NCBI GenBank assembly: GCA_963663275.1
Contig: OY760183.1
Span: 608,001 to 672,000, forward strand
DNA: 64,000 nt
Direction: 5' to 3'
DNA from: Chloroflexota bacterium
GTDB lineage: Bacteria; Chloroflexota; UBA11872; VXOZ01
Shown: positions 1-64,000 of the stretch, in pieces
How positions within the stretch are numbered: position 1 is the stretch's first letter
Layout: every line of letters begins with the position of its first letter
Position numbers and translations under genes: made by a program
Notes under the pieces: model-generated
Told to the model about the DNA's origin: nothing
Seen by the model: the letters and a program-made list of their open reading frames with translations, nothing else
The model's database searches: none

Positions 1-2
1 AG

Positions 3-434
3 GCCCGTGGCCTGCACGGCGTGGCCATGCGCCGCGCCTGGTACATGTCCTACGGCGCGGGACCGGACTACCCCCAGGCGCTGGACGACATCGTGGTGGC
101 GCTGATGATCGAAAGAAAGTCGGCGGTAGACCAGTTGGATGAGTTGCTGGCGGTGGAGGGCATCGACATGGTGCAGTGGGGTCCCGCCGATTATGCCATG
201 AACATCGGCCATGCCGGCGAGTTCCAGCACCCGGACGTGAAAGCCGCCGAGAAGAAGGTGTTCGAGACCTGCCTGGCAAAAGGCATCCCGCCCCGCGCCG
301 AGATCAACACGGTCGACCAAGCCCAACGCTTCCTGGACATGGGCGTGCGCCACTTCTGCCTGGGCACCGACATCAACATCATCCACGATTGGCTCACGCA
401 GCAGGGCGATACGCTGCGTAACATGCTGAGCTAA
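3..434 (+). CDS. HpcH/HpaI aldolase family protein (5' truncated by window edge)
   Basis: LMIE...GIDMVQWGPADYAMNIG and LGTD motifs typical of the HpcH/HpaI (GarL-like) aldolase family; the frame is open to the window start. Confidence 0.8.
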   Translation, partial: ARGLHGVAMRRAWYMSYGAGPDYPQALDDIVVALMIERKSAVDQLDELLAVEGIDMVQWGPADYAMNIGHAGEFQHPDVKAAEKKVFETCLAKGIPPRAEINTVDQAQRFLDMGVRHFCLGTDINIIHDWLTQQGDTLRNMLS

Positions 435-505
435 GCCTAGGCGCTAGGCGACGTAGACGCAGCGCGTGACTTGCGGCTACGTTTTTCTCACTTCTCAGGG
501 GGCCA

Positions 506-1003
506 ATGCGAGCACCACTTCTATCTCTCGTGGCAAACCTGGTCTTTTCGGTACTCTTCGTACTCGTGACCCTGGAGATTCTGGCGGCAACTGGTCCCAG
601 AGACTTGTCAGGCTGGCCAATAGTAGGCAGTTGGGTGAGTACGTGGACAACGGCAGCTTGGAAGCTTCTATTTCTTCTCAGCCTACTGTCCGTATTCAGC
701 CTGGGTGCGATACTGAGATTTCCCAACCTACTTGACTTGGCCGAACAAGCGTCCAGGTATCTAAGGGATTCGCCAGGAGAAGAGAGCCGATTGGCAATTC
801 TAGCCAGTTTCGCGCTCCTTAGCCTTCGAATTCTCGTTGTGGCTTTTCTGATAATCTCTCCTATTATGTTAATAGGAGCTTGGTACTTCATATTTCTTGA
901 AGTGGACACAGAGAGACTCAATAGCTTCCAGGTGCTATACGCCTTTTTGGCTTACGTGTTCTATTTGTGTTATGTTTGGCTTCAACGTAGGACAGAGAAT
1001 TAA
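506..1003 (+). CDS. hypothetical membrane protein (about 4 TM), low-GC cassette gene 1
   Basis: 165-aa ORF with four hydrophobic stretches; visibly lower GC than flanks; closely followed by the next ORF. Confidence 0.55.
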   Translation: MRAPLLSLVANLVFSVLFVLVTLEILAATGPRDLSGWPIVGSWVSTWTTAAWKLLFLLSLLSVFSLGAILRFPNLLDLAEQASRYLRDSPGEESRLAILASFALLSLRILVVAFLIISPIMLIGAWYFIFLEVDTERLNSFQVLYAFLAYVFYLCYVWLQRRTEN

Positions 1004-1013
1004 GGGTTGAGAA

Positions 1014-1565
1014 GTGATGGCATACCTTGGTATTGGCGCTCTCATTTTCTTTCTTGTTGGCATACCTTTGCTCGTGGCAGCAGTACTTGTGGCTGCGATT
1101 GCCGGTAAGGTACTGAGCAGAGCGACGGCATCCGGCCCTAAGCCGGAGCAAGCTGGAGAAAGACTAGCGACCGAACCGGCCACAAGAGCGGCAGAGACGC
1201 AAGTGTCACTTGATCGGCTTAACTACAGAGTGCGGGGTGTCGAACAGTCTGTCAGCCGGATAGAATTGCAGATTGGCCGAAGTTCCGACTTGACCCCAGA
1301 AGAAGGTGCGCACACCGGTTTCGTTGATTCGTCAATCGATCGGAAATATAGGGCCGTAAGCAGTACATTCCTGAGGTCAAGGTTCGCGTCTGGATCGGAA
1401 CCGGAACAGGATTGGAACAAAGTGGTTCGCGACCTGCTCTCCTCGAGCGAACAGCCTTACACTAAACGGCCAAATGATACTAATGGTCTGAAGAAAAAGG
1501 CTACGCGCCCATCGCGAGGCCTCGACCATCAGTCTCGTACTTTAGAGCGGACACCTGTTGCCTGA
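1014..1565 (+). CDS. hypothetical protein, N-terminal TM anchor plus short coiled coil, low-GC cassette gene 2
   Basis: One hydrophobic N-terminal segment, then heptad-like LDRLNYRVRGVEQSVSRIELQI; its stop overlaps the next start (TGATG). Confidence 0.55.
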   Translation: MMAYLGIGALIFFLVGIPLLVAAVLVAAIAGKVLSRATASGPKPEQAGERLATEPATRAAETQVSLDRLNYRVRGVEQSVSRIELQIGRSSDLTPEEGAHTGFVDSSIDRKYRAVSSTFLRSRFASGSEPEQDWNKVVRDLLSSSEQPYTKRPNDTNGLKKKATRPSRGLDHQSRTLERTPVA

Positions 1566-2410
1566 TGAACGCAAGCAGTGAAGGCTCCTCCGGCGCGCCA
1601 GTCCAGCTTAGCCCGGATGCTCTCGGCCAAGTGGAACAGACCACAATCCTATTGGGGCGCCTTGCAGGGGATTTAGAATCCAAGAGACTTGAGCCGGCGA
1701 ATGAAAAAGTCAGGCTAATGCGGAGCACGCTCTTGCTCGTAGATACCCCGGCGCCGGGGTTAGCACTGGTCGTGCTGGCGTTGCAGCACTTTGTTGGTAC
1801 TGCCACCAGGCTATTGCAAGAAGACGAGGGTGTACCTGAGCACAGTTGGGATGCGGTCTCTGCCGAGAGTGAAGCCGCGATCTCCCGCATTTCCCAGGCT
1901 TTGCATAGGGCCGACAGCATCGAGGTCTTCCGGTATGTGGGATCCCTGGTTTTCGCGATTGAGAGCTTGGTGGAAAGAATGAACGGAGTGCAAAAGGCTT
2001 GGGAAGAAAACGACGGTATCGAATCCGCACCGGTCAGTGAGAGGACAGAATCGCTTGTGAAGCGAGTATTTGAAAGCGCCACCCTGGATCAAACTCTTCC
2101 CAATAAGCAACCCGGAGGCCTTTTCCTGCTTAGTGAAGGACTATACAGTGCTGCGTGGCTTACTGGTTCAAGTCGCCTCCGGCTGGTTTCATACTTGATG
2201 ACAGAAGTTGCGGGTGGAATTGCCAGATCCGTCCACGAAACGAAATGGGATGAGGGAGACTGGCAATATTGGTCAGGTCAGATCTTGGGCTTAATGCCAA
2301 GACTCAGGAACGACCTGGCGGCAGAGGATTCGACAGCAGTTTTCTTCACCCTGGACAGGCTCTGTCTGATTGCTAATCACGTAAACTTCAGGGGCATCCT
2401 TTACCTCTAG
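1565..2410 (+). CDS. hypothetical alpha-helical protein with internal two-fold repeat, low-GC cassette gene 3
   Basis: 281-aa ORF translationally coupled to the upstream ORF; two halves share W..xS.......R....L...DS..VF. Confidence 0.6.
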   Translation: MNASSEGSSGAPVQLSPDALGQVEQTTILLGRLAGDLESKRLEPANEKVRLMRSTLLLVDTPAPGLALVVLALQHFVGTATRLLQEDEGVPEHSWDAVSAESEAAISRISQALHRADSIEVFRYVGSLVFAIESLVERMNGVQKAWEENDGIESAPVSERTESLVKRVFESATLDQTLPNKQPGGLFLLSEGLYSAAWLTGSSRLRLVSYLMTEVAGGIARSVHETKWDEGDWQYWSGQILGLMPRLRNDLAAEDSTAVFFTLDRLCLIANHVNFRGILYL

Positions 2411-2432
2411 GCAAAAGCCACCCCACACAATC

Positions 2433-3110
2433 TTGTACGACTATCTTCGCCATCGCATTCAGCTTGAGTATTCGTCGGCCTGGCGCGTGGCCGTCAGCGG
2501 CCTGTTGGCGGGCGCTGCCTTGCCGGCCGTGCTGTGGCTGGGCGCTGTGTTGCTCAGCCGTTGGGCACTCGCCATATCCGGCGGGTTCCTGTGGCTAAGC
2601 AGCGGCGGCGTGCTCTACCTGGGTTTAGCGGGCGGATTGGCGGCGCTCGCCGCGCAGCGCGTCAGCCGGCGCAACGACTTCGGTTTCGTAGCCGGGGCGG
2701 CCGTGCTGCTGACACTCTGCCTGCCGCTGGGACTGCTGATTGCGCAGAGCCTTACCGGCGGCGCCGAGGTCGGCCTCGGCGCGCACCTCCGCGCCGCGAT
2801 TACGGCGGCCGCCTTGCAGCAGGCGCTCATACCCACCGTTTTCGCCGGCTTGCTCCTCACCGTCGCCTGGGCCGCGCTGCTGGTGCCCTGCGTGGCGATG
2901 CTGAGCGACGCCGATTGGCAGACGATCATGGACCGCATGGTGAACGAGACCTACCACCGGGACTGGATCGCCTACAACCAGAACTTCATCGACCAGAAGA
3001 AGATCGCCTATTACCTCAAGACCGGACAGCAAGAGAAAGCCGCGCAGCTTGAAGCCGAAGCCGCCAAGCGCGCCCAGCACGTGCCGCCGCGTGAAGCGCG
3101 CCATAGTTAG
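2433..3110 (+). CDS. hypothetical membrane protein
   Basis: Several hydrophobic helices and a hydrophilic C-terminal tail; host-like high-GC3 codon usage. Confidence 0.6.
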   Translation: MYDYLRHRIQLEYSSAWRVAVSGLLAGAALPAVLWLGAVLLSRWALAISGGFLWLSSGGVLYLGLAGGLAALAAQRVSRRNDFGFVAGAAVLLTLCLPLGLLIAQSLTGGAEVGLGAHLRAAITAAALQQALIPTVFAGLLLTVAWAALLVPCVAMLSDADWQTIMDRMVNETYHRDWIAYNQNFIDQKKIAYYLKTGQQEKAAQLEAEAAKRAQHVPPREARHS

Positions 3111-3114
3111 CGCC

Positions 3115-3819
3115 GTGCGGGGATTCATTTACCGCTTCGCGCGGGCGCGGCCCTGGGGTCCGGAAATCGCGCTTTGCGCCGTTGCGCTCGCCTTGAGCCT
3201 GGCGGCGCTGCGGGGAGAGCCGCTGCCGCTGGACGCGCCGCTGAGCCAGGCAATCCACGCCTGGCAGTTCCCGCTCCTGCGCCCGGTATTGTGGACAGTC
3301 AGCGAGATTGGCCGGTTCCACATCGCGGCGCCGGTTACCGCCGGCGTCGTCATCGCGCTCGCGGCCATCGGTTGGCGGCGGCAGGCGCTCACGCTCGGCG
3401 GCGCGGCGCTTACCGGACAGGGGTTGAGCCATTTGCTGAAGGCGCTCATAGCGCGCCCGCGGCCGGAATTGGCGGCAGACCAGTTTGCCGCGCTGGGGGC
3501 GGAATCCTACGCCTTTCCCAGCGGACACGCCCTATCGTCCGCGATCTTCTACGGTTTCTTCGCCTACCTGCTCTGGCGGCGCGTCCAAAGGCCCTGGCCG
3601 CGCTGGCTGGGCGTAGGCGTCATGCTCGTCATGATCGCGCTGGTGGGCCTATCCCGCGTCTATCTGGGCGTGCACTGGCCCAGCGACGTGGCAGGAGGCT
3701 ACGCCATCGGCATCCTCTGGCTTCTGCTCTGGACGAGAGCGCAGCGCGCATGGTCCGCCTCCGGGCAAGGCGGCGAGCCGCAAGGTCGGGCACAAACCCG
3801 AAGTCGCGCACAGACGTGA
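3115..3819 (+). CDS. PAP2 family phosphatase
   Basis: KALIARPRP, FPSGH and SRVYLGVHWPSDV are the three PAP2 motifs; start uncertain. Confidence 0.9.
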   Translation: MRGFIYRFARARPWGPEIALCAVALALSLAALRGEPLPLDAPLSQAIHAWQFPLLRPVLWTVSEIGRFHIAAPVTAGVVIALAAIGWRRQALTLGGAALTGQGLSHLLKALIARPRPELAADQFAALGAESYAFPSGHALSSAIFYGFFAYLLWRRVQRPWPRWLGVGVMLVMIALVGLSRVYLGVHWPSDVAGGYAIGILWLLLWTRAQRAWSASGQGGEPQGRAQTRSRAQT

Positions 3820-3930
3820 GGTCGTGCGCAATCGCCAGGCCGTGCACAATCGCAAGGCCGTGCACAATCGCAAGGCCGCGCGCAAACGCAAAGTCGCGCA
3901 CAATCACGAGGTTGCGCGCACACGCGGGGG
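3790..3930. repeat. degenerate 18-bp tandem array (GCACAATCGCAAGGCCGT-like, about 8 units)
   Basis: Units read directly from the sequence; the array overlaps the PAP2 stop codon. Confidence 0.8.
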
Positions 3931-4331
3931 CGCCCGCAGAGCGCCGCGGGCGGCGGCGAGCGCCGTCGCCGCACTTCCGCGCGGGAATCCTGCGTTTGCC
4001 GCCCTTCCTGACTTGTGGCGGACGCGCTAAATGGCTAGAATAGTACAGGCAGACTTTGTGTTTAATTTCACACTGGAGATTGATCGAGAGCGCAAGCGCG
4101 CCTTGCCGGTCGGCCCGCCGTTGCGGCGGGGCGGCAATGCGCTTGCCAACCTCTCGCCGCGCTATCGTTTACAGGGGAGCAAACCACACTAATGGCCAGG
4201 GCATGCCAGCGCCGCAGAGAAGAGCGGCGGTTCTCCGTTCACGGCCTTTGCAACGTCAGGATAGGAAAACCCTGCAACATGCGGACAGACAGATTCCGGG
4301 ACACGGTACGCCGCAAGGAGGCAGCGTAGCC

Positions 4332-5372
4332 ATGCTTACGGCGAAACACGCCTCGGCCCGGCGGCTCCTGCGCATAGCCGGCCTGGCGGTCGTCGGCGCA
4401 GCCGCGGTCGCCCTCTTCGCCGGCTGCGGGGCGGTGGACGGCCCGCAGACCACGCTCTTCCCGCGCTCCGACAACAACCAGGTCATCAACGACCTCTATG
4501 CGCCGCTGACCTGGCTTGCCATCGTCATCTTCATAATCGTCCAGGGCTTGCTGCTCTATTCGGTGTACCGCTACCGCGTGCGCGGCGACGACGACAGCAT
4601 CCCGGAGCAGGTGCACGGCAATACCCGCCTGGAGATTGCCTGGACGATCGCGCCTTCCATCGTCGTCGTCATCATGCTCATCCTGACGTACCAGGCCATG
4701 GCAAAGATCGAAGCCGCGCCGCCGGACGACGCCCTGCGGATCCGCGTGATCGGCCACCAGTGGTGGTGGGAAGTGCACTACCTCGACCTGGACGTAGTCA
4801 CGGCCAACGAGATTCACATTCCCATCGACCGCCCCGTCTATTTCGAACTCGAATCCAATGACGTCATCCACTCCTTCTGGGTGCCGCGCCTCATGGGCAA
4901 ACGCGACTTGATGCCCGGCTCCACGAACACCATCTGGTTCACACCTACGGAGGAAGGCCTTTACATCGGCCAATGCGCCGAATACTGCGGCACCGCCCAC
5001 GCGCAGATGCGCTACCACGTGGTGGTGGAGTCGGAGACCGCCTTCAACAACTGGGTCGCCAGGCAGCGGCAGGACGCCGTGGAAGTGACCGGCGACGCCG
5101 CCGAAGGCGCGCAATTGTTCATCAGCCGCGCCTGCGTCACCTGCCATACCATCCGGGGCACCGACGCGATTGGCGTGATTGGCCCGGACCTTACCCACGT
5201 CGGCAGCCGCTCGTTCATTGCCGGCGGCATCATGGAAAACACCCGGGACAACGTGTCCGCCTGGCTCCGGGATCCGGAAGGCCTGAAACCGGGCAACAAG
5301 ATGATCCTGCCAGTTGAATTGAGCGAAGAGGACATCCGCCTGCTAACCACCTACATCGAGGCGCTCAAGTAG
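4332..5372 (+). CDS. coxB: cytochrome c oxidase subunit II with fused cytochrome c (caa3 type)
   Basis: Lipobox LFAGC, HGNTRLEIAWT, DVIHSFW, CuA motif CAEYCGTAHAQM, heme c motif CVTCH; AAGGAG RBS upstream. Confidence 0.95.
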   Translation: MLTAKHASARRLLRIAGLAVVGAAAVALFAGCGAVDGPQTTLFPRSDNNQVINDLYAPLTWLAIVIFIIVQGLLLYSVYRYRVRGDDDSIPEQVHGNTRLEIAWTIAPSIVVVIMLILTYQAMAKIEAAPPDDALRIRVIGHQWWWEVHYLDLDVVTANEIHIPIDRPVYFELESNDVIHSFWVPRLMGKRDLMPGSTNTIWFTPTEEGLYIGQCAEYCGTAHAQMRYHVVVESETAFNNWVARQRQDAVEVTGDAAEGAQLFISRACVTCHTIRGTDAIGVIGPDLTHVGSRSFIAGGIMENTRDNVSAWLRDPEGLKPGNKMILPVELSEEDIRLLTTYIEALK

Positions 5373-5486
5373 CGGTGGGAAGATTGTGAAAATGCTCACA
5401 AACACGGTAATATGGGGATGGAACGTACCCGATGAACGTTGGCGCATAACGGGCAGAGGCGCGTCCGCGCAGCGAGGAGTCTCGGC

Positions 5487-7352
5487 ATGGCAACAGTAAC
5501 AGACGTACGCACACAGGAACGGGTTTCGACCGGCGCGGCGATCTGGAGTTGGGTCACCACCATCGACCACAAGCGCATCGGCGTGCTCTACTTCGTCACG
5601 TCCCTGATCTATTTTCTGGTTGCCGGTTTCGAGGCGCTGCTCATCCGGCTGCAACTCGCCACGCCGGAAGGCCAGTTGCTTGGCTCGGACACCTACAACC
5701 AGCTCTTCACCATGCACGGCACGGCCATGGTCTTCATGGTCGCCATGCCCATGGCCGCGGCCTTCTTCAACTTCCTCATTCCGCTGATGATCGGCGCCCG
5801 GGACGTGGCCTTTCCGCGCCTGAACGCCTTCAGCTACTGGACGTTCCTCGGCGGCAGCCTGCTCATGCACAGCAGCTTTCTCTTCGGCCAGGCGCCCGAC
5901 GGCGGCTGGTTCGGCTACGCCAACCTGACCACCAAGGAATACTCCCCCGGCCTCAGCATCGATTTCTGGGGTCTGGGCCTGCTGGTGCTCGGTGTGGCGT
6001 CGGTAGCCGCGGCGCTCAACTTCATCATCACCATCATCAACCTGCGCGCCCCGGGCATGACCCTGATGCGCATGCCCGTGTTCGTCTGGATGACCTTCGT
6101 TACCTCATTCCTCATCATCTTCGCCTTTCCCGCCATCACGGCCGCGCTCATCTTCCTGGAATTCGACCGCCTGTTCGGCACGAACTTCTACGAAGTGGCC
6201 GAAGGCGGCGACCCGATGCTCTGGCAGCACCTCTTCTGGGTCTTTGGACACCCGGAGGTCTATATCCTGGTCTTGCCGGGCTTCGGCATCGCCTCGGAAA
6301 TCCTGCCCACCTTCTCGCGCAAGCCCATCTTTGGCTACAGCGCCATGGTCTTTGCCGCCGTGTCCATCGGCTTCCTGGGCTTCAGCGTGTGGGCGCACCA
6401 CATGTTCACCACCGGCATGGGCACCATCGCCGACGCCGCTTTTGCCGGTTCCACCATGCTCATCGCCATTCCCACCGGCATCAAGATGTTCAACTGGGTG
6501 GCCACCTGCTTTGGCGGGCGCATCCGCCTGACGGTGCCCATGCTCTTTGCGCTGGGATTCCTCACCACCTTCCTCATCGGCGGCCTTACCGGCCCCATGC
6601 TGGCGGCCGTGCCGCTGGACCTGCACTTCCAGGATAGCTACTTCGTGGTCGGCCACTTCCACTACGTGCTCTTCGGCGGCCTCATCCTGGCGCTGATGGG
6701 CGGGGTCTACTACTGGTATCCCAAGATTACGGGCCGCATGATGAGCGAGAAGATCGGCAAGTGGCACTTCTGGCTCATGTTCCTGAGCATGAACTTCACC
6801 TTCTTCCCCATGCACTTCGTGGGGCTGGACGGCATGCCGCGCCGCGTGGGCACCTATGCCGCCGGCATGGGCTGGGACTTCTGGAACATGTTCATCACCA
6901 TCAGCGCCTTCGGCATCGGCCTTTCCATCCTGGTGTTCCTCCACAACTTCGTGGTCAGCTACAAGAAGGGCGAACCGGCCGGCAACGACCCCTGGGACGC
7001 GCGCACGCTGGAATGGGCGATGCCCAGCCCGCCGCCGGAGCACAACTTCGATGAAATCCCCCTTGTCACCCACCGCGATCAGGTGTGGTACGACAAGTAT
7101 GGCGAGGGTCACGGCGACGCGGCGCAACTCAGGAAAACCACCGCGGCCGTGGCCGACGAGCCCGACGAGGAAGTTGACGTCCACATGCCGAACCCGTCCT
7201 ACTGGCCGCTTCTGGTCGGCGCGGGCCTGACGATCGCGGCCGCCGGCTTGATGATTCACATTCTGGTGGCGATATTCGGCGTCGCCTGGACGATCGTGTC
7301 GATTTACGCATGGTCGCTGGAACCCGCCTCCGACCCGCCGGGAGAACATTAG
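5487..7352 (+). CDS. ctaD: cytochrome c oxidase subunit I (A1 type)
   Basis: TIDHKRIG, GHPEVY (A1 signature), WAHHMF, HFHY, GMPRR; two extra C-terminal helices as in caa3/bo3 enzymes. Confidence 0.97.
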   Translation: MATVTDVRTQERVSTGAAIWSWVTTIDHKRIGVLYFVTSLIYFLVAGFEALLIRLQLATPEGQLLGSDTYNQLFTMHGTAMVFMVAMPMAAAFFNFLIPLMIGARDVAFPRLNAFSYWTFLGGSLLMHSSFLFGQAPDGGWFGYANLTTKEYSPGLSIDFWGLGLLVLGVASVAAALNFIITIINLRAPGMTLMRMPVFVWMTFVTSFLIIFAFPAITAALIFLEFDRLFGTNFYEVAEGGDPMLWQHLFWVFGHPEVYILVLPGFGIASEILPTFSRKPIFGYSAMVFAAVSIGFLGFSVWAHHMFTTGMGTIADAAFAGSTMLIAIPTGIKMFNWVATCFGGRIRLTVPMLFALGFLTTFLIGGLTGPMLAAVPLDLHFQDSYFVVGHFHYVLFGGLILALMGGVYYWYPKITGRMMSEKIGKWHFWLMFLSMNFTFFPMHFVGLDGMPRRVGTYAAGMGWDFWNMFITISAFGIGLSILVFLHNFVVSYKKGEPAGNDPWDARTLEWAMPSPPPEHNFDEIPLVTHRDQVWYDKYGEGHGDAAQLRKTTAAVADEPDEEVDVHMPNPSYWPLLVGAGLTIAAAGLMIHILVAIFGVAWTIVSIYAWSLEPASDPPGEH

Positions 7353-7357
7353 CGCGT

Positions 7358-7533
7358 ATTCCATAGGACTAGCCGTTGTTCCACAGCAAAGGCAGTTGCT
7401 CCATGGCAAAGGCATCTGTTCCATAGCAAAGGGCAGTTGCTCCATAGCAAAGGGCAGTTGCTCCATGGCAAAAGCATCTGTTCCATAGCAAAGGGCAGTC
7501 GTTCCATGGCAAAGGCAGTCGTTCCATAGGAAT
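7358..7533. repeat. 20-21 bp tandem array (GTTCCATAGCAAAGGGCAGTT-like, about 8 units)
   Basis: Starts just after the ctaD stop, inside the cox operon. Confidence 0.9.
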
Positions 7534-7578
7534 GGCGGCCTTTCCCGGAATAGCAGCGCAGGCGCGCTCCCATCCTGT

Positions 7579-7612
7579 CCCCTCTCCCTGAGGGAGAGGG
7601 CTAGGGTGAGGG
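7579..7612. repeat. CCCTCTCCC-N-GGGAGAGGG...GGGTGAGGG palindromic repeat (further copies near 11781, 46020-46115, 46642, 49590, 61830-62140)
   Basis: Recurrent intergenic hairpin motif. Confidence 0.8.
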
Positions 7613-7694
7613 TTGAGAGTGCGGATGAGAGTTAAGACGAAAATACCAAAGCGCAATAGAGCCAATTGCGGGCTAGCGTGAGGAGAATCTCTGA

Positions 7695-8327
7695 ATGAGC
7701 GATGCAGCACTCGCCCACGAGGCGCATGAAGAGCATCCAACGTCCACGGGACTGAACCACCGCAAGATCCTCATGTGGGCCTTCCTCGGCTCGGAGTGCA
7801 TCTTCTTCGGTTCGCTCATCACCACCTACCTCGTTTATCGAGGCAAGAGCGTGGTCGGCCCCTATCCCAGTGAGATTCTCAACATTCCGCTCACGTCGAT
7901 AAGCACGTTCGTGCTGCTCATGAGCAGTCTGGCGATGGTGCTGTCGCTCGCCGGTTTCGAGAGAGCGGCGGGGGCCGGCGCGGACGAAGAGCGCAGGCAG
8001 CGCGAGTTGCGCAAAGGCCGCTTCTGGCTGCTGATGACGGCGTTGCTCGGCACCGGGTTCCTCGGCTTCCAGGCGTACGAATTCATCGAATTCGTGCACC
8101 ACGGGTTGGGGCTTACCACCAATCTCTTTGGCACCACCTTCTACGTGCTCACCGGCTTTCACGGCACCCACGTCGGCGTGGGCGTCGTCTGGCTGGTATC
8201 GCTGCTGGTGTTGAGCTACTTTGGCAAGGTGAAGCCGCTGGACGTAGAACTGGGCGGCCTCTACTGGCACTTCGTGGATATTGTCTGGATTATCATCTTC
8301 ACCTTGATCTACCTGATTCCGCATTGA
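7695..8327 (+). CDS. ctaE: cytochrome c oxidase subunit III (short form)
   Basis: MWAFLGSECIFF, LTGFHGTHV, YWHFVDIVW. Confidence 0.95.
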   Translation: MSDAALAHEAHEEHPTSTGLNHRKILMWAFLGSECIFFGSLITTYLVYRGKSVVGPYPSEILNIPLTSISTFVLLMSSLAMVLSLAGFERAAGAGADEERRQRELRKGRFWLLMTALLGTGFLGFQAYEFIEFVHHGLGLTTNLFGTTFYVLTGFHGTHVGVGVVWLVSLLVLSYFGKVKPLDVELGGLYWHFVDIVWIIIFTLIYLIPH

Positions 8328-8360
8328 TTGCGCCCGCCGCGCGCAATATGGAGAAATCCC

Positions 8361-8384
8361 GTAGCGCGGGGGCTTGTCCCCCGC
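8361..8384 (+). repeat. REP family A, GTAGCGCGGGGGCTTGTCCCCCGC (other copies near 11828, 22070, 22202, 40219, 44160-44310, 46719-46985, 47393, 47626, 47703, 59226, 59418)
   Basis: GTAG tetranucleotide followed by a GC-rich hairpin, repeated in both orientations, intergenic. Confidence 0.9.
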
Positions 8385-8450
8385 CGGCGAAGAATTGGAT
8401 AGCTTTTCCTAGCGCCAGCCGCGCCGCAACGAAACCGTGAGGAGGAGAGC

Positions 8451-8756
8451 ATGAGCACAGAAGCCGCACACAACGATGAGGCCCATGCCACCACTGGGCA
8501 CTACGTCCGCATCGCCATCGTCCTGACCGTCCTCACCATCCTGGAAGTCGGCACGTACTACGTAAACATCCCCTTTGGCATCCTGGTGCCGCTGCTGATA
8601 GTGCTGGCCGGCATGAAATTCGGCCTGGTTGTCGCGTACTACATGCACCTGCGCTACGATAGCAAGCTCTTCTCCGGCTTCTTCTTCTTTGGATTGACCA
8701 TCGAGATCCTCTTGCTGATTGCGCTCATGGTGCTCTTCGGCGTCCGCGCAGGCTAA
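8451..8756 (+). CDS. ctaF: cytochrome c oxidase subunit IV
   Basis: LTILEV and KFGLVVAYYMHLRYD motifs of prokaryotic COX4; GAGGAG RBS. Confidence 0.88.
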   Translation: MSTEAAHNDEAHATTGHYVRIAIVLTVLTILEVGTYYVNIPFGILVPLLIVLAGMKFGLVVAYYMHLRYDSKLFSGFFFFGLTIEILLLIALMVLFGVRAG

Positions 8757-9622
8757 TGGTCGGCGCACTGACCACGCTCGCGGTTGGGGCAAGCTGCGGC
8801 TTCGTCAGCCTCTTCTACGCCGTCGGCGTCACGCGCGCCCAACGGCTCGGCCGGGCCACGCCGCCCACGTGGCGCCGGGTCTCGTTCGGCGCGGGCATTG
8901 CCCTCATCCTCATCTCCTTGATAGGGCCGGTGGATACGCTCTCCGGGCAGTATTTCACCATGCACATGATCCAGCATCTCCTGCTGATGCTGGTCGCCCC
9001 GCCGCTGCTGCTGATGGGCGCGCCGGTGGTGATGGTGCTGCGGGGACTGCCGCCCTTCCTGCAACGGCCGGTTTTCGTGACGGTGGCGCGCAACCGCGTC
9101 ATGCGCCGCATTACGCATACGCTGCTGCACTCCCACGTGGCGCTGGGCCTCTTCCTGGCCACGCTCTGGCTCTGGCACGTGCCGCAACTCTATTCGTCGG
9201 CGGTCGAGGACGACGTGGTGCACCTGCTGGAGCACACGACGTTCTTCTGGCCGGCGGTGTTCTTCTGGTGGAACGTGGTCGATTCGTGGCCGTTTCGCGC
9301 GCGCCTATCCGCGCCGCGCCGCCTGCTCTATATCTTCCTGGCCACGGCGGGCCTCAAGCTGGTGGGTGTGCTCATAACGGTTTCCGGCCAGGTGCTCTAC
9401 ACCGCGTATCTCCTGCCGCGGGAGGGCACGGCGCTGGCGGCATTGGACGATCAACGCATTGGCGGATTGATCATGTGGATGGGCGGCGGCCTCTACATGC
9501 TGCTGCCCCTGGCGATCATCTTCTTCCGCTGGGCGCAACAGGACGCGCTGGCCCCGCCGCCGGCGCAGCCTTCAACGACCGCGGCCTCCGCGCCGCCGCG
9601 CAACTACCGCCAACCGCTCTAG
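8756..9622 (+). CDS. ctaG: caa3-type cytochrome c oxidase assembly factor
   Basis: FTMHMIQHLLLMLVAPPLLLMG, WHVPQLY, EH, DQRIGGLIMW; last gene of the cox operon. Confidence 0.9.
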   Translation: MVGALTTLAVGASCGFVSLFYAVGVTRAQRLGRATPPTWRRVSFGAGIALILISLIGPVDTLSGQYFTMHMIQHLLLMLVAPPLLLMGAPVVMVLRGLPPFLQRPVFVTVARNRVMRRITHTLLHSHVALGLFLATLWLWHVPQLYSSAVEDDVVHLLEHTTFFWPAVFFWWNVVDSWPFRARLSAPRRLLYIFLATAGLKLVGVLITVSGQVLYTAYLLPREGTALAALDDQRIGGLIMWMGGGLYMLLPLAIIFFRWAQQDALAPPPAQPSTTAASAPPRNYRQPL

Positions 9623-9650
9623 TCCGCCGCGCGCTTACGCAACGAAGATA

Positions 9651-9878
9651 GGCGGAGTTCGCGCCGCAGGCGGAGTTCGCGCCGCAGGCGGAGTTCGCGC
9701 CGCAGGCGGAGTTCGCGCCGCAGGCGGAGTTCGCGCCGCAGGCGGAGTTCGCGCCGCAGGCGGAGTTCGCGCCGCAGGCGGAGTTCGCGCTACAGGCGGG
9801 GTTCACGCCACAGGCGGAGTTCGCGCTACAGGCGGGGTTCACGCCACAGGCGGAGTTCACGCCACAGGCGGAGTTCGC
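9651..9878. repeat. 18-bp tandem array GGCGGAGTTCGCGCCGCA, 12 full units plus a partial
   Basis: Exact 18-bp period; the first seven units are identical and later ones diverge. Confidence 0.95.
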
Positions 9879-9993
9879 TTGCGGGCGCGGCGCGCGCCCG
9901 CGTCGATCGATCCCGCTCGCCGCGCATCAAGGGGATGCCACGCTCGATCGACCGCCGGCACGCAGTAGCAATTGGATTCGGGGCCGCTCCGGC

Positions 9994-11301
9994 ATGTTCG
10001 ATTTCATACACGCAAGCGCCGCTTCAGACCGCACCCGCAGTTTCCGGCGGAACGTGTGGATATTCTTCGCCCTGAAGTTCGTCTGGGGGCTGCGCTGGGG
10101 CACGCTGCTGCCGATTGTCCTGCTCTTCTTCCTGGAACGCGGCATTTCCATCACCGGCTTCATGCTGCTCATGGCCTCCCTCAACCTCTCCAGCGTCGCG
10201 GCCGAACTGCCCACCGGCCTCTTTGCCGACCGCTTCAGCCGCAAGTGGAGCATCTTCGTGGGGGCGTTGCTGGGCTGCGGCGGCGTGCTCGTGCTCGTAT
10301 TCGCCGTTGACTACTATTTCATGTTGGTTGGATTCATGGCCGTCGGCATTGGGGCGGCATTCGCTTCCGGCGCGGACATAGCACTCTTCTACGACTCGAT
10401 CAAAGGCGCGGGCTGGGAAGGGAGATCGCAGCCCTTGCTGGCGCGCGCTTTGGCGATAGAGAACGTCGGCATGGTGAGCGGTATGTTCGTGACGGGCCTC
10501 ATCGTCTCCCAGACCGGGCTAGTCGGCCCCTTCTGGGGCAGCGCCGCCGCGCTCCTCACGGCGGCGGCCATCACGCTGGCGTTCGTGGAGCCGCCCGAGG
10601 CCCGCGCCGCGCCCGCGCCGCGCCAGGCGAACACCTTCCGGGAAAAGTCCCGCGACTACTTCCGGCGCCTCAAGGCGGCAGTCCAGACCGTTACGCACAA
10701 TCCCGAACTGCTGGCGCTGGCAATCGTCTACGTGGTGATGATGCGCGTCCACTTCCTGACCGAGCGTCCGTTTGCGGGGCCGTACCTCGTCGCCCTTGGC
10801 TTCTCCCACGCCCAGCTCGGCTTCCTCTTCATGTTCTACTACGGCGTGATGTCGCTCTTCATGCTCGGCTCCGCCCGCGTGCGCGCGCTGCTGTGGGGCA
10901 GCGAACGGTCCGCGCTGCTTTCACTGGGCATTCTCGGCGCGGTTGCGCTGGTGGTGTTCGTCAACGCGCCGCTGACGCCGGTGGTCATCGTGGGCATGCT
11001 CGGCATCTACGCCATGATCGGCCTGCTCCATCCGCTCATGCTGCAAAGCCTGAACCGCCGCCTGCTTTCGTCGCAGCGGGCTTCCTGCCTCTCCCTGGTG
11101 CATGCCTCCAACTACTCGCTCGGCCTGCTGGTGGGCCCCGCCCTTGCCGCCGTGTCCGACAACATCGACCTGGACACCGGACTGCAGGTCTTCCAGTGGA
11201 CGTTCGCGCCGGTCATGCTGCTGGCGGTCCTGTGGGCCTGGCGCGCCCTGCGCCCCCAAACGCACCGCGAGCCGGCGCCAATCACCCCCGGCGACAGGTA
11301 G
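9994..11301 (+). CDS. MFS transporter
   Basis: ELPTGLFADRFSRK motif A, SGAD..LFYDS, about 12 hydrophobic segments. Confidence 0.9.
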   Translation: MFDFIHASAASDRTRSFRRNVWIFFALKFVWGLRWGTLLPIVLLFFLERGISITGFMLLMASLNLSSVAAELPTGLFADRFSRKWSIFVGALLGCGGVLVLVFAVDYYFMLVGFMAVGIGAAFASGADIALFYDSIKGAGWEGRSQPLLARALAIENVGMVSGMFVTGLIVSQTGLVGPFWGSAAALLTAAAITLAFVEPPEARAAPAPRQANTFREKSRDYFRRLKAAVQTVTHNPELLALAIVYVVMMRVHFLTERPFAGPYLVALGFSHAQLGFLFMFYYGVMSLFMLGSARVRALLWGSERSALLSLGILGAVALVVFVNAPLTPVVIVGMLGIYAMIGLLHPLMLQSLNRRLLSSQRASCLSLVHASNYSLGLLVGPALAAVSDNIDLDTGLQVFQWTFAPVMLLAVLWAWRALRPQTHREPAPITPGDR

Positions 11302-11413
11302 CGGCCCGTTGCCCCCCTACCCCGCCATCCTCATCTCCGGTAACCATATCCCGTCCGTCTTTTCTCCAGTAGCCTCATTTCCGTTCGTCGTATCTCCGGA
11401 CGCCACTTTTCCG

Positions 11414-11851
11414 GTAGCGCAGGTTTGTAACCTGCGTCCCCGTTGTTGATGGATCAACGTTCCCGACCGTCTCCTCACCTATTCCGTCCTCAAAACCCGC
11501 GTAGGGGCACGACATGTCGTGCCCCTACGCCGTTTCAGCCACAACCGAGGCCACTCAAATCAAGCGCGAAGTTACTCGCGATTGCCTTCCGCTTGAATGC
11601 CACACCATTGGAGACTAGCCACTCACCCATCCGGCGGGGACAAGAAAGATGCTTATGGAACGGATTGACCCTACGGAAGACGCAGGTTACAAACCTGCGC
11701 TACCGGAGAAACGAGCGTAATTTTCATTCTCATCGCGTTTTATGCGACAACATTAGGGGCAAGCCCCCGCGCTACTCTTGCCCCTTCTCCCTGGGGAGAG
11801 GGCCGGGGTGAGGGGAATGCACACCCGGCGGGGGACAAGCCCCCGCGCTAC
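11414..11851. repeat. mosaic REP cluster (family B GTAGCGCAGGTTTGTAACCTGCG, family C GTAGGGGCACGACATGTCGTGCCCCTAC, family A and the CCCTCTCCC repeat)
   Basis: Family B at 11414 and inverted near 11680; family C is a perfect 28-bp palindrome at 11501-11528, also at 17785, 40261, 44118 and 47575. Confidence 0.9.
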
Positions 11852-12037
11852 AGGTGCCATTGCATATGATTATCTCTACAAAGGTGAGGATGGCAGATTC
11901 TTTGTTGAGATCCTGGCAAACAGCAAGTCCTTCCAATTACAGTGCTGTAGCGTAAAGCTAGCGTCGGGAATTGAGTAAGACCTTGAATTCTTAGGGCCCA
12001 AGTAGCTGACTGGCCAGTATATCCATGCCCAAGTAGT

Positions 12038-12280
12038 CTATGCTTCCTCTAATTCCTCCAGTTTAGCTTCTCCCAAAGGTGTCATGAACTTGAACATATA
12101 GCTAGGCGTTGGGTGATCATGGGTAACGATTTTGTCTGCTTCGACATAGCCATTGTCCCTACAAATCCCCACCAAGGTGCTGACACTCTCCTCACCATAT
12201 ATCGCATCCAGTTCGTGCTGCCTTCCACCGTCTGCGAAATGTCGCAGCATCACTTTGTAAGATAACGGTTCGCGTTGCAT
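12038..12280 (-). CDS. small hypothetical protein (YjcQ/DUF2513-like winged helix)
   Basis: 80 aa with purine-rich RBS; DNGYVE...MTPLGEAKL resembles wHTH C-termini; low-GC patch. Confidence 0.5.
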   Translation of the reverse strand: MQREPLSYKVMLRHFADGGRQHELDAIYGEESVSTLVGICRDNGYVEADKIVTHDHPTPSYMFKFMTPLGEAKLEELEEA

Positions 12281-12356
12281 TCTTTGCCTTTCCTTCTAAA
12301 CAAATCTGACGTTCGAGAGCAGTTCTCGCAACTTATACGTCTCAGCCAGTCTTTGT

Positions 12357-13214
12357 TCATTCTACACCGCGATAAGACTCTTCCGCCAACAGCCGGTCCA
12401 CCAGCGTCTCCAGGTCTTCATCCGCATAGAAGTGGATGCGGATCGTGCCCTGCTTGCCGCGGCGCTTGATTTCCACCTTCGTGGCCAGCGCGCGCCGGAG
12501 CAGGTCCTCCCACTCGGCGCTGCGCGGGTCCGCCGGCCTGGCGCGGGCAGACCTTGACGGCCCCAGCAGCCGTTGTACCAGCCGCTCGGTCTGGCGCACG
12601 TTCAGACCCCGTTCTTCAATCTCATGCAGCGCCGCAATCTGCTTCTCGGGCGTGAGCCGCAGCAGGGCGCGGGCGTGGCCCTCGCTGATCGTATCGGCGG
12701 CCAGGGCCTCTTTCACCGCGGCGGCCAGGTTGAGCAGGCGCAGCGTATTGGCCACGGCGGAGCGGCTCTTGCCCACCCGCGCCGCCACCTGCTCCTGGGT
12801 GATGCCGAATTCGCTTATCAGCGCGGCATAGGCCTCGGCGGTTTCCAGCGGCGAGAGGCTTGCCCGTTGGAGGTTTTCCACCAGCGCCAGTTCCAGCGCC
12901 TCGCGGCTGCCGGTAGGCCGGATCAGCGCGGGTATCGTGGCCAGTCCCGCTTGCCGGGCGGCCCGCCAGCGGCGCTCGCCGACGATAAGCTGATACGCGC
13001 CCGCTTCCGGTTGGCGGCTGACCACCACCGGCTGCAGGATGCCGTGCGCGCGGATGGAATCGGCAAGCTCCGCCAGATCGTCTTCCGCGAACGTCTGGCG
13101 CGGCTGCAGCGGATTGGGATGAATGCGCTCCACCGGCACGTCTTGCAGACCCGATTCCGGCAGCAATGCCTCGAGACCGCGTCCTAAGCCACCTCTACGC
13201 GACACGCTTGCCAA
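12357..13214 (-). CDS. parB: ParB/Spo0J chromosome partitioning protein
   Basis: GLGRGLEALL, NPLQPR, GERRWRA, ENLQR, GKSRSAVANTLRLL. Confidence 0.97.
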   Translation of the reverse strand: MASVSRRGGLGRGLEALLPESGLQDVPVERIHPNPLQPRQTFAEDDLAELADSIRAHGILQPVVVSRQPEAGAYQLIVGERRWRAARQAGLATIPALIRPTGSREALELALVENLQRASLSPLETAEAYAALISEFGITQEQVAARVGKSRSAVANTLRLLNLAAAVKEALAADTISEGHARALLRLTPEKQIAALHEIEERGLNVRQTERLVQRLLGPSRSARARPADPRSAEWEDLLRRALATKVEIKRRGKQGTIRIHFYADEDLETLVDRLLAEESYRGVE

Positions 13215-13274
13215 CCTCCTTCACATCCTGATCGGCGGTAAACGGCCTTCTCGCCAGCAAGACACAATGCCGCC

Positions 13275-14033
13275 TCACGAGGCTGCCAGGACTTCCTCCG
13301 CCAGGCGGCGATAGCCCTCGGCCCCTCTGGAAAACGGATCGTACGCCAGAATGGTGCGCCCGTGGCTGGGCGCTTCCGCCAGGCGCACGTTGCGGGCAAT
13401 CACGGTCTCGAACACCTGCCCGGGAAAGTGAGACCGCACCTCGTCCTGCACTTGCTGCGCCAGGCGCGTGCGCGCGTCGAACATGGTCATGAGCAGGCGC
13501 ACCCGGCCCAGCGTCGGGTGCAGACCGCCGCGCACCCGGCGCACCGTATCCAGCAGTTGCGCCAGTCCTTCCAGCGCCAGGTATTCGCACTGCACCGGCA
13601 GGATCACCTCATCCGCGGCGCAGAGGCCGTTCACCGTGAGCATGCCCAGCGACGGCGGACAATCGATCAGCACGTAGGCATAGGCGTCGCGCAGCGGCGC
13701 GAGCGCGGCGCGCAGGAGATACTCGCGCTCCGGCAGTTCCGCGGCCTCCGCCTCCAGGCCCGCCAGCGCCGGGCTGGAAGGCAGCACCCGCAGATTTGGC
13801 GCGTCCGCCACGGGCACGATGAGATCCTGCGCCGCCACCCGGCCCCGCAGCGCGTGGTAGATGCTGGGATCCTCTTTCTCGATGCCCAACCCGCCGGTGG
13901 CGTTCGCCTGCGGGTCCAGGTCCACCAGCAGCACGGCCTGCCGGTGCAACGCCAGGTACGCGCCCACGTTGACAGCCGTGGTCGTCTTGCCCACGCCGCC
14001 TTTTTGATTGGCAATCGCGATAACCGTGCTCAT
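13275..14033 (-). CDS. parA: ParA/Soj ATPase
   Basis: NQKGGVGKTTT, DLDPQANAT, IDCPPSLG, QCEYLALEG, EAPSHG. Confidence 0.97.
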   Translation of the reverse strand: MSTVIAIANQKGGVGKTTTAVNVGAYLALHRQAVLLVDLDPQANATGGLGIEKEDPSIYHALRGRVAAQDLIVPVADAPNLRVLPSSPALAGLEAEAAELPEREYLLRAALAPLRDAYAYVLIDCPPSLGMLTVNGLCAADEVILPVQCEYLALEGLAQLLDTVRRVRGGLHPTLGRVRLLMTMFDARTRLAQQVQDEVRSHFPGQVFETVIARNVRLAEAPSHGRTILAYDPFSRGAEGYRRLAEEVLAAS

Positions 14034-14133
14034 GGCTGAACCGTACGTATAGCCGGCGGCAGGGCGTTTGCGGGCACGGCCTTGCACACGGCGGCGTCTC
14101 GGCGGAACCGGCGCATCGAGAACCGGCCGCGCG

Positions 14134-15165
14134 CTAGGTCAGCGACACCACGCGGTCGTGGCGCGCGGCCTCGTAGAATGCCAGGCAGACCGCCAGGTTG
14201 CGGCGTCCGTCTTCCACCGTGGCCGGCAGCGGCGCGCCGAGCAGCGCGTGATCGACCATCGCGGCGACGCTGTTTCCGCTTGCACTCGCCGCGTTCTCGG
14301 AGAGCACCCAGCCCTGCCAGGGCGCAAAGTTGCCCCGCACCGCCAGCTTGCCGGAGATGCCGTCCGTGGCGATCTGCCCCTCTGTGCCGACCAGGTGAAA
14401 GGCGTGCATGCCCGACTGCGGGCCGCTGGACCAGGTGACCTCCAGCGTTGCCACGAAACCGTTGTCGAAGGTGAGCGTGGCTACGCCGAAGTCTTCCAGC
14501 GGAATATCTTTGTGCACCAGGTTCGCGGTTGCGCCGGTCACCCGCGCGACCTCCGCCCGCAACAGCGTGCGCAGCGCGTGGACGTCGTAGATGGCGTGGT
14601 CGATCCAGCCGCCGCCGGGCGCTTTGCTCGCGTCCAGCCACCAGGTGCGCGCCACGTGCACGCCGGGCCACTCCTGCGTGGGCAGGCCGCCGCGCCGGAT
14701 TACGGCGGCGCTGATGGGAGCACCGATGCGCCCTTCTTCCAGCCACTGGGCGTATTGCCGGGTCGCGCCGCCGCTTGCCTGAACGGCCTCCAGCGGGTAG
14801 AAGCCGACGCCGGCCGCGTTGACCGCCGCCGCCACCGCGTCGGCCTCCGCCAGCGTGAGCGCCATGGGCTTGACGCAAATGATGTGCTTGCCGTAGCGCG
14901 CCGCCTCCTGGCAGAGCGCGGGCGCTTCCGCCGTGGTGCACGCCGCCACGACCACGTCCACGTCGTCCCGCCGCGCGATTTCGGCGTAATCGTCTGTAAT
15001 GGCGGGAATCGCGTACTCGCCGGCGATCGCCTCCAGGTACGCGGTCTTGCGGTGCGCCGCCGCCGTCACGACCGCCTGCTTGTTCCCGGCAATGCCCCGC
15101 AGCGCCGCAAACCCGGCGTACCAGTGGTCCATTCCCGCTATGCCAAAGCGCACTTCCGCAGACAC
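14134..15165 (-). CDS. Gfo/Idh/MocA family oxidoreductase
   Basis: GKHIICVKPMA (EKP-like), GGGWIDHAIY, LEDFG. Confidence 0.85.
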   Translation of the reverse strand: MSAEVRFGIAGMDHWYAGFAALRGIAGNKQAVVTAAAHRKTAYLEAIAGEYAIPAITDDYAEIARRDDVDVVVAACTTAEAPALCQEAARYGKHIICVKPMALTLAEADAVAAAVNAAGVGFYPLEAVQASGGATRQYAQWLEEGRIGAPISAAVIRRGGLPTQEWPGVHVARTWWLDASKAPGGGWIDHAIYDVHALRTLLRAEVARVTGATANLVHKDIPLEDFGVATLTFDNGFVATLEVTWSSGPQSGMHAFHLVGTEGQIATDGISGKLAVRGNFAPWQGWVLSENAASASGNSVAAMVDHALLGAPLPATVEDGRRNLAVCLAFYEAARHDRVVSLT

Positions 15166-15341
15166 CGGCGTATCCTCTCGTTTTCGGCTGGTCTTCACGC
15201 TCGCTTCATCTCCGTATACCGTACTACACCCAGTGGCGCAGTGCTAATGGCGTGTACCAGGCAGGGAGTTTCGTGGTCCGACATCGTTTGCAATGCTGGG
15301 CGGTTGCGCGTGGCGTTGCGGGCCCGCAAGACGGTAAGGAC

Positions 15342-15510
15342 GCGCGGGTTGCAAATCTTCTACGAGTGCGCAGGTTACAAACCTACGCCACCGGAACGCA
15401 GGTCGCCAATCTACTGCCGGAGCGCAGGTTACAAACCTACGCTACCGGAACGCAGGTTGCAAACCTGCGCTACCGGACACGCGGGGTGCAAACCTACGCT
15501 ACCGGAGCGC
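15342..15510 (-). repeat. tandem array of about 6 degenerate REP family B units (about 27 bp)
   Basis: Repeated CGCAGGTTACAAACCTACGCTACCGGA. Confidence 0.85.
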
Positions 15511-15549
15511 CTATCCATCGAGACGGAGGTGTCGCGCTCCTGGTTTCTC

Positions 15550-16617
15550 TCATCGAGCCTCTCCGTCCCAGTAGTCCACGGCGTCGTCTTTGCGGAAGAT
15601 GCGGCGCACGGAGCGCATGTTCACCTTATTGGAGTTAGGGTATTCGCTCACGTCGGCGGGAACCACGTTGCTCAGGAGCAGCAGCGTACAGGGCGCGGCG
15701 CTTTCGTTGACGTACTGGTGGTCGCCGTTGGGCCCGGGCGGATACGCGAAGAAATCCCCCGCCCGCGCAGCCACGTCGCCGCGGGAAGTGCGCACGGTGC
15801 ATTCCCCTTCCAGTACCACCCCAAGTTCCTCCTCATGGTGATGGAAGTGGAGCGGAAAAGCCGTCTTGCCCGGCTTGAGGCGAACCACCTGATACCCCAG
15901 GTGGCGGGCGCCGATCAGCGGATCGACGTTCTTGAAATCATAGACGTAGTCCTCAGGCGCATCCAGGGTGATCCACGGAATCTCATCCAGGTTGACGCGG
16001 TTGATGTAGACGTCCGTGCGCGCCTCCAGCATGGACAGGAGCGCGTCGCGGGCGCCGCGCAGGATGGAGTGGCCGTCGCCGAGCAGCAGCGCGTCGAGAT
16101 TCCGCTCCGCCAGCAACTTGCGCAGTTGCAGCGCCGCTTGCGCCGGGTCCGCCACGGCCGGTTCCGCGCCTAACGCCAGCGAGCCTACCGGATGACCCCA
16201 CACGTAGTCGCCAATGAAAGCCACGCTGCCGTCGCGCCAGAGCAGCGCGATTTCGCCCGGACTCTTGCCGTGCGCCAGGTGCAAGACCCGCAGGTCGGGC
16301 ACGATATCCTCGCCGTCGGCCACCGCGCGGTCTACGGTCAGCCCAAAGAGCGGCGCGTCGGCCTCGTGCGCCACGATTTGCGCGCCGGTGCGTTCCTGTA
16401 AGGCCGCCGCGTCCCGTTCGTGATCGCGGTTGGTCAGGACGATGAGCGCCGCGCCGCCCAGCGCGTCCAATTGCCTGGCGTCGCTTTCGTTCATGGGCAC
16501 GGGGTCGATGAGGATATTGCCCGCTTCTCGTACCCAGAGATAGCCGTTGAAGTCGAACTGCTTCTCCTCGTTGAAAACCGACCAGGTGTAGAGATCGTCG
16601 AACATCACCCGCTTCAC
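15550..16617 (-). CDS. metallo-beta-lactamase-fold plus cupin fusion protein
   Basis: N-terminal LIDP, TNRDH, HGKSPG, GD, GDG (MBL fold); C-terminal HFHHHEEE...GDHQYVN cupin. Confidence 0.8.
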   Translation of the reverse strand: MKRVMFDDLYTWSVFNEEKQFDFNGYLWVREAGNILIDPVPMNESDARQLDALGGAALIVLTNRDHERDAAALQERTGAQIVAHEADAPLFGLTVDRAVADGEDIVPDLRVLHLAHGKSPGEIALLWRDGSVAFIGDYVWGHPVGSLALGAEPAVADPAQAALQLRKLLAERNLDALLLGDGHSILRGARDALLSMLEARTDVYINRVNLDEIPWITLDAPEDYVYDFKNVDPLIGARHLGYQVVRLKPGKTAFPLHFHHHEEELGVVLEGECTVRTSRGDVAARAGDFFAYPPGPNGDHQYVNESAAPCTLLLLSNVVPADVSEYPNSNKVNMRSVRRIFRKDDAVDYWDGEAR

Positions 16618-16704
16618 TATGAACGCTCCTTACTCGCGCTGAGACTGCCAATGCACATGATATACTGAATCACCGCCAAACTACGCACCACCGGAGGCGC
16701 ATCC

Positions 16705-17745
16705 GTGGACATGCTTACCCGCGCTACCCTGCCGGCAGACATCGCCGATGAAGACGCCCTGGAAGAGTTGCTCTCGCGCCCCAGCCAGGCGCTGGTAGAC
16801 GACTTGCAGCGTCTCGACGGCGACATTCTCATACTCGGTGTCGGCGGCAAGGTGGGGCCGACGCTGGCGCGACTGGCCAAGCGCGCCGCCCCTGAAAAGC
16901 AAATCGTCGGCGTGGCGCGCTTCAGCGCTCCCGCCGTGCGGGCGCGCCTGGAGGCCTGGGGCGTCGAGACCATCGCCTGCGACCTGCTGGACCGCGCGGC
17001 GGTGGCCGCCCTGCCGCGCCTGCCCAACGTGGTCTACATGGCGGGCAAGAAGTTCGGCACGACGGCGGATCCGGCCTTCACCTGGGCCATGAACACCCAC
17101 GTGCCGGCCATCGTGGCCGAGACCTTCCGTCACTCCCGCATCGCGGCCTTTTCCACGCTCTGCGTCTATCCCTACGCGCCGGTGGACGGTGACGGCTGGG
17201 ATGAATCGGCAGCGACGGAACCGGTGGGCGAGTACGCCAACTCCTGCGTGGGGCGCGAGCGCGTCTTCCAACACTTTTCGCGGCAGCACGGCACGCCGGG
17301 ACGCCTGCTGCGGCTCAACTACGCCATCGACATGCGCTACGGCGTGCTGCACGACGTGGCCCGCCGGGTGCGCGCCGGCTCACCGGCGCCGCTGGCGATG
17401 GGACACGTGAACGTCATCTGGCAGGGCGACGCCGGCAGCCAGGCCCTGCGCGCGCTGCTGCACTGCACAACGCCCACGACGCCTCTGAATATCGGCGGGC
17501 CCGCGGCGACAAGCATTCGCGCCCTGGCCCACGCTTTCGGCAAGCGGTTCAACCGGACGCCGCGGTTCGCCGGCTCGGAGTCGGAAACCGCCTGGCTGAA
17601 CAGCACGGCGCAGGCGCAACGGCTTTTCGGCCCACCGCTCGTGCCCCTGGAGACGATGATCGAGTGGACCGCAGCCTGGCTGGAGCGCGGCCTGCCGGCC
17701 TACGCATTGCCAACCCGCTTCGAGGTCCGCGACGGTCGGTTCTAG
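16705..17745 (+). CDS. NAD-dependent epimerase/dehydratase
   Basis: GVGGKVG Rossmann motif, MAGKKFG, YANSCVGRE. Confidence 0.85.
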   Translation: MDMLTRATLPADIADEDALEELLSRPSQALVDDLQRLDGDILILGVGGKVGPTLARLAKRAAPEKQIVGVARFSAPAVRARLEAWGVETIACDLLDRAAVAALPRLPNVVYMAGKKFGTTADPAFTWAMNTHVPAIVAETFRHSRIAAFSTLCVYPYAPVDGDGWDESAATEPVGEYANSCVGRERVFQHFSRQHGTPGRLLRLNYAIDMRYGVLHDVARRVRAGSPAPLAMGHVNVIWQGDAGSQALRALLHCTTPTTPLNIGGPAATSIRALAHAFGKRFNRTPRFAGSESETAWLNSTAQAQRLFGPPLVPLETMIEWTAAWLERGLPAYALPTRFEVRDGRF

Positions 17746-18013
17746 GTGGCAATCGGTCGGCTCCCGTGCACTCCGCTCCCCACGGTAGGGGCACGACATG
17801 TCGTGCCCCTACCGGCGTGCGCGTGAAGGTCATTATCCGGAATCGCCGGCGGAACCAAAGCAGCGGCGTGAGACTCTTTCGCGTAAGATGACCTATGGGG
17901 AATCAACAGGCGGCCGCTGGGAACCCGCAGCCGGTGAAACTGCGCGCGGACGCTCTCCAATCCTGACGACACGTATCGGGAAGTCGAACGCACACTACGA
18001 ACGGAGCACACCA

Positions 18014-18484
18014 ATGGCAGACAAGAAACCGCCGAAACGCATTCTGGTGGTTGGCGGCCCCAACCTCAACCTCTTCGGACGCCGCCAGCCGGAGATCTAC
18101 GGCACGGTGACGCTGAATCAGATTCACGCGCAGGTAACGAAAGAGGGCGAAAAGCTCGGCTTCGACGTGGTCTGCTTCCAGTCCAACCACGAAGGCGCGG
18201 TGCTCGACTTCCTGCACGAGAACATCGACAACGCCCAAGGCGCGCTGCTGAATCCGGCCGGCCTCACCCAGTACAGCCCTTCGCTCTTCGACGCGCTGAA
18301 AGCCATGCCGTTTCCGGTGATCGAGGTGCACCTTTCCAACCTGTACGCGCGGGAAGCCTGGCGCGGCCACTCCATCATCTCCGCGGCGGCGCGCGGCGTG
18401 GTGCAAGGCTTCGGCTGGTACGGCTACGTCGTGGCGCTCCACGGCCTGGTGGGGTTGATCAACGAGGTCCAGCCCGACGCGTGA
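18014..18484 (+). CDS. aroQ: type II 3-dehydroquinate dehydratase
   Basis: GPNLNLFGRRQPEIYG, QSNHEG, EVHLSN..ARE. Confidence 0.9.
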   Translation: MADKKPPKRILVVGGPNLNLFGRRQPEIYGTVTLNQIHAQVTKEGEKLGFDVVCFQSNHEGAVLDFLHENIDNAQGALLNPAGLTQYSPSLFDALKAMPFPVIEVHLSNLYAREAWRGHSIISAAARGVVQGFGWYGYVVALHGLVGLINEVQPDA

Positions 18485-18499
18485 GCGGCAACGTTCCTG

Positions 18500-19294
18500 C
18501 TACCGCCACACCGGGCCTTTCTCGAACATGCCCGGTTGTTGTTGCGCGCCGTCCACCGGGACATTCGCGCCGTTGATCCAGCTTCCGGCGGGTGACGCCA
18601 CGAAGACGATCGCCCGCGCCACTTCCTCCGGTGTGCCCAGGCGGCCCAGCGGAAATTCCTCGGTCTCGAACTTGCCGAACCCCTCCGGGTCTTCCTGTTG
18701 GCGCTGCCCCCAGCCGCCGCCGGGAAAGAGGATGGAGCCGGGGCTGACCGTATTCACGCGGATGTTGTCCGGCCCCAGTTCCATGGCCAGCGCGCCGCTC
18801 ACGAACACTTCCGCCGCCTTGGCCGCGCCGTACTGGCTGCCGGGGGCCGGTTTCAGGCCCGAAATAGACGAAATCACCACGATCGAGCCGCCGCCGCGCC
18901 GCCGCATGTGGGGCGCCGCCGCGCGGGACGTACGCACGGCGTGAAAGAGGTTCAGGTCGAACGTGCCGAACCATTCCTCGTCGGTAGAGCCCAATAACCC
19001 CTTGCCCACCGAGCCGCCGACGTTGTTGATGAGGATGTCGATGCCGCCCAGCGCCTCGGCGCCAGACTCTATGAACGCCTCCACCTCCGTACGCTTGGTC
19101 ACGTCCACGGCCATGCCGAAGGCGTTTACGCCATGCGCGCGAATTTCCGCCAACGTCTCTTCCAAGGTTTCGCTGCCGCGGGCGCAGATGGCGACGTCCG
19201 CGCCTTCCGCCGCGAACGTGAGCGCCGTGGAGCGGCCGATACCGCGGCTGCCGCCGGTGACCACGGCTACCTTTCCCGCCAGGCCAAGATCCAT
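18500..19294 (-). CDS. SDR family oxidoreductase
   Basis: TGGSRGIG, NNVG, YGAAK, NTVSPG. Confidence 0.95.
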   Translation of the reverse strand: MDLGLAGKVAVVTGGSRGIGRSTALTFAAEGADVAICARGSETLEETLAEIRAHGVNAFGMAVDVTKRTEVEAFIESGAEALGGIDILINNVGGSVGKGLLGSTDEEWFGTFDLNLFHAVRTSRAAAPHMRRRGGGSIVVISSISGLKPAPGSQYGAAKAAEVFVSGALAMELGPDNIRVNTVSPGSILFPGGGWGQRQQEDPEGFGKFETEEFPLGRLGTPEEVARAIVFVASPAGSWINGANVPVDGAQQQPGMFEKGPVWR

Positions 19295-19300
19295 TGGCTG

Positions 19301-19789
19301 TTACCTTCGTCCGGATTCGCCCGCGGCCTGCTCTAGCGCGCCCGTGGCATTCTCCGTCATCTTTTCCACGAACGCCATCAGGCCGGTAAGCTCTTCCGCG
19401 CTCACATTGCGTATGATATTGGTGTAGTGCTCTCCCACGCTCTCCATGAGTTCGGTCGCCATGGCCCGGCCTTCCTCGGTCATCTCCACCCGCACCACGC
19501 GCCGGTCCGTTCTGAGGCGCACCTTGCGGACCAGGCCCCGGTCTTCGAGTTTGGACACCATGCGGCTGATGCGCCCGGCGTCCACGGGGACGTGCTGCGT
19601 GAGGCCCGAAACGGTGACCGGCTCGTTGGCGAAGCAGGCCGTGAGCACCGCGTAGTCCACCACGGCAAGGTCATACGGCAACAGCCGTTCCTCGATCCCT
19701 CTGAACAGGATGTTTACCAGATTCGTCACGCCGCCTTGCAGTATGGCAATCTGCGATTCCAGCGACTGTTCCTGGGTCGGATCACTCAT
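19301..19789 (-). CDS. MarR family transcriptional regulator
   Basis: SRMVSKLEDRGLV...DRRVVRVEMTEEG. Confidence 0.9.
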   Translation of the reverse strand: MSDPTQEQSLESQIAILQGGVTNLVNILFRGIEERLLPYDLAVVDYAVLTACFANEPVTVSGLTQHVPVDAGRISRMVSKLEDRGLVRKVRLRTDRRVVRVEMTEEGRAMATELMESVGEHYTNIIRNVSAEELTGLMAFVEKMTENATGALEQAAGESGRR

Positions 19790-19815
19790 CTTTGAATGCG
19801 TCTCTTCTCCCTCCC

Positions 19816-20124
19816 AAGACCTTTGCGTAACTCCGTCTTTCCGGCGGAAGCCGGAATCCAGGGCGCCTTTACAACTAAAGATAGCATGACGTCGGTTTTC
19901 TACCCCCCCCGCGATGGGCTGATAGGGGTAGGCATTCTATGATCGATTTCACGTGTCATTCCGAACGGAGCGCAGCGGAGAGTCGCTAAAAGCGCGGAAT
20001 CTAAGGCGTTACCCTGCAATATCATCATTCTTGGATTCCTCGAAATCTGTTCGACGCTCCGCTCGGTATGACACTCTCATACCCTTATCAGCCCTCGATG
20101 GGGAAGGAGTTATGCAAAAGTCTC
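19816..20124. mobile_element. MITE-like composite element with (G)AGACCTTTGC...GCAAA(A/G)GTCTC ends, containing an inner TIR element at 19917-20093
   Basis: Terminal inverted repeats, CTCCC direct repeat on both flanks, homologous copies at 52177-53510 and 61862-62063. Confidence 0.7.
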
Positions 20125-20284
20125 CTCCCGGACAGTGCAGGCGCGGATCGCGCCGGGCGCGCCATGCCGGGCGCGCCATGCCGCCCGCTTCCGCCGGCAA
20201 AGCGCCAGCGCCTTCACAGCAACTTCACAGCGCCTTCATACCGGCTTCACAACGCCTCAGCACCGCCCTAGCAACGCTTTCGAG

Positions 20285-20755
20285 TTACACGCCCCTGACG
20301 CCGGTTGTGCCTTCGCCTGCCTCGATCATCTTCTCCATCACGGCTATGGAACCGGCCAACTCCCCGTGGTCGATGTCCCGCACCAGCAAGGCGTAGTATG
20401 CCTGCACGCGCTCCACCAGCGCGGGCATGATCGCGCGGCCCTCGTCCGTCACCCGCAGGTGGACTATGCGCCGGTCTCTCCTGATGCGCACCTTTTCCAT
20501 CAGGCCCCGCTGCTCCAGGCGGCCCACTACGCGGTTGATCTGATTGGGGTCGACGGGGACGAGACCCCTCAGGTCCCTGAACGTGATCTGTCCCGCAGTG
20601 AAGCAGGCGGAGAGAATCGTGTACTCCACCGCGTCGACACCGTAGGGAGACAGTTGCTCCTTGAGTCCCGCCACAAGGACGTGAACTAGGTTGGCCAAGT
20701 CGCCTTGCAGCCGCGCAACTCGTCGCTCCATCAATTGGTCCGGCAGTTCGCTCAT
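20285..20755 (-). CDS. MarR family transcriptional regulator (paralog of 19301-19789)
   Basis: RLEQRGLM...DRRIVHLRVTDEG; clear similarity to the neighbouring MarR. Confidence 0.9.
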   Translation of the reverse strand: MSELPDQLMERRVARLQGDLANLVHVLVAGLKEQLSPYGVDAVEYTILSACFTAGQITFRDLRGLVPVDPNQINRVVGRLEQRGLMEKVRIRRDRRIVHLRVTDEGRAIMPALVERVQAYYALLVRDIDHGELAGSIAVMEKMIEAGEGTTGVRGV

Positions 20756-20964
20756 GTTTCGTGGTTTGCCCGGTATCCGGCCTTCTCCGTTGGTTGCGGC
20801 CTGCGTAATTGTACTCTATTTGGGCATCGGATTGATAGCACCGCTCCATCCTCTTGCCGGCGGCGGCCGCAAGCGCCCGAAACTACCGCTCTCCGCAGCC
20901 GCGCGTCATTCGCCGCCCCGCCCCCGGCGCGGGCACGATCCCCGCAATTGGGCAAGGCGACGGC

Positions 20965-22044
20965 CTACCCGATGCGCTCCAGCACGGCCTCGCCCATCTC
21001 CCGCGTGCCGGCCGCGCGCTCGCCGGGCGCGCCGCGGGCCAGGTCCGGCGTGCGGTAGCCGGCCGCCAGCACGTCTTCCACCGCGTTTTCAACCGCCGTT
21101 GCTTCTTGCTCCAGGCCCAGCGAGTGGCGCAGCAGCATTGCAACGGAGAGAATAGCCGCCAGCGGGTTCGCCTTGTCCTGGCCGACGATGTCCGGCGCGG
21201 TGCCGTGCACCGGCTCGTAGAGGCCGCGCCGTCCCCGGCCCAGGCTGGCGCTGGGCAACATGCCCAGGCTGCCGGCCAGCACCGAGGCCTCGTCGGAGAG
21301 GATGTCGCCAAACATGTTCTCGGTCACCAGCACGTCGAACCGGCGCGGGTCGTTGATCAGGTGCATGGCGCAGGCGTCCACCAAAATGTGCTCGACGGTA
21401 ACATCGGGGTACTCTTCCGCCACCCGTTCCGCGATCTCGCGCCACAAGCCGCTGCTGGCCAGCACGTTCGCCTTGTCCACGGACGCCAGTTGCTTCCGGC
21501 GTTGGCGCGCCAGGTCGAACCCCATGCGAATGATGCGTTCCATCTCAGCGCTGGTATAAGCGAGCGTGTCTTTGACGCGAATGCCCTGCTTGTTCGCGCT
21601 GCGCCCGCGCGGGCGGCCAAAGTAGAGCCCGCCGGTGAGTTCGCGCAGCACCAGCAGGTCCGTGCCGTCCACGATCTCGCGCTTCAGCGGCGAGGAATCC
21701 AACAGCGCGGCAATTGCCTTTACCGGCCGCAGGTTGGCGTAGAGGCGCAACTCCTTGCGCAGGCGCAGCAAGCCGTATTCCGGCCGCGCTTCCGGCGGCC
21801 CCACGTCCCACTTGGGACCGCCCACCGCGCCGACGAAGACGGCGTCCGCCTGCTTGCAAATGGCCAGCGATTCATCCGGCAGGGGCGTGCCGGTGGCGTC
21901 GATGGCGTTGCCGCCGATGCTCCCTGAATGCGCCTGAAACGTGTGACTGTACGTTGCCGCCACGTGCTGGAGCACGCGCGCGCCCCAAGCCACCACTTCC
22001 ACACCGATCCCGTCACCGGGCAATACCGCAATGTTTGCCTTCAT
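20965..22044 (-). CDS. leuB: 3-isopropylmalate dehydrogenase
   Basis: [48 protein letters not shown]. Confidence 0.97.
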
Positions 22045-22540
22045 GTACCTCTCCACGCTGTGGTTACCTGCGGGGGACAAGCCCCCGCGCTACGTTCCTT
22101 GTCCGGTTCAACACCGCTGCGCCAATGGTCAGGAGGCCGGTAGCGCAGGTTTGTAACCTGCGTCCCCCGTCGTCCCGCTGGACCTATCCGCAATTCGGTT
22201 GCGGGGGACAAGCCCCCGCGCTACGGTTTACCGTCTGCCAAGCGCCTTACCGGCGCGCCCCGCTCCCCATAGTACCCAGCGCGGTGGCAGAACGCTAGAG
22301 CGGCCATGTTGCCCGCGGCCGCGTTAGCGGCGCGCCTGGCCGTGCCGCGCAGTTGTGTGGGGATACGTGCCATCCATAGGCATGGCAAACGGCCGCCGCC
22401 CAGCATCCGGACGACCGACCTTCCTTGACGCGCAACGCCGGCGCGTTCATCATGATGATAGACGTTCGGCTGACGGGTATCCGGCACGCCGGCGTTCGGT
22501 TTTCTCAGAAGCGCCTACGGCAGCATATCCCCTTTCCCTT

Positions 22541-24199
22541 ATGTCAGCGGAAAACACGCTTCGCATCATCCCCTTGGGCGGCTTGGGCGAAATTGCCAAG
22601 AACTGCATGGCCCTGGAGTACGGTGACGACATCATCCTCATCGACGCCGGCGTCATGTTTCCTGAAGACGAGATGCTGGGCATCGACCTGGTAATCCCCG
22701 ACATCTCCTATCTGGAAGACAAGCGGGACCGGCTCCGCGCCATCATCATCACCCACGGGCACGAGGACCACACCGGCGCGTTGCCCTACTTCCTGCGCAC
22801 GCTCAACGCGCCCATCTACGGTACACGGCTCACCCTCGGCCTGCTGGAGGTCAAGCTGAAGGAGCACGGCCTGGAGGAACAAGTGCGGCTGCGGGAGATA
22901 GCCCCCGGCGACCAGATAACGCTGGGCCCCTTCCGCTTCGAGTTCTTCCATATGTGCCACAGCATCCCGGACGGCGTCGGCATGGCGATCTATACGCCCG
23001 TCGGCCTGGTGGTGCACTCCGGCGACTTCAAGTTCGACTACACGCCGGTGGACGGCGAGCTTTCCGACATCTGGCGGCTGGCGAAGTACGCGCAGGAAGG
23101 CGTGCGGCTGCTGCTCTCCGACAGCACCCGCGCCGACCGTCCCGGCTACACGCCCTCCGAGCGCGTGATCTACGACTGCTTCGCGGAGGTATTCGCGGAA
23201 GCCCGCGGCCGCATCATCGTCACCACCTTCGCCTCGCTCATCTCCCGCGTGCAGCAGGTGGTGGATACCGCCGCCGACTTCAACCGCAGCGTCTGCGTGA
23301 CCGGCCGCAATATGGTGCAGAACGTGAACATGGCGCTGCAATTGGGGTATCTGGACATGCCGGCCAACATGCTGGTGCGCCCGGACCGCCTGCACGAGTT
23401 CGATACCGACGAGGTGGTTATCATCACCACCGGCAGCCAGGGCGAGCCGACCTCCGCCCTGGGCCGCATCGCCAACCGCGACCATCGGCAAATCAACGTG
23501 GAAACCGACGATACGGTCATCATCTCCGCCAGTCCCATACCCGGCAACGAGGCGCTGGTGGCGAAGACCATCGACAAGCTCTTCCGCCAAGGGGCCGACG
23601 TGCTCTACGACAAGGTGGCCAACGTCCACGTTTCCGGCCACGGCGCGCAGGAGGAACTCAAGACCCTGATCAGCATCCTGCGCCCGGAAGCGTTCATTCC
23701 CATTCACGGCGGCTACCAGCACCTGATGCACCACGCGCGCCTGGCCGGCGAACTGGGCGTGGATAGCGAGAACATCATCGTGGCCGAAGACGGCGACATC
23801 ATCGAACTGACCGCGGACGAGATTCGCAAGGTAGACCGCGTGCAGGCCGGCTACGTGTTCGTGGACGGCCTCGGCGTGGGCGACGTGAGCGATAGCGTCT
23901 TGCGCGACCGCCGGCACCTCTCCCAGGACGGCATCTTCATCGTGGTCGTCGCCATCGACCGCGAGACCGGCCACGTGCTCTCCGGCCCGGACATCATCTC
24001 GCGCGGGTTCATGCAGGAGGGCCTGGAGATGCTGATTGAAAAAGCCCGCCAACGCCTGTATAATAGTCTGGAAGCCGATCTCGGCCCCCGCGCCGAGATT
24101 CGCCAGGTCCAGGAACGCATCCGCGACGTGGTTTCACGCTTCCTCTACGCCGAAACCCGCCGCCGGCCAATGGTCCTCCCCGTTGTAACCGAAGTGTAG
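22541..24199 (+). CDS. rnj: ribonuclease J
   Basis: PLGGLGEI, THGHEDHTG, TGSQGEP, HVSGH, RRPMVLPV. Confidence 0.97.
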   Translation: MSAENTLRIIPLGGLGEIAKNCMALEYGDDIILIDAGVMFPEDEMLGIDLVIPDISYLEDKRDRLRAIIITHGHEDHTGALPYFLRTLNAPIYGTRLTLGLLEVKLKEHGLEEQVRLREIAPGDQITLGPFRFEFFHMCHSIPDGVGMAIYTPVGLVVHSGDFKFDYTPVDGELSDIWRLAKYAQEGVRLLLSDSTRADRPGYTPSERVIYDCFAEVFAEARGRIIVTTFASLISRVQQVVDTAADFNRSVCVTGRNMVQNVNMALQLGYLDMPANMLVRPDRLHEFDTDEVVIITTGSQGEPTSALGRIANRDHRQINVETDDTVIISASPIPGNEALVAKTIDKLFRQGADVLYDKVANVHVSGHGAQEELKTLISILRPEAFIPIHGGYQHLMHHARLAGELGVDSENIIVAEDGDIIELTADEIRKVDRVQAGYVFVDGLGVGDVSDSVLRDRRHLSQDGIFIVVVAIDRETGHVLSGPDIISRGFMQEGLEMLIEKARQRLYNSLEADLGPRAEIRQVQERIRDVVSRFLYAETRRRPMVLPVVTEV

Positions 24200-24207
24200 T
24201 ACGTACC

Positions 24208-24420
24208 ATCTTGTCCGCCGGACGGTTTTTCCGATAGGTGTTTGTTCGACTGGCATTTGCCCGTCGTGCATTCGTCCGTCCGGCAGTAGTTCGTCTGGCG
24301 TTTGTCAGCCGAGCAGCTAGTCCTTTGGGCGCTTGTCGGTGAGAGGCTTTGTCCGCCAAGAGTCTTGTCCGTCGTGCCTTTGCCCGCCGGGCGCTTGTCC
24401 TTCAGGCGTTTGCCGGGCCA
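24208..24420. repeat. highly degenerate ~15-bp tandem array (TTTGTCCGTCGGGCG-like)
   Basis: About 14 units with a recurring TTGTC/TTGCC core, starting just after the rnj stop. Confidence 0.6.
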
Positions 24421-24606
24421 GCGGAAACCGTTCGCGCTGAGCGCTTCGGCAGGCTCAGTACAGGCCCGTCGAAGCATGAACGGTTTCGAAGACGGTTCAC
24501 CGGTCCTTTTCATCCTCCTGAGCGCAGTTCTCCGCCCGCATCGCTTCACGCCTATCGTCCTTTCATCGTACCCGCACCCTAACCGCCAGCCATAAGGAGT
24601 CAGCCT

Positions 24607-26988
24607 ATGGCGTCCCGTTCCAGCGCCGCAAGCCGCAAGTCCTCGTCCAGTAAATCGCGCCTGCCGTTCCCCTCATTGAGCCTGCCCTCGCCGCTGCGGC
24701 GGGAAGTGTTTGGCGTGCTCAGCATCGTGGTTGGCCTGCTCTCGGCCATTGCGCTCATCTCGCCCAGCGGCACGGTGAGCGGTTGGTGGCACGGCCAACT
24801 CACCGGCCTCTTCGGCTGGATGGCGCCGCTGCCCGCGCTGGCCGCCGTCGTGCTGGGCGTGCAACTCATACGCGACGGCATCCGCCAGGAACGCTCCGTG
24901 CGCTGGGAGACCCTGACCGCGCTGGTGGTGCTGGTGCTGGCCTCCACGGCGTTCGCGCAGTCGCTGGCCGGCCCGCCGGAGATGGCGGCAAACTATCCGG
25001 TCGGCGGCGCCGTTGCCCTGAACATCCTCGCCCCGCTCACTACCGCGCTGGGCTTTGCCGGGGCCGTTATTGTGCTCTTCGCCTTGCTGCTCGTTACCAC
25101 CATCATCACGTTTTCGATCTCGCTGGGCAGGATTCGCGGCGCGTTCCTTGCCTGCGTCTGGCGCCCGCTGGGGTTGCTGGGCAAGGGCGCGGCGGCGGTG
25201 TTCCGCGCAGCCGGCGGCGCCTACCGCCGCGCCGACGAGCAAGCGGCCGAACCCCCGCAACCGGAAACGCCCCAGCCCCGCGCCATTCCCGTGCGCTTAG
25301 CCGCCAGCGCGGCCGCCGCGCCGCCCACGGCGCTTGAGGACGAGGACTCCCCGCCCGCGGCGGCAGACGACGCCTTGGACGAAGACGTGGATTTCATCCA
25401 GGATGAGGATTTCGTCCAAGACGCCGCCATGATGGATGCGGAAGAGGAAGACGCGCCGCCGCGCTGGCAGTTGCCGCCGCCGGAACTGCTGACGCCCGCG
25501 GCGGCCAACCACGACGCGGAAGAGGCCACCCAGGAAATCGAGCAACGGGCGCTCATCATCGAGGAAGCCTTGCGCAGTTTCAAGGTGGTGGCGGAAGTGG
25601 CCGAGGCCATCCGCGGCCCGGCCGTTACCCAATACCGCCTGACGTTGGGACAGGGCGTCAAAGTGAGCCGGGTGGTGAATCTCGCCAACGACCTGGCGTT
25701 AGCCTTGGCCGCCACCAGCGTGCGCATCGAAGCGCCGGTGCCCGGCTTTCCGTTCGTCGGCATCGAGATTCCCAACCACTACACCACCATCGTCACCATG
25801 CGCGAGTTCATGACCGACGCCGCCTTCGCGGAGCACAAGGGCATGTTGCCCCTGGCCCTGGGGCGCGACGTGGCCAACGACGTGCGCGTGACGGACCTGG
25901 CCACCATGCCCCACCTGCTGATTGCCGGTTCCACGGGTTCCGGCAAGTCGGCCTGCGTGAACGCCATCATCTGCTCCCTGCTGATGCAGCACACGCCGGA
26001 GACGCTGCGCTTCCTGGTGGTGGACCCCAAAATGGTGGAGATGATCGGCTACAGCGACATTCCCCACCTGCTGCGCCCGGTGATTACCGACCTGGACGAG
26101 GTGGTGCCGACCCTCATGTGGGCCGCCGACGAGATGACCCGCCGCTACAAGGTGCTGGCGCAGGAGGGCTTCCGCAATATCCAGACCTACAACGCCGCCA
26201 AGCAAGAGGCCGGCGAAGAACCCATGCACTACCTGGTCATCCTGATCGACGAACTGGCCGACCTGATGATGACGGCCGCCGGCGACGTGGAGAAATACCT
26301 CTGCCGCCTGGCGCAGATGGCGCGCGCGGTGGGCATCCACCTGGTGGTTTCCACGCAGCGCCCCTCGGTGGACGTGCTCACCGGCCTCATCAAGGCCAAC
26401 TTCCCCTGCCGCATTGCTTTCGCGGTCAGTTCCCAGGCCGATTCGCGCACCATTCTCGACGGTGGCGGCGCGGAGAAGCTCATCGGCCAGGGCGACATGC
26501 TCTTCGCGCCGAAAGAGGCTACCCGCCTCACCCGTATCCAGGGCACCTACCTGGACGACGACGAGATCAACCGCATCGTGGAGTTCTGGCGGGCGCAGGG
26601 CGCGCCGGAATACATCCCGGAGAAGTCTTTCGAGGAAGCCGCAGCCAACCACCAGGATAACAAGGACGACGATCTGGTGCGCCAGGCCATCCGGCTGGTC
26701 TCGCAATACGACAACGCTTCGGCCTCTTTCCTCCAACGCCAACTGGGCATCGGCGCGACCAAGGCGAACCGCATCCTGGATACGCTGGAAGAACGCGGCA
26801 TCGTGACCCCGCCGGAAGGCGTGGGCCGCGTGCGCCACGTGCTCGTCTCCGCCAACGACCTGCTGGAAGACGACGAAACCGACGACTTCGACGACACCGA
26901 CGACACCACCACCGCGCCGCCCTTCACCCCGGACGACCCCGCAACCGCCGGCGCGAAGGACGAAGAGTTCTCCCGGTTCCCCGTGTAG
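24607..26988 (+). CDS. ftsK: DNA translocase FtsK
   Basis: N-terminal TM segments, PHLLIAGSTGSGKS, IDELADLM, TQRPSVDV, GAEKLIGQGDML, gamma domain ASFLQRQLGIG. Confidence 0.97.
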   Translation: MASRSSAASRKSSSSKSRLPFPSLSLPSPLRREVFGVLSIVVGLLSAIALISPSGTVSGWWHGQLTGLFGWMAPLPALAAVVLGVQLIRDGIRQERSVRWETLTALVVLVLASTAFAQSLAGPPEMAANYPVGGAVALNILAPLTTALGFAGAVIVLFALLLVTTIITFSISLGRIRGAFLACVWRPLGLLGKGAAAVFRAAGGAYRRADEQAAEPPQPETPQPRAIPVRLAASAAAAPPTALEDEDSPPAAADDALDEDVDFIQDEDFVQDAAMMDAEEEDAPPRWQLPPPELLTPAAANHDAEEATQEIEQRALIIEEALRSFKVVAEVAEAIRGPAVTQYRLTLGQGVKVSRVVNLANDLALALAATSVRIEAPVPGFPFVGIEIPNHYTTIVTMREFMTDAAFAEHKGMLPLALGRDVANDVRVTDLATMPHLLIAGSTGSGKSACVNAIICSLLMQHTPETLRFLVVDPKMVEMIGYSDIPHLLRPVITDLDEVVPTLMWAADEMTRRYKVLAQEGFRNIQTYNAAKQEAGEEPMHYLVILIDELADLMMTAAGDVEKYLCRLAQMARAVGIHLVVSTQRPSVDVLTGLIKANFPCRIAFAVSSQADSRTILDGGGAEKLIGQGDMLFAPKEATRLTRIQGTYLDDDEINRIVEFWRAQGAPEYIPEKSFEEAAANHQDNKDDDLVRQAIRLVSQYDNASASFLQRQLGIGATKANRILDTLEERGIVTPPEGVGRVRHVLVSANDLLEDDETDDFDDTDDTTTAPPFTPDDPATAGAKDEEFSRFPV

Positions 26989-26993
26989 CCGGC

Positions 26994-27270
26994 GTAGGGG
27001 CAGGCCTCGTGCCTGCCCGTCCTCACGGGACAGCAACCAAAGGGCAGGTACAAGACCTGCCCCTACGACCAACACCAGATTCCAGACCGGCGCTTTCCTT
27101 CCCGCGAGCTACGACCGCTGTAGGGGCAGGCCTCGTGCCTGCCCGATCTCGCCGAATCGCAACCAAAGGGCAGGTACAAGACCTGCCCCTACGACCAACA
27201 CCGATTCCAGACCGGCACCTTCCCACCCGTGCGCTGCCACCGCTGTAGGGGCAGGCCTCGTGCCTGCCCG
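26994..27270. repeat. BIME-like REP cluster: GTAGGGGCAGGCCTCGTGCCTGCCC (x3) alternating with inverted GTAGGGGCAGGTCTTGTACCTGCCC (x2)
   Basis: About 126-bp period, alternating orientation, directly after the ftsK stop. Confidence 0.9.
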
Positions 27271-27399
27271 TCCTCGCGCACGGGCGTTGCGTGCGGCGGG
27301 TATACTATACAAACAGCGCCTACCGCGTCAGAATACGCTCCACTATCCCCGCTGGCAGGCGCGCGCCAATTGGCGCCGCCCGTGAGGCCCGGCCAACCA

Positions 27400-28173
27400 A
27401 TGACCCCGCAACGCCTGAGCAAGAAGCAGACCGTCATCACCAAGCTCTACGCCGCCTGCAAAGAGCGCGGAGAGATGACGTTCGACAACGACGACGTCAA
27501 GCGGGTGTGCGCAGAGGTCGGCTTCGCCAATCCGTTCGACGCCACCAAATGGGATAACTCAGCCGCGCTTCCCACGGCCTTGGCGGCGGATGACGTCTTC
27601 GTCGTTCACCTCGGCAAAGGCCGGCACCGGTTCGTAGCGGGCATCGATATTGGGTATCATACATTTGAAGCGGTGCCGGAAAACCGCCGCTACCAATGGT
27701 ACTACCGGCGCAGCATGCTCAACAGCATCAACACCAGCGAGAGCAATATCCCGTATGAAGGGTACAATCAGCGAATTATTCACGACTTTCTCTATGGAGA
27801 TGTCACCGTTTCGCCGAACGTTCACTTCTCCAGCTACACGAAGTTTCCCTTCAGTTTTCGCATTGGTTCAGATGAAATTGCCGCCACTAGCGTACCGGTA
27901 GCGATTGACTTCACCGCAGAGCATCATGGCTCAGTCACCGTGTTCAAGGCACAGAATGGCGAACCTGCCGATTTCAACGTCTTCCGTCTGTATAACCCGT
28001 TTCGCTACTATGCGCGTGTCGCCGAAGACAAACCGGTTTCGGCAATACAGTGTTGCTACCTGCTGCGCAGAGATGAGCGTTTGCGGTTGTACCTCTATTC
28101 ATTTACCGACCCCCAAAGTCCTGAATCAATCCGGCTGGAACGCAACGCCGAGTACACTTTGGTTGAGCGATGA
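27400..28173 (+). CDS. type II restriction endonuclease-like PD-(D/E)xK protein with degenerate active site
   Basis: NPFDATK.D, HLGKGRHRFV, TSES, ID...E...V, LY.PFRYY recalled from a DUF6996/DUF6997-like REase family; ATGA-coupled to an MTase; the expected E-x-K reads K-A-Q. Confidence 0.65.
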   Translation: MTPQRLSKKQTVITKLYAACKERGEMTFDNDDVKRVCAEVGFANPFDATKWDNSAALPTALAADDVFVVHLGKGRHRFVAGIDIGYHTFEAVPENRRYQWYYRRSMLNSINTSESNIPYEGYNQRIIHDFLYGDVTVSPNVHFSSYTKFPFSFRIGSDEIAATSVPVAIDFTAEHHGSVTVFKAQNGEPADFNVFRLYNPFRYYARVAEDKPVSAIQCCYLLRRDERLRLYLYSFTDPQSPESIRLERNAEYTLVER

Positions 28174-28955
28174 CTGCGTTGCCTAAGCACTACCGAAACC
28201 GAATTGTCAACGACGATGTGATGGCCGTCCTACGCGATTTGCCGGACGGGTGCGTTGATATGGTGTACGGGGATCCCGACTACAATGTCGGCATCAAGTA
28301 CGATGGAAGGTCGTTTACGTCTTCGTGGGACGAGTACGTCGAGTGGTACGTGGCACTAGTCAGGGAGTCGCTGCGCGTCCTGCGGCCTGACGGCAACATG
28401 TTCTTCATCAACTATCCGCGTCAAAATGCATACCTTCGCGTAAACTACCTGGACGAGCACGCCTATGCCGTGCACGACTATGCTTGGGTGTTCAACACCA
28501 ACGTCGGCCACAGCCCCCGCCGGTTCACTACGGCCCATCGCTCGATACTGCACGCCACCAAGTCCAAGCACAACCGGTTTTACACGGAGCAAATTGCAGA
28601 CCGCGCGGCAACCCTACCGCCTCCCGAACAAGAAGAAAGCACAGACCAAGAACAAGACGGTCAAATGCCCTATTCCTGGCTTTACTTCAATCTAGTTAAG
28701 AATGTGTCCCGACAGAAGACCGATCATCCTTGCCAAATCCCCGAGGGACTCTCGGAACTGCTTATCAAGTCGTGCACTGTGCCCGGAGACTCGGTTTTCA
28801 TCCTTTTTGGCGGCAGCGGTTCGGAGGTCGTTCAAGCGCAAAGCCTCGGCCGCGTCTTTCTCTCCTGCGAACTCCAGCCGCGATTCTTTGCGCTCATTGA
28901 GAGCCGGCTGCGGGACGGCGGCGCAATCCACGAGCAATTTCGTCTCCCGGTCTAG
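28170..28955 (+). CDS. N4/N6 DNA methyltransferase, beta class
   Basis: Motif IV variant DPDY near the N-terminus, HPCQIP, motif I LFGGSGS near the C-terminus. Confidence 0.88.
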   Translation: MTALPKHYRNRIVNDDVMAVLRDLPDGCVDMVYGDPDYNVGIKYDGRSFTSSWDEYVEWYVALVRESLRVLRPDGNMFFINYPRQNAYLRVNYLDEHAYAVHDYAWVFNTNVGHSPRRFTTAHRSILHATKSKHNRFYTEQIADRAATLPPPEQEESTDQEQDGQMPYSWLYFNLVKNVSRQKTDHPCQIPEGLSELLIKSCTVPGDSVFILFGGSGSEVVQAQSLGRVFLSCELQPRFFALIESRLRDGGAIHEQFRLPV

Positions 28956-29060
28956 CGCAATTGCCAACATGCTGGCGAACCGATTTCCATTGCTGTCAAA
29001 GTTACCTAATGGCAGTACGGGAGCGGCAAGTACGGAACGGCCAACACAGTCTACGCGACC

Positions 29061-29471
29061 TTGGGCACTATCGATACGCCGGCGTTGCGTTATCCGGCAT
29101 TGAGCGAATACGTAGAGTTGCCGGGCGCGGTCTATGGCACAATCCGCGCCTGGTGGCGTATACTGATTGCGCACAGTGCCGGAAAGGGAAGTACGATGGT
29201 CGCGCCAGATCTGGATTCCATTCGGCCTTGTGAAGACGAATGTGGTTGTCCGCAAAAACACTACCACCTGCTTATTCCAGATTATGACGATGAGATAGAA
29301 GAAGAACAGGCGTATCCGGGCGGCATCAAGCCGGGGCGGTACAACTGGGACGCCCTAGTTAACTTACTGCGCTACCACAAAGGCAACCCGGACTCTATTC
29401 AGTTCATCGCTGACATGCTGGATGGGTTGGAAGAGATGGAGCAGTTTAGGCTACGCATGGCGCATAGTTGA
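29061..29471 (+). CDS. hypothetical protein in the R-M island (start could be 29196)
   Basis: Co-oriented ORF between the two MTases; C-x3-C-x-C-x3-H cluster and an acidic stretch. Confidence 0.45.
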   Translation: MGTIDTPALRYPALSEYVELPGAVYGTIRAWWRILIAHSAGKGSTMVAPDLDSIRPCEDECGCPQKHYHLLIPDYDDEIEEEQAYPGGIKPGRYNWDALVNLLRYHKGNPDSIQFIADMLDGLEEMEQFRLRMAHS

Positions 29472-29522
29472 CCGTTGACGACGTGCCTGGGTCGTGTTTT
29501 GGCATTTTCAAGGTAGGAGCCA

Positions 29523-30392
29523 GTGAGCAGCGTTCCGGCAATACGCCTCAGTCCCTATACTGGACAACCGTTCCTGAAGTGGGCCGGCGGCAAGACCCAG
29601 TTGCTCACGCAACTTGAGCGGTTCTTTCCCACAGAGTGGGAATCGTACTTTGAGCCATTCACCGGCAGCGCCGCTGTTTTCTTCTATTTGCGCAGAACAC
29701 GAGGCGAGTTTCCTGCTACGTTGATGGATTACAACGAGGAACTGGTTAATTGCTTCACAGTCGTGCGCGATGACGTTGATAGGCTCATCCCATTGCTGGA
29801 ACAACATCGGGACAGTCATGGAAAAAGAGCGTATTACGCACTGCGGAGGAAACAACCTCGAGACCTTCCCAGGGTCCCGCGGGCGGCCCGCCTCATGTAC
29901 ATGAACAAAGTCTGCTACAACGGCTTGTATCGAGTGAATGCCAACGGCGAATTCAACGTGCCCATGGGGTCGTATAAGAATCCGCGCATCTTCGAAGAGG
30001 GTGCTCTATATGCCGCGTCACACGCGCTCAAAGGAACCAACCTGCTAGCGGACGACTTCAGCAAAGTCCTCGATCTGGCCAAACCAGCGGACTTTATCTA
30101 CTTCGACCCGCCGTATTATAGTGATTCTGGAGGCTTTACCGGGTACGCCGTAACCTCAGCGGGAAGCGCTACTTTCGGAGCGGAGGATCATTGGCGCCTC
30201 TGTGAAGTGGTAACAGAACTGACTGAACGTGGCTGCCACGTTGTGCTAAGTAACAGCAATACCGATTACATACGCCAACTCTACCGAGACTTCTCGATAC
30301 ATGAGGTCTTGGCGAAAAGGGCCATCAACCGCAATGGTTCAGGCCGGGGGCCGGTAACGGAACTGGTAATAACCAATCATGGCCTCAGATAA
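29523..30392 (+). CDS. Dam/DpnM-like DNA adenine methyltransferase, alpha class
   Basis: FLKWAGGK, EPFTGSAA, YRVN..GEFNVPMG, YFDPPY, LSNS, KRAIN. Confidence 0.95.
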   Translation: MSSVPAIRLSPYTGQPFLKWAGGKTQLLTQLERFFPTEWESYFEPFTGSAAVFFYLRRTRGEFPATLMDYNEELVNCFTVVRDDVDRLIPLLEQHRDSHGKRAYYALRRKQPRDLPRVPRAARLMYMNKVCYNGLYRVNANGEFNVPMGSYKNPRIFEEGALYAASHALKGTNLLADDFSKVLDLAKPADFIYFDPPYYSDSGGFTGYAVTSAGSATFGAEDHWRLCEVVTELTERGCHVVLSNSNTDYIRQLYRDFSIHEVLAKRAINRNGSGRGPVTELVITNHGLR

Positions 30393-31266
30393 GATTCCCT
30401 CAATCAAGGTTCCTCAAGCAGACCGGCTAGACCGCGTTGAACAACTCATCGCGCTCGTTGACGCCGGAATTGAGGAGAACGACGATCTTGCGGTACGCAT
30501 GGGATTCGACAGACGTCAAGTCCTTTACTATAAGCAAGCAGCGTGCATCCTCGACTTTGCCGTATCCGACAGTGAGCAAGCTTTTGAACTAACTGATAAA
30601 GGCAGAGCATTCCTTAAGGCCGTTCGACCAGACCAGAAGCAACTGCTTCTCTCCGAGGCAGTGCGAGAGTGCGAAGTCGTTAAGGAGTTGTTGGGGCTTT
30701 ACACAGAGTCCGAACTGAACAGGAACACCATCACTCGTTTTCTGACACAAGAAGCCGAAATATCAGGCACTACACCGGAAAGGCGTGCCTCTACTCTTAT
30801 TGCGTGGCTAAAGTATGCAATCCAACTTGACCCGGAGAGTTATCCCTCACTCGCTCAAAATGCGGCCATAGAGGCGCCCAAGAAACATCGGAGGTTTAGC
30901 CGCGGTAGAGAGGGCCCTTTGCATCTTGGCTTGAAAGAAGGTGTTGCAGAGAATCCGTCTTTGCTTGAAGAAGGCCTCACGCTTATACAATTGGAGTACC
31001 CATTCCCCACCAACGACCGTGCGGACATTCTCTTTATTGACGCTAACGAGCGCTTCCTGGGAGTCGAGGTGGAGGTAGATGTTGGCGCGGTAGACGTTGT
31101 AGGGCTTATGCAAGCTGTCAAGTACAAGGCTATGCTAGCGTTACAGTTTGATGTTGGTTATGAAGACGTGCGCGGGATGCTGGTCGCTCGCAGTATTCAC
31201 CCCCGAATGCAAAAGCGGGCAGAGCGATACAACATCGACACACGCGAGATTACGTCAATAATCTGA
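30379..31266 (+). CDS. putative restriction endonuclease: N-terminal winged-helix (PQAD...RRAST..W) plus C-terminal NucS-like nuclease
   Basis: Overlaps the MTase stop; EG.LH, EY...DRADIL...EVE...Q..KY nuclease-like pattern. Confidence 0.7.
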   Translation: MASDKIPSIKVPQADRLDRVEQLIALVDAGIEENDDLAVRMGFDRRQVLYYKQAACILDFAVSDSEQAFELTDKGRAFLKAVRPDQKQLLLSEAVRECEVVKELLGLYTESELNRNTITRFLTQEAEISGTTPERRASTLIAWLKYAIQLDPESYPSLAQNAAIEAPKKHRRFSRGREGPLHLGLKEGVAENPSLLEEGLTLIQLEYPFPTNDRADILFIDANERFLGVEVEVDVGAVDVVGLMQAVKYKAMLALQFDVGYEDVRGMLVARSIHPRMQKRAERYNIDTREITSII

Positions 31267-31321
31267 TGATCGCAGAATTCCGTCTAAACGGGAATTGAAT
31301 CCCCCTGGGTAGGAGAGAGGC

Positions 31322-32578
31322 GTGAACTACACGCGCATTGCGGTGACAGGCATCGGGGCGGTGACCCCGTTGGGGCATAGCGTGGCGGAGTCGTGGGATA
31401 ACCTCTGCGCGGGGGTTTCCGGCATCGCGCACACTGCGGGCTACGATGCCACTGACTTCCCGGTGCAAATCTCCGGCGAAGTGAATGGGTTCGACCCCAA
31501 CGCGGTCTTCAAGGGGTTGCCGCGCCGCATCTACAACGACGCGCGCCGGCAGGACCGGACGCACCAGTATGCGCTGGCCGCCTCCCTGGAGGCGCTGGCT
31601 CACTCCGGTTTGCCCCTGCCCTTGCCGGAAGAGTTGCAATTCCGTTGCGGCGTGGTTTCCGGCAATTGTCTCGGCGGCGTGACCAACGTGGAATCGGCGT
31701 CCCAGCGCACGGGCCGGGGCGAGTTCAGTACGTTCCTGCCCAGCGAGGTGCTGCGGATAATGCCCAACGCCGCCACCGCGCTCATCGCGGCGGCCGTTCG
31801 CGCGCGCGGTCCCAATTTCACGCCCGCCGTCGCCTGCGCCACCGGCACGATTGCCATGGGCGAGGCCATGTGGATGCTGCTCACCGGACGCGCCGACGTG
31901 ATGGTGGCCTGCGGGTCCGACGGCGTGGTGGTGCCGACGGTGACGGCGGTGTTCGCGGCCCGCGGCGGCCCCATGAGCCGCCGCAACGACGATCCCCAGC
32001 ACGCCAGCCGCCCGGCCGACGTGGACCGCGACGGTTTTGTGATGGGCGAAGGCGGCGCCGCCATGATCCTCGAGCGCGAGGCCGACGCCAAAGCCCGCGG
32101 CGCGCCCATCCTGGCCTACCTGGTGGGCTACGGCTGCACCAACGGCACCGGCGGCCGCACCGAACCCGACGGCGACGGCCAGGTGCAAACCATGAAGATC
32201 GCGCTGGAAATGGCGGGGCTCGAGGCCTCAGACATCGACGCTATCAACCCGCACATGACCTCTACCGTCATCGGCGACCGGGTGGAAGCCGCCGCCCTGC
32301 GCGCGATGTTCGGCGATCGGCCCTACGTCTCGGCCACGAAGTCCAGCACCGGGCACATGCTCGCGGCCGCGGGGTCGTTCGAGGCGGTGGCCTGTGTGAA
32401 GATGCTGGAAGACCGGAAAGTGCCCGCTACCATCAATACCACAACCATCGCCCCGGATTGCGCCGGCATCAACTACGTCCTCGGCACAACCATCGACGCC
32501 CCCCTGGAGTTCGTGCTCTCCAACTCCTTCGGCTTCGGCGACCACAACGCCACGCTCATCTTCCAACGGGCGGATTGA
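31322..32578 (+). CDS. fabF: beta-ketoacyl-ACP synthase II
   Basis: VTGIGAVTPLG, ACATG (catalytic Cys), DGFVMGEG, NPH.TST, KSSTGHM, SNSFGFG. Confidence 0.88.
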   Translation: MNYTRIAVTGIGAVTPLGHSVAESWDNLCAGVSGIAHTAGYDATDFPVQISGEVNGFDPNAVFKGLPRRIYNDARRQDRTHQYALAASLEALAHSGLPLPLPEELQFRCGVVSGNCLGGVTNVESASQRTGRGEFSTFLPSEVLRIMPNAATALIAAAVRARGPNFTPAVACATGTIAMGEAMWMLLTGRADVMVACGSDGVVVPTVTAVFAARGGPMSRRNDDPQHASRPADVDRDGFVMGEGGAAMILEREADAKARGAPILAYLVGYGCTNGTGGRTEPDGDGQVQTMKIALEMAGLEASDIDAINPHMTSTVIGDRVEAAALRAMFGDRPYVSATKSSTGHMLAAAGSFEAVACVKMLEDRKVPATINTTTIAPDCAGINYVLGTTIDAPLEFVLSNSFGFGDHNATLIFQRAD

Positions 32579-32594
32579 GGGAGAAAGCCGCCAA

Positions 32595-32792
32595 TCATTG
32601 CTCTTCAGCAGTAGAAGGAGGCAAGTACTGCCTGGCGACCGCCATCAGTTCCGCCGCTAACTGTTCACCAAGTGCCGTTGGTTCCACAAACTCTGCTTCA
32701 ATTCTCTCCTTCACGGTCAATGGCGTCACGGCCTCCTCACTCTCGCCCATGTTGCGCACACGTGTCTCCGTGTTCCGCGACTGTCCCGCCAC
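32595..32792 (-). CDS. small acidic hypothetical protein (65 aa), partner of the Ntn gene
   Basis: GTG start preceded by AAGGAGGAG inside the 3' end of the upstream gene. Confidence 0.55.
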   Translation of the reverse strand: MAGQSRNTETRVRNMGESEEAVTPLTVKERIEAEFVEPTALGEQLAAELMAVARQYLPPSTAEEQ

Positions 32793-34107
32793 TGTGCTCC
32801 TCCTTAGCTATTGATTGGAAGTATTGCGGATTGAGATCGCGCTCAAAGTAGTGCTTGCGTTGAATCCAGATTAGTCCGTCCCCCTTTGATATTAGCATCA
32901 CATCAATTGGACCGCCCACGGTTTCTTGTTCTTGCGATACTCTACGTTTGAATGATTGCAGGTTCACTAGAGCTTCCGCTACCGCCGGCAACTCACTCTT
33001 GGGCATGCTGGCCACAGTATTGATCACCGGCCCTATGAACTTTTCGGTACCAATGGTACTAAGCTTTTCAAGAAACTCTTCGAATATCCTCTCGGATGCC
33101 TTTGCAGTATCTTCCCTAAGTCGCTTTCTTTCTTGCTCAGAGATTCCCTCTACGTTGTCAATAATGGTGGCTGGATAGTCCTTCAGTATCCCATTAACTG
33201 CACCCAACAAGACTCCCCTATACTCCGGGTCAATTCCCTCCATGAAAGATTGGACCATTTCTTCTTGTGCAAAGGGAATTATCGTCGATCCGTTTTGAGC
33301 ACCGATATCCGCAGACTTGCCTTCAAAGTGTCGGTGCTTCAGTAACCCACCAGCGATTCCAGAGACTATAATTGCTCGTACGGAGGGAAAGAGTTGCTCT
33401 TCGCCAAATCCAGCAATGACAACACCAGAACCTTCGAGCGAAGTATCTTGCCCATCGTATTTTGACAAGACCCACCCTGCAAGCCGCGTAACCTTTCTGG
33501 AAGCACTAGTGGTCAAATCTGAGCCAATCGTTGTATCCTTCGTTTGCTTGATTATAGACCGATAGTTCCTTCTCAGTGCGTCGGCAGAAGCAGAATTCAT
33601 GTCCTCTGCATAATCGGCTCTTCTCCAACGCTGATAATGGGATTCGACTACCTCTGTCTTTACTTTCCGAACGAGGCGATCAAAGTCTCTGCTTGTTAAG
33701 TTTGGTTCCCCTTGCACTTCACTTACCACCTGGTCCTGAATCTGTCTAGCCATGCGTCCAAATTGGGCCGTCAGCACTTGCCTGACGTACATCTCCTGAC
33801 TCCCCGCCGGTGCAAGAGACGACTCCTTTTGGAGGAAGCTGACGAAATCATCTGCATAGTTTTCAACAGATGCAAGCGCGGTACTTCCTAGCTTCACTCG
33901 ATACATCTTGATTACTGTTTCCCAAGGCACTCCCATGAAGTTGGCCCCGCCATATACCATAATGCCGACCGGATGGTGCCGGGAGAGCGCGAAAAGCTTG
34001 TTCGCGGATGCAAAGATTTTGGGTGCGCCACCCTGGAAAGTGGTAACAGCACTGTCAGCAGCCAAGGCGACAGCTTCTTTGTTCATGATCGCGATCTCTG
34101 CGGTCAT
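32737..34107 (-). CDS. proteasome-beta/HslV-like Ntn hydrolase with large helical insertion
   Basis: After Met removal Thr1, Asp17 (ALAADS), Lys36 (NKLF), Gly52, and C-terminal TVGGPIDV; low GC. Confidence 0.7.
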   Translation of the reverse strand: MTAEIAIMNKEAVALAADSAVTTFQGGAPKIFASANKLFALSRHHPVGIMVYGGANFMGVPWETVIKMYRVKLGSTALASVENYADDFVSFLQKESSLAPAGSQEMYVRQVLTAQFGRMARQIQDQVVSEVQGEPNLTSRDFDRLVRKVKTEVVESHYQRWRRADYAEDMNSASADALRRNYRSIIKQTKDTTIGSDLTTSASRKVTRLAGWVLSKYDGQDTSLEGSGVVIAGFGEEQLFPSVRAIIVSGIAGGLLKHRHFEGKSADIGAQNGSTIIPFAQEEMVQSFMEGIDPEYRGVLLGAVNGILKDYPATIIDNVEGISEQERKRLREDTAKASERIFEEFLEKLSTIGTEKFIGPVINTVASMPKSELPAVAEALVNLQSFKRRVSQEQETVGGPIDVMLISKGDGLIWIQRKHYFERDLNPQYFQSIAKEEHSGGTVAEHGDTCAQHGRE

Positions 34108-34248
34108 TCCATCGCCTCGCGCGGTACTCTCATATATACTTCATTGACGTATGTCGCTCTGCCACTACCCTTATCAGTACACACAAACGACACAGGCTGC
34201 TATTCCGATAGGCAACGTTACGCACTTAATTCTCCACAAAGGACCTGC

Positions 34249-35430
34249 ATGAGTACACCACCTGCCTTACCTTACGATCTGGTCGTCCACGCCGGGCGGG
34301 TGCTCTGTCCCGCGACCGGGCTGGACGGGCCTGGGGCGGTGGCGGTGCGCGGCGACCGTATTGCGGCGGTTTTGCCGGCGTCACAGCCGCCGGACGCTGC
34401 GGAGAGTGCCGCGCTGCCGCAAGGCGCGGCACGGCAGACTCTTTCTTATCCCGACGGCATCCTGCTGCCCGGCCTGGTGGACGCGCACGCGCATCCGGCG
34501 CTCTCCGGCTCCAAGTACGGCATCGACGCCGACGCGCACATATTGCCCTACGGCTCCACCACGCTGCTCTCGCAGGGCGACGCCGGCGCGCAGAATTGGG
34601 CGCGCTACAAGGCGGAGACCATCGGCGGCAGCCGCGCGCGCATCTTGATGGCGCTCAATCTCTCCGCTACCGGCGAGACCAATGAGGAAGGCTGCTTCGC
34701 CGAGCTTGCCGACGCCGACGTTGACGCCTGCGTGGAAACCGTGACGCAGGATCCCGATACCATCTGGGGTATTGCCGTGAACGTCGGCCCCACCAACTGC
34801 CGGCAGAACGACCCCCGCGAGGTCATGGCCCGCGCCCTGGCCGCCGCCGAACGCTCCGGCACGCCCCTGCTCGTCGGCCAGCGCCGCCACGACGATTGGC
34901 CGCTGGCGGAGCAGTTCGACCTGCTGCGCCCGGGAGACGTGGTGACCTACTGCTTCCATGCCCGGACCGGCAGCATCCTCGAGAACGGGCGCGTGCGGGA
35001 CTGCGTGTGGGCGGCCCGCGAGCGGGGGATTCTCTTCGACCTCGGCCACGGCATGGATTCGTTCAACTTTCACGTGGCCGCGGCCGCAATCGGCGAGGGC
35101 TTCCTGCCGGACACCATCTCCAGCGACGTCTACGCCCGCCACGTGAATAGCAAGCCTCGCCACCATCTACCGCTGGTGATGTCCAAGCTCCGCGCCGCCG
35201 GCATGAGCGAGGCCGACATCTGGCCCCGTGTGACCTCGCGCCCCGCCGCTCTGCTCGGCATGGATAACGAAATCGGCGCGCTTACGCCCGGCGCGTGCGC
35301 CGACCTGGCCGTCCTCCGTTGGCACGGCGAACCGCGCCCGCTCCGCGACGCCGCCGGCAACGAACGCCGCGGCGGCGTGTGGGAACCGCTGCTGACGGTA
35401 CGCGGCGGCGAGATTGTCCAAAGCGGGTGA
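34249..35430 (+). CDS. amidohydrolase/deacetylase (dihydroorotase-like) family metallohydrolase
   Basis: PGLVDAHAH, LRPGDVVTYCFH, DLGHG, DTISSD, PGACADL. Confidence 0.85.
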   Translation: MSTPPALPYDLVVHAGRVLCPATGLDGPGAVAVRGDRIAAVLPASQPPDAAESAALPQGAARQTLSYPDGILLPGLVDAHAHPALSGSKYGIDADAHILPYGSTTLLSQGDAGAQNWARYKAETIGGSRARILMALNLSATGETNEEGCFAELADADVDACVETVTQDPDTIWGIAVNVGPTNCRQNDPREVMARALAAAERSGTPLLVGQRRHDDWPLAEQFDLLRPGDVVTYCFHARTGSILENGRVRDCVWAARERGILFDLGHGMDSFNFHVAAAAIGEGFLPDTISSDVYARHVNSKPRHHLPLVMSKLRAAGMSEADIWPRVTSRPAALLGMDNEIGALTPGACADLAVLRWHGEPRPLRDAAGNERRGGVWEPLLTVRGGEIVQSG

Positions 35431-35482
35431 GGCCGCTCCGCGAGCATGAGCAAAGGAGCGCAAGGACAACGAAAGGCTACCC

Positions 35483-36280
35483 GTGGGTTTTCGTAACACT
35501 TCCGACTACACGGCGGTAGCGCCGCATTACGATCTAACGCGCAACATGCCCGAAGCTCTCCTGCGAAAATGCTTCCGGCGCATCTTCGCGCAGGCGGGCT
35601 TTCCCAGGAAAGGCCGTATTCTCGACGCAGGCTGCGGCACGGCGCAGGTTTCTCTGCCGCTGATCAAGAGCGGCTACAGCGTGGTTGGGGTGGACGTGTC
35701 ATCAACTATGCTCGAGATTGCGCGGCAGAAGTTGGCGCCGGACGATACTGCGGCTTTCAAAGTCGGCGACGTGCGTTCGCTTGAAGACCCGGATGAATCC
35801 TACGATGGGGTCGTCGTCTCCAAGCTCTTCCAGCACGTTGGCAACTGGCAATCAGCCGTAGACGAACTGCTGCGGGTGACCAAGGACGGCGGCCTTTTCA
35901 TGCACATAAACGAAAAAGGCGCGTTCAAGCACGCGGTGCGCAGGCAGTTTTCCACCCGTTGCAAGGAACACGGCTACACCGACCTCTACGTTGGCATCAG
36001 AGACCGCAGTCAACTCGGCGTATACCTGGCTGAACAAGGCGCGGCTCCGCTTGCAATCGACACGCAGGGTCTGGCTTGGCAGAAGACCGTTACCTACCGG
36101 TCCGCGCTCGAACACCTGCGGCTCAAGCTCCATTCGGAGTTCTGGGCCGTGCCGGAAGAGACGTATGCCCAAGTCTTGACAGAGGTACAAGCATGGGTGG
36201 ACGCACAACCGGAGGGCGAGGCCACGCGCGAGACGATGCGCCCGTATCTGGTGGCTGAGGTCTTCACTATCAGCAAATAG
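35483..36280 (+). CDS. class I SAM-dependent methyltransferase
   Basis: ILDAGCGT, GVDVS, GDV. Confidence 0.88.
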   Translation: MGFRNTSDYTAVAPHYDLTRNMPEALLRKCFRRIFAQAGFPRKGRILDAGCGTAQVSLPLIKSGYSVVGVDVSSTMLEIARQKLAPDDTAAFKVGDVRSLEDPDESYDGVVVSKLFQHVGNWQSAVDELLRVTKDGGLFMHINEKGAFKHAVRRQFSTRCKEHGYTDLYVGIRDRSQLGVYLAEQGAAPLAIDTQGLAWQKTVTYRSALEHLRLKLHSEFWAVPEETYAQVLTEVQAWVDAQPEGEATRETMRPYLVAEVFTISK

Positions 36281-36390
36281 CGGCTCGTCGAAGGGGTACC
36301 GCTATTGATGGGCAATCTCATCTCCTGGATTCCTGCTTTCGCCGGGATGCCTGCTCCCATGAAAGGCGCTCAAGACTGTGAAACCACGTT

Positions 36391-37158
36391 TCACACCCCG
36401 GCCTGCACCCAGGCGCAGAAGCGGCGCTCCAGAAACTCGATGACGGCGTAGAGGCTCAGTCCCAGCGCGGCCATGGCCACAATGCCGGCGTACATGGCCG
36501 GATAGTCCACGCGCCCCCACGACTGCACGATGATGAAGTAGCCCAGGCCGTTGCGCGTGGCGAACGTCTCCGTGAAGAAGAGCACCGCGATCGCCGTGCC
36601 GCTGGTGATGCGCAGCGCGCTGAGAATCGAGGGCAGCACGGCGGGAAAGTAGACGTAGCGCAACAGGTGGCGGCGGCGCGCGCCCAACGAGCGCACCGAG
36701 AGGATCAGTTCCGGCCGCACGGCGTAGGCGGCGTCCCGCGTGAGCACCAGGATCTGAAAGTAGAGAATCAGGCTGATGATGAAGATCTTGGAGGCCTCGC
36801 CCACCCCCAGGAAAAGCATGATGATGGGCAGCAACACGATCTTGGGCACCGGATAGACCAGGTAGATGAGCGGGCTGGCAATGCGGTCGATCAACGGCGC
36901 TTGGCCCACCGCCATGCCCGCCGGCGCGGCCAACAGCACGGCAATGATGATGCTCAACACCACCCGGTAGCCGCTGACGAGCACGTGCCCCCACAAACCG
37001 CCGGCGGACCATTCCCGCGCAAACGCCCGCGCCACCGCCCACGGCGTCGGCAAGATCGGGTCGCTCAACGCCAACGCCGCCAACGCCCATACCGCCGCCA
37101 GCGCCAGCACGGCGGCAATGAGAAACGGCGGCGTGATGCGGGAACGGGGAGCAATCAT
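36391..37158 (-). CDS. ABC transporter permease, NitT/TauT/SsuC type
   Basis: YPVPKIVLLP, EAA-like SVRSLGA, GLGYFI; ATPase and binding-protein genes are not adjacent. Confidence 0.9.
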   Translation of the reverse strand: MIAPRSRITPPFLIAAVLALAAVWALAALALSDPILPTPWAVARAFAREWSAGGLWGHVLVSGYRVVLSIIIAVLLAAPAGMAVGQAPLIDRIASPLIYLVYPVPKIVLLPIIMLFLGVGEASKIFIISLILYFQILVLTRDAAYAVRPELILSVRSLGARRRHLLRYVYFPAVLPSILSALRITSGTAIAVLFFTETFATRNGLGYFIIVQSWGRVDYPAMYAGIVAMAALGLSLYAVIEFLERRFCAWVQAGV

Positions 37159-37223
37159 GCGGTTGACACTCTATCCGCTTTAGTGCCGCGACGCCAGCAA
37201 CCCGGCTCCGGTGGGACGCTTGC

Positions 37224-37595
37224 TCACACAGAATCCTTCCGCTCAGCATCTTCAAGATCAGCTTGGGCGCGCACCAGGTGCGGCTTCACGGTTGAGATAT
37301 CGATGGTTATCACCTCCCAGACCCGTTCCAAGATAACTCCAAAGTATTCGTGAATGGGAACGTCACGCAAGCCGGCCATAGTACGCCAAGGAACATCGGG
37401 GTACCGCGCGCGCACTTCCTGTGGAACGTGCTTTGCGGCCTCGCCGATAATTTCCAAGCGGCGGACCACTGCGTCCTGCAACAGGGAGTTTGCGGCGAGT
37501 TCGTCCGCGGTCACGCCTGCGCGGTAGCTCTCGATCTTTTCAATGCACTCCACCATGTCTTGCACGTAGAGCGCGACGCTCCGTTCTTTGCTCAC
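37224..37595 (-). CDS. hepT: HepT-like HEPN ribonuclease toxin (DUF86)
   Basis: DAVVRRLEIIGEA and RX4HXY motif (RDVPIHEY). Confidence 0.9.
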   Translation of the reverse strand: MSKERSVALYVQDMVECIEKIESYRAGVTADELAANSLLQDAVVRRLEIIGEAAKHVPQEVRARYPDVPWRTMAGLRDVPIHEYFGVILERVWEVITIDISTVKPHLVRAQADLEDAERKDSV

Positions 37596-37933
37596 AGGAT
37601 CGGCGCCTCCTCACGCAGAATGCGGTCGCGCAAACGCGGCTTGATGGCAGCATACTCTACGAGATCAATCCGCTTGCCGAGCGCGTCCTCCAGGTCCAGC
37701 TTGACATCGATGAAGTCGAACAGGCTTGCCCCCGCATCCAACTCTACGAGAATGTCGACGTCGCTCTCCGGCGTAGCGTCACCGCGCGCCACCGACCCAA
37801 AGATGCCGGCGCGCTTAACGCCATGCTTGCGCAGCACCGGCAGGATTCTCTCCCGAATATCGGCTACAGCGGCTGTCTTATCGCTATTGGGTTTTGTCTT
37901 CACCGGTTGCCTCGCCTTTATGCTTGGGCGCAT
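37592..37933 (-). CDS. mntA: MNT nucleotidyltransferase antitoxin
   Basis: GSX10DXD motif (GSVARGDATPESDVD); overlaps the hepT start. Confidence 0.9.
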   Translation of the reverse strand: MRPSIKARQPVKTKPNSDKTAAVADIRERILPVLRKHGVKRAGIFGSVARGDATPESDVDILVELDAGASLFDFIDVKLDLEDALGKRIDLVEYAAIKPRLRDRILREEAPIL

Positions 37934-38318
37934 CCGCGTCCTCAGCAGCAGGTGTGCCGGAGGCCATGTCTCTCGTCTCCAGATAAGGGGGATTCACGCG
38001 GGTTGCGGAAGGACTGGCTTCTTGCCGATTCTCGCGGCGCACCTCTGAGATTGCACGCGCCACCTCACGCTCGATTTCCTCGGCTGGCACATCCTTGAAC
38101 GGTTCTCTCATCCGCGCCAGCACCTTCAATCGCGCCTCCTGTTCCGCTTCCGCCCTCTCCAGGCGCGCAAGGTCGTCCGGAGAAACGACAGCCGCTACCG
38201 GGATGCCGCCGCGCTCGATGATCACACGGGCCTGCTGAGCGTAGACCTCAGTTAGCAACCCGCTCAACCGTTGCCGCGCTTCTGATGCCATCACTGTGCG
38301 GCGAGGTACAGTCTTCAA
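37884..38318 (-). CDS. Phd/YefM family antitoxin (start uncertain: 38318 or 38291)
   Basis: ASEARQRLSGLL...VIIERGGIPVAAVVS..DL. Confidence 0.8.
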   Translation of the reverse strand: MKTVPRRTVMASEARQRLSGLLTEVYAQQARVIIERGGIPVAAVVSPDDLARLERAEAEQEARLKVLARMREPFKDVPAEEIEREVARAISEVRRENRQEASPSATRVNPPYLETRDMASGTPAAEDADAPKHKGEATGEDKTQ

Positions 38319-38361
38319 TACCTTGCTCTTTCGTTTAATGAGGCTCTTGCGTAAGCGTACG

Positions 38362-39789
38362 CTACTTCCCAAACAACCCCGGATTCCGCTCCGCAAACTC
38401 CCGTGCCAGCGCGGTCGCGGTTTCCGTGTCGTCCTGCGCCAGGTCGCCGTCGATGACCAGGTTGAGCAGGTAGTCCTTTATGGGCTTGATCCAGGGGCCT
38501 GGGCCGCGCTCGAACATAGTCATCAGGTCGTTGCCGTCCAGCGGACTTTTCAGTTGCGCCACGTCCTCCTGGGCTTGGAGGTCGCGGCAGCGGGCGGCCA
38601 GGTGGTTCACGCGGGCCGTGCCCGCCTCCACGCGGGAGCGGCGGTAGCTGGTAATGTCGGCGCGGGAGAGGGCAAAGAGGTCGTCGGTGATGCCCTCGGT
38701 TTCGCGCAGGAAGCGGCGCACCGCGCCGTCGGTCCAGTCCGGCGTGTAGAGGTTTGGACGCAGGTGCTCGGCCACCAGGCGCCGGATGCGCTCGCCGCTC
38801 TCCCGGTCGAAGCGCAAGCGCCGCAGTATCTTGCCGGCCATGCGCGCGCCCACGATTTCGTGGCGGAAGAAGTGCACCTTGCCGTCCTGCACCGTCTTCG
38901 TCCGCGGCTTGCCGACGTCGTGCAGCAGCGCCGCCCAGCGCAGCACCGGCGTCGCGGGCACGTTCTCCACCACCTTGAGCGTATGGCCGAACACGTCCTT
39001 GTGGCGACCGTCCTGGGTGGCGCCGCGCAGCGGCAGGAGTTCGGGGATGGCGTGCGCCGCCAGCCCGGTGTCGCAGAGGATTTCCAGGCCCAGGGCCGGC
39101 CGCTCCGCCACCAGCAGGCGGGTCATCTCAGCGGCGATTCTTTCCGCGCTCACGTGCCGCAGCGCGCCCGCCTGGCGGCGCATCGCCGCGCGGGTAGGCG
39201 GATCGATGCGAAAGCCGAGTTCCGCCGCGAACCGGGCGGCGCGCAACATGCGCAACGGGTCTTCGCTAAACCGCTCCTCGGGCTCGCCCACGGCGCGGAT
39301 GAGACCCCGCTGCAGGTCTTGCAGGCCGTGAAAGGGATCGAGCATGGCGCCGCTCGACGGTTCCTGGGCGATCGCGTTGATAGTGAAGTCGCGGCGCGAG
39401 AGGTCCTCTTCCAGGCTCGTGCCAAAGGTGACGGCGGGCTTGCGGCTGCCGACGGCGTATACCTCGCTGCGGTAGGTGGTAATCTCCACCACCCACTCGC
39501 CGAAACTCGCGCCGATGGTGCCGAACTTCTCGCCCACGTCGTAGCGGGAATCCGGCCGCGCGCGCGCCAGCAGGCGCTTGATTACCGGCGGGTGGGCGTC
39601 GGTGGCCAGGTCCAGGTCGCGGCTGGGGCGATGCAACAGCGCGTCGCGCACCGAGCCTCCCACCAGGTAGAGTTCGTGTCCAGCCTGCGCAAATTGGGCC
39701 GCCAACGCGCGCAACACCGGCGCCGACACCAGGTCCTGCACCACGCTTGTGCCGCGATCGCTCACTGCCACGCTCTTGCTCCGCTTCAA
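38362..39789 (-). CDS. cca: CCA tRNA nucleotidyltransferase with HD domain
   Basis: VGGSVRD, DLD, EDLSRRDFTINA, EDPLRMLRA, SAERI, H...ALLHDVGKP. Confidence 0.93.
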   Translation of the reverse strand: MKRSKSVAVSDRGTSVVQDLVSAPVLRALAAQFAQAGHELYLVGGSVRDALLHRPSRDLDLATDAHPPVIKRLLARARPDSRYDVGEKFGTIGASFGEWVVEITTYRSEVYAVGSRKPAVTFGTSLEEDLSRRDFTINAIAQEPSSGAMLDPFHGLQDLQRGLIRAVGEPEERFSEDPLRMLRAARFAAELGFRIDPPTRAAMRRQAGALRHVSAERIAAEMTRLLVAERPALGLEILCDTGLAAHAIPELLPLRGATQDGRHKDVFGHTLKVVENVPATPVLRWAALLHDVGKPRTKTVQDGKVHFFRHEIVGARMAGKILRRLRFDRESGERIRRLVAEHLRPNLYTPDWTDGAVRRFLRETEGITDDLFALSRADITSYRRSRVEAGTARVNHLAARCRDLQAQEDVAQLKSPLDGNDLMTMFERGPGPWIKPIKDYLLNLVIDGDLAQDDTETATALAREFAERNPGLFGK

Positions 39790-40399
39790 CTACGAGAATC
39801 CGTCTTCCCCCACCTGGATTCCGGCTTTCGCCGGAATGACGGACAGTGTGCGGCAATGACGGCGTCCGTTTTGCTGCTTCCAAACTACCGACGGGTAGGA
39901 GAACCGCCTCTCCGCATGGCGACACCGCCAGGGAAGCGCGCGCCGCGACACATTCCTATGATAGCACGCGCCCAAGTCATTCTTGCGCCTGGGCAGGCAG
40001 GTTAGGTTTGCGCCGGGCGCGTTGGCCGCTACAATGAAGGGGGTACGGGCGCTCCGCGCGCGCCGGAATGCGGGGAAGACAGACCGGCCAGTTGCGGGAA
40101 GGGTTGCGGGTTTCCACCGCCGCGGCCGCGGTCAGCGCGTTTGCGTACGAGATACGTGTGTTCGGCCTACGGTCCGCCGTTGCGCGCCAGGCCCGCGCCG
40201 CGCCTGGGATACCGGAAGGCGGGGGACAAGCCCCCGCGCTACGACGTGCGGGCCGCGACGGTAGGGGCACGACATGTCGTGCCCCTACCGGGGAGCGCGA
40301 ATGGCGCGTCTCATCCCGGGGCGTCCGCCGCCGCACACAACCCGGCGCGCCGCCATGGTCGCGCGCCGGCCGCACTGAATCGTCAAAAGGGTCTAAACG

Positions 40400-42388
40400 A
40401 TGCCGCGTGACTTGCCGGTGGGCAACGGCCGCCTGCTCATCTGCTTCGACAACGACTACCGCATCCGCGACGTTTACTATCCCCACGTCGGCCAGGAGGA
40501 CCACGCCCAGGGGCATCCATTCCAATTCGGCGTGTGGGTAGACCACCAGTTCGCCTGGATACACGATAGTTCCTGGCAGAAGTCGCTGCGCTACAACGAA
40601 GACACGCTTGTCACCCACGTCACGGCGCAGAACGACCGCCTGCGTTTGCGGCTCACGCTGCAAGACGCGGTTGACTACAGTTGGGACGTCTTCGTGCGGC
40701 GCATCGAGGTGGAGAACTTGGCCCCCACCGCCCGGGAGGCGCGCCTCTTCTTCCACCACAACTTCTCGCTGGGCGGCATCAGCATCGGCGACACCGCCTA
40801 CTACGATCCCCGCTACCGCTCGCTCATCCACTACAAGGGCAAGATCTTCTTCTGGATGAACGTCATGAACGGCGCCGAGTTCGGGCTGGAATCCTACGCC
40901 ACCGGCACCAAGAACGTGGGCGGTCTGGAGGGCACCTGGCGCGACGCCGAGGACGGCCGCCTGGAAGGCAACCCGATTGCGCAGGGATCCGTGGACAGCA
41001 CCGGCTCCGTCAGCGTCACCGTCGGCGGCGGCGAGACCGCCGCCGTCTACTACTGGATGGCGGTGGGCGACAGCGCCATGGCGGTGGAGGACATGGACCG
41101 CCAGGTGCGCCAGGTCGGCCCGGCCGCCGTGCTCTACCGCACCCAGGAGTACTGGCGGCATTGGGTGCGCAAAGAGGGGTTCGCGCTGGCCGACCTGCCG
41201 CCCGAGATCGGCGCGCTCTTCAACCGCAGCCTGCTCACCATCCAGACCCAGACCGACCACGAAGGCGCGATCATCGCCGCCAACGACAACGACATCGCCC
41301 AGTTCGGACGCGACACCTACTCCTACATGTGGCCGCGCGACGGCGCGCTGGTGGCCTACGCGCTCAGCCGCGCCGGCTATGGCGAGATTTCGCGCCGCTT
41401 CTTCGAGTTCTGCCTGCGCACCATCACGCCCCAAGGCTACATGATGCACAAGTACAATCCCGACGGCTCGGTGGGTTCTTCCTGGCATCCCTGGGCCGCG
41501 CCGGACGGCTCCCGCCAGCACCCGATTCAAGAGGATGAGACCGCCTTGGTCATCTGGGCGCTCTGGCAGCACTTCGAGAAGTATTGGGACGTGGAGTTCA
41601 TCAAGCCCTTCTACGCCTCGTTCATCAAGCCCGCCGCCCAGTTCATGAGCCTCTACCGCGACCTGACCACCGGCCTGCCGGTGCCGTCCTACGACCTGTG
41701 GGAAGAGCGCCACGGCGTGCACGCGCATACGGTGGCCACCGTCTACGCCGGCCTGCAAGCGGCGGCCAACTTTACCGAGACCTTTGGCGAAAACACCTAC
41801 ACGGAGAGTTACCGGCGCACGGCGGAAGAGCTGAAAGAAGCGGCGCTCACGCACATGGTGAACCCGGATACCGGCCTCTTTTCGCGCATGGTCACGCCCC
41901 TGCCCGACGGCACCGTACGCCACGACCCCACCATCGACAGCGCCACCTACGCGCTCTGGTACTTCGGCATGTTGCCGCCCGACGACCCGCTTGTAGTCAA
42001 AGTGATGGAAACGGTACGGGATCGTCTATGGGTGAAGACGGACGTCGGCGGCCTGGCGCGCTACGAAAACGACTACTACCACCAGATCAGCAACAACATC
42101 AGCGTCGTCCCCGGCAACCCGTGGTTCATCTGCACCCTCTGGCTGGCGGAGTGGCACATCGCCAAGGCCACCACACTCGCGGACCTGGAACCGGCGAAGG
42201 AAATCCTGCTCTGGGTCGAGCGCCGCCGCCTGGAGAGCGGCTGCCTGGCCGAGCAAGTCCATCCCTTCACCAACGCGCCCCTCAGCGTCTCACCCCTCAC
42301 CTGGAGCCACGCCACCGTGGTGATGACGGTGAACGCCTACGTGGAGAAGTACAATCTCCTCAAGCAAGGCGAAAACGGTCAACCATAG
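40400..42388 (+). CDS. glycoside hydrolase family 15 (glucoamylase-like)
   Basis: YSYMWPRDG, QEDET, DLWEE, ARYENDYY, LAEQ, PLTWSHA. Confidence 0.92.
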   Translation: MPRDLPVGNGRLLICFDNDYRIRDVYYPHVGQEDHAQGHPFQFGVWVDHQFAWIHDSSWQKSLRYNEDTLVTHVTAQNDRLRLRLTLQDAVDYSWDVFVRRIEVENLAPTAREARLFFHHNFSLGGISIGDTAYYDPRYRSLIHYKGKIFFWMNVMNGAEFGLESYATGTKNVGGLEGTWRDAEDGRLEGNPIAQGSVDSTGSVSVTVGGGETAAVYYWMAVGDSAMAVEDMDRQVRQVGPAAVLYRTQEYWRHWVRKEGFALADLPPEIGALFNRSLLTIQTQTDHEGAIIAANDNDIAQFGRDTYSYMWPRDGALVAYALSRAGYGEISRRFFEFCLRTITPQGYMMHKYNPDGSVGSSWHPWAAPDGSRQHPIQEDETALVIWALWQHFEKYWDVEFIKPFYASFIKPAAQFMSLYRDLTTGLPVPSYDLWEERHGVHAHTVATVYAGLQAAANFTETFGENTYTESYRRTAEELKEAALTHMVNPDTGLFSRMVTPLPDGTVRHDPTIDSATYALWYFGMLPPDDPLVVKVMETVRDRLWVKTDVGGLARYENDYYHQISNNISVVPGNPWFICTLWLAEWHIAKATTLADLEPAKEILLWVERRRLESGCLAEQVHPFTNAPLSVSPLTWSHATVVMTVNAYVEKYNLLKQGENGQP

Positions 42389-42391
42389 ACC

Positions 42392-42775
42392 TGTGGATAA
42401 CCTGCCGCTATCCTGTGGATAACGCGGCGGAAGTGGGGGAAACCTGCCCCAAAACAGGTCGCAGGTTGCGGGAAATCCTGCGGATACGTTGCGGATAAGC
42501 CGGGGAATTCTGCCGCTCTGCCGTCTATATCCAGCCGTCGGCGTTGTATATACGTTGGGGATATAGGGGAGACTTTTCCCCGCTTCACAGCAGCAGCCGC
42601 GCCTGGCTTACCCTTCATCCTCTCTCTCCCGCGCTAACGACATCCTTTTCCCAAGCCCTGCAACCAAGCCAATAGCGCGCTACGACTGGCACGATCGCGG
42701 TTTTCCCCACTATCCACAGGACTGACGATGACTGCGGCTGTGTTCTTCTCCCTTTTTCTCTCCCACTTGTAAGTC
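42392..42775. promoter_or_regulatory. candidate replication origin (oriC): DnaA-box cluster
   Basis: Perfect TGTGGATAA at 42392 and 42414, near-matches at 42467, 42479 and 42490, and tandem TTTTCCCCA-CTATCCACA at 42701-42718 followed by a trio-like tract. Confidence 0.75.
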
Positions 42776-42912
42776 AAGGTTCGCTCCGTCCGCCTACTCA
42801 GACAACCACACAGCGGATACAATAGACACCGAGCGGCGCGGGACTACATCGAGAACCGTTCCACCGCAAGAGGCGGCTGGCTGCCGCGGCAGCGAATACA
42901 CGGAGCGTGACC

Positions 42913-44034
42913 ATGGACGATTCAATCCGCTACACGAAGCAGAAGTACGGCTGCAAGGTCGAGGTCCTGGCGGACGGCAAGCCGGTCTCCAGGCTGCGCA
43001 TCGAGGATTACACAATGCGCCTTGGCGGATCCTGGGTGCGCATGGGCGGCATCGCGGCTGTGGAGACGGATCCGGGGCAGCGCGGCCAAGGCTACGGACG
43101 GCGGCTCTTGGATGGGGCCGTCGCCTACATGCGCCGGAAAGAGTATCCGGTCTCTCTGCTGTTCGGCGTTCCTGACTTCTATCATCGCTTTGGCTACACC
43201 ACGGTCCTGGTGAGCAAGTGCGCGGTGCGCGTGCCCACGGCCGCGGCCGAAACGCTGACCGCAACGCTGCCGGTGCGTGAGGCGGGGCCGGAGGACACGG
43301 AGGCCTTGCTGGCAATCTATCACGCCGACGAGACGGCGCGCAGCGGCAAACTGCGCCGCACGCGGGTCTCGCTCTTTCCGCACCTGGCGCCCGACGCCGA
43401 ATGGTTCTGGGAGGCGCGGCCTATCCTGGTAGCCGAACAGGAGGGCACGCCGGTGGCGTACGCGCTGGGCAACACCGAGTGGCGAGAGGAGAACTCGGAA
43501 TGGCGGGTGTTTCTCCATGAGCTGGAAGCGCCGGCGGCGGTTGCGCACACCGCCGGCACAAGCCTCATCCGCGCGCTGGCGGCGCAGGCGGCGGCCCGGC
43601 GGCAGGAATGGCTGAGCTTCGAGATGCTGCCCGACGCGCCGGTGCTGGACGCGCTGCGGCCAATCGGCTACAGCCAGGAGATTATGTATCGCCGCAATCA
43701 GGGCGGCATGGGGCGTATCATAGACTTGGCCGGCCTGGCGAACGCCCTAGCGGAGCCCCTGTCGCGGCGCAACGAGGCGATGGCTAGCGAGACGCGGGTG
43801 GGAACAATTGTGTTCAGGTGCGGTGGCGAGGAGGCCGAGGTGGAAGTTGGCAGCGGACGGCCGCTTGCGATAACTTTGCCCCAAGACGCCCTTCTGCAAC
43901 TGCTCATGGGCTATCGCGGCATTGGAGAATTGCGCCTGGAGTACCCGGCGTGCGCGGCGGAACAGGACGCAGGGGTAGTGGACGCGCTCTTTCCCAGAGG
44001 CTATCCGTACACGTGGCAGATAGACCACTTCTAG
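42913..44034 (+). CDS. GNAT family (Eis-like) acetyltransferase
   Basis: GGIAAVETDPGQRGQGYG, FYHRFGY, C-terminal DHF. Confidence 0.85.
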   Translation: MDDSIRYTKQKYGCKVEVLADGKPVSRLRIEDYTMRLGGSWVRMGGIAAVETDPGQRGQGYGRRLLDGAVAYMRRKEYPVSLLFGVPDFYHRFGYTTVLVSKCAVRVPTAAAETLTATLPVREAGPEDTEALLAIYHADETARSGKLRRTRVSLFPHLAPDAEWFWEARPILVAEQEGTPVAYALGNTEWREENSEWRVFLHELEAPAAVAHTAGTSLIRALAAQAAARRQEWLSFEMLPDAPVLDALRPIGYSQEIMYRRNQGGMGRIIDLAGLANALAEPLSRRNEAMASETRVGTIVFRCGGEEAEVEVGSGRPLAITLPQDALLQLLMGYRGIGELRLEYPACAAEQDAGVVDALFPRGYPYTWQIDHF

Positions 44035-44117
44035 GCGCGTGGGAGCGATTGACGTTCTGTGGCGCGCGCCTCGGATTGCGGCTTGGACGCCCGTTGGCAC
44101 GGCTACACGACGCGCCG

Positions 44118-44310
44118 GTAGGGGCACGACATGTCGTGCCCCTACCGCCATCACATGCCGTAGCGCGGGGGCTTGACCCCCGCCGCAAAGGGGCAATCGG
44201 CGTAGCGCGGGGGCTCGTCCCCCGCCACAGAGGGGCAATCGGCGTAGCGCGGGGGCTTGTCCCCCGCCACAGAGGGGCAATCGGCGTAGCGCGGGGGCTC
44301 GTCCCCCGCC
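44118..44310 (+). repeat. REP family C followed by four REP family A units at a 42-bp period
   Basis: GTAG starts at 44160, 44202, 44244 and 44286. Confidence 0.92.
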
Positions 44311-44401
44311 GGAGGGGGAATTGGCGCGGCGCCGGCGCTTTTGCTCCGCTTCTTGGCATGGAACCAACACACCACCTCACGTATTGGCACAAAGGACGCC
44401 G

Positions 44402-45049
44402 ATGGGCATCGCTGCCGTAATCTTCGACGTGGACGGTCTCATGGCCGATAGCGAGCCGTTGCACCGCGCCGCCTGGCGTGAACTCGGCCGGCAGTGCGGT
44501 TTTCCCACCTATCCCACCGACGCCGCCGAGAGCCTGGGACAGCGCGTCAGCGATAGCATCCACCTGCGCCACGCCCAGGGCCGCTTCAGCCAGGATCCGG
44601 CGGAGATGCTGGACCGCTACCACGACATTCTCAATGCGTTCATCCGGGAGCGGCTGCAACCGAAGTATGGGCTGCGCGCGGCGCTGGACTTCGTGCGCGG
44701 GCGGGGATGGCCGTGCGGCGCGGCCTCTTCCGGGGACAGAGTGTACATCGACGTGGCGCTGGACGTGCTGGGGATACGCGGCTATTTCCAGGCGGTGGCG
44801 ACGGGCGACGAGGTGGCTGAAGGCAAGCCCGATCCGGCGCTCTACCTGCTGGCGGCGGCGCGCCTCGGCGTAGCCCCCACGGACTGCGTGGCGTTGGAAG
44901 ACAGCCCCCGCGGCGTGCAAGCCGCGAAAGCCGCTAGGATGCGCTGCATCGCGGTGCCGGAGGGCGCGCGGACGCTGCCTGAGGCCGACGCGGTGTGCGA
45001 ATCCCTGGTCACGGCAATCGAAGTCCTGCGCCGGTGGGCGCGGGGTTGA
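44402..45049 (+). CDS. HAD family phosphatase
   Basis: FDVDGLMADSE, GKPDP, EDSPRG. Confidence 0.92.
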   Translation: MGIAAVIFDVDGLMADSEPLHRAAWRELGRQCGFPTYPTDAAESLGQRVSDSIHLRHAQGRFSQDPAEMLDRYHDILNAFIRERLQPKYGLRAALDFVRGRGWPCGAASSGDRVYIDVALDVLGIRGYFQAVATGDEVAEGKPDPALYLLAAARLGVAPTDCVALEDSPRGVQAAKAARMRCIAVPEGARTLPEADAVCESLVTAIEVLRRWARG

Positions 45050-45191
45050 AAGAGAGCAAAGGGCGAGCGCGGCTTCCGGGAACATGCGCCCGCTCACTTC
45101 CAACCCGATCGGTTCTGCTAAACTGATTCTGGGCGCGTGAAAACGAGGACGCCTGGGAATCTGCGCCCGCAACGTGGATAAGGATAGAAGC

Positions 45192-45986
45192 ATGGATAGA
45201 GCGGCGATGCCGAAGAAGCCCGCTGATTTGCGGGCGCTCATTCGGGCCGGTGAGTGGCAGACCACGACGGAGGGCCTGGCGCCGGGGTTCGTGCAGACGA
45301 ACCTGGCGATCGTGCCTCGGGACCTGGCGTTCGACTTTCTCCTCTTCTGCCAGCGCAATCCCCAGCCGTGTCCCGTGCTGGAGGTGCTGGAACCGGGGTC
45401 GCACGAGCCCCGCGAGACGGCGCCCGGCGCGGACATTCGCACCGACGTGCCGCGCTACCGCGTCTACGAGCACGGCGCGCTGGCGGCTGAGGTCACGGAC
45501 ATCACCGACCGCTGGCAAGACGACTTCGTCTCGTTCCTGCTGGGGTGCAGTTTCAGCTTCGAGTCCGCCATGCTGGCCGCCGGCATCCCCCTGCGCCACC
45601 TGCAAGAGGGCAACGACGTGCCGGTCTACGTCACGAATCGGGATACGACAACCGCCGGCGCGTTCTCCGGGCCGCTGGTGGTGAGCATGAGGCCGATTCA
45701 CCATACCCAGGTCGTGCGGGCGGTGCAGACCACGTCGCGCTTTCCGGGCGTGCACGGCGCGCCGGTGCACGTGGGCGATCCGGCGGAGATCGGCATTGCC
45801 GACCTGGACGAGCCCCAGTGGGGCGCGCGCACCGACGTGCGCGCGGGCGAGGTGCCGGTCTTCTGGGCCTGCGGCGTCACGCCGCAAGCGGTCGCCCTGG
45901 CCAGCAAACCGCCACTGATGATCACCCACGCGGCGGGCCACATGTTCCTCACCGACCTGCAGGACGCCCACCTGGCCGTGCTGTAG
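45192..45986 (+). CDS. putative hydro-lyase, DUF1445/D-glutamate cyclase-like
   Basis: FCQRNPQPCP, GCSFSFE, HGAPVH, FWACGVTPQ, ITHA.GHM. Confidence 0.9.
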   Translation: MDRAAMPKKPADLRALIRAGEWQTTTEGLAPGFVQTNLAIVPRDLAFDFLLFCQRNPQPCPVLEVLEPGSHEPRETAPGADIRTDVPRYRVYEHGALAAEVTDITDRWQDDFVSFLLGCSFSFESAMLAAGIPLRHLQEGNDVPVYVTNRDTTTAGAFSGPLVVSMRPIHHTQVVRAVQTTSRFPGVHGAPVHVGDPAEIGIADLDEPQWGARTDVRAGEVPVFWACGVTPQAVALASKPPLMITHAAGHMFLTDLQDAHLAVL

Positions 45987-46099
45987 GACGCCCTGCCGGT
46001 TCCCTTCTGCCTGGGCGCCAGCCGCAGCGCCATTCCTGTTCCCTCTCCCAGGGGGGATTGCCGCGGTGCTCTTCCTATTCCCTCTCCCTGGGGAGAGGG

Positions 46100-46615
46100 T
46101 TAGGGTGAGGGGGACGCGCCCGCGCCGGGCGAGACCCCTTCCACCCACACCTCGCCGTCGGCGTAGGCCTCTTTCTTCCAGATGGGCACCGTCTCTTTCA
46201 GGCGGTCGATGGCGAACGCGCAGGCCGCGAACGACTCCTTGCGGTGCGGCGTCGCCACCGCGATCGCCACCGAAACCTCGCCGATTTCCAGCTTGCCGAT
46301 GCGGTGCAGCATGGCCACGCGGCAGTCCGGCCAGCGGGCGTAGACCTCCAGCGCGATTTTGCGCATCTCGGCCTCGGCCATCTCCGGGTAGGCCTCGTAC
46401 GTGAGGCCGGTGACGCTCTTGCCCCGGGCGTGGTTGCGCACCGTGCCGGAGAAGGTGGCCACGGCGCCGTAGGCGTCCGTCAGCACGTGGGGGATCAGTT
46501 CGTCCGCCGTAATTGGCCGCTCCAGGATGCGGAAATGGCCGGTATCGACCTTTTCCGCCGCGGTTTCGGCGGTAGTTGTGGCTGCCGTGTTGGCAGTGGT
46601 GTTCGTCGCAGTCAT
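46100..46615 (-). CDS. moaE: molybdopterin synthase large subunit
   Basis: GAVATFSGTVR, YEAYPEMA, HRIG.L, PHR, LKETVPIWKKE. Confidence 0.95.
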   Translation of the reverse strand: MTATNTTANTAATTTAETAAEKVDTGHFRILERPITADELIPHVLTDAYGAVATFSGTVRNHARGKSVTGLTYEAYPEMAEAEMRKIALEVYARWPDCRVAMLHRIGKLEIGEVSVAIAVATPHRKESFAACAFAIDRLKETVPIWKKEAYADGEVWVEGVSPGAGASPSP

Positions 46616-46673
46616 CGCTTAGCCGCTCCTCAATGCTTTCACCCTCACCCCGGCCCTCTCCCTCAGGGAGAGG

Positions 46674-46997
46674 GGGTCTTACCCACTTGTCGATCAGACG
46701 CAGGAAGGCTCTTCTCCCGTAGCGCGGGGGCTTGTCCCCCGCCTCTGCCGGCGTGGGTCTTACCCAATTGTCGATCAGGCGCTGGAAGGCTCTTCCCCTG
46801 TAGCGCGGGGGCTAGTCCCCCGCCTCTACCGGCGTGGGTCTTACCCAATTGTCGAACGTACGCTGGAAGGCATTTCTCCCGTAGCGCGGGGGCTAGTCCC
46901 CCGCCTCTGCCGGCGTGGGTCTTACCCAATTGTCGATCGTACGCTGGAAGGCTCATCTCCCGTAGCGCGGGGGCTAGTCCCCCGCCTCTGCCGGCGG
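46674..46997. repeat. four 81-bp tandem units, each containing a REP family A hairpin
   Basis: Unit starts at 46674, 46755, 46836 and 46917, between moaD and moaE. Confidence 0.95.
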
Positions 46998-47002
46998 GGC
47001 GT

Positions 47003-47266
47003 TCAGCCGCCGCTTACCGGCGGGATGAAGGCCACCTCGTCGCCGGCGTGGAGCACGGTATCCGCCGACGCGTACGCGCGGTTGACGGAATAAGACACCG
47101 CTGCTTCCGCGCCCGCCAACGCCGGGTACTCGTGAATGAGCCGCGCGAGCACGTCGCCCACCGTCGCGCCGGCGGGCGCCTCTTGTTTCAGCGTGCTTAC
47201 GCCCAGGGTTTCGCGAAAGACCGCGAAGAGCCGCAGGGTAATCGTAATCGATGCGGTCTCTGCCAT
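47003..47266 (-). CDS. moaD: molybdopterin synthase sulfur carrier
   Basis: LFAVFRE, GDEVAFIPPVSGG with C-terminal GG. Confidence 0.95.
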   Translation of the reverse strand: MAETASITITLRLFAVFRETLGVSTLKQEAPAGATVGDVLARLIHEYPALAGAEAAVSYSVNRAYASADTVLHAGDEVAFIPPVSGG

Positions 47267-47392
47267 GGCGCTCCATCTCCCACCGCCGCGTTGTGCCCCC
47301 AGTATACCAAAGCGACGGGCCGTTCCGGAGAAGGTGTAGACCGTTATGCGCGCAAAGAGGCGGGGGACAAGATCCGATGCCGTCGCGTTAAC

Positions 47393-47725
47393 GTAGCGCG
47401 GGGGCTTGTCCCCCGCCGGAACAAGAGAGATGCGAATGGAATGTATCGACCCTACGAAAGACGCAGGTTACAAACCTGCGCTACCGGAGAAACGAGCGTA
47501 GTTCTCATGTTCATGGCGTTTAATGCGACAGCAATAGGGGCAAGACCCCGCGCTACAGCTCTATGATTGGTGCGGTAGGGGCACGACATGTCGTGCCCCT
47601 ACCGGGACTGGCACGAGCCAAGAGGCGAGGGACAAGCCCCCGCGCTACGGTGGAATGCGCCGGGCCGTGCCGGAGAAGGTGTAGACCGTTACGCGCGAAG
47701 AGGCGGGGGACAAGCCCCCGCGCTA
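47393..47725. repeat. mosaic REP cluster (families A, B and C)
   Basis: Several REP copies; 47415-47556 is homologous to 11635-11775. Confidence 0.85.
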
Positions 47726-47872
47726 CGGTGGAATGCGCCGCGCCGTGTCGGAGTAAGTATTAACCCTTGCACGCAGCGGTTGCGGTCGGGCGCGTAGTTG
47801 CGCAGGACGCGGCGAGCAGGCTTGACAGATGCCTGCACTCCGGCAATAGTACACGGCAAGGAGGATGGCGTA

Positions 47873-48697
47873 GTGTCTGAGCGGAAGGCGGCGGTTGCAG
47901 AACCGGTCCTCAGCGCCGAGCAGATAGCGTTCTATCACGCGAACGGCTATCTGGTGCTCCCCGGCGTGCTCTCGGCGCGGGAGTTGGCGGCGCTGCGGGC
48001 GGCCGCGGACGCGCTGGACGCGGAGCGGCTCCGGCGCGGCGGCGCGGAGCGCACCGTCGCCATTCACGACGTCATCTTCTTGCAGGAAGCGTTCATGGAA
48101 GCCGCGCACCATCCGGCGCTCATTGGAGCGTCCGTGCAGCTTATCGGCGAGAACCTACATCTGATCCAGGCGCGGGTCCACTGGAAGCCGATCGCGAAGG
48201 GCGAGGGCGCGGTGGACTGGCATCAGGACTACCCGTTTCACCCATTGACCAACTATGACGTGCTGGCGGTGACGTTCCTGCTCGATGACACAACGGCGCG
48301 GAACGGCGCGTTGCAGGCCATACCCGGCAGCCACCGGCGCGGTCCGCTGAACCATCACGACGAAGACGGCGCTTTTGCCGGCCGCTGCACAAATCCCGAC
48401 GATTACGCCGCCGACGTCGCCAACGGCAACCTGTTCGATCTGGAAGGCCCCGCCGGCAGCATGACGATCCACCACGCGAATCTGCTGCACTACACGCACC
48501 CCAACAACAGCGAGACCCCGCGCCGGGCGTTGGTCTACCAGATTGCGGCCGGCGACGCGGCGCTGCTGGGCGGCAACTTCTTCAAGGTCTGGCCGGTCTA
48601 CCTGCACGGCAGCGACCCGTTGACGGCCCGCTTCCTGGACGGCTCGACCCAGCGTTTGCCCCAGCCCTTTCGCAATCAGGGAGGACTGGATAGCTGA
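47873..48697 (+). CDS. phytanoyl-CoA dioxygenase (PhyH) family protein
   Basis: GYLVL, WHQD, NGAL..IPGSH, H..LLH, N.S..PRR. Confidence 0.9.
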   Translation: MSERKAAVAEPVLSAEQIAFYHANGYLVLPGVLSARELAALRAAADALDAERLRRGGAERTVAIHDVIFLQEAFMEAAHHPALIGASVQLIGENLHLIQARVHWKPIAKGEGAVDWHQDYPFHPLTNYDVLAVTFLLDDTTARNGALQAIPGSHRRGPLNHHDEDGAFAGRCTNPDDYAADVANGNLFDLEGPAGSMTIHHANLLHYTHPNNSETPRRALVYQIAAGDAALLGGNFFKVWPVYLHGSDPLTARFLDGSTQRLPQPFRNQGGLDS

Positions 48698-48809
48698 GAC
48701 GTTGACTTTAAGGGAAACCGCTCCCTATGATTAGAGCGCAACCCGTAGGGGTGCGGGACGCGAACAGAATTGGAGCGCAGGTTCTGGGGGGAACCGCTAG
48801 GGAATAATC

Positions 48810-49277
48810 ATGCCTGCGGAACGCTATCTGCAAATCGGCGAGGTGGCGGAGCAACTGGAACTCACACCGCGCACGCTCCGCTATTACGAGGAGATCGGCT
48901 TGCTGGAACCGCCCTCCCGCATGGAAGGCGGCTTCCGGCTCTACTCGGCGGCGGACATCAGCCGCCTGGAAAACATCGTGCAACTCAAGCGGCTGCTGGG
49001 CTTCTCGTTGCGCGATATCAAGCACGTGGTGGAGGCGATGGAGTCGCTCAAGCTCCTGCGCCAGGAGAGCCGGCAGGCCGGCGATCTGGAAACCAAGCGG
49101 GAATCGCTGCGCAAGGCCCTGGAAATCCTGGAAACGCAGCTTGAGGTGCTGGACGGCCGCATGGGGCAGATTGCCGAACTGCGCGACCGCTTCAACGAAC
49201 GCTCGCTGCGCCTGCGCGAACGCTTGCAGCAAATCGAGGCGGAACTCCAAACCGCCGCCGCCAACCCTTCGTCGTAG
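48810..49277 (+). CDS. MerR family transcriptional regulator
   Basis: IGEVAE..TPRTLRYYEEIGLL...GFRLY, GFSL.DIK. Confidence 0.93.
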   Translation: MPAERYLQIGEVAEQLELTPRTLRYYEEIGLLEPPSRMEGGFRLYSAADISRLENIVQLKRLLGFSLRDIKHVVEAMESLKLLRQESRQAGDLETKRESLRKALEILETQLEVLDGRMGQIAELRDRFNERSLRLRERLQQIEAELQTAAANPSS

Positions 49278-49364
49278 CTACTACTCTCTACCGTCCCGCG
49301 CTCACCGGGAGAAGGCTTTAGCGAAACCTCGCCGAAAGGCGAACAGTTCTTTCTCCCCCGGAGA

Positions 49365-49514
49365 GGCTGACAGGGGTATGCAAATGTCATTCCGAGCGCA
49401 GCGAGGAATCTAAAGTGCTGGACTTGCGGGGCTATACCTTAGATTCCTCTCTCCGCTGGGCTCCGTTCGGAATGACACGTGAAGTCGATTATAGAATACA
49501 TACCCCTGTCAGCC
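49365..49514. mobile_element. inner MITE-like element with GGCTGACAGGGGTATG terminal inverted repeats
   Basis: 16-bp perfect TIR; homologous to 19917-20093 and 53329-53479. Confidence 0.7.
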
Positions 49515-49635
49515 CGGGAGAGGGGAGCAAAGAGCGCATCCGCTTCCCTCTCCCCGGAAGAGGGAAGCAAGGAACGCATCCGATTCCCTCTCTTGGGGGA
49601 GAGGGTTAGGGTGAGGGGAAGAAAAGGAGAATCTC

Positions 49636-51813
49636 ATGAACGGCCGCGTGGACGTGGAGACCTTGCGCTCGCTGCGGAAGGTCAGTGCGCATGCGCCGGT
49701 GGCGCTCTCTCCCGACGGCGTCCTGGTTGCCTACGGCATCGGCGCCGCGCAGCGGGAAACACCGGACCCGCCTTCCGGGATACTGGCCATGGGGGCGTCC
49801 ACCAGTGTGCTTGGCATCGAAATCTGGATCGCCGACGCGGCGGACGGCACGGCGCGCGCCATAACCCCCGGCTGGGGCAGTAGCTGGGGCCCGCGCTGGT
49901 CGCCGGACGGGCAGTGGCTGGCTTTCTACAGCGACCGCGCCGGCCTGGCGCAGGTCTGGCTCTGGAACCGCGCGACCGGAGAGACCCGCCCGGCGTGCGA
50001 CGAACCGGTGTGCATGGCGTTTGAGTTCGAACAACTCCACTGGCTGCCGGACAGCGTCCATCTGGTGGCTAAGCTGCGCGCCCCCGGCTGGGACCCGCCC
50101 CAGGAGCGTGAAGAGCAAGAGGTCGGCAGCGGACGGGAAATCTGGGAGTCGCCGCCGCCCAAGATCGAGCGGCGTTCCGCTGCCGCCGAGGGCTGGCGCT
50201 GGTTCGACGGCAAGCGCGGCGACGTGGGCGTTATCAACGTGGAGACTGGCGCGGCGCGGCGCTTGGGCACGGAAATCTTCCCCTATTACTTTGCGCCGTC
50301 CCCCGATGGGCGCTTCGTGGCCGCGATGACCGTGGCGGCTTCTAAGGGCTTCGACCTGCGCCTCATGGCCGTGGACGGCTCGCGCTATGACGTCCTGGCC
50401 GAGGACGTTCCCACCATGTGGGGCGCTTTCTCCTGGTCGCCCCATAGCGACGCGCTTGCGTTTACCACCTACGGCGATGGGCCGGGCCAGCTTGTCCTCG
50501 TCTCGCTGGACGGCGCGCGGCGCGTGCTCCACGACGGCGGCGCGGTTGACTTTGCCAGCGAGGAGCCATACCCGCCGCCGCTCTGGTCGCCGGACGGCGA
50601 GACCGTCTACTGCGGAAACTTTCGGGACGTCTATGCCGTAACCCTCGCCACGGGCGACATGGAAAACATAACCCAGGACCTGGAACACCATACCGTGTGG
50701 GGGTGCATCAGCACGCTGGGCCGCAATACGGTCAATGACGGCGGCCGCCCCGGTACCGTGCTCGTCCTGGCGCAAGACCGGCAGACCAAGCGCCAGGGGA
50801 TCTACCGGGTCGGCAACGGCCGCCCGGAAGTGGTGCTGCCTGAGCGGCAGCGCCACCTGATCAACCTGATGCTCTACGGCGATAGCAACCGCCGGCACGT
50901 GGTTGGCCCAATCGAATCCGCCGCGCAGCCCCCCGACCTCTTTCGCATTGCCATTGCGTCCGGTGAGGAGCAGCGGGTTACGCGGCTCAACCCGGCGCTT
51001 GAAGGCGTGTCATGGGGCACCGCCAGGCTGCTCGACCACAAGGGTGCCGATGGTGAGGCGTTACAAGGAGCGGTGCTGCTCCCGGCCGGATATCAGCCCG
51101 GCGTCCGCTATCCCACGATCGTCAGCGTGGGCCTGGGCACAGGCGGCTCTGGATTTGTCAATAACTTCGAGTGGGATAGCCTCGGCTTCATCGAACTGCA
51201 CGCCTTGACCACCCGGGGCTACGTCGTAATAGTGCCGTCTAACCCACGTCGCACCCCAGACGTGGCCGCTGAAGTAACCGCTCAGACCGTGAACGCCCTG
51301 GATGCGGCGGTGGCGGCCGGTTACGCCGATCCGGAGCGGGCGGGCGTGATGGGGCATAGCCGCGGCGGGTACAGCGCCTGCTGCGTGGTGACGCGCACCG
51401 ACCGCTTCCGGGCGGCCGTCGCCGGCGCGCCGATTACCAATTTCTTCAGCTTTGGCTTGTCCGTTTCCGGCAACGAGATGACGCCCTGGGAACAGACGGT
51501 CGGGTACGTCTTCCACCTGCGCAATACCTTGTGGGAAGCGCGGGAACAGTGGCTGGAGAACTCGCCGGCGCTCTACTGCGATCAGGTCGAGACGCCGCTG
51601 CTTCTCATCTGCGGCACTGCCGATGAGCCCCTCATGGCGCAAGCCGAAGAGATGTACGGCGGCCTGCGCCAGCTCGGCAAGCGGGCCGTCCTCGCGCGGT
51701 ACCACGGCGAAGGCCACGCGGTAGGCGAATGGTCGGCGGAGAACGCGCAAGATTGCTGGGACCGCATCATCGGCTGGTTCGAGCAATACGTGAAAGGCGC
51801 GGCGGCGGAGTAA
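49636..51813 (+). CDS. S9 family serine peptidase (beta-propeller plus alpha/beta hydrolase)
   Basis: WSPDG repeats, GHSRGG nucleophile, GTAD, EGH. Confidence 0.92.
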   Translation: MNGRVDVETLRSLRKVSAHAPVALSPDGVLVAYGIGAAQRETPDPPSGILAMGASTSVLGIEIWIADAADGTARAITPGWGSSWGPRWSPDGQWLAFYSDRAGLAQVWLWNRATGETRPACDEPVCMAFEFEQLHWLPDSVHLVAKLRAPGWDPPQEREEQEVGSGREIWESPPPKIERRSAAAEGWRWFDGKRGDVGVINVETGAARRLGTEIFPYYFAPSPDGRFVAAMTVAASKGFDLRLMAVDGSRYDVLAEDVPTMWGAFSWSPHSDALAFTTYGDGPGQLVLVSLDGARRVLHDGGAVDFASEEPYPPPLWSPDGETVYCGNFRDVYAVTLATGDMENITQDLEHHTVWGCISTLGRNTVNDGGRPGTVLVLAQDRQTKRQGIYRVGNGRPEVVLPERQRHLINLMLYGDSNRRHVVGPIESAAQPPDLFRIAIASGEEQRVTRLNPALEGVSWGTARLLDHKGADGEALQGAVLLPAGYQPGVRYPTIVSVGLGTGGSGFVNNFEWDSLGFIELHALTTRGYVVIVPSNPRRTPDVAAEVTAQTVNALDAAVAAGYADPERAGVMGHSRGGYSACCVVTRTDRFRAAVAGAPITNFFSFGLSVSGNEMTPWEQTVGYVFHLRNTLWEAREQWLENSPALYCDQVETPLLLICGTADEPLMAQAEEMYGGLRQLGKRAVLARYHGEGHAVGEWSAENAQDCWDRIIGWFEQYVKGAAAE

Positions 51814-51877
51814 CCCAATTCTCTTGTATTCATCAAGAGCAGCGCATTCACCGCGCGGCGTTCCGTTAGGCGTTCCG

Positions 51878-52039
51878 GCAGCGCAGTTTGCTCCAGTGTG
51901 CAGTTTGCTCCAGTGTGCAGTTTGCTCCAGTGTGCAGTTTGTTCCGGTGCGCAGCCTGTTCCGGTAGCGTAGTCTGTTCCGGTAGCGCAGTTTGCTCCGG
52001 TGCGCAGTCTGTTCCGGTAGCGCAGGTTTGTAACCTGCG
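51878..52039 (+). repeat. 17-18 bp tandem array grading into a REP family B copy
   Basis: CAGTTTGCTCCAGTGTG x3, then CAG(C/T)CTGTTCCGGTAGCG units, ending in GTAGCGCAGGTTTGTAACCTGCG at 52017. Confidence 0.85.
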
Positions 52040-52196
52040 CCGGTTGAAGCCGCTTGAAATCGAAGGCGTTTGCGCACTCTCCCTTCGCGTTGCTGGGCAG
52101 AGCGTCCCAATCGGCATGGCGCCCCAAGAGGAATCCTTGCGCCGAAGAGGTGAAGGGGACTCGTGTTCTCTCGCTGGAGACCTTTGCATACCTCCG

Positions 52197-53207
52197 TCAT
52201 TCCGGCGAAAGCCGGAAGGTGGATTCACATTTCAAGTGCAACACCTGGTTGATGAATACTTCGGCTGGCGTTTGGAAGTCAAGACACTTGCGCGGGGTGT
52301 GGTTGTAGGCGTGGACCAGTTGCGCAAAGCGTTGTTGGCTCACCTGTGCCAGGTCGGTCTTGCGCGGCAGCCGGCGCCGCAGGCGGCCGATGGCGTTCTC
52401 GATGCCCCCTTTCTGCCAGGGCGAGTGGGTATCGCAGAAGAAGGTTTGGATGCCCAAGTCATGGAGGCGGTAATGCTGTGCGAACTCCGTGCCATTGTCG
52501 AACGTGACGGTCTGGCTGCACGCTGGGGGCAGCGCGGCGAACAGGTCGTGCAGGATAGTGGCGATCGGCGCTGCCGCCTTGCCGGGCGGTCGCGCGGCCA
52601 GCAACAGGCGCGAGTGGCGCTCGTGCAGGGTCAAGACTGCTTGACCGTAGGTGCGAAAGAGCATCAGGTCCGCCTCCCAGTGGCCGGGCGTTTGGCGGTC
52701 TGCCGCCGCCTGGGGCCGTTCTGCCAGCGGTCGGCGCTGGGCAATGAACGAGGCCGGACTGCCGCCCTTTCGCCCGCGCCAGCCCCGTTTGGACTTGGCG
52801 CGCGGCAGGTAATGCCGCCAGTTACCGTCCTTCGTGCGCGCCTGCTGCCCGTAGATGAAGCGATAGATGGTCTCGTGAGAGACGACCGGCGCGCCGTTCT
52901 CCCGCGCCAAACGTCCGGATACCTGCTCCGGCGACCAACAATCCCGCAAGTATCCCAACACCACCTCCCGCAACTCGGCATCCCGCTCCAGCTTGCTGCC
53001 GCGCCAGCACCGCGCCCACGCCTGATCATCGGCATACTTTGGCTCATAGCCTGCCGATTGCGATCCATTTCGTTTCACCTCCCGCGAAATCGTCGATGGC
53101 GCGCGACCCAGAGTTGCAGCGATTTGCCGGTGCGAGGTTCTCGCGGTGAGAAGTCGGGCAATTTCACACCGCTCTTCAATGGTAAGTTGTGTGTATTGTT
53201 TTCCCAT
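52197..53207 (-). CDS. IS30 family transposase
   Basis: STISREVKRN, WSPEQ, SHETIY, GHWEAD, DNGTEF, PWQKGGIEN, PRKCLDF. Confidence 0.97.
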   Translation of the reverse strand: MGKQYTQLTIEERCEIARLLTARTSHRQIAATLGRAPSTISREVKRNGSQSAGYEPKYADDQAWARCWRGSKLERDAELREVVLGYLRDCWSPEQVSGRLARENGAPVVSHETIYRFIYGQQARTKDGNWRHYLPRAKSKRGWRGRKGGSPASFIAQRRPLAERPQAAADRQTPGHWEADLMLFRTYGQAVLTLHERHSRLLLAARPPGKAAAPIATILHDLFAALPPACSQTVTFDNGTEFAQHYRLHDLGIQTFFCDTHSPWQKGGIENAIGRLRRRLPRKTDLAQVSQQRFAQLVHAYNHTPRKCLDFQTPAEVFINQVLHLKCESTFRLSPE

Positions 53208-53251
53208 GGCAACACCTTAGCAAAGTGTTGCACTTCGTTTGTGAGTCTAGG
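52218..53251 (-). mobile_element. IS30 family insertion sequence
   Basis: 26-bp imperfect IRs (52218-52243 and 53226-53251, 18/26 identical, inner AAGTGCAACA), flanked by a GAA direct repeat. Confidence 0.9.
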
Positions 53252-53691
53252 GAATCCAGACCGCTTCTACAACTAAACATAGCATGATGTCAATTCATTG
53301 TACCCCCATCTCAACCTTCCCCCTCGATGGCTGATAAGGGTATGAAAGTGTCATTCCGAGCGGAGCGAGGAATCTAGTAATGATGAAATTGCAGGGTAGC
53401 GCCTTAGATTCCTCTCTCCGCTGCGCTCCATTCGGAATGACACGTGAAGTGGACTATAGAATGCCTACCCCTATCAGCCCTCGATGGAGAAGGGGTTATG
53501 CAAAGGTCTCCGCCTGTAATCACGGTCAGAGGCTTCCTCAAGGGACGCACAATGATACTATACGGAGAGTGCCGCGGACTATCGGGTCTATGCAGCCGTG
53601 GCGCGACCGGCAAGAGCGTCCAATCGGGCACGTCGATTGAGCAACCAGGACGCTCAGCGAACAGACACCCGCACGTAAGGATTGAGCACGC

Positions 53692-55017
53692 ATGAAGACT
53701 GTGTCTGAGGCAGCAGCCTCCCAAGAAGAACTCCTCGCGAAGAGCCGGCAACTCTTTCCCGGCGGCTCGTCGGGCTTGTGGCGGCTGCCGGACGAGTATC
53801 AGATCGTGGTCACCCACGGGCGCGGCAGCCGCGTGTGGGACATGACCGGCCGGGAGTACATCGACTGCATCCTGGGCTCCGGGCCGGTTCTCGTCGGCCA
53901 CGCCCATCCGGCGGTGGTGGCGGCGGTGCAGGCGCAGGCGGCCCAGGGCGCGACCTACTTCCTGCTGAACGAACCGGCCATTCGCCTGGCGGAAATGGTG
54001 GTGGATGCCGTGCCCTGCGCCGAGCAGATTCGCTTTGTGAGCACCGGCACCGAGGCAACCTTCTACGCGATTCGCATCGCCCGCGCCTACACCGGCCGCA
54101 ACAAGGTGCTGAAGTTCGAAGGCGCGCTCCACGGCGGCAACGACTACGCCACTATGAGCACCGTGCCGCCGCGCACGAGCGACTATCCCCACGGCATCCC
54201 AGACAGCAGCGGCATCCCGCCGCAGGTGCGGGAGCAGGTGCTGATTTCCGAATTCAACAATCTCGACCTGACCCGCGAACTCGTGCATCAACACGGCGAC
54301 GACCTGGCGGCCATCATCATGGAGCCGCTCCAGCGGGCGCTGAATCCGGAACCGGGTTTCCTGGCAGCGGTGCGCGACCTGGCCCACGAGGTGGGGGCGC
54401 TGCTGATCTTCGACGAAATCGTGACCGGCTTTCGCCTGGCCTGGGGCGGCGCGCAGGAATACTACGGCGTGGAACCGGACCTGGCGGTGCTGGGCAAGGC
54501 GCTGGGCGGCGGCTACTCGCAGGCGGCGGTGGCGGGGCCCGCCAATATCATGGAGGTGGTCTCGTCGGCGATCCGCGGCACGCCGCGCTACGTCTGGATG
54601 GGCGGCACCTTCAGCGGCAATCCCCTGAGCGCGGTGGCCGGCCTGGCGACCCTGGGCGTGCTGCAAGCGGAGGGCAGCTTTGCGCGCCTGCAAGCGATTG
54701 GCGATCAGGTGCGCGCCGGTCTGGAAGCCCTCGGCCGGGAGTTTGGCGAGCCGCTGCAAGCTATCGGCGCGGGACCGCTGCTCCAGGTCTTCTTCGGCGA
54801 GGGCGACCTGCGCACCTACGCCGACTGCCTGAAAACCGATAACGCCAAACGCATCGCCTTCGCCCAGGAACTCCTCCGCGCCGGCATCCTCACCAACCCG
54901 GGCGAAAAGCTCTACTTCTCCCTGGCCCACACCGACGAGGACGTGGGCAAACTCCTGGAAATCGCCCGCGCGGCGCTGAAGACGGTGCAGGAGCAAGAGG
55001 CGAACGGCGCAAGTTGA
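53692..55017 (+). CDS. class III PLP aminotransferase (glutamate-1-semialdehyde aminomutase-like)
   Basis: STGTEA, FEGALHG, FDEIVTGFR, LGKALGGG, GTFSGNP. Confidence 0.9.
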   Translation: MKTVSEAAASQEELLAKSRQLFPGGSSGLWRLPDEYQIVVTHGRGSRVWDMTGREYIDCILGSGPVLVGHAHPAVVAAVQAQAAQGATYFLLNEPAIRLAEMVVDAVPCAEQIRFVSTGTEATFYAIRIARAYTGRNKVLKFEGALHGGNDYATMSTVPPRTSDYPHGIPDSSGIPPQVREQVLISEFNNLDLTRELVHQHGDDLAAIIMEPLQRALNPEPGFLAAVRDLAHEVGALLIFDEIVTGFRLAWGGAQEYYGVEPDLAVLGKALGGGYSQAAVAGPANIMEVVSSAIRGTPRYVWMGGTFSGNPLSAVAGLATLGVLQAEGSFARLQAIGDQVRAGLEALGREFGEPLQAIGAGPLLQVFFGEGDLRTYADCLKTDNAKRIAFAQELLRAGILTNPGEKLYFSLAHTDEDVGKLLEIARAALKTVQEQEANGAS

Positions 55018-55059
55018 AGGAAACGCGGCAGAACAATCACCTACGGCAATGGCGCATCT

Positions 55060-55818
55060 CTAACGCCAGCCGATTACGCGATGTTGTAGCCAAGGGTGGT
55101 GCGACTGATTGACCGGTACTAGCAAAGGGTTCTTAGGGAGAGGTAACTCGATAAGGCCTTTCTTACCTACTGCGTCTGCTAATTCCTGGCTGCATCCGAA
55201 GCTAACCAGGTACACCAAGACACCGCGACTCTTGAGTTCATCGATCATGTCCGCGTAGTCGCCATCTCTGGCGAGAAGCACGAGAACGGTGCGTGACGGG
55301 TCTTGACCGCAGTAGGTCTTACAGTGATGGATGACCTTCTCTTCCAAGTCATCGGTTTCTTCCCATACATCCCAGCCACGGTCTTCTAACGTGTCGTTTG
55401 GGTTGTTGAAACTGAACCCCGGGGTTGCGCGGACGAATGCTTTGAAGGTCCCGAGGTTGGTTGCTGAGAATCTCTCCTCGCACTTCGCTCGCAGCCAAGT
55501 GTCCAATTCGGGCACGTGCTGTACGTGTGCAGCGAGATCCGGAAAGTCCCACACAACCAATAGGCGCGAGCGCTTCACGTTCTTCCTCCTCTTCTTCCTG
55601 AAGAAACTGGGAGTAATGCCTCTTTCCATCGCAACCGAATGAATGGCCGCGAGTGACGCCGCGTCCGGCGTGGTGGCGCCGTTCTCCCACCGGGACACCG
55701 TGTTTGGCGGAACACCCAGCGCACGCGCGAGAGCCGCTTGCGAAAGTCCGAGTCTCTTGCGCAACTCTGCAATGCTCTCTGGGCTAAAGCGGTATTGCAT
55801 CTGCTTTACCGGCGCCAC
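55060..55818 (-). CDS. XRE-type HTH plus NYN-domain protein
   Basis: LRKRLGLSQ..LA..LGV...TVSRWENG.TTP; C-terminal VLLARDGDY...G..V.L, SQELADAV resembles NYN/LabA. Confidence 0.75.
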   Translation of the reverse strand: MAPVKQMQYRFSPESIAELRKRLGLSQAALARALGVPPNTVSRWENGATTPDAASLAAIHSVAMERGITPSFFRKKRRKNVKRSRLLVVWDFPDLAAHVQHVPELDTWLRAKCEERFSATNLGTFKAFVRATPGFSFNNPNDTLEDRGWDVWEETDDLEEKVIHHCKTYCGQDPSRTVLVLLARDGDYADMIDELKSRGVLVYLVSFGCSQELADAVGKKGLIELPLPKNPLLVPVNQSHHPWLQHRVIGWR

Positions 55819-56103
55819 TGCTTGCCTCCGTTGGCGGTGAGGATACGGAGTTCACTTGTCGCACTATAGCACATAGCTGTAGTTACCACAACAGAACTGT
55901 AGTTGACTTGGGGAGCGTGAATTGGTACAATGGTCATGAATTGCTGAGGGAGTACGCCCCTGGGAAGAGATGCTTTTCTCAGCTTGCAAGGTTGGGGCGA
56001 TTCTTTCGGCAAGCTCTATAGCGGTAAGATATCAATTGTTGCCACGGATTGTCTACACCGGTGCAGCGTGGAGGTTGGCCGGACAGAGAAATGGAGGTTT
56101 GGA

Positions 56104-56853
56104 TTGAATACGCAGGAAATGCACCCGTTCGAGAAAGTGCTGAACGAACGGTTCGATGGGGTCATCAAGCCAGGGGAACACGATGAGCAGGAGGGCGCGG
56201 CTTGTGCGCTGGAAATGGCAAGTGTAGCGCGTGGACGTTTGCTCAGCGACAAGTCGGGCGATACCGGGTTGCCGACGCTATGGCCGCTTAGCGACGGCCT
56301 CTGCATCTGGCCGGACGACCAGTCCCGCACCCAGCACGTTGTGCCCCTGGTCAAGGCGCTATGGGGCTGGCCGCAATGGTCGAAGAAGCGGCGGGCGGAT
56401 TGGAAACGGCGCGTAATCCGGCGCACCATCCAAGAAGTGCTGCCCTGCGTTCTCCGCCCGATCGGGCTTGAGGCCGAGGCTGACCGCTGCGCGCAGGACG
56501 GAACGAAAGATGCGGTTGACGCAGCCCGCGAAGCAGCGGATGCGGCCGCCACAGCCGCCCGCAAAGCGGCAGATAGTTTCCGCATGTTGGACGCAGTACG
56601 CGCGAGGGAAGCCGCTGGATACATGGCTAAAGCTGCCAGCAAGAGAGAAGACTTCGATATAGCGTATGCCGCCTACAACGTTGCTTTTGCTGCCGGTCTT
56701 ATCACCAGAAGCCGCGCCGTAGCTGCTGGCGACCCCGATGTGGACACTGCCAACCCCATAGCTTCCGGCGTTAGCGCGGTAAATGTCCTATCGCTGGCCT
56801 GCCGCATCTGGCGTGAAGAAGCCGAGCGCAAACCACAACTAAAGGCAAACTAA
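56104..56853 (+). CDS. hypothetical protein, Ala-rich C-terminal half
   Basis: GGAGG RBS before a TTG start; divergent from the HTH-NYN gene. Confidence 0.55.
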   Translation: MNTQEMHPFEKVLNERFDGVIKPGEHDEQEGAACALEMASVARGRLLSDKSGDTGLPTLWPLSDGLCIWPDDQSRTQHVVPLVKALWGWPQWSKKRRADWKRRVIRRTIQEVLPCVLRPIGLEAEADRCAQDGTKDAVDAAREAADAAATAARKAADSFRMLDAVRAREAAGYMAKAASKREDFDIAYAAYNVAFAAGLITRSRAVAAGDPDVDTANPIASGVSAVNVLSLACRIWREEAERKPQLKAN

Positions 56854-57006
56854 GCGCCTTGCCTGAAGTGGAGTGATCGGACTTAGGTCCGCCGTTTCGC
56901 GCCATGCTTGCCCAATGCGCTGACACGGGGCGGCGGAGAATAGGCGCCCGCGCTTAACCCTTCATTGCGTTAAGCTCTCAAGGCCTCCAGGCTAGGCGAC
57001 GTTCTT

Positions 57007-57657
57007 CTATTGCTTAGGTAGGCTCTCGCAGGCGGCGCCGTCTTTGTCCGTGTCGAGCTTGTTTGGGTCCGATTTGTCCGCATCCAGCACGGCTTGGGCC
57101 TGCCATTGAAACTCGAAGTCCCCGCAGTTGTACTTGTCTCCTTGACCGAGGTACGGTTGCGGGTCGAAGTCGCTTGGCGGCGTAGTGGTAGGCGTTGGCG
57201 GCGGTGGCGGAGCGTCCGGCGCGGGTGTGGGCGAAGGCAGCGGTGTCGGTGAAGCGGCAGGCGCGGATGGTGGCGTCGGATCGGGGGTTGGCGCCGGAAG
57301 TGGTGACGGAGTTGCCGTCGGCGCAGGTGGAGCGGTTGGCCTGGGCGGTGGAATAGCGGTGGGCCTGGGAGACGGCGCCGGCGCAGGACGAACGGCCGTT
57401 GGCGCGGGCGGCCCGGCGGTGGGCGCGGGCGCGGGCGTAACCGTCGGCGCGCCGGTAGCGGTAATATCGGAAAGCAGCACGGGCGTAGCGGTAGCTTCCC
57501 TGCCGGGGGCAACGGCAGCCGGAGCGTTTTCCTCATCCCCGCCGCACGCCAGCGCGGCGGCGCAGACGGCAACCAGGAAGAGATGCCGCAGGCCGCCAAC
57601 CGGCGCCAGCCGGCGCGCGCCAAACCGGCAACCGGGGACTATGCGCGCAACGTCCAC
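57007..57657 (-). CDS. lipoprotein with Pro/Thr-rich linker and C-terminal Excalibur Ca-binding domain
   Basis: Lipobox ALAC, PT-rich stalk, NCGDF...[11 protein letters not shown]. Confidence 0.85.
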
Positions 57658-57731
57658 GCGCCCTTACCGCCCTGGAGACGCAGGCGAGGTTCCGGCGCGC
57701 GGCATTCCGAAGCGGGCAATGCTATTCATGC

Positions 57732-57875
57732 CTAGCGCAGGGTCTTGCGCATGGCGCGGCCCGCCGCTTTGCCCGCCACTCGGCGCGCGACGCGCTGTCC
57801 GATGCGCCCTCTGCGCACGGCGTTCACGTCGCCAAGCAGCCGCGCCAGCCAGTAGAGGAAAGACCGTATCTTCAT
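57732..57875 (-). CDS. small basic protein (47 aa)
   Basis: MKIRSFLYWLARLLGDVNAVRRGRIGQRVARRVAGKAAGRAMRKTLR; resembles a recurring small hypothetical family (from recall). Confidence 0.65.
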   Translation of the reverse strand: MKIRSFLYWLARLLGDVNAVRRGRIGQRVARRVAGKAAGRAMRKTLR

Positions 57876-58018
57876 CTGAAACCCTTGTTGCGACATACTC
57901 CCAGCGAGAAAGTGTACCATATAAATGCCCGCACAGGAATGTCACGCGCATGGGCTAGCCAAAGCCGGCAGTCGCACGCGACGTCGCCAAGTCTCTCCGG
58001 GAACTAGGGGGTGTTGCC

Positions 58019-58354
58019 ATGATGGAGTACAAGGGCTACGTTGCCACGGTCGAATTCGATGATTCGGTGGGACTGCTTCATGGAGCGGTTGTCAACGCGG
58101 GGCCCTATCCGATTGCCACGTGCGAAGCCGCTGACGTGGAGGGGCTGGAGCGCGAGTTTCGCATCTCGGTCGATGAGTACCTGGCCTCGTGCGCGGAGGA
58201 TGGAATCGAGCCGCGCAAGCCATTCTCCGGCACGCTGACCCTGCGCATGGGGACCGAACTGCATCAGCGCGTGGCGGTCACAGCGCGGCAGAGCGGGATG
58301 AGCATCGAAGAGTGGATCAAGCAGGTGCTTGCGGAGAACGTGCAGGGCGCGTGA
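58019..58354 (+). CDS. hicB: HicB family antitoxin
   Basis: MEYKGY, SVDEYL..C...G.EPRKPFSG, RHH-like C-terminus. Confidence 0.9.
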   Translation: MMEYKGYVATVEFDDSVGLLHGAVVNAGPYPIATCEAADVEGLEREFRISVDEYLASCAEDGIEPRKPFSGTLTLRMGTELHQRVAVTARQSGMSIEEWIKQVLAENVQGA

Positions 58355-58458
58355 ATACACGGCCACGTTTATGTGTGGGGTTTGCAGCGCCGTCAGCCTC
58401 CGCCGGTTCTACCGCAGTCTCGTCACTGTTCCCCTCACTCTTTCGTGACAGTTCATCG

Positions 58459-58716
58459 CTACCTGCCATGTGGGAGACTCCTGATCAGGTAGTTCTCAAC
58501 GTCGCGCACTATGACGGATTCTATGTAAGGCACAAGCAAGCGGGAAAGTAGCATCGCCGCTTGTTCTTCCGACAGAGTGCCATTCCGCATCAACTTGGCG
58601 ACGACGCTAACGCCATCGCTGAAGGATTCGTCGGGAGAGTCGGGAGGGAAATCGTCAGCATAGCGCGATTCCACCGGCTGCCCGGTCTTGACAGAGTCAG
58701 GGCTTTTGATGCCCAT
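58459..58716 (-). CDS. hypothetical protein
   Basis: 85-aa ORF downstream of rplT with a GGAG RBS; no motif recognised. Confidence 0.4.
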   Translation of the reverse strand: MGIKSPDSVKTGQPVESRYADDFPPDSPDESFSDGVSVVAKLMRNGTLSEEQAAMLLSRLLVPYIESVIVRDVENYLIRSLPHGR

Positions 58717-58791
58717 TTCGCATCTCCCTATCACGAGGTACCGCTTCGGGACACGCCCGTTTCATCCTCTCGGCACGCTGCGCGGGCCAAT

Positions 58792-59157
58792 CTAGGAAGC
58801 GGCTGGCAGAGCGCCTTTGGCCACGTTGGCCAGTTCGGCAAAGGCGGCGCTGTCTGCCACGGCCAGGTCTGCCAGCATCTTGCGGTCCAGGGTGACGTTG
58901 GCTTCGCGGAGGCCGTGCATGAAGGCGCTGTAGGAGAGGCCGTTTTGGCGGGCGGCGGCGTTGATGCGCACGATCCAGAGGCGGCGCATCTCGCGCTTGC
59001 GGGTGCGGCGGTGGCGGTAGGCGAACGCCATGCCGCGCATCACGGCCTCGTTGGCGCTCTTGAAGAGGCGGCTGCGGCCGCCCCAGTAGCCTTCCGCGCG
59101 TTTCAGGACTTTCTTGTGGCGTTTGTGGGCGGTTACGCCGCGTTTTACTCGGGGCAT
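58792..59157 (-). CDS. rplT: 50S ribosomal protein L20
   Basis: [29 protein letters not shown]. Confidence 0.98.
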
Positions 59158-59470
59158 GGTTGCTCTCTACTCTGTTGGTGATGGCTGCGGTTCGTCTGAT
59201 TTTCCGGCGGACGCTAACGTGAACGGCGGGGGACAAGCCCCCGCGCTACAGTCAGTTCACATCTTTCAGGCTTCGTTCGGTTTGCCAGTCAAGATTGACA
59301 CCGTAGCGCCGTTCGTCCTGAGCCTGTCGAAGGATGAACGGCGCGGGCCTTGTATCCCAGAAACGATCCAATCAGCCGGTTTACCGTTAATCCAAAGCTC
59401 GCGCGTTTCTCACAATGGCGGGGGACAAGCCCCCGCGCTACGGCTACTCCGGCGGCATTGAGCAAAATGC

Positions 59471-59677
59471 TTACTTTATGCCGGCGCCCGGCAAAAGGCT
59501 CTTTACGCGCTTCCGTTCGCCGTCGGGCGATTCGTAATACCGCGCCGCCATGCGCAGCGTGCGCGGTTGCTTCTTGCGGCGCAGGTGGTTCATGCTGCCT
59601 TTCGGCCGCATCAATTTACCGGTCCCGCTCACCTTAAAGCGCTTGCGCGTGCTCTTGTGCGTCTTCATTTTGGGCAC
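59471..59677 (-). CDS. rpmI: 50S ribosomal protein L35
   Basis: MPKMKTHKSTRKRFKVSGTGK; GTG start with GAGGTG RBS. Confidence 0.95.
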   Translation of the reverse strand: MPKMKTHKSTRKRFKVSGTGKLMRPKGSMNHLRRKKQPRTLRMAARYYESPDGERKRVKSLLPGAGIK

Positions 59678-59816
59678 GAGTCTATCACCTCGCTTCACTG
59701 AGGAATCGTTTGCTATGGTATCATAGACAGGGCAATGCGCACAACCGCCTGTCGCCCCGCGCATATTCCACGCCTAACCTCGCGTACACCCGTCATGCTG
59801 ATGCAGGAAGCACGCC

Positions 59817-61808
59817 ATGCCCCCGTTTCAATTGGTCACCGAGCTTGAGCCGCGCGGCGACCAGCCGGAAGCCATCGGCCAACTCGTCGACGGCTGCCAG
59901 GCCGCGTATCCGTTCCAGACCCTGCTTGGCGTCACCGGTTCCGGCAAGACCCTCACCATGGCGCGGGTCATCCAGGCGATCCAGAAGCCCGCGCTCGTCC
60001 TCGCGCCCAATAAGACCCTGGCCGCCCAACTCTTCTCCGAGTTTCGCGACTTCTTCCCAGAAAACGCCGTCGAATACTTCGTCTCCTACTACGACTACTA
60101 CCAGCCCGAGGCCTACATTCCCCGCACGGACACCTACATCGAAAAAGACTCCGACATCAACGAGGAAGTCGAAAAACTCCGGCTCTCGGCCACGCGCTCG
60201 CTGCTGGAGCGGCCGGACGTCATCATCGTCGCCAGCGTCTCCTGCATCTACGGCATGGGCTCGCCCCACGACTACGGGCAAGTGGTCGTGCCGCTGCGCG
60301 TCGGCGAGCAGTACCGCCGCCAGAACGTGTTGCGCCGCCTGAACGACATCCAGTACGAGCGCAACAACGTGGACTTCAAGCGGGGCACCTACCGCGTCAA
60401 GGGCGACGTGCTCGACATCTATCCGGCCTACGGCGACACCGCGATCCGCATCGACTTCTTTGGCGACGAGGTGGACCGCATCATCGAGATCGACCCGCTC
60501 ACCGGCGAGATACTCGACAACCGGCAAGCGATCAACATCTATCCCGCCAGCCACTTCGTGACGCCGGTGGAACGCATGGAAGCGGCCGTCAAGAGCATCG
60601 AGGCCGAACTCGACGAACACGTCGAAATCCTGCAGCGCCAGGACAAACTGCTGGAAACCCAGCGCCTGCTCCAACGCACTCGCTTCGACCTGGAGATGCT
60701 GCGCGAGACCGGCCACTGCAAGGGCATCGAGAACTACAGCCGCCACCTGGACGGCCGCAACGCCGGCGATCCCTCGTGGACGCTGCTGGACTACTTTCCC
60801 AAAGACTTTCTGATGTTCATCGACGAATCCCACGTGGCCGTGCCCCAACTGCGCGGCATGTACGCCGGCGACCGCTCCCGCAAGCAGGTGCTGGTGGACT
60901 ACGGTTTTCGCCTGCCGAGCGCGCTCGACAACCGGCCGCTCATGTTCCAGGAACTCGAACAGCGGCTCAACCAGGTGATCTTCGTCTCCGCCACGCCGAG
61001 CATGTACGAGCGCGAACGGAGCAGCCAGGTGGTGGAACAGATCATCCGTCCTACCGGCCTGGTGGATCCCTCGATCGAGATTCAACCCACCACCGGGCAG
61101 ATCGACCATCTTGTCGGTGAAATCCGCCGGCGGGTGGCGCAGCGCGAGCGCGTGCTGGTGACCACGCTGACCAAGCGCATGGCGGAGCAACTGGCCGAGT
61201 ACCTGAACGAAATCGGCATAAAAGTCCACTACCTCCACTCGGAGATCGATACCCTGGAGCGCGTGGAGATCCTGCGCGACCTGCGCTTGGGCGTGTACGA
61301 CGTGGTGGTGGGCATCAACCTGCTGCGCGAAGGCCTGGACCTGCCGGAAGTCTCGCTGGTGGCAATCCTGGACGCGGATAAAGAGGGCTACCTGCGCAGC
61401 GAGACCTCGCTGGTGCAGACCATCGGGCGGGCCGCGCGCCACATCCACGGCCACGTGGTGCTCTACGCCGATAACGTTACCGATTCCATGCGCCGCGCCA
61501 TCGACGAGACCTACCGCCGCCGCGATAAGCAAGTGGCCTTCAACGATCAACACGGCATCCAACCGGAGAGCGTGCACAAGGCGATACGCGACATTACCGA
61601 TACCATCCGCGCCGTGGCGGAAGAGGAATCAAGCTACCAGACGGAGCACAAGCCGCTCTCGGCCAAAGAGGCAACCAAACTCATCAAGGAACTGGAAAAG
61701 CAGATGCGCAAGGCGGCGAGAGAACTGGACTTCGAACGCGCCGCACTGCTGCGCGACCAAATCCGCGACATCCGCGCCGGCCAAGAGGAAGTGATGATCG
61801 CCGAGTAG
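59817..61808 (+). CDS. uvrB: excinuclease ABC subunit B
   Basis: [43 protein letters not shown]-terminal UVR domain. Confidence 0.98.
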
Positions 61809-61861
61809 GACGACACGGCCGTGTTCCCTTTCCCTCGGGAGGCCGCGTTCCCTCTCCCTGG

Positions 61862-62063
61862 GAGACCTTTGCAAAATCTCGCTGAGAGGCGAACAGTTCC
61901 CTCTCCTGGGGGAGAGGGTTAGGGTGAGGGGAGACTGTGCGGCAAGTCGTGCCTGAATCTTGCGGAATGGGGGCCGAACCGACGAGGATTCCCCCTCACC
62001 CCGGCCCTCTCCCCAGGGAGAGGGAGTTTCAATACGCGCCGACCGGGGTTACGCAAAGGTCTC
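61862..62063. mobile_element. MITE-like element with GAGACCTTTGC TIRs carrying an inverted pair of CCCTCTCCC repeats
   Basis: Same termini as the 19.8 and 52-53.5 kb copies, different interior. Confidence 0.65.
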
Positions 62064-62177
62064 CCTCGGGAGAGAGCAGGAGCATCCTTTCGAAAGAGCG
62101 ATAATGTCCCCTCTCCCTGGGGAGAGGGTTAGGGTGAGGGGAAATTCAGCGCCGAGGCACACAAGAGGGCAAGTAGC

Positions 62178-63305
62178 ATGAGCAAGAAGATATTCGACGC
62201 GGAGGACATAGCCGCGGTGACGCGGGTGTTGGAGTCCGGTGTGCTCAGCGCCGGGCCGGAGGCGGCGGCGTTGGAGGAAGAGTTCGCGGCGGCGCTGGGG
62301 GCGGAGCACGCTATCGCCTGCAACGCGGCCATGGGTGGGCTGCACGCGGCGCTGTGGGCGGTGGGGGTTGGCGCGGGTGACGAGGTGGTGTGCGACCCGT
62401 TGGTGCTCTTTGGCGGCCTGGCGGTACTCTACACCGGGGCTTTGCCGGTATTCGCGGACGTGGACGCGCACACGCACAACATGGACCCCGCCTCGCTCGC
62501 CGAGCGCATCACGCCGCGCACGAAAGCCATCATCGTCACCCATCACTGGGGCGAACCGGCGGACATGGCGGGCATTCTGGCGGTGGCGGACGCGCACAAG
62601 CTGCCCGTGATCGAGGATTGCGCCCACGTCCTCTTTGGCCAGTGGCAGGGCCGCAACGCGGGCACGCTGGGGTCAGTGGGCGTCTTCAGCTTTCAATCGT
62701 CGAAGCACCTGAGCACCGGCGACGGCGGTATCGCGGTCACGAACGATCCGTATCTGGCCGACCAAGTGCGCGCCATCGTTACGTTCGGCGCTGCGCCGGT
62801 GCGGCTGGCGCACAACTTCCGCATGACCGAAATGACCGCCGCCGTGGCGCGCACGCAGTTGCGCCGCGCCCCCGGCTACGTGGCGGAAGACCGCGCCAGC
62901 GCGCAACGCTACGCGCGGGCCGCGGAAGGCTGCGCGTGGCTCAAGCCCCAGGAAGCGAGCGCGGAGAGCGTCCACTCCTACCATCTTTGGGTAGCGGCCT
63001 TCGCGCCGCAGGACAACGGCCCGGCCCAGGAGGACTTCCAAGCGGCGTGCGTCGCAGAGGAAGCGAACTTCAGCTTCGGCTACGTCGGCGTGCCGGCCTA
63101 CCTGCACCCGGTCTTCAGCTTGGGCGGGTCGTATGGCGTAAGCCGCGCGCCGCAGACGCAGCCGCTCCCCTATAGGCGGGGTTGGTGTCCGGTGGCGGAA
63201 TCCCTGATGCCGCGCCTCATGATCACCGGCATCAGCGCCCGCGACGACGACTTCCACCGCCGCAACGCCGCCGCGCTCCACCGGGCTATTCAACGCCTCT
63301 CTTGA
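62178..63305 (+). CDS. DegT/DnrJ/EryC1/StrS family PLP aminotransferase
   Basis: TKAIIVTH, IEDCAH, FSFQSSKHLSTGDGG, NFRM. Confidence 0.92.
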   Translation: MSKKIFDAEDIAAVTRVLESGVLSAGPEAAALEEEFAAALGAEHAIACNAAMGGLHAALWAVGVGAGDEVVCDPLVLFGGLAVLYTGALPVFADVDAHTHNMDPASLAERITPRTKAIIVTHHWGEPADMAGILAVADAHKLPVIEDCAHVLFGQWQGRNAGTLGSVGVFSFQSSKHLSTGDGGIAVTNDPYLADQVRAIVTFGAAPVRLAHNFRMTEMTAAVARTQLRRAPGYVAEDRASAQRYARAAEGCAWLKPQEASAESVHSYHLWVAAFAPQDNGPAQEDFQAACVAEEANFSFGYVGVPAYLHPVFSLGGSYGVSRAPQTQPLPYRRGWCPVAESLMPRLMITGISARDDDFHRRNAAALHRAIQRLS

Positions 63306-63537
63306 ACGGACACCGCGGCTTAGGGCCCAGGGGTTGCGGCAGCGCCGGCAAAGCGCGGGAGGATTGCTTCTCGATAGCGCGCCCGCAGCGCGTCGGCACG
63401 CCTTCCCGGATATACTAGAGGGTAGAGTCTTCGCATGGCGCGCGGGGCGCTGTCCCGTCTTGCGCGGGGCGGCGGCGCAGAGAGCGGTCCCGGCGCGCGC
63501 CGTGTGCTTCATACACAGCAGAAAGGCAAGGCGCGAA

Positions 63538-63882
63538 ATGTCCGTTTTCATGACCCAGTTTTCCTACACCGTTGAAACCTGGAAGCAACTGGCCGACCAT
63601 CCGGAAGACCGGCGGAACGCCATCGAGCCGGTGCTGGCGAGCGTCGGCGGGCGGCTGATTGGGGTGTGGTACGCCTTTGGCGAATACGACGGCGTTGTGA
63701 TCTTCGAAGCGCCCGATAGCGCGTCCGCCGCGGCCGCGGTCATTGCCGCCATTGGACCGGGGCACGTCAAGTCGGTCAAGACCACGCCGCTGCTCACCAC
63801 GGCGGAGATGCAGGCCGCGCTGGGCAAGACCACGTCGATAGCCGAGAGTTCAGGATACGACCGGCCGGGCGGGTCGGCGTAG
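63538..63882 (+). CDS. GYD domain-containing protein
   Basis: GGRL..WYAFGEYD, SVKTTPLL. Confidence 0.85.
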   Translation: MSVFMTQFSYTVETWKQLADHPEDRRNAIEPVLASVGGRLIGVWYAFGEYDGVVIFEAPDSASAAAAVIAAIGPGHVKSVKTTPLLTTAEMQAALGKTTSIAESSGYDRPGGSA

Positions 63883-63946
63883 CCGCCGGACGACCGGACG
63901 TTACGGCATTCGAGCGAGGCGGTAAAGGAGCAAAAGAGGAATAGGC

Positions 63947-64000
63947 ATGTTGGACATTCCGCGCATCCGAGAGGACTTTCCGGCGCTGCAGCACGGCATC
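63947..64000 (+). CDS. start of class V aminotransferase/cysteine desulfurase-like protein (3' truncated)
   Basis: GAGGA RBS and MLDIPRIREDFPAL N-terminus; only 18 codons visible. Confidence 0.6.
   Translation, partial: MLDIPRIREDFPALQHGI

Follow-up and report, generated by a model that had tools for sequence, protein, structure and literature searches.

A proteasome-beta-fold Thr1 hydrolase homolog and its coupled mini-protein form a low-GC, mobile cassette of bacteria, archaea and mobile elements

We analysed a 64,000-nucleotide stretch of a Chloroflexota genome (contig OY760183.1), referred to here as the window, in which two overlapping genes on the reverse strand form a compact cassette. 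The larger gene, at 32737..34107 (-), encodes a 456-aa protein which its ORF call, structure model and relatives identify as a proteasome-beta-fold homolog and predicted Thr1 Ntn hydrolase, probably of the PMI-4 type discussed below. Its translation begins MTAEIAIMNKEAVALAADSAVT, with Thr directly after Met1 and hence no propeptide. The smaller gene, at 32595..32792 (-), has a GTG start and encodes an acidic 65-aa partner protein, in which we counted 12 Glu against 5 Arg and 1 Lys. The two ORFs overlap by 56 nt, and a Shine-Dalgarno-like AAGGAGGAG read from the sequence at 32797..32805 (-) lies 4 nt upstream of the partner GTG, within the 3' end of the enzyme gene, an arrangement from which we predict that translation of the partner is coupled to that of the enzyme. 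The GC content is 0.488 at positions 33001-34000, compared with 0.636 and 0.652 in the flanks on either side. The original prediction, made from the DNA letters and ORF translations, had pointed to this low-GC cassette and to a small acidic ORF with a ribosome binding site overlapping the enzyme 3' end, and both descriptions hold. The nearest genes encode a ketoacyl synthase (KAS) and an amidohydrolase. A promoter and terminator scan of 32300-34500 returned no promoter-like sites and two terminator-like sites, which are on the wrong strand and no more frequent than in shuffled sequence.

The enzyme contains the segments NKLF (its Lys37 being Lys36 in mature numbering), GVVIAGFG and ETVGGPIDV, all near-invariant among its relatives; they include the motifs NKLF, VVIAGF and TVGGPIDV of the original prediction. 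Profile databases give the protein no name: no Pfam family matched it at E≤1, PF00227 included, no model in NCBIfam, PADLOC or Pfam matched either the enzyme or the partner, and PADLOC-DB v2.0.0 gave 0 families at E≤1 for either protein. Searches of the PDB by sequence and by profile found no proteasome match. Borderline PDB matches of enzyme residues 83-163 to a Cullin-3 repeat (E 0.009-0.05) were read as helical bias and a Cullin-3 relation was rejected. The ESM Atlas gave unnamed clusters only, apart from one PF00227 cluster (score 0.90), and a fold search of BFVD gave 0 matches at E≤0.001.

An AlphaFold model of the 456-aa enzyme (pLDDT 79.8, pTM 0.74) was compared with known structures by VIA, and the best superposition, on the 20S beta subunit 8adn_X, has a Z of 17.1 with 185 of 193 residues aligned and an rmsd of 3.3. 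Proteasome, Anbu, HslV and BPH structures fill the top 18 VIA rows, with Z scores of 15-17 for 20S beta, 15.2 for Anbu, 11.9 for HslV and 11.8 for BPH; Connectase chains score 9.8 and 8.9. Foldseek agrees, with 28 matches at E≤0.001, Anbu and 20S beta at the top and every row listed being Anbu or 20S. The model thus has the proteasome-type four-layer alpha-beta-beta-alpha Ntn core, which bears out the Ntn fold proposed for it.

The catalytic residues of this fold are conserved. Thr2, the predicted N-terminal nucleophile (codon 34102..34104 (-), assigned by conservation and structural alignment), is conserved as Thr in 264 of 269 relatives, with N-terminal gaps accounting for the remaining 5, and 251 of the 269 begin with 'MT'. 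For Asp18 and for Lys37 alike the count is 268 of the 269, so that the claimed Thr1/Asp17/Lys33-type set stands. In the VIA superpositions residue 2 of the model falls on residue 1 of mature beta subunits, HslV, BPH and Connectase; removal of Met1 by methionine aminopeptidase would expose this Thr. A candidate for the Gly47 oxyanion-hole equivalent is Gly53, at the end of strand 47-53 and Gly in 239 of 269 relatives. An hhalign comparison of the first 75 alignment columns with 13 HslV sequences from Chloroflexota gave P 0.0021, placing Asp18 on Asp17 and Lys37 on Lys33, against P 0.4 for a reversed control. Over their full lengths the two families could be aligned only in this N-terminal block because of the insertions in the enzyme. 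The relation to proteasomes is one of fold and active site, not of Pfam family.

Two helical insertions double the size of the enzyme, as had been supposed when the protein was described as a beta-subunit core with long helical inserts, about twice the usual size. Insertion 1 (about residues 97-216; 33460..33819 (-)) comprises five helices placed after core helices H1/H2, as judged from model secondary structure and from short paralogs; in the model, helices 62-73 and 81-94 are followed by helices at 101-215. Natural paralogs of about 320 aa in the same genus as the host lack profile positions ~99-215, that is, insertion 1. Insertion 2 (about residues 294-368; 33004..33228 (-)) is a long helical hairpin between core H3 and H4, with model helices 294-318 and 324-367 after a core helix at 282-290, and VIA matches to its region (model range 292-357) are generic helical hairpins only. 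There is no large insertion before Lys37, where the enzyme has only about 3 extra residues relative to HslV.

This architecture has probably been catalogued before. Fuchs, Alva and Lupas (Bioinformatics, 2021; PMC8665760) listed 22 further proteasome homologs, among them the PMI groups ('Proteasome homolog with Multiple Insertions'), of which PMI-4 (representative HDY66466.1) is the largest and most widespread, occurring in bacteria of many phyla, Euryarchaeota and phages (their Table 1). PMI-4 is defined there by a long insertion after H1/H2, an insertion between H3/H4 and none between S3/S4 (PMC8665760). Our enzyme model has this insertion pattern and its family has this spread; like PMI-4, and also PMI-3, it combines a proteasome core and Thr1/Asp17/Lys33 with long insertions at the same two sites and no propeptide. 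We conclude that the enzyme family is probably PMI-4, the match being to the published description of architecture and spread. The PMI authors found no genomic context or co-occurrence pattern that hinted at function (PMC8665760), whereas the family described here has a conserved partner gene and sits at mobile-element sites, neither of which was found in the literature searched. Searches for functional work on the family turned up nothing beyond the 2021 catalogue and papers that cite it. This agrees with the original description of an uncharacterised family member, but as a sequence family it was probably already on record (PMC8665760). Of the three findings named beforehand as fatal to that description (a model without an Ntn fold, unconserved catalytic residues, a family with a characterised function), none emerged.

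The 65-aa ORF is a real, conserved and coupled partner of the enzyme. When 17,002 six-frame segments from 80 loci and the window were searched with a small-ORF profile, 64 matched at E≤0.0032, every one of them immediately 3' of the enzyme gene and in its orientation. Half of these matches (32/64) came from outside the seed set, and the window partner, which was absent from the seed set, matched with E 1.2e-4. An adjacent small ORF is present in 41 of 42 full-length viral loci, and the short paralogs without insertion 1 likewise have a small acidic ORF, in which the motif is D-P...helix (DPE). A coupled downstream gene of ~50-80 aa is thus almost universal across the family, which upholds the pairing first suggested for the window. 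At 11 other loci the partner-profile matches at the correct position were non-significant only, and at two Caldilineaceae loci (L026 and L034) no partner was detectable. The results of the fold search, of catalytic-residue conservation and of small-ORF positional conservation each stand above their controls and go beyond chance.

The partner itself has a disordered N-terminus, a conserved E-P-x-x-L-G and then an amphipathic helix, as seen in the ORF, profile, alignment and model, in which the helix spans residues 38-56 in a block of pLDDT 79-88. The motif [DEN]-[PA]-x-x-[FL]-G precedes the helix in 30 of 38 aligned sequences; its Pro is not universal, with [DENT]-P counted in 21 and D-[AST] in 9 of the same 38. 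Phage partners are highly divergent in sequence. The host genome has no second partner copy at E≤1. No enzyme-partner fusions were found when the partner profile was run against longer proteins and the enzyme profile against 829-2365-aa proteins, which is weak evidence. A prediction of the enzyme-partner complex from alignments of both proteins gave scores of 0.00 and 0.22 against a mark of 0.32 and is uninformative in either direction.

The enzyme family is large and patchily distributed. It comprises 5,123 clusters at 50% identity, and a survey of 185,579 species genomes returned 481 relatives scattered through many phyla of bacteria and archaea. Within the host class the cassette is present in 9 of 81 genomes, all of one genus (8 of the 16 other genomes of this genus, 0 of 64 in other genera). 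Its GC content is at least 3 points below that of the flanks in 65 of 70 loci, with a median difference of -10.9 points. Mobile-element records carrying the family include 13 phages and 10 plasmids. The enzyme-partner pair thus behaves as a self-contained, low-GC, horizontally mobile cassette of bacteria, archaea, prophages, satellites and plasmids.

In the window the cassette lies about 1.3 kb (31266 to 32595) from a cluster of restriction-modification (R-M) genes. This distance had been given correctly, but little should be made of the adjacency. Related genomes (loci L002 and L003) carry the FtsK-KAS-cassette arrangement without R-M genes, and the idea of a single island made of both was rejected; since these relatives lack the R-M insertion, the adjacency is probably coincidental and the R-M island a separate insertion. 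The place of the cassette between KAS and amidohydrolase is fixed in five genomes of the host lineage. Around 69 cellular loci we examined 246 ORFs of at least 120 aa, and a credible R-M or defence match was among the four nearest ORFs at 13-16 of the 69, a raw count without background in which several loci are from related Poribacteria. Most cellular neighbours are housekeeping genes. Cellular neighbourhoods would therefore favour an anti-phage role weakly, and prophage and satellite positions appear to support it better.

The absence of HslU and Pup genes from the window, which had been noted at the outset, extends beyond it. In the 3.53-Mb host genome nothing scored above the hslU cut-off of 362 bits: the highest score was 94.9, at 1.84 Mb and so a long way from the window, and no weaker hslU-like place falls inside the window. 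Pup is absent from the whole host genome. No alpha subunit or Anbu-type operon was seen among the window genes, which were annotated in part.

Positions in phages and satellites were tallied over 22 non-redundant viral loci; host flanks may be part of some IMG/VR contigs classed as viral. The pair is beside a CI-like repressor at 5 of these, between Q and holin at 4, next to the integrase at 2 and after the lysis genes at 2, so that 13 of the 22 prophage loci are accessory or immunity sites. A Providencia lambdoid phage, for example, has the order Q-Dam-cassette-holin. Prophage copies frequently have the reverse orientation to that of the late genes, and in a Streptococcus satellite the pair forms the last two genes.

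Genes of the lambda rexAB kind are prophage accessory ('moron') or immunity-region genes. The cassette resembles them by position only, being downstream of CI, between Q and lysis, by the integrase or at satellite ends, and it has no sequence or mechanistic relation to rexAB-type genes. The same likeness of position holds for the prophage and satellite defence hot spots reported in a preprint (10.1101/2021.01.21.427644). Since this two-gene unit is mobile and turns up in prophages, phage satellites and plasmids as well, one possible interpretation is a protease-based conflict or defence module not described before.

Prokaryotic enzymes of the proteasome family are bulk degradation machines (20S, HslV), assemblies that are unexplained (Anbu, BPH) and one precise protein ligase, Connectase. 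The best structural matches of the enzyme are 20S beta, Anbu and BPH, with which it shares the catalytic residues; unlike them it has no PF00227 match and carries insertions at the ring interfaces. With HslV (ClpQ) it shares the Met-Thr start, the lack of a propeptide and an N-terminal strand pair in register from Thr1 through Asp17 to Lys33. At about 175 aa, HslV assembles into double hexameric rings and requires the HslU ATPase, which is usually encoded next to it, whereas this enzyme is 456 aa, has two insertions and is paired with a small non-ATPase partner. Connectase (MJ0548 and its M. mazei counterpart), a protein ligase, is a proteasome homolog that works as a monomer; its recognition sequence is KDPGA plus 10 residues, cut at Asp|Pro with an amide intermediate on Thr1, and it is insensitive to classical inhibitors (PMC7980362). 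It has an Ntn core and an N-terminal nucleophile (Thr/Ser, Thr here) and, without assembling into rings, acts on a single specific partner sequence; here the best-conserved place of the partner is an acidic residue-Pro...helix motif. Structural similarity to Connectase is below that to 20S beta. Connectase also lacks H1/H2, has a two-helix lid between S3 and S4 and is restricted to methanogens, whereas the enzyme keeps H1/H2, has its insertions elsewhere and belongs to a family spread across bacteria and archaea.

Our preferred reading, for which we see about as much reason for belief as for doubt, is that the enzyme is a Thr1 Ntn hydrolase of the proteasome-beta/HslV superfamily, most likely PMI-4 and predicted to be competent from its fold and conserved Thr/Asp/Lys, with the partner as its dedicated ligand and a role in conflict between mobile elements and hosts. 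The insertions fall at the ring-contact sites of proteasomes, where, in the PMI authors' reading of their models, they would hinder rings (PMC8665760). With ring contacts blocked, the enzyme would not be a self-compartmentalising degradation machine; it could act as a sequence-specific peptidase or as a connectase-like transpeptidase. The acidic residue-Pro/Ala-x-x-Phe/Leu-Gly segment and the amphipathic helix of the co-translated partner may dock at the enzyme, the partner being either cleaved or a block to the active site. The conflict role would most likely be exclusion, abortive infection or addiction, expressed by a lysogen or a satellite.

A more specific version can be offered only tentatively and is, taken whole, rather improbable. 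It describes a previously unrecognised, widespread two-gene conflict system of prophages, satellites, plasmids and genomic islets, in which a non-compartmentalised Thr1 homolog recognises its co-translated ~60-aa protein by sequence, as Connectase does, and cleaves it, transfers it or is checked by it, the pairing serving, in the course of infection, to activate the protease towards a target in phage or host. If true, no proteasome-family enzyme before it would have had an immune or exclusion role in prokaryotes, and it could be the second natural connectase-type ligase. A Thr1 peptidase or transpeptidase that is sequence-specific and whose 60-residue substrate is genetically defined would also be a useful tool, like Connectase. 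If the family is PMI-4, the almost obligatory coupled mini-protein and the mobile-element lifestyle at accessory sites are the functional clue absent from the 2021 catalogue, and they open this family, with its more than 5,000 sequence clusters, to direct testing.

The fold and catalytic set are also those of ring-forming proteases, and many cellular copies lie amid housekeeping genes, including the five host-lineage genomes with the fixed KAS-amidohydrolase place. These facts would suit a housekeeping or stress protease of the HslV or BPH kind that forms a novel oligomer, its small protein being an assembly factor, for which Ump1 is a model, a cap or a trans-acting propeptide, with no role in conflict. 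We regard this as unlikely. A housekeeping gene would not be expected in only 8 of 16 genomes of a genus and 0 of 64 others of the class, with a GC content consistently about 11 points under its flanks and with copies at prophage accessory sites, in satellites and on plasmids. The insertions at ring-contact sites (PMC8665760) also speak against it.

A self-contained, mobile, low-GC pair found on plasmids and in prophages, with a small, partly disordered second protein that at one locus (L053) is tandemly duplicated, also recalls a toxin-antitoxin-like addiction module. The hydrolase would then be a toxin cleaving an essential host protein, the small protein its labile antitoxin, and the module would stabilise mobile elements without any specific anti-phage function. 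We consider this quite unlikely. The small gene, being downstream and under translational coupling, is not well placed to supply antitoxin in excess; the partner moreover has no DNA-binding domain recognisable with Pfam, and known toxin-antitoxin and defence profiles gave no match.

A few phages have the pair within their head module, between head-morphogenesis and scaffold genes (L111-L114) or, in a Porphyromonas phage, between portal and neck genes, as would suit a head-maturation protease with a scaffold-like small protein; we rejected this reading as very improbable, as the majority of copies occur in cellular genomes with no phage genes, those in prophages lie mostly at immunity, Q-lysis or integrase sites and are often opposite in strand to the late genes, and satellites carry the pair terminally as an accessory. 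It is equally hard to credit that the small ORF is a chance open frame or a gene with no functional tie to the enzyme: high-GC DNA does yield many spurious ORFs (dozens in the window) and the window partner is only 15-34% identical to other partners, but its profile matches are exclusive to the position downstream of the enzyme, a strong ribosome site precedes it, and the small ORF is found in AT-rich phage genomes too, with deposited phage records annotating a 58-aa CDS right after the enzyme gene.

The enzyme is encoded by a 456-aa ORF (32737..34107, minus strand) that begins MTAEIAIMNKEAVALAADSAVT and lies in DNA of low GC content (0.488 across 33001-34000 versus 0.636 and 0.652 in the flanking DNA). 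Neither it nor its 65-aa partner was matched by Pfam, NCBIfam or PADLOC models or in a sequence search of the PDB. We modeled the enzyme with AlphaFold2 from a 28-sequence alignment (pTM 0.74, mean pLDDT 79.8) and searched the model against structure representatives. The best match was to 20S proteasome beta subunits (Z 17.1, rmsd 3.3, 185/193 residues), followed by Anbu (Z 15.2), HslV (11.9) and BPH (11.8), with Connectase (9.8) and other Ntn hydrolases lower; Foldseek returned 28 matches at E<=0.001, led by Anbu and 20S subunits. In the structural alignments residue 2 of the model falls on residue 1 of the mature enzymes. This residue is Thr in 264/269 family proteins, the remaining five being truncated gene calls, and Asp18 and Lys37 are each conserved in 268/269. 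When the first 75 alignment columns of the family were compared as a profile with 13 HslV sequences from the host's phylum, Asp18 and Lys37 aligned with Asp17 and Lys33, respectively (P 0.0021; reversed control, P 0.4); the full-length comparison gave nothing informative because of the enzyme's insertions. The fold matches, the conserved Thr2, Asp18 and Lys37, and an exact 'MT' start in 251/269 family proteins mark the enzyme as a proteasome-type Thr1 hydrolase with an intact Thr1/Asp/Lys site and no propeptide, its activity being predicted from fold and conserved residues; the Thr would be exposed by methionine aminopeptidase. The original prediction of an Ntn hydrolase with 20S-beta-like catalytic residues is borne out, including in the Foldseek comparison with proteasome folds.

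In the model, core helices H1/H2 (residues 62-94) are followed by a five-helix insertion (insertion 1, residues about 97-216), and helix H3 (282-290), which comes after the next sheet, by a second insertion that forms a long helical hairpin (294-367); the insertions lie at ring-contact sites. Fuchs, Alva and Lupas catalogued 22 new proteasome homologs in 2021 (PMC8665760). According to that paper, two of its 'Proteasome homolog with Multiple Insertions' groups, PMI-3 and PMI-4, carry long insertions at two places, behind H1/H2 and between H3 and H4. The most populous PMI group is PMI-4, with 501 sequences at 90% identity from many phyla and from phages. In the authors' view, rings and double rings would be difficult to assemble with insertions of this kind. 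Our family shares with PMI-4, so described, the insertions at both sites and the spread over many phyla and phages, and from architecture, size and distribution it is most likely PMI-4. The family was probably catalogued in 2021 and would therefore not be categorically new. We found no later functional work in the literature searched, and a 2026 review that cites the catalogue has it only in the reference list. Borderline matches of the family profile in the PDB (E 0.009-0.05), to the repeat region of Cullin-3, cover enzyme residues 83-163 (window 33619-33861); insertion 1 is a five-helix bundle, as in a cullin repeat, and the matches probably reflect helical composition.

The partner ORF (32595..32792, minus strand; 65 aa, GTG start) overlaps the 3' end of the enzyme ORF by 56 nt, and direct reading of the DNA places AAGGAGGAG at 32797-32805 (minus strand), 4 bases upstream of the GTG. 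By manual count the protein is acidic (12 Glu versus 6 basic residues), and all the sequence features first named for this cassette (ORFs, overlap, motifs, ribosome site, acidity, low GC) are present. Clustering of neighbors at 70 loci gave a small ORF starting at or just before the enzyme stop codon as the only recurrent companion. A profile built from 32 such ORFs was searched against 17,002 six-frame stop-to-stop segments from 80 loci and the whole 64-kb window. There were 64 matches at E<=0.0032, 32 of them the seeds themselves, and 64/64 lie directly downstream of an enzyme gene on the same strand. The window's own ORF, which was absent from the seed set, is among them at E 1.2e-4, the first off-target match came only at E 1.9, and 11 further loci had correctly placed but non-significant matches. 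The predicted coupling of enzyme and small partner is thus a family trait, the mini-protein being almost obligatory and translationally coupled, and we hold the identity of the enzyme and of the two-gene unit to be very likely.

Alignment of the partners shows a variable, often Lys-rich N-terminus, a '..RS..EF...FFP' motif in the main branch, and a common segment [DEN]-[PA]-x-x-[FL]-G (EPTALGEQLAAELMAVAR in the window partner) that runs into an amphipathic helix, its Gly being found in at least 90% of aligned sequences. The partner model is mostly of low confidence, with a single confident helix at 38-56. Natural paralogs of ~320 aa that lack exactly insertion 1 occur in five genomes of the host's genus (L098-L102), and behind each of them lies an overlapping ORF for a very acidic protein of 52-81 aa with the motif '[ND]DPE.IA.RVVDVFW'; the pairing is therefore independent of insertion 1. 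The short paralog may be PMI-2-like. Short-paralog genomes G043, G082 and G076 have two or three enzyme-family matches each, and G043 and G082 carry the full-length and short forms together.

The two-gene rule is broken most clearly at two Caldilineaceae loci (L026, L034), where the enzyme gene stands between two ABC-transporter permease genes and the partner-profile search detected no partner. One locus (L053) has tandem partner genes behind a single enzyme gene (7311-7514 and 7475-7705 region; 68 and 64 aa, each with 'DPREFGRRVA'). In the closest relative (L001 / L104, 73-74% identity) the enzyme ORF is extended to 473 aa. The frame resembling the partner there (E 3e-7 to 6e-6 with the profile) shares up to about 175 nt with it and shows no obvious start codon in the usual position; there may be a frame change at this junction.

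Word-indexed and exhaustive searches gave more than 5,000 relatives of the enzyme, one search finding 5,623 at E<=1e-3 among 8,000 candidates scored and another 5,123 clusters at 50% identity (2,392 of them at E<=1e-30). Almost all are 420-460 aa, without a name or Pfam domain; no fusions with other domains were found, which is weak evidence. Across 185,579 species genomes, 481 pattern-matched stretches encode a relative. Hosts include Chloroflexota, Poribacteria, Planctomycetota, Acidobacteriota and Actinomycetota among the bacteria, and methanogens, ANME archaea and Thermococci among the archaea.

The cassette is mobile and accessory. Its GC content is at least 3 points under that of its flanks in 65/70 loci and at least 3 points over in 0/70 (median cassette-minus-flank difference, -10.9 points). 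It is unlikely that the enzyme is a housekeeping protease and the small protein its assembly factor. At cellular loci the neighbors vary and for the most part have housekeeping roles (CODH/ACS, ThiC, CTP synthase, tRNA synthetase, fatty-acid genes), and some are transposases; the enzyme is present in 9/81 genomes of the host's class, all nine from one genus, that is, in 8/16 other genomes of the host genus and 0/64 from other genera. We surveyed with PADLOC the closest four ORFs per locus, counting ORFs of 120 aa or more (246 ORFs, 69 loci). Defence-type matches were judged credible in 13-16/69 loci, a raw count without background control (L004, L014, L019, L025, L029, L046, L052, L053, L056, L063, L067, L077 and L078, perhaps also L010, L054 and L061). 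Several come from Poribacteria that are related to one another, and the remaining rows are generic cross-matches, such as FtsK to SspH or radical SAM to pVip. The association with defence genes at cellular loci is weak to moderate.

The gene order in the window is FtsK (24607-26988), two restriction-modification (R-M) pairs (a DUF6996/DUF6997 protein with an N6_N4 methylase, 27229-28955; a Dam-type methylase with a DUF7226/NucS_C endonuclease-like protein, 29523-31266), a ketoacyl synthase (KAS, 31322-32578), the cassette, an amidohydrolase and a SAM methyltransferase. In two related loci (L002, L003) the order is FtsK-KAS-cassette, with the R-M genes absent; in L052 another methylase occupies that spot. 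The R-M island, which the original prediction had placed about 1.3 kb from the cassette, is therefore a separate insertion beside KAS and not part of the cassette; 27229-31266 has the look of a hot spot for R-M integration, independent of the cassette.

Relatives of the enzyme also occur in 10 plasmid records, 55 IMG/VR stretches (54 loci) and 13 deposited phage records: seven Streptococcus satellite phages, two Streptococcus prophages, one Providencia lambdoid phage, two Stenotrophomonas phages and one Porphyromonas phage. That the pair is purely an addiction module is improbable. The pair makes up genes 18 and 19 of 19 in satellite Javan468, lies between Q/Dam and the holin in the Providencia phage, adjoins the holin in a Stenotrophomonas phage, and sits within the head module of the Porphyromonas phage. 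PHROGs annotation of three ORFs per side at 22 non-redundant viral loci, among which predicted prophage contigs may contain host flanks, placed it downstream of a CI-like repressor, no more than three ORFs away and in the same orientation, at five (L119, L127, L128, L130, L155), beside another regulator at one (L148), between antiterminator Q and the holin on the opposite strand at four (L124, L138, L139, L141), adjoining an integrase at two (L115, L121) and after endolysin/holin at two (L106, L107); six positions were uninformative (L105, L108, L118, L120, L154, L156). The other two of the 22 lie in or beside packaging and head genes (L111, L149), and a phage head protease is highly improbable. 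A meaningless small ORF is scarcely credible either: on viral contigs 41/42 full-length enzyme genes have an adjacent small ORF, and in deposited phage records a 58-aa CDS is annotated right behind the enzyme gene, the partner sequences being very divergent. Repressor-, Q-lysis-, integrase- and satellite-end-type sites house the accessory genes that temperate phages and satellites express in the lysogen. Such genes include exclusion and defence systems, as with lambda rexAB adjoining cI and the Q-lysis moron site.

We infer that the enzyme, rather than forming a chamber for bulk degradation, would act as a specific peptidase or transpeptidase. It would bind the partner's conserved acidic residue-Pro/Ala...Gly-helix segment, and the partner would be processed by it or act as a plug; we lean towards the partner being a direct ligand. 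The module may serve mobile element-host conflict, a role in conflict or defence that we propose tentatively, and for the statement as a whole (Thr1 enzyme, two-gene unit, partner ligand and conflict role) we see about an even chance. The core of the initial interpretation stands. As reported for Connectase (PMC7980362), strict sequence specificity is possible in a monomeric proteasome homolog: this enzyme recognises KDPGA plus 10 residues, cleaves Asp|Pro and retains the N-terminal piece, bound to Thr1 as an amide. Neither the conserved partner gene and its shared motif, nor the paralog that lacks insertion 1 but has a partner of its own, nor the prophage/satellite accessory-site placement of the pair turned up in the literature searched. 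Partner gene, motif, paralog pairing and mobile-element sites are the basis of the first hypothesis on this family's function that can be tested.

At about 0.90 Mb in the host genome there is a further protein of the proteasome family, a 269-aa open frame (L081:1201-2007, minus strand) that matches PF00227 (E 1.3e-12), contains '...TLIVGIKAKDGVVLGADGA...' and is not HslV-like; it may be another catalogued proteasome homolog. No hslU match above its cut-off was found in this genome. A sampled-word search listed no RNA runs containing the stretch; three sponge-metagenome DNA runs from one study each contained at least half of its sampled words, which fits a sponge-associated Chloroflexota host.
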